Part shown: in pieces, positions 1 through 34,458 of the stretch
Numbering within the stretch: the first letter of the stretch is position 1
How the letters are laid out: each line of letters opens with the position of its first letter
From: Catajapyx aquilonaris
Taxonomy: Eukaryota
Reading direction: 5' to 3'
Length of the DNA stretch: 34,458 bases
Assembly: GCA_000934665.2 (NCBI GenBank)
Contig: JYFJ02004552.1
Coordinates: forward strand, 1 to 34,458
The notes under the pieces: model-generated
Databases searched by the model: none
The model's input: the letters and a program-made list of their open reading frames with translations, nothing else
Told to the model about the DNA's origin: nothing
Position numbers and translations under genes: made by a program

Positions 1-279
1 CCCCCTGCCCGTCTTCCCCAGCCCTCCCCATCCCTGACCTGGCCACTACTCCTCTCCTCCGACTCCTCGCTGGCTGTGCGACCGCAATGGCGTAAACGGA
101 TAGTACGATTCGAGTGCCCGGCAGGAAATTAGTTCGCGGGAACTGGGCGCACTTCCAGACGGTATAAACACACCTTGAGGCGGTAGCCGACGTTATCACG
201 GAACTAGGTGTTGGTTGAGGGAAAGGGCTTTTAGGTGTGGTTGGAGAGGTCGGAATCAGCCCATCGATGTCGGCCTGTT

Positions 280-1578
280 CTAGTTTTCCGGACCTCCCGG
301 ACGCGACTTCTCCCATACAGCAAGGTCTTCCTGCAACTTCCAGCATGTTGGCTTGGAGTGACCTGGCTTCTCACAATAAGTGCCGAAAGGCTTTGAAGGA
401 TCAGATTCGGGTGTAGGCTTTTGGGGTTGACCCTTGCCACCTCTAGATCCTGGTTGTTGGCCCCCGCCACGGCCACGTCCTCTTAGGAACGTACGGGAAG
501 AAAGACTTCCTGTTTTGGACTCGTGGGAGGGGTTTCCGACAGGAGACAGACTTTCGTCGGGGGCTTGAAAACCCGAAAACTGCTTTGCCTGATCAGATTG
601 CCATTTGTGGATACCATCCGATAGCTTGGCTAACCGGAGGACCTCATCCAATGTAGACAGGTCCTGAGACATCACCTGTCTTTGTGTTTCTGGAGGCAAC
701 ACCTCGAACAGCTTACCACATGCAAGCTGTGCAATCATGTCGGTAGAGGCAGTTGGATAGGATTTACGAAGGGCTTCTTTAACCATTAACTACGTAGGTG
801 GGTGAAACACCTTTAACTACGTAGGTGGAGCCTGAGAGGCTCCAACGGTATATTTAAATTTCTGCTTATCAACTAAATTGTTATATTGGACTTTTCACAC
901 ACAGAAAGTGCAGTTCAGATCATTAGGCTTCCGATAACGTAAAAATCACACGCTGAGTCAGCATATTCCGACAGGGAAAAATTCTTATAATTAAAAGGTT
1001 ACATCATGCTTGAGCCGCTCAGGCTTCACCTGCATAGGTAGAGCCAGTATAGAGTCCAGGAGGGACCTGTTCCTCGTTACGATTTTTTTTAAACCAAACA
1101 ATAGGGACTAAAAAAAATTTTCTTTCCTTTTCATGCTTAGGAAGGTTTGTCTGACAAAGTCACGGAAGGACAGGGGAAAATAAAATTCGATGAAAAAGTT
1201 ACATGCGTTTAAATAGTGCTTGGAGCCTCTCAGGCTCCACCTACGTAGTTAAGGGTTAACTCGATATACATACGAGTCCCAGCTCTCATTAGGCTGTACC
1301 CTCAACAAAAAAGCTTCGCTTTGCTGTAGTACCTTTGGGGTGATGGGCTCTAAGGCTGCTGCCAGGGTTGTGCAGGCAGTGGTGAAATCAACCTTTTGGG
1401 CGTCTGATAGGAGACGGAATGCCTGGTAGGCACCACCTTCGAGAAAGAGGGGAAGACGTGCTAGCTTTTGCTCGTCATTCCAAGCCAATGCATCGCCGTA
1501 CAAGACGAACAGCTCTTTCCATTCGTGGAATGGAGAAACTCCACTGTACTTAGCGATTGGTGGAATACCTGTAGCCAT
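280..1578 (-). pseudogene. gag: gag of element A, interrupted by MITE 783-1255
   Basis: MATGIPPIAKY...ESWDSYVYRV joins KEALRKSYPTAS... in frame once the insert and one TTAA are removed. Degenerate zinc knuckle (YCEKPGHSKPTC) present. Confidence 0.9.
783..1255. mobile_element. piggyBac-type MITE
   Basis: TTAA at 779-782 and 1256-1259. Ends CC...GGG. About 36-bp inverted repeat TTAACTACGTAGGTGGAGCCTGAGAGGCTCCAA. Internal subterminal copy near 1011-1040. Confidence 0.9.
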
Positions 1579-2019
1579 CTCGACTCGACTTGACCAAACG
1601 ACGCTGAAATGGACGACACAGAGGACGCTCAAAAGAGGTAGACACCAAGGGGGGTGTCACACGTCTCACCCGTAGGGTGACGCACACCGGACCCTTTACA
1701 CAACCACTAATACACAAACCACGCTTGTAAATACACTCGCAAATATACTCACAAAATGAACCACAGAAAATACACTCGTAAATCAAAACCACACTTGTAA
1801 AACAAATTACTCGTAACGAACAAATGTACGTTACGTATCTGACCAAATTCGTAGGTTTACGTACTCGTAAGTAGTATACACTCTCAGAAGAGGAATAAGG
1901 TCAGAATTTCTCTCGTACTCGTGTATGTAACCACAGTAGTGGAAGTATACACACTCAGAACACCTCAGTATACGAACAGTGAACGCATACGTAACACCTT
2001 CTGTAAGAGCACCTACGAA

Positions 2020-2037
2020 ATCCCACTTCTGACACCA
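2020..2037 (-). promoter_or_regulatory. Primer binding site of element A (tRNA-Leu CAA/CAG-type)
   Basis: TGGTGTCAGAAGTGGGAT on the minus strand, 2 nt after the LTR end. Confidence 0.9.
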
Positions 2038-2039
2038 CT

Positions 2040-2409
2040 TGTAACCGTAGCAGGTACGAAAGACACCCGTGGGTTCTATGCTCAGTACAGATATTTATTT
2101 ACGTACGAGAGTACAGAAACATAAGGAGAAAAGTGGAAAATAAAGGATAACTATGGTAAGGATAGGTAAGGGGAAACCGGCACAGTAAAACCTGCCACGA
2201 CCAGCAATCAGGGTATTCTCCCAACGACTGGCCATGAGTGTACAGAGAGCCCCCTTTTTATACTACCAAAACACAATGCATGATGGGAGTGACGTCAGAG
2301 CATGTGGGTGGAGAGGGGCACATAAAAGGGGGGACCTTGAGTGGGATATAACTCAAGGTGAGAGAAAAAAGAAAGAACTGGAATGAATGCGTGACGTACT
2401 TCTGTCACA
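2040..2409 (-). repeat. 5' LTR of element A (370 bp)
   Basis: TG...CA ends; TATAAAAA and AATAAA on the minus strand; U5 resembles the element B LTR. Confidence 0.85.
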
Positions 2410-2513
2410 ACAGTACCGAACTAGCAGTTATTGCATATTTTCGTTGGTTAATCGCAGTTATTCGGTGACAGTTAAGATCCTCCCTCACGGCGAGCCAATA
2501 TGGCCGATAGAAT

Positions 2514-2962
2514 AAAAACGTCTCGGGAGAGCACGGGACCCCCGACACACAACACCTCGCCTGCGCGCCATCGTGCGGATCGCCTGCGCACCATCGTGCG
2601 GATCGCCTTCGCAGCATAAGAATCCCCCCATCGGAAGAAGCAATCCCAGCGATGGTTGCTGTAGTGTATTGGTAAGCGCGCTGGCCTATAGATCAGAAGG
2701 CTGCAGGTTCGCGTCCCCGTTAGGCTTCTTTTTTTCCCCCTCTTTTTTCGTCGTCTTTTCTTACGTGAAGATAGGGCTGTATACGCTGGCGATAGGGCTG
2801 TATCCGCAACGAGTGAAGGTTAGGTTAGGTTAGGTTGGGTTAGTACATCGTACCCCTACCCCCTGCCAACATATCAACACCCCTGCCTTCCGGCCTTCCC
2901 GCACGATGGCGCGCAGGCGAGGTGTTGTGTGTCGGGGTCCCGTGCTCTCCCGAGACGTTTGT
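2514..2962. mobile_element. Non-autonomous TIR element, copy 1 (tRNA-like cassette + TTAGG array)
   Basis: About 65-bp TIRs AAAAACGTCTC...GAGACGTTTGT; 8-bp TSD GATAGAAT/GATAGAAG; related copy at 19141-19661. Confidence 0.85.
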
Positions 2963-3472
2963 GATAGAAGAGCCGTCGGGCCGAATGTAGCAGCTTATTT
3001 AACGGCTATTAATAACAGTTATTTCTAGTCGCAATAACTGTTAACATCATATTACCCGGGATCTGACCCATCAACAGCTTCTTCGCTCGTCACAGGTTGA
3101 AGTGGGAGGGATGCCTTGAACAGAAAACCTGCAGAACTCTCGAAAATCTTACCGAACGGCGTGAAAAGGTCGTAATAGGCATTAATATGTGGTAATAGGC
3201 CATTTAGGTCCCAACACCCGAAATAGGCATTTTTAGGTTCTATAAAACTACGATTTTTGACGTCCTTGTGTTATGAAACGGATAGATATTTTGGTTCCGG
3301 TGTTCTGCCTACAAAAGAAAAAGTAGGTAAAAACCTAGAAATCCGTTCTCTAGTCATCAGTTATTTTCACTCATTTGCCAAGCACAGGGCCGTTTCGCGA
3401 CCCGTCCCCTTGAGAGTGCTAGCGTCGCGTCCGATGCGATACCTTATTGGGTAGTGTGACGTCACGAAATGA

Positions 3473-3636
3473 CAGCCTGTTTCCAAGCCTGGTAAGCCCG
3501 GGGGTTGGAAGGCGGAGTCGACTCAACACCGCGTATGTTCGACATTATGCATACGGATCGGGCTCAACCCCCAGGTTAACCCCAGCCCGGGGTTACTCAA
3601 CCCCGGGTTGAGAATGTGCATTATGAATACAGGCCT
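3473..3636. mobile_element. Small MITE-like remnant with AACCCCGGGGTT-type repeats
   Basis: Repeated palindromic motifs; ends GCCTGT/ACAGGC are only partly complementary. Confidence 0.35.
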
Positions 3637-3779
3637 TAGACTAATATCTCACGAATTAGTGGAAGTTAAATTGCTTTCTGAAGCAAAATAGCAGCTTTCA
3701 ATTTGGAAATATCTTGCTCTTTTTATACGATTATTTTGACGGAAATGTCGCGAATGACAATATATTGTTTTCATATTTA

Positions 3780-3880
3780 GGGAAGGCGGAGTGGGGCAGT
3801 CGGCAATATGTTCTTCCACGGAAGTAATGGTGCCGGGTTCGATCCAAACCCCGGTTTCCCTTACCATTTCGTCAGGAGTT
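3780..3880 (+). mobile_element. Degenerate tRNA-derived SINE head (family SA)
   Basis: GGCGGAGTGG...CCACGGAAGT...GGTTCGATCC matches the copies at 20188 and 18143. Confidence 0.7.
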
Positions 3881-6773
3881 TTTTCTCCAGCTTTAGTTTC
3901 CAGAGGTAGTTCCCCCCGAATGTTGCATAATGTCAGTGCACTGACACTCGTAGGCTATATATACGTTGTCCTTTCCAATCGTCAACAGTCATCATTCCCA
4001 AGTTCGTCTGCGCCTAATGACGTCACGCGAGGGAAGTAGGTAGTGCGGTCCCTCAGGCTGACAGCTTTTCACCACCACAATATGCAACTTGTACAGTACT
4101 GATATTCGGTATGCTAATGCATATACGTGGCTGCTGAATATAAACTGAAAGTGCCCTAAGACGTTCATTGATGCTCCAGGGTAGGTCTACTCCTTGGTAC
4201 TCCCAGGTGACTCCCAGGTGACTCCTTGAACTTGATACTCCGGTATACACTTTACAGTCGAGTGAGTATCCCCTCGTTCCTATTCCTTCAGAAGCGGGTA
4301 ACATTGGAACACTTATCAAGGAAAGGCAGAGGAGAAGTGTCACAGGGGGTGTAGGGAATGAATATTGAGTCGAGGGTAATTGGAGTAACTGATGTATTGA
4401 GACAAAATAGCTGTTACAGAGTGTAATAGGGGGAGGATTGACAAGGATGGGGTAGGTGCAGGAGGAGGAAGAAGTAGGATGTCATCTAGAGGGGGATGAA
4501 ATCCAGACTAAACTCAAAGAACTAAAGAAGGCAGGGGAAAGCAGGAGGGTGCCCAAGAAGGAGGGGGGTGGCGAGGTCAAGAGAGGATCGTACCGTTGGG
4601 TCGTTGGGCAATCAGGGTGTCATTCACTGAGGGAGGGTTTTTATGGGGGGTAGGGGCAGGAATTGGACTGAAAGGTGGAGGGCAATAAATAGGGGATAGG
4701 ATGGATATGGCAGGGTGGTATGTAAGATGGGCTGTTTTAGGCTGGATGCATTGTAAGAAGGGAGCGAGAGCAAGTGGGGTAACGGATATACCGTTACAAC
4801 ATGCAGCCATATACCTGTGTGCACGCATCTGACGCATGTGCGATGTGCGAACGTTTTATTGCAGTTCAGTAGTGTTAATGTGAGTTGGAGTAGGTCTGTT
4901 AATTTGATGCCGTTATGACGGAAGTATTTTGAAGTTGTATGGGTGCATTACCTACCAGGCAAAGTGTCAATATTTTATAGATGAACTTGACTCATGGCTA
5001 ACTTTTAAAATGCCTACGCGACTATGTCTTGTGTAGTGGGGCCTTCAATTCATTTCTGAATGAAATGAAAGTGGTTTTATGTTTTCGCTCTAGAAAGGAG
5101 TTAATATTCATCTGAAATTCCCCGGGCTATTGCGCAGGAGATTCTATAGTTGTGCTGCTCTCTGATAGTGTAAAGTATATCTATGAAAGAGCAGTGTCCC
5201 AAAGGGGGTGTTCGGATACACGCTTTTATGGATCCGAGGCTAAATTGTGTGCAGCAAAGTAGACGCCTGTTTCAGCTGGTAGACCGTGGAGGATATATTC
5301 GTAAGCAGGCAGAAACTCGATAGCACACATGAATAATTAAACGAGAATGGCAGGCCGCTTTTGCGATAAGGTAGCTATTGCACATATGAATATTGGAGTT
5401 AGAAATTCTGTTTGGCGCCGGCAAGTCTAGGCCTTCCAGTTGTGTGCCAATCAATAGCCTCTCCCCACTCCCCCCAGCCCTGCAATCTATTCCTTTAGTA
5501 ATACCGTTCAAACTTTAAATGTGATATACAGTGGATGGAATATGGGAAATAGAAGGGGAGGGGAGGTAGAAGTTACTACAGGTAGACTTAATGAGACTCC
5601 TAGGTTTTCCTCTCGGCGCGGCATACAAACATAATTCTTCATTTAAATAGAGGATGAATCCTTGTAAATGTGGCCAAGGCATATCAAGACACGAAATTCA
5701 GAACGATTCGAATTACGTTCACCTGATTTCGAGATAATTATGAATGTTTGAAATTTGAAGGTCACATTACTCCTTATGCTTTATATGGGATCATCTTCCT
5801 TTCAGCCATTTCTTCGGGCGGCCTGACTTAACCGCCAGAATGAACTCTCTTCGAAGGCTATAACAATGGCTAACTTTATTTTGACCAAAATGTGATTTAA
5901 ATCGTTGTGCATAATTATCAGGTCTTCCTGTGCAAAATAAAATTATACTTAAGGAAACCTGCTTCCAGAAAATCCTCCATCCATCAAAAAATATTCTCCG
6001 TAGCGAACAGGTGTCAGTTGCATGCCATAAAAATACATTTATATGATGAGTTCCCTGTCGTATTTTGTGCAAATTTTGGGAGGCTCTTGTTATTGACGCG
6101 CAGACTATTAATAAAAATTGCCTTCAAAGTCGGTCTCGGGTGGATCTACAAGGCTATACGAGTATAGGTCGCAACCGACAAGCGATTCTCTTGCAGGCCA
6201 TAGAGTCGACGCATTCCAGCGCGCGCACTATGAGCATACGATCGCCTTCGACATTTTTGTTCGACATACAGTATGTTTTGCAAGGCCACTTTTTGATTCT
6301 ACCAGACCACTAGCAGAGACACTCCAAGAAGCAACTGGAAAACCTTTGAACGTCCACTTGCTGACAATCTGGGCACGTGATTGGCGGAGAGCTCGTCACG
6401 TGACATGCAGAAGCCATGTTTGGGCCTTTCCACTTCCCCTCTGCTATATTGCACGACATATGTGGCAAAATGGTTTAGATCCATTGTACGTAGAAACATT
6501 ATATTATTAATGGCTCTGGGGTAAACCAAAGGGCGGGGGACGAGCCCCTCACACACACATTCTTTGGGAGGACAAAGAGGAAAATAATTGTCATAAAATT
6601 TGGGACAAAAAATCTTCAAAAAATCAAATGAGAAAATGCTGTATACACTGGGCTACTATACGGAGTCAGAGGGCTCAAATTAACTTGATAGTCTTTTTCG
6701 GAAAGCGTATCTGCTACGAGAAGGAGCGGCAGCTGGGCGGAGGTGCTCCAGGAAAGTCCAGGCTTAGTGGAGG

Positions 6774-7837
6774 ATGGCAGGAGACAAGGGCGAGACTGGG
6801 AGGGGGGGGGGGGGAACCGGNCAGAGGAAGCTGGGGGAGTTTTGGCCAGGAGAGAGGGAAGGCAGAGCGGCGGACGACGGTGGCGCCATCCGGCCGGAGG
6901 AGGAGGAAGTGGTGGAGGGGGTGAATGGGACCGGAAGGAAAGATGGCGGCGGCGGCCATGCTGAGGCCGGGAGTGAGGGGAAGAAGAGGAAGGTGATCTC
7001 TCCACCGGCCAGTGATGGGGAGGGTGACAAAGGGGACGGGGGAGAAGAGGAAGAGGAGAGGCTGCCTGTGATGATGACACACTTCATGAAGATGCTGGAG
7101 GACATGGCGGCCCATATGAAGAAGATGGAGGGGAGGATGTCCAGAGAGGTGAAGGAAGTCAAGGAGCAGGTGGGTGGGATGGAGCGCAAGTGGAAGGAAG
7201 AGGCCGGCAGGATGGAGCGGCAGGTGGCGCAGCTGAGGAAGGAGACCGAGCAGGCAAGAAAGGAGACGGAGGAAGCGAGGAGGGAGAGAGAGTCAAATCG
7301 GAGAAAGCTGATAGACTTGGAGGATAGGAGCAGGAGGGATAACCTTGTGATCAGCGGGATCCCGGAAGAGGCGGAGGAGACATGGGCGAGGACGGAGGAG
7401 TTGCTGAAGGAGATGGTGAGCAAGAGGATGGGCCTGACTTTGCGGTTCATCTCCCGCGCACACCGGGTGGGGCCAAAGAGGGTGGGGGTGGACCGCAAGG
7501 TAGTGGTCTAATTTGACTCCGGGAAGGAGAGGCGGAGGCCATGCTGAAGGAGAAGGTGAAACTGAAGGGCAGAAACATCTACATCGATGAGGGCTACTCA
7601 TTGGCGACACGGGAGGTGCGCAGGCAGCTCTTCCGGGTGGCACGGGACTGGCGAGCCTCGGGAACCCCCAGCACTGTCCAGGTGGACAAGCTGGTGGCCG
7701 GGGGGAAATGGAACATGTGGGACGAGTAGAAGCAGGAGGCAGTGCTGGAGCAGAGAAAGCGGGGCCAAGGAGAGCGGAGTGAACGGGCAACAGGAGGATG
7801 GAGAGTGGCTGGAGGGAACAGAGGGGTTGCACACTGA
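6774..7837 (+). pseudogene. L1-type ORF1 (coiled coil + RRM + CTD) of a non-LTR element, with no ORF2
   Basis: Coiled coil, then DLEDRSRRDNLVISGIPE, RAHRVG and KLKGRNIYIDEGYS motifs. Stops at 7509 and 7727, frameshift near 7530. Confidence 0.85.
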
Positions 7838-7844
7838 GGTNAAT

Positions 7845-8032
7845 CCATAAGGTCCATAGGTAGAATGTTATGGATATACATAGAATCAATCATGGATATC
7901 ATGGATATCCAGAGGGTCCATGAAGGATAGCATGGACCTCCATGATATCCATGGAAAATGTCATGGATATCCATAATATCCATGGAAAATGTCATGGATA
8001 TCCATAATATTCATATGGATATTTTGACTGGG
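7845..8032. repeat. CATGGATATC-type tandem subterminal repeats ending ...TTTTGACTGGG; probable end of a CMC/EnSpm-like DNA transposon
   Basis: Repeated 10-bp motif plus a 30-bp duplicated unit; GGG terminus. Confidence 0.5.
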
Positions 8033-8785
8033 GCGGAGTGCTTTCTGGGAATATGTGCAGTGGGAGGCGGTCTCATGTGTAAGTGGTGGATAGAGATAAG
8101 CGAGGAAATTCCTTGAGCTCTGCATATTGCCTAAGATGTAGTACAACATTAAGATGATGCAACATTGCCACATACAACGTGGTGCAGCGTTATAACATAA
8201 TTTTTTTCTTTTTTCTGGAATAAATAATATCCAAAACCCTAGTCTAGTAACAGCCTAGGGACGGTCACCAGCTAGGCGGTCTCGTCTGGTATGGTATGGT
8301 CTGCTCGGTCCACCAGGTGAGTGGACCGCTGGTTGTGTCTCTCCCGTACTGCCGGTAGGAGCTTCTGTCCGACGGGCTGCTTCCCCTGGCGTCGCAAGCG
8401 TCGGGACGTCTGCTTCCGGTGTAGCAGGTGGCTGGTCCTCCGGCGCACAGTGGGGTATTTGGGCCGAAAAGTGGGTCAAAATTTTTCTGTAGGCTTTTGC
8501 TTCTAAAATGCTGTGATTCATTAATTTATGAAGTAATAGGGGAAGTAAAGTACCGGTAGTTTTTGGTGACAAAAAGGCAGGCAGTATGGACCTTTACTGG
8601 CACAAGCGATATGTACGAATTACTCCATTTTGTAAGAAACGATTGCGGATTTCTCAGGAATCGTAGCCAATTTCGGATTTTCATTGTCATATTCGTAATC
8701 AGCACATTGAAATCTTGAATAAATGTCTACTTTAATCTTAGAAGTTTGACTTTTGTCAAAATTTGTTGCCCAGCAGTGATTATAG

Positions 8786-9167
8786 TGTGACCTGATTTTT
8801 CCGGTCATGTAAAATTTCGCCTCATTGTATCAACTGATTTTGGCATAACTGTACAAGCTGTACCATGTGACAGTCGCCCACTCTATCTCCCTCCATCACG
8901 ACGCGCACCACGTGTCTCCTACCCGGCTCGTACCCATCCTGCCTTGCGGCCTCCCCTTTATAAACGAGTGTCGCCGTGAAATCGAGGCCAGTGCCCAGGA
9001 GAATATCCAGGCACTTGGTCAGTCCGCTAGTCAGGACATTCCTCACTCTCTTTCCTTACCTTTTCACTTTGTACGGTACTTACTGATTGCCTCTCGGACC
9101 AATAAAAATCTGTACTTGAACATACCCACTGAGTCTTCTTCCGTGTGATCCAACCGCTCGGGTCACA
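8786..9167 (+). repeat. 5' LTR of element B (382 bp)
   Basis: TGTGACC...GGTCACA; by eye about 3 substitutions and 1 indel versus the 3' LTR. Confidence 0.97.
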
Positions 9168-9174
9168 CATTTCG

Positions 9175-9192
9175 TGGTGTCAGAAGTGCGAT
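9175..9192 (+). promoter_or_regulatory. PBS of element B (tRNA-Leu)
   Basis: TGGTGTCAGAAGTGCGAT, 7 nt downstream of the LTR. Confidence 0.85.
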
Positions 9193-9386
9193 CTGATCTC
9201 CTTTGTGGGGATTCAGATTTGTTCAGACAGTTAAGACGACGTAACTCTGTTCTCTCAGCTGCACTGTGGGTTTTTCCTACATATCCCTTTTTGGGATTTG
9301 TGGAAGGTTGTGCGAGTTCTCCTTTTTGGAACTTACGCATATACTCAAAGTGTATGTTGGTTTTGGCCAGTGGGACTGGTACAAAC

Positions 9387-9617
9387 AAGTGTTTTCGTAT
9401 GCAGACTGGAGGTGTTCGCATTGCACTCAGTGAATGCGGAAGAGGCTGTGTACGAGGGTATATGTATTGCGTGCACTCTTAAGACGAGTGTACATAGGTA
9501 TAGGTACGAGAAAAGTGTTTTCGTATGCAGACTGGTGTTCGCATGGCACTCGGTGAATGCGGAAGAGGCTGTGTACGAGGGTATGTGTTGCGTACACTCT
9601 TAATACGAGTGTACATA
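9387..9617 (+). repeat. Tandem duplication (period about 126 bp) in the element B leader
   Basis: AAGTGTTTTCGTATGCAGACTGG...ACGAGTGTACATA at 9387 and 9513. Confidence 0.9.
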
Positions 9618-9723
9618 CGAACTGGTATTGGGGTGGAAAGAGTATGTGTATGTGGACCGGTGTTGACATTGCAAACATCGCAACTAGGTGAAGGGTCCAT
9701 ATACGAGTGTAAACAAAATCAAT

Positions 9724-10577
9724 ATGGCTTCAGGTATACCACCGATTGCAAAATTCGATGGTTCCACTTCATTCTCAGAGTGGAAGGAGTTGTACGGCCT
9801 GTATGGTTCTGCAGCGGAATGGGACGACCCCAAGCTGTTGGTAAGACTTACGTTGTTCCTAGAGGGAAATGCCTTTCAAGCATATCTCCTCCTCAACGAG
9901 CAGCAGAAGGCCGATTTCAATACGGCGTGTGCTTCTTTGGAGGCCTGTTTACTGCCCGTAACTCCCAAGGTCCTAAGCCAGAGTGAAGCTACTTTGCTAA
10001 CTCGTAATCCAACCGAGAGTTGGGATTCGTTCACATTTCGCCTGCAACAGGCCATGACGAAAACCTACCCAACTGCTTCCGTTGACGTAGTCTCCCAGCT
10101 TGTTTGTGGTAAGCTCTTCGAAGCTTTGCCATTAGAGACGCAACAGCAAGTCATGACACAGGACCTGTCGACTTTGACAGACATCCTAAGGGTGGCGAAG
10201 CTCACGGAAGGGATACAAAAATGGAAAAGTCAGCTTCACCAGTCAAAAGACACTTCTCTGTCCCCACAGGGTTTTCATACCCTAGATAATGGGTTTAGTG
10301 GACACGGAAAGACATCTCCTTCCGTACCTACACCCACTAGTCCGGTCCGCTCTCAGACTTTCGAGAGAGGACGCGGTCGCGGCAGAACTCGATTCCACGG
10401 TCGTGGACGCGGCTCCAACCCGCAAAAGGAACCTTCCCCAAATCCTACGGGAAGTGATGTTCCTATAGTATGTGAATACTGCAAACTGCCCAGACATACC
10501 AAGAAAAATGTTAGAAGTTGCAACATGATATAGCGGAATGGGAAAAGACTAAGCCAGGTCTGCAGGGAAACTGCTGA
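9724..10577 (+). pseudogene. gag: gag of element B (1-nt deletion and TGG>TAG in the zinc-knuckle region)
   Basis: MASGIPPIAKFDG...CEYCKLPRHTKK; the shifted frame continues C*KLQHDIAEWEKTKPGLQGNC, matching element A CWKLQEDLAVWEKSRPG. Confidence 0.9.
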
Positions 10578-10609
10578 AGGTCGGCCAAAAGGGGCAAACC
10601 CCGGCCTTC
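10565..10609 (+). promoter_or_regulatory. -1 programmed ribosomal frameshift signal (gag-pol)
   Basis: G GGA AAC in gag phase, then a GAAGGTCGG/CCGGCCTTC stem; the -1 frame is open into the protease. Confidence 0.8.
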
Positions 10610-11247
10610 GAACCGTCCTCAACGGACACACCGCAGCCCCATCTTTCCGTGATATCCTCTGCCACCGCACCAGTGCGCATCCACTGTAAGGAGTACAGAG
10701 CTTTGACTGACACCGGTGCAGTTTGCTCGTTGATCAGCTCTGAAGTATGGAATGACATCCCTATCGATGCCAAACCACAAGTGGAACCCACCACCATTGT
10801 TTTACGTGTATGTGATGGCAGACGATGCTTTCCCCTTGGTAAGGACTTCTTCCTATAGAAATAGGGCATATGGTATATAGCCATACTTTTCTGATAGTGG
10901 ATCACCCTGTAGCCGATGTTGCACTAGGCATGGACTTTCTGAAGTTACAGGGATGCCACATCGACTTGGAGACGGACACTTTGTCGTGTAAACCTCCTAA
11001 CCCTACGCATCCTTCTTCTTTGCCACATCCGGTCAAAGTCAAACTTTCCCTATGCCAAACAATCACCCTTCCCCCAAAAAGCGAAATGGTTGTATCCTGT
11101 TTCATTGCCGACGGAAAGGCGCCATGCTCCTTTTCCACCGGCGTGGTTGAACCACATTGGGACAACTCAGATCGGTTCCATATTCTGCTCGCGAGGAGTA
11201 TGGTCTCCCCTGAGAACTCTCCCGACCGAAACAAAGTACCAGTAAGG

Positions 11248-11388
11248 ATTGCAAACCTACTACCAGTAGAAACATCAATCCCGCATAATACCACACTCGG
11301 ATACTTATTCCCCATTGCAAACCTACTACCAGTAGAAACATCAATCCCGCATAATACCACACTCGGATACTTATTCCCCATTGCAAAC
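11248..11388 (+). repeat. In-frame 66-bp tandem duplication in pol
   Basis: IANLLPVETSIPHNTTLGYLFP twice, bounded by ATTGCAAAC at 11248, 11314 and 11380. Confidence 0.95.
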
Positions 11389-12499
11389 AGCACTGATCAT
11401 TCCCCGGAGGAATATGTCCTTTACGACTCTTCTCCCATCCTTCATTCCACCACCCCTCAAGCCTCTCCTCCGTGGATGGCAGAAACATTGGAGAAAATTT
11501 CTCTCACACCTACCGAAGTGGAAAGGTTACGTGTTTTGTTACACACGTACCAGCACCTGTTCAGTACGTCGTCCTTTGACATTGGTCGGACACAGATGGT
11601 CCCCCATGTTATTAACACAGGCGATAGTACGCCAAAGAAACAGCAATTTCGGAGGGTTTCTCCCCTCCAGAAAAAAGTCATTACAGAACAAGTTGAAGGG
11701 ATGATGCAACACGGGATTGTTAGCCCGAGTCGGAGTCCTTGGAGTAGTCCTATTTGTTTGGTCTCCAAACCCGACGGAAGCATCCGGTTCTGCATTGATT
11801 ACCGCCATGTGAATGCTGTCACCCAGACAGACGCCTATCCGCTGCCTCGGGTTGACGATTCACTAGACGCGCTTTCAGGCGCTAAGTACTTTTCAACCCT
11901 GGACTTAACTTCAGGGTATTGGCAAGTAGATATCTCTCCAGAGGATCGTCCTAAAACTGCTTTCTCCACCCCCGGTGGAGGCCTCTATGAGTTTAACGTG
12001 CTGCCCTTTGGGTTAGTAAACGCACAATCAACTTTTCAAAGACTCATGGAGCAAATCTTAGCAGGTCTGACGTGGGAGAAATGTCTCATCTACTTAGATG
12101 ACATACTGGTCTTCTCATCATCTTTTACGGAACATCTCCAGCGACTTGAAGATGTTTTCCTCCGTCTACAGGCAGCAAACCTGAAGATGAAGCCAGCCAA
12201 ATGCCAATTTGCTTTGCCAGAAATTAAGTACTTAGGACATATAGTGAGCCAGCAGGGAATACACCCTGACCCTGGAAAAATCATAAGTGTCACAGCTTTT
12301 CCCCAGCCAAAGACGGTAAAGGAAGTCCGAGGTTTCATAGGTCTCGCCTCCTATTACCGCCGGTTTGTACCTAAATTTTCGGAGAGATCCAAACCTCTCC
12401 ATGCATTAACGAGTACAAAGGCTGTGTTCAAATGGGGAAAAGAGGAACAAACATCCTTCGACACTTTAAAGCAGAAGTTAACAACTGCTCCGATTCTAT

Positions 12500-14559
12500 T
12501 GTGACCGTACCGGTTTTACTATGTCTAAACGTCCTACAGTTCAATGCATTCTGATGCAGCCTTGCATCACCTTTATATCAGTGCATATTTGATTACCCCA
12601 TTCGTTTCACTCCATACTTTCTGCCAGCATATGTCACGTGACTTTTCCTTTTGCTTCCACCCATCATGCATTGTACTCTGCTATATAAGGGAGTGAATTG
12701 TTTCACTCCAGGCCTTTTCCCCCGGACAATATCCCGGGGGACTGGTCGTGCCCCACCTCACCTTGATATCCTTTTTTCCTTTCACTAAATGTTTGTAAGA
12801 TAACACATTAAAGAGGATGACAGAACTGAACCCACTGACTATTTACTGTGTGTACCTAACCGCTCGGGTCACACGTAAAAGTGGTGTCAGAAGTGGGATC
12901 CTGATGTTCTACCTCTGTGTTATATGGGACACCTACTCGCCCCTAAACATGGGAGAATCCAACTAGATTCTGATGTGTGCCCTTACGCTTGATACTTACT
13001 CGGATTGTATCTCAGTACTGAGTGCATCCGTGAGGAGAGTAAAACCGCTCTTCCTCTTCCTTCCTTACGGGTTTCATGGCCCTACCCCATGTGGGAGACC
13101 ATGCCCATTCCTTACCCCTCCTATTGGATGAGCAGAACCACTCATCTTTCCTTGTTGCTACGAACACAACCGTTCCAGCACAATACCCTCCTTATACGAG
13201 TACATTATCTCGTTCCCTTGTTCCTTCAACCCTTCCTATGGCTATGTGCAATCCTAGCACTAGTTGAAGAAGAAGTAACCACTTCTGAAGAAGAAGAAAC
13301 CTTCTGTTTGACGTCTGACTGCGTACAGACCCGTACGAGCAGTCTTCCGGCGGATTGGAGCATCCCCAGCTCACCTTCCTCGACTGGAACGAGCGTCTTG
13401 GACTCTGTGTGAACCTGACACGACGAGTCAAAACTTTTGTACAAACCCCGTACAATTCCCCACTGTGGCTACGTACCTCTACAGTTACGGACAGTCATGA
13501 TACGAGGAGAAGCAGTTCTACGACTACAATCAACCCAAGCAGTCGTATGAATACGAGCAAAACCCATGCTCTTTGCCCATCCTCACCACCCCTTCCTAAG
13601 GCCATACGAGCAAACAGCTCTTGGTTCCTTGTGGCTACGGGCACAACCGCCCTATCCACTTATTCCTTCGATCACAACGATCTTATTCCTTACTGGCATG
13701 AGCCATTCCTACCCCTACTCCCTTATTCCTTAACTCAACGAAAGTTCACGTGCCTACCCAGCACGTACAACCCCCTCTGGAGAAGAAGAAGTACCGGGCT
13801 TGCCACGCTGTTTCCACCAACGTACGAGATGCAGTCATCTTACGTATACGAACAGCCCAGTTATGTCTACAATCAACTGTGCGTACATCAATACAAGTAC
13901 CGCTACGAGGACCTCGACTTCGTCTACGAGTGTCTCTACAAGTGCTTCCGCACTACGGCTACGTGCAGCTCCGGTATGAACATTACCAACCGACTCGTGA
14001 GTACCAACGAGTGTTATACGAGTTAAACCAAGCATGAGATGTTATCTTATGAGTGTGAACAACCAACATTTGACACAGCAGCGGTTATGTCATTATACTC
14101 ATGAGTTTTGTTCTCATTGTGTGGTATGCCTAAAATGTGCGATGAACATGTGTGTTTAACCTTGTGAGGACAAACTCTACCACAGGACCAAGGACACGCA
14201 CTTTTCAAAGCTAAATCACCCCCCCCCCCTTTTTCATTCATTCATAAACAGTTTGGGGACTACCTGGGTGACCTCGCACATCTTTTTTTTTTGTTGCCCT
14301 GCAGTACAGCAGGGGGAGGCTCTTTCTTTTTTCATTCACGAAGAGGATGATGGGAGCCACCTTTGAATTCGGACAATCAGACGACGCATTTGATGGGAGT
14401 CCAACGCGCACATGTTGGACCTATTCCCGAGACGACTAGAGAAAAAACCCGCAAGAAGAATCAGCTGTATCCAACCCGTTATGACACATTAAAGAGGATG
14501 ACAGAACTGAACCCACTGACTATTTAGGCTGCTGTGTGTACCTAACCGCTCGGGTCACA
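12500..14559 (+). mobile_element. Nested non-coding LTR element C, related to B
   Basis: TSD CTAT (12496-12499, 14560-14563); 5' LTR 12500-12873; PBS 12882-12899; partial 3' LTR 14484-14559; removal restores APILSYPRFTEPF. Confidence 0.93.
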
Positions 14560-14563
14560 CTAT

Positions 14564-16938
14564 CATACCCTAGGTTCACCGAACCTTTTCCAATTTATAC
14601 AGACGCTAGTGGTACCGGAATCGGAAACATCTTGGCCCAAATACAAGATGGTGTAGAAAGAGTGCTTGTGTACTCAAGTAAGTTACTTTCGCCAGCCGAG
14701 AGGAACTATTCCGTGATAGAACGCGAAGCTCTAGGCATGATCCAGGCGCTAAAAACATTTCGGCCATATATCTACGGCCAACGGTGAGAGATCGTAACCG
14801 ACCACAATCCGCTGAATGGCTGCGCGCCATGAAGAACCCATCAGGCAAATTTGCAAGATGGATATTGCTCATGGAGGAGTACGCTCCGCACATCATCTAC
14901 ACACCGGGCAAACTCCTGTCACATGTAGACGCCTTGTCTCGGTATCCTCAACCGGGAACCGAGGTGGAATTCTCGCCCATCAGCGAATATCCCCTCGCTT
15001 TAAACTGGCAATCACAAGACCCGGATATCACGGAAGTCCGACGCCATTTGCGTCATGGTCTCCCCCTTTCTACTACCTCTGTATGGAGAAAGGATATATC
15101 GCATCTTGTTGTCGACGGCGACTTGGTCTTCCGTCGCAAGGGCACCATTGATAACGAAGTGGTCATTCCTCCTAATCGAGGGAAAACCATCTTCGAAATG
15201 TATCATGACTCCTTAACCGGAAGTCATTATGGCTACGAGAAAACATACAGCCTACTGAGAAACCGTGTATACTGGCCGGGGATGAGTTCGGACATTATGC
15301 AATGGTGTAAGGAGTGCATAATTTGTCAGCAAACCAAATCACCAAGAACCAAATATAGGGCCCCGTTGCAACCCATTGAGGTCGGGTCCCCTATGCAAAT
15401 GCTGGGAATCGATTTGGTCGGTCCGCTACCCATCACTGCCGCAGGGAATCGGTACATATTATAGTAATCGTCGATTTCTTCACAAAATGGGCAGAGGCAT
15501 ACCCTCTTCCCCGAATCGACGCTGTAACAGTAGCCCAAGCTGTTGTAAAAGAACACATATGTCGGTACGGCCTTCTTTCTTGCCTACTCTCCGACAAAGG
15601 CACCCAATTTGATAGCTCTATCTTTCACGAAATTGGCAAAATCTTCGCCTTCGGGAAGGTACGCACCGCATCATATCATCCCCAAGAAAACGATATGGTG
15701 GAGTGCTTAAATGGGGCACTAGTACAACTATTGAAAGCTCAGGTAGCCGCGAACCCTACTGATTGGGACGAGTGTCTACCGTATACGTTGTTTTCCTATC
15801 GCAACAACTCCCATGCCTCCACCGATACTACTCCGTTTAAGTTGGAATTCGGACGGGACGCCAAACTCCCCGAAGACCTCCTGGTAATAGGGAACACCAA
15901 CCTAGCTGAGTCTTCTTCAGCCCATGTCAAAAGGATGTCTTCCGACATGCGTACTCTTTTCAATAACGCACGTCGGCGGTTAAACGCCGCACGGTTGAAA
16001 CAAAAGACACAGTATGATAAACGCACCCACGGTCAACCATGCTCTAAAGATTCCTGGGTATGGCTAAAAGGGGCGTACATAAAAAGCTACAAAAGCCCTG
16101 GTCGGGCCCATTTCAGGTTCTTCGTCGAATCGGCGAGACCACATACGAGATTCGTGATATGGACGCCAAAGTAGAAAAAGTACATTTCAACCGGCTAAAA
16201 CCGGCCTTTGGCGATTTTACTTCTCCTCGCCCACAACCACCAGTTATACCTGTACAGGCCCAACCATTAAGCTTCTTCCAGCCGTCCATGACTCCTGGCC
16301 CTACAAAACCTCCTGACACTCCTGTTACCGAGTCGTCATCCTCTTCCTCAGAGAGTTCCCCTGACCTAACAATCAGACCTGATGACCAACCGGAAGCCTC
16401 TGAAGCGGATACCATGGAGGAAGAGTCGACATGCACAGAAGAGCCTTCTACCACTCTTACCGTAGAAAAACCGCCAGCCGTGCCTGCCAATGAAGAGCCA
16501 GAGACATCGCAGACAGCAACAACCGACGATGTCAGCTTGACCTCACCAAGCGACGTTGGAGAAACAGCTTCGATACCAGAAGCCCTGACTCCAACACCGA
16601 GACGCACTATGGATCCTCGCAGCGTAGCCATCGCTAAGAGATTTCTACGCGCAGCCGCCGCTAGACCTCTACCGGTCCAGCCCATTGACCCACCAAGCAC
16701 CTCTTCGACGGCGTTAACACAACCGCCTAGTTCAACTCGAAGAGGCACCTTCAGACCCCAGTTGGGACTGAAGGAAGGACAACCGGGACCTTCTGGGACA
16801 GCACCTGCTCAACCCAGAGTAATCCCCACCAGACAGTTCTACCCGAAGGTATACTTCCGAAGCCGAAAATATCCGACCCAACTCGGCGTGTCCGGAGTCC
16901 ACCACCAGGGAGCAAAGACAGACCAACATACACAGTGA
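14564..16938 (+). pseudogene. pol: pol of element B, 3' part: RNase H + integrase + long low-complexity tail
   Basis: YTDAS, NYSVIEREAL, TDH; HHCC zinc finger; GIDLVGPLP; SDKGTQF; WSGPF (GPY/F). Several frameshifts. Confidence 0.95.
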
Positions 16939-17241
16939 CCGATGACGAAGACCCGACCCCAGAACTTGGGTCATCATCCTTCTTCAGTGACTGTGGCTCC
17001 ACCTTCGGGAAAGACAATATGAACGTTGACCAATCATTAAGCTTATCGGAAATTCTTTCTTTATATGACTATTAAGTCTGTAAGGTGTATTAGATTTACG
17101 ACTGGCCAGTCTCTCGCTTAAGGTGTATTTAAAAAGGGTAACATAACGTATTGACATAATTATGTAAAATGTTCAAGCACTCCAGATACTTTCACTATTG
17201 GCACCCAATCCAACCGGGTGTTGTAGCTTCGTGCGGAGGTG

Positions 17242-17624
17242 TGTGACCGGATTTTTTCCGGTCATGTAAAATTTCGCCTCATTGTATCAACTGATTTTGG
17301 CATAACTGTACAAGCTGTACCATGTGACAGTCGCCCACTCTATCTCCCTCCATCATGACGCGCACCACGTGTCTCCTACCCGGCTCGTACCCATCCTGCC
17401 TTGCGGCCTCCCCTTTATAAACGAGTGTCGCCGTGAAATCGAGGCCAGTGCCCAGGAGAATATCCAGGCACTTGGTCAGTCCGCTAGTCAGGACATTCCT
17501 CACTCTCTTTCCTTACCTTTTCACTTTGTACGGTACTTACTGATCGCCTCTCGGACCAATAAAAATCTGTACTTGAACATACCCACTGAGTCTTCTTCCG
17601 TGTGATCCAACCGCTCGGGTCACA
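17242..17624 (+). repeat. 3' LTR of element B (383 bp)
   Basis: Direct repeat of 8786-9167. Confidence 0.97.
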
Positions 17625-17914
17625 ATAGCAACACGTTTTCTAGATATTCAAGCTTTTTGTTGACATCTATGCCTTGTTACTGTTGTCTCAAGTCATATAA
17701 TTGTCTCCATACCATGACTTTGACTCCCGATGACCCTAGTTGAAAGAGAGAGAGAAAAAAATAGTCGGAAAAAAAGAGATGCAAAAATTTACGTTAACAG
17801 CACATGAGAAAAGGGGGGGNCACGGGGGGAGTTACGTACTCCTTAGGGGGGGGGGGGGTGGATTACCACCATTGGGGTTTTCGTTGGAGCGAGTTAAGAT
17901 AGAATCTTATTAGT

Positions 17915-18143
17915 GTACTCCAAGGGTGGGTGGGAGGGGATGTGCAAAGTGCAATGCAATGTCTCTAATCGTCATTTTGTGAACTCCCCCGGGTGGCTTA
18001 GTCTGTCGGAAATTGCCACCCGAAACGAAGCCAGAGATGACCCAACTCTGCACGAAATAAGGTGGGAACCCCGGGTGGGGATTGAACCCGGGACCTTAAC
18101 TTCCGTGGGCGCGCGCGTTACCGCGGCGCCACTCCGTCTCCCC
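17915..18143 (-). mobile_element. tRNA-derived SINE (family SA), 3'-truncated
   Basis: A-box GTGGCGCCGCGG and B-box GGTTCAATCC; aligns over about 220 bp with 20188-20410. Confidence 0.85.
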
Positions 18144-18763
18144 GTTATATAATATGAAATAGAAAGCTGACTCTTCAAAATGTCATAAATACAGTATAAC
18201 AGCTCGGAAGGCGTCGGCAGCATAACTTAATCATGTTTGAATATTTCACATTTGGCGAAAAAAGTAGACAAATTATTGCGTAATTTCGAGGACTAATAAT
18301 TACTTATAGACTAGTCATATTATTGTAAGAAACACTTTAAAATATAGTACATACCTGCTTCTGAAGCTTCCATATTGGAACAGTTCACAAATATTTTGTA
18401 TAACTGAAAACAACACTAAGCCGTAAATTGCGCTTGAAATTAGCTAAATAATACGCGAACAACTGTCTTCAACTGTCAACTGCTGGTACGGATGAAGGGT
18501 TACACCTATGAGAAGCACAACTGTATGTCATAATAGTCTCGTCATTCATCTGATCCAGGAAACTAATTTTTTTTGGAATCAGTAACATTTAAAAAAAATT
18601 AAATTTTGTCCAGCTTTTGAGGCCAAATACTACACTGTGCGGCGTCAGGCTGTCTGGCTGGACAGACTGCGGGCGAGGAGTGCCCGGAGACATGGGAGTG
18701 GGAGCCGAGCGCACCTGGTAGCTCGTCCGTTGGAGTTGCCTTCCCGCCGGTGTCTGGATGATG

Positions 18764-18766
<3 letters not shown>

Positions 18767-18824
<58 letters not shown>
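18767..18824. repeat. (GA)n microsatellite
   Basis: Perfect dinucleotide run. Confidence 0.98.
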
Positions 18825-18826
<2 letters not shown>

Positions 18827-19140
18827 AGCCACGGAACCCACAGAACACAAATGTCCCCGGGACCGCCCGCGGACGTCGCTTAAATCCCAGATTCATCCCG
18901 GATAATCTGGACGTCTGCAATATACGTCCTAGGGATGAAAGGCTGTGACGTCATAGGGACGGCCCGCACAAGGTATCCCAGGACCATCCCTAAAGTCCCG
19001 TTCTCGTCCCGGACGATAGGGACCTCCAGGACGCCTGTCTTTCATCCCTACTACGTACTGCGGAAGTCCTCCACATGGTATCCCAGGACCATCCCGCAAG
19101 TCCCGCTCTCGTCCCAGACGATAGGGACCTCCAGAGGACG

Positions 19141-19661
19141 AAAAACGTCTCCCCACAGCCAACTCCACATCGACACCTCGCCTGCGCGCCATCATGCGGG
19201 AGGACCGGGAAGCGGTATACGAGATAGGGCAGTATACGTGAAGATAGGGCTGTATACGCTGAGGATAGGGCTGTATCCGCTGAGGATAGGGCTGTATCCG
19301 CAACGTGTGAAGGTTAGGTTAGGTTAGGTTGGGTTAGTACATCGTACCCCTACCCCCTGCCCACATCAAGCAGTGAAAATTAATATTCCAGCACTGAAAA
19401 TATCAACACGTTCGCCCCCTCCACGTAATTCGTCATTTAACTGCGCGGCGGCCTGACCTCTGCGCTACACAGTATAAGAACCCCCATCGGAAGTAGCCAT
19501 CCCAGCGATGGCTGCTGTAGCGTATTGGTCAGCGCGCTCGACTATAGATCAGAAGGCTGCAGGTTCGCGTCCCAGTGAGGCTTCTTTTTTTCCCCATCCT
19601 TTTGGCCAGCAGGCGCGCAGGCGAGGTGCCGATGTGGAGTTGGCTGTGGGGAGACGTTTGT
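19141..19661. mobile_element. Non-autonomous TIR element, copy 2
   Basis: Same termini as 2514-2962; perfect 8-bp TSD AGAGGACG (19133-19140, 19662-19669). Confidence 0.9.
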
Positions 19662-20187
19662 AGAGGACGTCTATATCGGCACCACATTGGCAGCTTCCCG
19701 CGTCCGGATGGCGCTGCCTGTCGGTGTATTGTTGACAGCCTTCTCCGATTTATCCCACAACATTGCGAATTAATTTTGTCCAGGACACATGTGCAAAGGT
19801 GGCAGGAAACTCCACTGCATGCAGCTCATGTACCCCCGAGGTACTTCATTGTGACATTAATTTGCTAGAGTCGTTCGATGGCAAAGCTTATGGTGCGAGC
19901 AGGACAATCCGCGGTACAGAAAGGCGGCTTTTTCTGCGACGGCTCAACATCAAGAAGTGACATACAAGCCGGGCGCCTCAGAACTTCTTTGAAAACAAAC
20001 CAACCAACCATGCGAAGAAGAGAATAATTAAAAACCCAAAAACCAACTTCCCCATCCCCAGTTAGCAATCCCAGGTGGGTCCAATGTGGGGCCCACAAAC
20101 ATGTCAACCCGCCGAGGTACACGGGGCGTGCGTGTGATGTCCGATTCCGGTCCCCATGTCATCCAGGTGACGTACTAAATCAGTGCA

Positions 20188-20536
20188 AGGGAGGCGGAGT
20201 GGTGCTGCGGAAACGTATGCGCCCACGGATGTTAAGGTCCCGGGTTCGATCCCAGCCCGGGGACACCCCCTTCATGTCGTGCAGAGTTCATTGGGTCACC
20301 TCTGGCTTCGTCTCGGGTGGTATTTCCTACAGACTAAACCACCCGGGGGAGTTCACTAAAAATGGCCACATAAAGACATTGCACTGCACCTTGCACATCC
20401 CCTCCTGTCATCCTGCCCGTGGGCCCGGGCGCTACGTATAAAGGCTCCAAATGTACTTGACATAATAAATAAAGGTCCGTGCTGCATACCTCAGATGAGG
20501 TCAAGCACTACCCCGGATTATTATTATTATTATTAT
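20188..20536 (+). mobile_element. Full-length tRNA-derived SINE (family SA)
   Basis: A and B boxes; (TTA)n tail; TSD TAC(T/G)AAATCAGTGCA at 20173-20187 and 20537-20551. Confidence 0.9.
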
Positions 20537-21356
20537 TACGAAATCAGTGCACATATCATCCCGCGGAAGTTCACAGGACGTACACGGGATGTCACAACTC
20601 ACAATCTGGTCCCTATGTGCTATGTGATCCGGGGGATGTCCTTTGGCCCATCCCAGGGACTTTCCAGGGACGTCGAAACTTTTCCAGTTCGTGATCCCTG
20701 GACCGTCCCAGGGACCTCCGCTTCCGGATCTTGGACCTCCCTTGGACGTCCCTTCATCCCAATGTGACATCCCTGGGACGTCCTAGGTACGTCTTTGTGT
20801 TATGTGGGCTGCCACCCACAGCCTCCCACTGCCCCGGGCCCCTCGAATCCTCCTCCCCTACTCAACTCTGACACTACGTCATCTGTTATTGCGTCATGTT
20901 GCCCTTTTCCCGATACGTCAGCTAGGGCGCATTCTGATACTCCACACTTTAATGCGGTGACGTCACGGGTGTTCTGTAAACGGATGCCACCTCGCTCCGA
21001 CCAACTTTTGCGTAAAAATACTTGCTGTGTTCGCGTGGGAGAGTGGGAGAAGTGTGGGGCGGCCGGGGACACTTGCATCGGGCCTCAGAGACTTACGGAG
21101 ACCGAGGAGGACCTGCGCTGGACCGGACCAATTCGCGCCGAAGGCGCGCAAGTGGGGCGCAGCCTCACGGGGGGCTGTGGGGGGGGGGGGCGATGCCCCC
21201 CGGCCTCACAAATCGAGTCCCCCTATACCCTCCTATATCCTCGTCTAGGGGCGTTATACAGGGTGTTTATTGTAACTCTGCAAAGACTTTTAGTGGTAAT
21301 AGAGGGGACCAAGACACGTATTTTTGACATAGGAACCCGTGTCCGGAAACGCCATC

Positions 21357-21357
<1 letters not shown>

Positions 21358-21420
<63 letters not shown>

Positions 21421-21750
21421 TTACCCCGTGATGTCCCTTATGGGAGCTATAGGGGGGTGGCATACCACCATCAGTTTTCTGATATATTTTCGCTTCAATC
21501 ACCGGTGCAAGGAAACAGGGACAATGGGAAAGGATAGGGATTTTTGGGGAGGGAACATGGGTGCAAGGTGCAATGTCGCAGCTAATGGGTCATGTGCTGT
21601 TCCCCAGGAGGTTAGGTTGCCAGACACCTCCTTGGTGCAGGTCAGAGACCCTCCTGACGCAGGTGAAAGGAAAGTTCCCCAGGCGGGGATCGAACCTGGG
21701 GCCTTTCACTCAGCAAGCCGAGACATTACCATCACGGCCACCACACCTCC
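21358..21750 (-). mobile_element. tRNA-derived SINE (family SB) with (TAA)n tail
   Basis: B-box GGTTCGATCCC; 15-bp TSD CCGGAAACGCCATCT (21343-21357, 21751-21765). Confidence 0.9.
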
Positions 21751-21868
21751 CCGGAAACGCCATCTAGAGGGGGTTCATAGACAAGGAACGGGTGCGCTCA
21801 GACGCGTCAGGCGAGAGGCGCTAGGCGAGCGGACTGTTTTGTTGATAGATGGCGCTCGGATAGTAACC

Positions 21869-24264
21869 TGTACTGATAGGCCTTGGTAAGGACCGTGAGC
21901 GGCCCTCGAACAGGCCCTCTGAGTAACACACGTCCTGACTTTGTGAACTCTAAGTGTTTACTGAATGACAACAATACCTGCCAGTTGACAACCTGATAGT
22001 CATGCCAACTGGCCAACAATACATCTCCCCCTTTTAGCGGGGCATCGTATAATACATCTCCCCCTCTTCGGCGGCGGGCGACCCGTGGATCTAGGCTGCG
22101 TCAGGGTTGTCCTCTTCAGCACCTGCTTGATGACCACGTCCTTTTCGTCGACCTTCAGGCGGTCGGTGGTGTGGTCCAGGTGGTCCTGCAGGATGCAGCC
22201 AGACTGCCCCGTCTGGGGGGCGATGGCCTCCAACATGTACCTGCGGTAAGGGACACAGCGGCTGTCGCGTAGGTCTTGTGCGCTGGAGGTGTCAGCTGGT
22301 GCGTCTTCCACGGCTGCTTCGGCCGGGGCGTCAGAAGGGGCAGCGTCCATGGGCGCTGGCTGGCGGTCCCTGATGCTGCTCTGGTACTCTTCTGAGGATG
22401 ACTTCTTGGCCACCTGGCTGCATCCTCCGCGTCCGAGTGTCCGACACTGGTCTGTCCTCCTCCTCGCATTCATCTTTTACTGGGTGCAGGCGTCCCCGGT
22501 CGACCTGGCGGAGGTGGGGGTTCTGGCGGGAGCGGTTGGCGCGGGGGTGGTGGTGTCCTTTGGCCGCTGGGGCCGGGCCCCTGTTGTAGTGGCCGGGTCG
22601 GACGGGGTCGCCTGTGTTATTGTTTCTGGGGTTACCTGTCACGAATCGCGTGGATTCGTTAGTCTTTCTTGAATAAGTTTTAGTCTGGGGGCCTGCCCCC
22701 GGGTTTCGCGGTTGCTTTGGCGACTCGCCCCCCGGGGGCCGTCCACTTTCCGGCCTTGTTACTTGCGTCATTGACGCTTTTGGTGGGACTGCCTGTTCTG
22801 TCCGTCATGTGTCGTCAACTTCTCGTTGAATGTAGACGTCCGTTAACGTTGTTCGTACGCCTAGTGCGTGATAGTACTTTTTCTTTTCCGACGTTTTGTT
22901 TTGTGGTCGCCGACGACCCCTCAGGTTCTCGGCTTGTGGGTTGTGGACCACCAATAGCATCCCGCTTAACGGGCTTCTCTTTTTCAGGGACATATTTGAA
23001 CTCTCCCCTTCAGGGATAGACCGTTGCATTAATAATAGGGTTTTCTTCAGCATTTAGCACAATACGGCAGACTTAAGCCATTAATTTTGGCTCTTCAAGC
23101 GTAAGGCATAGTGTCCTGTAGTGAGGATTAGGGCCTTGGATCGGCCTAGAGGTTGAAAGGCTACGTCGGGCCAACCTCTATAAATATTTTCAACTGATTC
23201 CTCCGGAGACCTTGCCGGAGGACCTGAGGCTGCGGCACTTCCTCCTCTCCAGAACCTCGTGTAGCTCTGGATCCTGCTTGGATGCCTGCTGAGGAGTGAC
23301 CCCAACGTTGGTCCCGGCGGTGGCTATCATGTAGTGGCCCTTGGCGGCAGTCACCACACGGTCCCGGACGGAGTAGTTGATGACTTCTCTTGCTTCCAAG
23401 CTCCCCAATAATGTGTCTTGGAATGACTGACAAACTGCGCCGTAGTGCCCTGCTGTCTTGAAACAGGCACACATCTCGGAAGCAATATGCTTCTGGTTCT
23501 TATGACCACTTGAACCGTTATTCTTGCCAGCGGACCCTTTGGTGTGACTGGAAGAATGAACCCGGTCCTGTTCCAGCATCTCCTTACCTTGGAGAGTAGA
23601 CTGCTGCTGCTTGACGGACAGCCTGGCCTGAGTGACGGCGCACTGTTCGGCCGCTGGCTTCCTGTCTAGCTTTGACGGTAGGGGTAGACTCGGCTCACCC
23701 CGTTGCTGCTGCTGCTGCTGCTTGACGTCTTCAGACAGCCAGGCTTGCGTGACGTTCAACTCCTGCGTTCGATTCTTCTTGACACAGTGATTCTCGAACA
23801 ACATCAACAGAAGGTCGTAGTCACTCATAGCAACCTCGTCCAGGTGGAAATTTATCAAGACTTCCTCCGCCTGAGGTCCCATACAGTATACTAAAGCATC
23901 AACTTGATAGGCCGCCTGCTGCTTGTCCAACTTGGACAGGGCCCTGTACCTTTGGAAGCACATTTTCCAAAGAGTCCATGCTTCTGGATGTTGGAAGTCG
24001 AGAGGTTCCGGAGGTAGAAATGGGCAGGATGCCATGTCCGCTGCAATAAGCGTCTCTGACCTCGGAACCAACAATGGTAGGGGTAGAATGTCTCACCCCG
24101 CTGCCACCATGTACTGATAGGCCTTGGTAAGGCCCGTGAGCGGCCCTCGAACAGGCCCTCTGAGTAACACACGTCCTGACTTTGTGAACTCTAAGTGTTT
24201 ACTGAATGACAACAATACCTGCCAGTTGACAACCTGATAGTCATGCCAACTGGCCAACAATACA
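21869..24264 (-). mobile_element. Gag-only Mag-like Gypsy LTR element (TR-GAG-like)
   Basis: 155-bp LTRs (21869-22023, 24110-24264) with 1 visible mismatch; 5-bp TSD TAACC; PBS TGGTGGCAGCGG (tRNA-Leu AAG/TAG-type); PPT AAAAGGGGGAGA. Confidence 0.93.
23190..24035 (-). CDS. gag: Mag-type Gag, internally deleted
   Basis: PPEPLDF..PEAW..WK..F.RY...YQVDALVYCMG..AEEVL resembles Mag-clade gag N-termini; knuckle remnant CACFKTAGHYGAVC. Confidence 0.8.
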   Translation of the reverse strand: MASCPFLPPEPLDFQHPEAWTLWKMCFQRYRALSKLDKQQAAYQVDALVYCMGPQAEEVLINFHLDEVAMSDYDLLLMLFENHCVKKNRTQELNVTQAWLSEDVKQQQQQQRGEPSLPLPSKLDRKPAAEQCAVTQARLSVKQQQSTLQGKEMLEQDRVHSSSHTKGSAGKNNGSSGHKNQKHIASEMCACFKTAGHYGAVCQSFQDTLLGSLEAREVINYSVRDRVVTAAKGHYMIATAGTNVGVTPQQASKQDPELHEVLERRKCRSLRSSGKVSGGIS

Positions 24265-24532
24265 TAACCAACGATGCGATGTGGCATAACCTGGCAACAA
24301 CTGCGCGCCACCTATCAACAAAACAGTCCGTTCAACTAGCGCCTATCGCGTGACGCGTCTGAGCGTACCCGTTCCTTGTCTATAAACCCCCTCTAGATGG
24401 CGTTTCCGGACACGGGTTCCTGTGTCAAAAATACTTGTCTTGGTCCCCTCTATTACCCCTGAAAGTCTTTGCAGAGTTACAATAAACACCCTGTATATAC
24501 TTGACGCGCTACGGTGGGTGTGGTTGTTTCAA

Positions 24533-25780
24533 ACCAGCCATACCTAGGTGCACTTGTTTTAAAACAGCCAGAGCTAGTTCTGTTCGTTCCTGCGCATTCA
24601 TATACAGGGTGTAAATGAATTCAACCGACAAACTTCTAGGGGTGATAGAGGGGACCAAGACAAACATTTTTGACATAGGAAACCGTGCCCGGAAACGCCA
24701 TACAGAGGGGGTTCATAGACGAGGAACGGGTACGCTCAGACGCGTCACGCGAGAGGCGCAAGTCGAGCGGACTGTTTTGTTGATAGATGGCGCGCAGTTG
24801 TTGCCAGGTTATGGCGTATCGCGTCGTTGTAAGTAAACAACAACACGATACGCCATAACCTGGCAACAACAGAACCGCTGTTGACTATCCGCGCGTCTCT
24901 TAGGAGGCGGACTTTAGTTGCTAGATGACTGTTGTTGCCACGTTGTGGCACATCGTATCGTTGGTTACTATCCGAGCGCCATCTATCAACAACACAGTCC
25001 ACTCGCCTAGCGCCTCACGCGTGACGCGTCTGAGAGCACCCATTCATTGTCTAGGAACCCCCTCTAGATGGCGTTTCCGGACACGGTTTCCTATGTCAAA
25101 AATGTTTGTCTTGGTCCCCTCTATCACCCCTAGAAGTTTGTCGGTTGAATTCATTTACACCCTGTATACCTATGGATGTGGATGTGATGGGGGCGATGGA
25201 TGATGCTATGTTTTGATGCGGTTGTGGGGCTTTTGGGTGACCGCACCAGGGCTGTCCTTCGTCGTTGTGGCCCTGCCGGGCACGGTCCGTCGCATTGTCA
25301 TATAATTTTAGTTAGTTGCGAGCTCTAGTTAGTTGCGGGCGTAGCGAGCTGAGCGCTTATTGTGGGTTGTGTATCAGCCCAACAATATTGTCCGTCTTTG
25401 TGCGCCCCAGACCAACGAACGTTATTGTGACTTGGCCAATCCCTGGAATGTCCTTGGCAAAGCCACAATATCATTATTTTGTTGGCCTGTAGCGGCACAA
25501 GGCAACCAGTACTGTTGGGCAGATACACAACTCACAATGTGCGCTTAGCTCGCTACGCTCGCAACTAACTAAAATTATCTGGCAATGCAACGGACCGTGC
25601 CCGGCAGGGCCACAACGAAGGACAGGCCTGGTGCGGTCACCCCAGAGCCCCAAAGCCACACCAACACAAAGGGCTTCATCCATCGCCCCCATCACCTCCA
25701 ATTCATAGATACATTAATAATAATCAGGAACGACCAGAACTAGCTGTGCCTGTTTTAAACTATACAACCCTACGTCTGGT
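24533..25780. mobile_element. Foldback/long-inverted-repeat element, left arm split by a MITE
   Basis: 24556-24592 is inverse to 25725-25760; 25170-25375 is inverse to 25520-25708. Confidence 0.75.
24605..25164. mobile_element. Tc1/mariner-type MITE, 560 bp
   Basis: TA|CAGGGTGTAAATGAATTC...GAATTCATTTACACCCTG|TA; TIRs about 190 bp. Confidence 0.92.
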
Positions 25781-26189
25781 AGTTTTTTTTTTCGGCCGAT
25801 GGCGGTTTTCGGGGTTTGAGACTAACATAATTATGCACTTATCTGGCCAGTTCAGTGAATACGTCGGGCCCTCGTGAAGCTAGCCGTACCCACAGTAATT
25901 TTTTAAATACCGGTATAGCATATATTCCGAAACAAACCATTTGTTCATCAAAACAAACGTAAACAAGCGATAAACAAATGATGCATGTATGTATTGAACC
26001 AATCAGTATTATGGACATAACCTATCATGGGCGGAATTATTTCGTCCCACTTATAGTTACTGCTATCTTAGCCTAGTACTAGTGCCAACACCGGTACTGC
26101 TAAGTAAGCAAATTTCCAGGAAGAATCACACATGTCAGCGGTGACATTTTTCATGGAATGATAATTATGATTAGAAGGCTTCAGGAGTA

Positions 26190-26520
26190 TCTGGTAAAAC
26201 ATGGTATGTCCCCAAAATGATCTAAGCACTACCCCAGGACGACCCCTGCTCGTGTCGTTGATGCCATCATGCAATATGTTAAAGTCCTTCAAGGCTAGCG
26301 TCTCGCTACTCGTTCAGAAAAATTAACATATGTACAGCACATATTTCCTTCCTGAAAAGCTTTCTGTCAGCCTCATGCACAAAATATTATACTGTATGAC
26401 GAAAATAAGCCAGAACTTCATGTGATTTAGACAGTTCACAGGAATATTTTCATGCAGAATTACAATTTAATGTTTGGCATGCCTCGAAGCGACACATGTG
26501 ACTATTTTGTGTATCAACAT
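26190..26520 (+). pseudogene. Sola1-like transposase relic
   Basis: Manual translation across frameshifts gives KSFKASVS.YS, LPEKLSVSLMHK and RNIFMQNYNLMFGMPRSDTCD, resembling the SHY.R / YL..L..MY / FN..F..P..DTC motifs. Confidence 0.6.
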
Positions 26521-26975
26521 TTCAAAAAGAATTGTCCCGTCGAGCGAGGTAGCCAGGCTCGGTTTTAGAATCCCATGTAGGGGGGCGAAGGCAAGGAACA
26601 GTGAATAGGCCGCTGTAATCTTTGGCCGAAGGTAACAAAGCCAAGGCCACGAGTGGGATGAGGGGGAGAAGGAGTGCATATGTTGGATAAAGGCTGTTTT
26701 ACGAATTCGATTTTCGCGTTGTAACGCGACTTCCTAACGCCGGACGGCAAGCAACGCGCGCGGCAGACCAATTTATCAAAAGGCAACGCGCAGCACACAG
26801 CCGCGTTTGGCCGTCGGAAGAGCGAGACGCCGGCTTCAAAAAATTTAGAAGTCGGACTGCATGCCGCCGCGTTGAGCCAATCGGAAGGAGGGTCGTCCAG
26901 GCCCGTGACATCCACGCCGCCCTCACCTCCTCTCCTCCTCGTCCCCCCCCCCCCCTTGCTTCTTTTCCCCCAATG

Positions 26976-27249
26976 TAGTGTTGGGCAAAAGCTGCTTTTT
27001 TTACAAAGCAGCTTCAGTAGTAACTGCTTACAAAAAAAACGCTTCAAAAAGCTGCTTTAAAAATGGCGGTCAAATTGTTAGATACTAAAATAATACCAGT
27101 TGTAACATACTTTAAGGCAGAGCGCAGAGGCAGAAAAAAAGGCAGTTTGTCTCCAAAAGCAGCTTTTCCTCAAACTCAAAGCAGTGTATGTACTGCTTTT
27201 TTCTTAAGCAGCTTTTAAAAAGCTGCTTAGCTTTTTGGGCCCAACACTA
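26976..27249. mobile_element. hAT-type MITE
   Basis: TIR TAGTGTTGGGC/GCCCAACACTA; 8-bp TSD CCCCAATG/CCCCTATG; many AAAGCWGCTT subterminal repeats. Confidence 0.85.
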
Positions 27250-28171
27250 CCCCTATGTTTTTCCCAGTCCGCCTGGCCGCTAATGTCCCGTCCTTTTGCC
27301 TCCGTCCCGTCCGCCTTCGCCACGTATGTGGTCCAGGACACTGCCCTCACCCGGGTAACCGCCCTGGAAGCCGCCCCGAGCCCGCCCGACCCCAGGTTGG
27401 CCTAGCGCACGTACTTCTCCGACCCTCTCCTTCTCATACTTGCCCATACCTTCTCATACTTTGTCGCGAGCGGCAACCTTTTCGTAAATTGACACACGGC
27501 AGGAAGCGGCGTTTTGCCGCGCACCCGCATGCCGCGACGACTTGCAGTTTGCGGTGTGAAGTCGCGTTATAACGCGAAAAGGGAATTCGTAAAACAGCCT
27601 TAATATGAGTTAGGAGGACAGTACTACACTGCATTTGACCTACTCAAACTACAGAATATTTATACAACAATATCGATTGTACAACGCCACTCTGTAATTC
27701 AGTTATTGACTAACACCAACGATACAATATGCACACAACTTGACAGATATAGTGACATTGTCTAATTAACAATACAACACAGTCAACTCACACCAGACCC
27801 AACTATAAACTATTCCTGATCACAACACTCAAAAGGCAACAGTCACATGTTTCAATATCAGTGTCTTAACTCAAACAAATTCTATCAAGCTATCCTCGCC
27901 ATACACGACCTCCCTTATTTTATTATTTTGGCTTCTCCACCGACGCTTGACCAGACAAGACGTGGGAAAAATCGAGCTCCGTACTAGGGTGCATATAACC
28001 AGGACGCAAGGGCAGGTTGGCCTCCTGGGCAAAGGCCTGGTTTAGTGGCTGTAGTGGCCTCCCCAGGGGCCACACCCGTCCAAAGGGTGAGTGTGATCAG
28101 TGTTAATTACCGCCTAATTATGGTCAGGGCGAACGGATACTGATAATTTACTTTCAGCATTGGTCGAGAAA

Positions 28172-29423
28172 ATGGGGAACGACGTAGTCCAATGGCGGGC
28201 GGCTCTGCCAAGGGGTCCAGGTTCAGCACACAGCTCGACAAGGACCATGGCTGCCCGGAAGGACAGCGTAAAGGGAAGGAGATGGATCCTCTGCCTGTTG
28301 CTGCTGATGGGAGGAGCCTTTTTGACAGGACCACGAGCATACGAGGGCGGCCTCAAGAAGGAAGTGGATCAGTGTGTGTTTGCTGGGAAGGGTGTAATGG
28401 GTGTGTCTAGGGTCCTGCAGGGTGACACGCTTGGCGTCAAATTGTTCACCCCCCCAAACACTGATTAACGTGTTGTTGAGGCGGGGTGGAGTGGAGATCA
28501 ATCCTGGTCCCATAACCGGACACTCCCCCACGGGTTTAAGGATAACGGGGGTAGAAGGCGATAAGGAAAAGGAAGTGGTTCCGATCCCTCTTGGATTGCA
28601 AGCAACCCCTTTATCTACGATGGCATCCGCAAAAAGGACAAGGTCAGAACTTACTCCAGAACAAGTGATACAACAAGAAGACCTAAAGAGCTATGTAGTC
28701 GATTTAGCTAAAACGATGTCAGACAAATGGGATAATTTGGCCAAGGTTATGTCGGACAAAATGGATAAATTTATAGAAGGCTGTAGGGAAGCAATAGAAC
28801 ATAATAAGAAGGAAATTCAAGGCCTTAAAAAAGAGTTAAGAGAGAAGGACGAGCAAATTAATCAGTTATGGGATAAAGTAACGGATCTGGAAGACAGACA
28901 GAGGGAGGGAAATCTAGTATTTTTTGGCTTGGATACCAGCCCGGCTATGCCGGCGACAGACTGTAGAAGGGCGCTAAACGAGCTGTTCCACACCAAGTTA
29001 AACATTGACCCGTCAAAGGTGTTCATAGACAGAGTGCATGTCCTAGGGAAATCTTTAAGACCACCAATAATTGCCAAGATCCCATACTCGCTGGACCGCA
29101 CACAGATTTTGACCAACGCAAAAAAACTGAAAGGCACATCAATATCGATATCCCAAGACTACTCACTGAGGACTAGAAGTGCGAGAAAGTCACTGTGGAA
29201 AGAAAGACATGTGTTAGGCCCAAACGCAAGTTATGTTAAATTAGTGAAGGATAAACTGATAATCGATGGAGCTACGTATAGGGTGAAGGGTGACACAATT
29301 ATAGGGCCAAAGGGAGAACTTATAACGCAAGAGCTGGGGCAAGACTCAACGAGTAGGGCAACGCATGGAGAGGCAAGCGGCTATAGTGGAGAGGATACTC
29401 TTCGGGCACAAGCTGACTCTTAA
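28172..29423 (+). pseudogene. LINE ORF1: hydrophobic leader + 2A-like motif + L1-type coiled coil/RRM/CTD; frame switch in C7 run 28449-28455
   Basis: MGNDVVQWRAA...RWILCLLLLMGGAFL; LLRRGGVEINPGP; DLEDRQREGNLVFFGL; KKLKGTSISISQDYS. Confidence 0.85.
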
Positions 29424-32400
29424 TACCGGCCCCCCCTAACAAAACAGTATCCAAGAGTCAGAAACGGCATACTCGGTTACCAACCCCAACGAAAATAATA
29501 ACATGGAACATTGCTGGGCGCAAAATGGTGGAGTGTTTTGCCGAATTGGGAGTAAGAATGGAGGGAAGGAAAATATTAGCTTTTTTGGATACGTGGAAAA
29601 ATAAAAATAAGAAAGGGATGTCGGACTCGCTACCGAAAAGTCTTAAAGACAAAGTCAGGGTTTATGAGGCCCCGGCCAGAGGGACAGGGGCCAGACCTTC
29701 TGGAGGAATCTCAGTGGCGATAAACACCAAACTAAAACATGAAGTTATTCTGTTGGATCCATATTGGTGCATGTTTTATTTACATCTGTCCTATGGTAGA
29801 GTGTTACGGGTGACAGCATATTTGCCTCCAAACTCTAATTATACGTTGTATATTAAGCAACTGAGTAACTTAGTTCAGGAGAATAGGAGAGAAGGGGAAC
29901 CAATACTAATAACGGGAGATCTGAATGGGAGAATTGGAGGATTTGAGAACTTAATAGAGGGTCAAACCAACTGCAAGACACCCAGACAGACCAAAGACGA
30001 GGTGGTTAATGACAGGGGTAAATTGCTGATTAAACTCATGTCAAAATTTAATCTGACACCTCTCAATGGAGCACTGGCGGACAAATCATCTGAGGAATTT
30101 ACGTATGTGGGGTTAGGAGGGAATAGTACAATTGATCTAGGTCTGTTATCAAATGCCCATTTAGACCTGGCAATAGATATGCAAGTATTGGAAACGAACA
30201 TTTCCGATCATTTTCCAACCGAGATAAATTTGGACGTCCAGACCTCAGGCAGGGAGGAAGGGGGCCAAACAATAACAAAATTTATGTATAATGAAGGGAA
30301 GTTCAAGAACTTTTGGGAATCCTCGAAATACTTGGAAGTGCTGGACACATCAAAAGTGGATCAAATCAAATTTATGAAAACCTTACAAGGGGCCCTGATC
30401 GAGGCGGGGCTAATTAGAGAATTGAAGATCCGCCCATTGAATAAGTCGTTGCCGTGGATTGATTCGGAGATCAAAGGATTGAGAAAGGGCCTAAGAAAGG
30501 CATTGGAACTAGCAAGACAGAAGAATAATTCAGAAGAGTAATATAATAATAATAATATCGTACCCCATTGAAGCCGTTCTGGCTTTTTAGGGGGGAGATT
30601 TGTTTTTTTGGCTGGAACTCTTGTAGACTTTATTTCACTTTTTGGGACGGGATAGGGATGGAATGAAGCGGCTGTGGCCTATTAACTAGGAAACAACTCC
30701 GGTATTCACCTGGAGGAACCGTGGGAAACCACAGAAAACCACGGTCAGAGTTGCCGGCACCGGGATTCGAACCTCGAACCCAGGACCTCCCGATTAGCAG
30801 GCGGACTCCATATCCACTACACCAACCTGCTTCGGTTAATTCAGAAGAGTATAATGTATATAAACAGCGAAAAAAAGAGCTAGGGATAATGCAGGAAAAA
30901 AGAGGCAGGACCACTTTCAAAAGATATATCAGGCGTTATTGGACTCCAACTCACAAGGGGAATTTTGGACCCAACTCAGAAATTTCTCAGATAGAGAGAG
31001 GATATGTCAGGGAATCACGGAACAGCAATGGAGACAACACTTTGCAAGCGTCTTCGGGCAAAGAGGAGAGGATAAGTTATATACAGGATGGCGGACAAGA
31101 TCACTTAGCTTAGTGGCCCATTTTGATGATGCGTTTTCAATGCAAGAGCTGAACTTGGTGCTGGGTTCAATGCAAACGAAGTCAGCACCGGGTCCGGACC
31201 TGGTTCCGAACGTGGTGTACAAGATAGACCAAGAACAATGGAGAAGTCAGCTTCTAGCGATTGTAAATCAGGTCTATGAGACAGCAATAATACCTGCGAA
31301 TTGGGCGAATAGTAGAGTAGTACCTATCTTCAAAAAAGGAAATCCTAAGAACCCATCAAACTATCGTCCTATATCACTAATTAATAATATAATTAAGGTC
31401 ATCACGTCACTATTAAACAGAAGGCTAAATACATTCTTGGACACTAATAATATTATACCAGAAGAGCAGAACGGGTTCAGAAAAGGGAGGTCAGCAGTCG
31501 AGCACATCTTTTCACTCTTGGCACTGATCCAACTAAGATTAGCAAAAGGAGCGAAAGTGTACGCAGCATTCATTGACTTGGCTCAGGCTTTCGACTCGTT
31601 AACGCATGCACTACTGTTTAATAAGTTGGCGGAGATGGGGATTTCTAGCAAATTCATAAGGATAGTAGAAGCTATATATGAGAAGATGGAAATTACGCAG
31701 ATAGATAAATATAAACTGGAGGAGAATATAAAGGTGAGATCGGGAGTACTGCAAGGAGATGCACTAAGTCCAACACTTTTCAACAGTTTTTTATCGGACC
31801 TTAAACAGTTTCTGAATAAGAACTCAGCGCCAGGAATTCGTATACCTACCACAAATATGGAGATTAACTTTTTACAGTATGCGGACGATTTAGTGTTACT
31901 AGCAGATAATCCCCTTTATCTTCAAAAATTACTTGATTTATTGGACACATACCTGGCTGAGAAAGAACTCAAGGTAAATTCCGATAAAACGAAGGTAGTG
32001 GTCTTTAGAAGAGCGGGAAGATTGAAGGCGGCGGATAGATTTAGGTTAAGTGGACTGAAGTTGGAGGTGGTTCCAGGCTACAAATATTTGGGGGTTACAT
32101 TTAAACATAATTTAAACTTTAAGGAACATGAACAAGAAAAATATAGGCAAGCTCTAAATACGATTAATGCCAGTTGGCCAACACTAATTAGAGCCTAATT
32201 ACCTAAGTTCAAACAGCATTTTGACTTCCTGGATTTAAAAATACTACCTATAATGGGCTATGCCGAAGAGGTCTGGGCACTTAATAATTCTGACTCACAC
32301 GAGAAGATTCAAAGAGCCTTTATAAGGAAATTATATCTGCCAGGTCTGAAGGTGGCGAACTTTTTCTTAAGACTAGAAACAGGTAGAATTCACTTAGAAT

Positions 32401-33077
32401 ATAGAGTAATAAAGTCCATAATAAGTTGGCTACTACATTTAAGTAAACTGAATGACTCCAGACTACCGAGAGTATTCTCAGAAGCATTGTACAAGCAATA
32501 TAGCGAGATAGGTCAAGAGGGGATTAAATATAACTGGGTGACACAAGTAGAATCAGTATTCAAGAAATATGGATTTACTATGAGAGAGATATTAAATAAT
32601 TGTAACAACAAAACCCCAGGCGGAAACGCTAGCATTGTACAAAACATTAAAGACCAGCTGAGAATGAGGGACATTGAAGCACTTAACCGTTCAGAAACGT
32701 ACAGATATTATATTGACATACACTCCTCACCTAACCCATCTGGATACTTATTATCAACGAATTTATCTTTAACTAATAAGAGGATAATATTAGCCATAAG
32801 AAACAATAGTAACTGGATCCCTCTGACACATGTCTCCTCTTTAACAATAGAGCCGGACAACTTATGTACAATTTGTGGCCAATCCAATAGAGAGAATTGG
32901 TACCACATCATTTTTGAATGTAGAATCTTAGAACAAAGAAGGAGGGATGTAAACTTAAATAATGTGTCCAGGTCCCAATTCTTGGTCGAGTTGGGTGATA
33001 TCAGTAATGAAAAGTTTGAAATTGTAAAAAGGCTATTAAATACCTATTATAGATATAAAAGATTAAGTGAAGACTAA
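29417..33077 (+). pseudogene. LINE ORF2: AP endonuclease + RT + C-terminal CCHC; disrupted
   Basis: TWNIAG, GDLNGRIG, SDHFP; SAPGPD, NYRPISL, GVLQGDALSP, YADD; CTIC...HIIFEC. Disrupted by a SINE at 30541, a frameshift near 30900 and a premature TAA at 32196. Confidence 0.95.
30541..30836 (-). mobile_element. tRNA-derived SINE (family SC) inserted in LINE ORF2
   Basis: A-box TGGTGTAGTGG; duplicated B-box GGTTCGAGGTTCGAATCCC; (TTA)n tail; 15-bp TSD TAATTCAGAAGAGTA (30526-30540, 30837-30851). Confidence 0.92.
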
Positions 33078-33438
33078 AATAATAACAGTTAAAGTAAATA
33101 AATAAATAAAAACAGAGGTTTTAATACACAGGATATGAGGAAAGTAAATAGACCACGGCGTTCCATAAAGAAAATTGTCGAGGTGGTGAAGTCCGCCCCC
33201 ATGTTAGGGGGGCGCAAAAGTGCTATGTTTTTCTAAAGGATGTAACAATATGTCAATAAACTTATTATTATTATATTATTATTATTATTATTTTATTATT
33301 TTACTAATCGCTACCTAGGAACTATAGTCGCCGGGAAGCTGGCGTGCAAACAGGTCTAGCACTTCCTCCGCTGTGACCTCTATTTCACGGTGTACGTGCA
33401 ACAAGCCCAATACCACAAGTCGCTCCTCGCTCATTGTG

Positions 33439-33672
33439 CTACGCAACCGTGTCTTCAGCGTTCAGCCTCCTCAAGGTTGAGAAAGACCTTTCCGCAGTAG
33501 CAGTTGTGACTGGTACGACAGCAAATCTGTGGACAAGGCGCAGTACGTGTTGAAAAGCTGACAGGACCACGCCACTCTCCTCGTTGACATGGTAAAGCGT
33601 CTCTATAGCACGCTTGGGTCTAATTGATTTGGAATGCCAGTATTGTTGCCACATATCTAATTCCGCTTGCAA
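33439..33672 (-). pseudogene. hAT transposase C-terminal dimerisation domain relic
   Basis: AELDMW...FAVVPVTTATAERSFSTLRRL is the canonical hATC motif. Confidence 0.85.
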
Positions 33673-34271
33673 AGTTTATGCGTTCGTGATGAGGTCAAGA
33701 TATCGGAACACGAGACGAGACCTACGCTTACGCCATCGCTATCTAACCCAGGGTCCCCTACATGTGTGCCTCCCCCACCCTAGCCAGGGTATTGTCTCCA
33801 CGTAGTCCTTATGGGGCGTCCATATTGGAGCTAGATTGCATGCTGCAGGATAGGAAATTGGCAAGCGTTCAAAAAAAAAAAAAAACCATGACATTTTTTC
33901 ACTGCATGCAGATCCAATGCAATCTAGCTCCAATATGCCGGAGAGACAATACCCTGTCAGCCTGTCTAGGTGGGGGAGGCAGTCATGGAGGTTACCCTGA
34001 TCTAACCCAGAGCCTATCTAGTTTCTGGTCTAACCGGCCGGCGACTGATATTTGTACATGCACAAAGGCGCAGGCGCAAAGGGCTAATAGTAGCGTAGCA
34101 GTTATCAGAGTAGTATGCTATATCGCAGCGATCGCAGCTATAGAGTGAACAATTTGTGGATGATTGTGGAATGATGGTAATTAGTATGTGATTGTCGAAT
34201 AAGTGTGAGTGACCGCGGATGATTGTTAATGATTGTGACATTATATTAAGAATAGCGATAAAATTAAATCA

Positions 34272-34326
34272 ACAGGCAATGGGGGGGGCAAGGCCCCCCT
34301 GCCCCCCCCCCCTGAAACCGCGCCTG
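34272..34326. repeat. Probable hAT-like element terminus (...CCCCCTGAAACCGCGCCTG)
   Basis: G/C-run hairpin followed by a CAG-type terminus; partner end not identified. Confidence 0.35.
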
Positions 34327-34458
34327 GGGGTAGCTCACACGCCAGGATGAACGAAACGGGTTCAGTTCATCCTGACGTGTGGGCCGCCCGCTAGACACAG
34401 ACCTTGGTAGTAGAGGCTAGGTGAGGTGAGGTAGGGTGGCAGGCTAAGAGGGGGGTTG

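Follow-up and report, generated by a model that had tools for sequence, protein, structure and literature searches.

A WR-type leader with a signal-like core and a StopGo motif ahead of LINE ORF1p and unrelated proteins in Catajapyx aquilonaris

Why would a LINE place, ahead of its first protein, a 112-residue leader that carries a signal-like hydrophobic core and ends in a 2A (StopGo) motif? The question is raised by the window, a 34,458-nucleotide stretch of Catajapyx aquilonaris DNA (contig JYFJ02004552.1).

The element and the reading frame of its leader

The window holds a full-length APE-type LINE (27930-33287, forward strand), in which APE and reverse transcriptase domains, a target-site duplication and a 3' tail are all present; judging by its post-RT motifs, it may belong to the RTEX clade. 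The 15-bp target-site duplication is identical on both sides (27915-27929 and 33288-33302), and the 5' end, followed by the 5' UTR (27930-28171), starts at the same point in 8/8 other matching loci, two of which (L007 and L009) have one common flank. The leader begins in a strong Kozak context with MGNDVVQWR (28172-28198), an M..WR motif common to 11 leader types of the genome. A basic patch (28247-28282) lies upstream of a hydrophobic core of signal-peptide length, WILCLLLLMGGAFL (28283-28324; residues 38-51), followed by a C7 run (28449-28455) that frameshifts this copy and by the 2A core GVEINPGP (28488-28511), where the predicted skip falls between 28508 and 28509, before the final proline. 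Downstream lies an L1-type ORF1p (28509-29423), with the coiled coil-RRM-CTD architecture expected of that type; a profile of 108 relatives matches human LINE-1 ORF1p (2ykp, E 7.7e-15). ORF2 comprises an APE endonuclease part (29417-30541; Pfam PF14529, E 2.4e-8), with no Met ahead of the first APE motif, and a reverse transcriptase with a C-terminal CCHC-like region (30864-33077; Pfam PF00078, E 1.6e-38). AATAAA, a (TTA)n tail and the 3' target-site duplication end the element (33255-33302).

This copy is dead: the leader is frameshifted, ORF2 is split by a SINE-like insertion on the minus strand (30540-30837, with a 13-bp duplication at 30527-30539 and 30838-30850), and an in-frame stop lies at 32196-32198. 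The SINE assignment is based on a tRNA-like B box read by eye, and ARAGORN found no tRNA. Its tail is a TTA/ATT repeat that resembles the LINE's own tail.

Searching the genome with the leader region gave nine matches, window included, four of which end at contig ends before the C run. The other copies that span the run (L002-L005) all have six C's, and in each the leader is in frame through NPGP into ORF1; GVEINPGP is present in 5/5 copies that reach the 2A site. These results bear out the proposal of the first-pass annotation that, once one C is removed from C7, a leader and 2A are fused to an L1-type ORF1. Of the outcomes that it named as refuting, two are contradicted, since the leader is in frame in other copies and NPGP is conserved. 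Because the four spanning copies read through with C6, this fusion is the natural state of the LINE family. The extra C of the window may be a mutation or an assembly error. Frameshifts are common in otherwise young copies (L002, L024, L025, L075, L078, L082, L087), several at homopolymer runs, and part of them may likewise be assembly errors.

Substitution patterns show purifying selection on the leader as a protein, looser than that on ORF1p. Across four independent pairs, leader pN/pS is 0.22 in the window's family (family A), 0.45 in B, 0.49 in C and 0.43 in a NACHT pair, with a pooled value of 0.42 (Fisher p 4e-6), and the pooled signal survives an eightfold weighting of transitions (binomial p 0.002 at kappa 8). 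The ORF1 body has a pN/pS of 0.29 in B and 0.15 in C. Synonymous changes make up 12/20 of those in the family A leader, including all 3 that are shared between copies; in family B the shared leader changes are 8 synonymous and 9 not, over 79 and 257 sites.

Further observations concern the sequence on either side of the leader-ORF1 frame. A 5' UTR intron at 28088-28157 was rejected because the AG that would serve as its acceptor occurs in no copy but that of the window. A splice-donor-like GT[AG]AGT lies no more than 130 nt upstream of the leader ATG in 5/9 leaders read by eye (28088-28093 in the window, and upstream of the L069, L074, L080 and L081 leaders), at a background of ~6% per leader, and no conserved acceptor for these sites was found among the leaders examined. 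At the other end, ORF2 stays in the ORF1 frame past a single stop in many related families, with or without a 2A (29417-29440 in the window; L014-L017, L019-L021, L024, L028, L029, L034, L036-L038). Such same-frame ORF2s are mostly without a Met ahead of the first APE motif, with TAG-CAA in family B and TGA-C in D and E, an arrangement that suggests readthrough of the stop. The C run at the family A junction varies in length (7 in the window, 9 in L002).

Anatomy of the leader and its recurrence in the genome

From its M..WR start the leader passes through the basic patch to a hydrophobic core of 12-14 residues, which begins at residue 35-43 and in the window ends ~60 residues ahead of the skip site. 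In family A, net charge is +5 in the 20 residues before the core and 0 in the 20 after it, and the hydrophobic 12-mer is equalled in 0.29% of 20,000 shuffles of leader residues 1-91. An ER signal peptide or anchor has a basic n-region and a hydrophobic core of 7-15 residues, and by this definition the leader has the two. A transmembrane anchor would call for a favourable helix of ~19 residues, which family A lacks, its best 19-mer scoring +3.6 and its best 12-mer -2.3 on an insertion scale; on the same scale the best 19-mers of the long leaders range from -1.3 to +3.7. The first-pass description of a membrane- or signal-like leader is supported in that a signal-like core keeps its position across families, with the correction that its length is that of a signal peptide and short of a full transmembrane helix.

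The design is not confined to one family. The motif [VIM]ExNPGP occurs at 48 genomic sites, versus 5 for the reversed control; by our judgement 29 of the 48 belong to TE or NACHT frames, the other 19 to short, chance-like frames. Within the 460 nt upstream of the motif, an M..WR start is present at 24/29 TE or NACHT sites versus 1/19 chance-like sites, the five exceptions among the former being two contig ends, two OTU elements and one NACHT copy. These 24 sites represent the 11 leader types: seven LINE ORF1 families, one probable LINE (L075, putative cargo), NACHT ORFs (L100, L101), a THAP/P-type transposase locus (L098) and a MULE-linked frame (L097), where the leader heads a C2H2/FAR1 frame upstream of the MULE transposase. 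At L097 and L098 the leader and the catalytic part are encoded in different ORFs, which we assume to be spliced together.

In 10/10 long leader types (three of them read from frameshifted copies) residue 35-43 marks the start of the core, with net positive charge ahead of it. W and R are invariant in 11/11 aligned leaders, partly by selection. The distance from WR to the core is conserved, while that from the core to the 2A varies from ~35 to 75 residues among the long types; the MULE-linked leader is a short form, its core running into the 2A. Outside these features the leaders are unalignable among types and moderately constrained. Recent capture of LINE 5' ends by transposase and NACHT genes was considered and lacks support, since the long types share no DNA similarity beyond the 2A core. 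At ten loci of 2A-less ORF1 families there is no comparable core (best KD13 at most 1.14, versus 1.8-3.0 in intact M..WR leaders); the 2A-less locus L029 has a WR-like start. The leader has no match in Pfam or PDB (best E 0.12 and 0.41) and no usable match in the ESM Atlas, and word-index homolog searches with the full ORF1, the leader alignment and a short outside leader returned nothing, which is weak evidence.

Among the NACHT genes, L099, L100, L101 and L103 (a partial relative) are intron-less ORFs of 1,900-2,100 residues, two of them in tandem on one contig, and some have an OTU domain directly after the 2A. A further element (L102:1684-6964) combines a 2A and an OTU domain with a Ulp1 protease ORF further downstream, and has no WR leader.

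The 2A motif in published work and in other genomes

Published work already covers the 2A, the variant with G and the position ahead of ORF1p; what appears to be undescribed is the conserved design of the upstream leader and its spread over unrelated gene classes. The expanded StopGo core is reported as (D/G/C/N)(V/I)ExNPGP, in which G can stand for D, is functional and is equally common among viruses (Li et al. 2026, PMC12846837). GVEINPGP matches this core exactly, so that the replacement of D by G, which the first-pass annotation had found surprising, is real and is no surprise; the published data set is viral, and the hexamer upstream of the window core is VLLRRG. A 2A before an L1-type ORF1p, also taken as unexpected at first, has been reported in ticks and a mollusc (bioRxiv 10.64898/2026.06.17.732966 = PMC13405545). 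There, as here, the 2A-like motif lies upstream of the coiled coil in a CC-RRM-CTD ORF1p, G-type cores were among those tested, and 70% of ORF1p-linked 2As lowered protein level. Its table includes one mollusc ORF1p and one cockroach protein with a WR-like start. The available part of its text covers the 20-mer only, without the word "transmembrane", and does not describe the WR start, the core at a fixed position, the spacer of 35-75 residues or the MULE and P-type transposases seen here.

Other comparisons lie further away. In sea urchin (Strongylocentrotus) NLRs, which share NACHT cargo with the genes described here, a signal combined with StopGo gives dual targeting, to cytosolic and secretory products (Roulston et al. 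2016, PMC4981915). The 26-residue 2A is itself the signal in that system; in our leader the core is separate, follows a WR/basic region of 35-40 residues and lies ~60 residues before the skip site. N-terminal 2As are likewise known in APE-type LINEs (Odon et al. 2013, PMC3708506), nearly all of them in ORF2, 40-80 residues from the start and mostly in elements without ORF1, and the single ORF1 2A of that study (L2A-1_NVe) was inactive and lacked the key E. Hundreds of retroelement 2As have been reported, mostly of middling activity (10.64898/2026.09.24.754024). In the literature searched, mostly open-access papers, we found no account of a WR/basic/core leader and no 2A on MULE or P-type transposases; the available parts of PMC12338488, PMC3894237 and PMC11203168 hold nothing on the leader.

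How probable is skipping at the window 2A? Its peptide is absent from the published supplementary tables searched, it has three leucines at -19 to -10, and the RR before GG is unusual; in family B the helix upstream of the 2A is leucine-poor. Among 32 published peptides with an intact GGVExNPGP (from 37 of 39 GGVE rows, the 5 with a broken NPGP left out), 16 skip, 3 fall off and 13 do not skip, and 3/7 skip in the window's register, xxxLIxxLLxxGGVExNPGP. A fair expectation is that partial skip activity would have about an even chance of being seen in a 20-mer assay in human cells.

Related leaders occur in other genomes. A 2A-like motif is present in 86 of the best 150 outside ORF1 relatives (75 with D, 8 with G, 3 other). 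A WR/FR-type start is found in at least 23/86 of these (two loose matches), a hemichordate being a named carrier, and in at least 2/64 of the remainder, both with variant 2As; the counts are lower bounds because many records are N-terminally truncated. Most outside leaders are short (54-74 residues), and in most the core adjoins the 2A. The closest outside cluster includes P0154, which has a long, separated leader and a G-type core. A quick ORF1 tree of 69 rows, preliminary, weakly supported and compatible with one origin or not, groups families A-E with the two closest G-type outside relatives (SH-aLRT 89).

What might the leader do?

The reading that we prefer, tentatively and at somewhat less than even probability, is that the leader directs translation to the ER and that its 2A then serves as a partial StopGo gate ahead of ORF1p. 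The core would leave the exit tunnel ~60 residues before the 2A is decoded, and SRP would dock ribosome and mRNA on the ER. On skipping, the leader would be left in the membrane or lumen, and Pro-ORF1p would enter the cytosol right beside the ER and could there coat its own RNA. A chain that fails to skip would pass into the lumen and be unavailable for retrotransposition, and stalled ribosomes would cut ORF1p output further, so that the net role would be to localise translation and to ration a potentially harmful protein, whatever the cargo. The exit tunnel is filled by ~30-40 residues, ribosome and translocon together are spanned by 65-70, and unskipped 2A chains behind a signal enter the ER (PMC2978324); with these lengths, the core of the long form should be exposed by the time the ribosome reads the 2A. 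In Ty1, SRP-bound ribosomes translate the RNA, and such ER-linked translation can still matter for particle nucleation (PMC3945221). We favour this model because the leader is in frame in 4/4 copies, is selected as a protein and holds its core at a fixed position, because 2A-less families have no such core, and because the cargo is as diverse as a MULE region, a THAP/P-type transposase and the long NACHT ORFs.

Several points count against docking followed by gating. With 35-40 residues, the n-region exceeds what is usual in signal peptides, the model does not account for the invariant WR motif, and a WR-like start occurs in the 2A-less locus L029. About half of similar peptides skip, and the RR before GG and the leucine-poor helix of family B add to this doubt. 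Moreover, the MULE-linked leader and most outside relatives have no spacer between core and 2A, so docking before skipping cannot be general.

An alternative that we regard as unlikely is that leader and 2A are purely a throttle: the 2A would stall or drop ribosomes, the hydrophobic leader would destabilise the nascent chain, and output would fall without any real ER step. Reduced protein is the main phenotype reported for ORF1p-linked 2As, and the OTU domains that follow the 2A in two gene types here echo a remark on deubiquitinases in the same preprint (bioRxiv 2026.06.17.732966). A throttle gives no reason for keeping a core preceded by positive charge at residue 35-43, far from the 2A, and the window 2A, with only three leucines in the stretch before it, also speaks against it. 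The freed leader could instead have a job of its own, either as a small protein of the membrane or as a basic WR peptide released by intramembrane cleavage. The invariant W and R, the fixed WR-to-core spacing next to a variable core-to-2A spacing, and the related starts outside, two of them in ORF1s with variant 2As, fit this idea, which we nevertheless find quite doubtful given the lack of any Pfam, PDB or Atlas match, the unalignable and moderately constrained remainder of the leader, and the unrelated cargo genes.

The first-pass annotation had suggested that partial skipping could yield, next to free ORF1p, a membrane-targeted or secreted form that gives RNPs access to membranes; in this model unskipped ORF1p might also bring them to vesicles. 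Liposomes are bound by ORF1ps, for which roles at membranes have been proposed (PMC3905857), ORF1p trimers could mix fused and free chains, and in families E, F and G topology could be reversed by another hydrophobic stretch ahead of the 2A. No second transmembrane-like stretch is present in family A, where fused ORF1p is predicted to be luminal, apart from RNA, because positive charge precedes the core. Because luminal ORF1p cannot coat cytosolic RNA, and because transposases and NACHT proteins, which form no such RNPs, share the leader, this idea is weakened, and we give it little credence. Least probable, in our estimation, is that the 2A is inactive here or that the leader is a mitochondrial bipartite presequence. 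Bipartite presequences have a basic N-terminus and then a core, and the leader resembles them; its low N-terminal hydrophobic moment (0.07-0.34) and acidic residues do not fit. Inactivity would agree with the 13/32 similar peptides that do not skip and with the inactive ORF1 2A of Odon et al., though that one is without the key E, and is opposed by an ExNPGP intact across all families.

Returning to ER docking and gating, a broader version, which we consider possible and on the unlikely side, is that WR, basic patch, signal core and StopGo form a portable and ancient N-terminal cassette in animal retrotransposons, DNA transposons and NACHT genes. It would bring ribosomes to the ER, skipping efficiency would choose between active cytosolic protein and luminal disposal, and WR would be bound by a factor on the ribosome or translocon side, a role so far unrecognised.

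The leader bears on why cellular and transposon proteins carry N-terminal 2As at all. To our knowledge, published 2A screens test only the last 20-30 residues, and in this genome the upstream 90 residues have a conserved design. Because the signal-like core is physically apart from the 2A, separate mutations can be made in targeting and in skipping. If the ER-docking model is true, translation of LINE ORF1p would take place at the ER surface, a single dose-control device would serve selfish and immune genes that are otherwise unrelated, and 2A screens that lack the native leader would misjudge activity.
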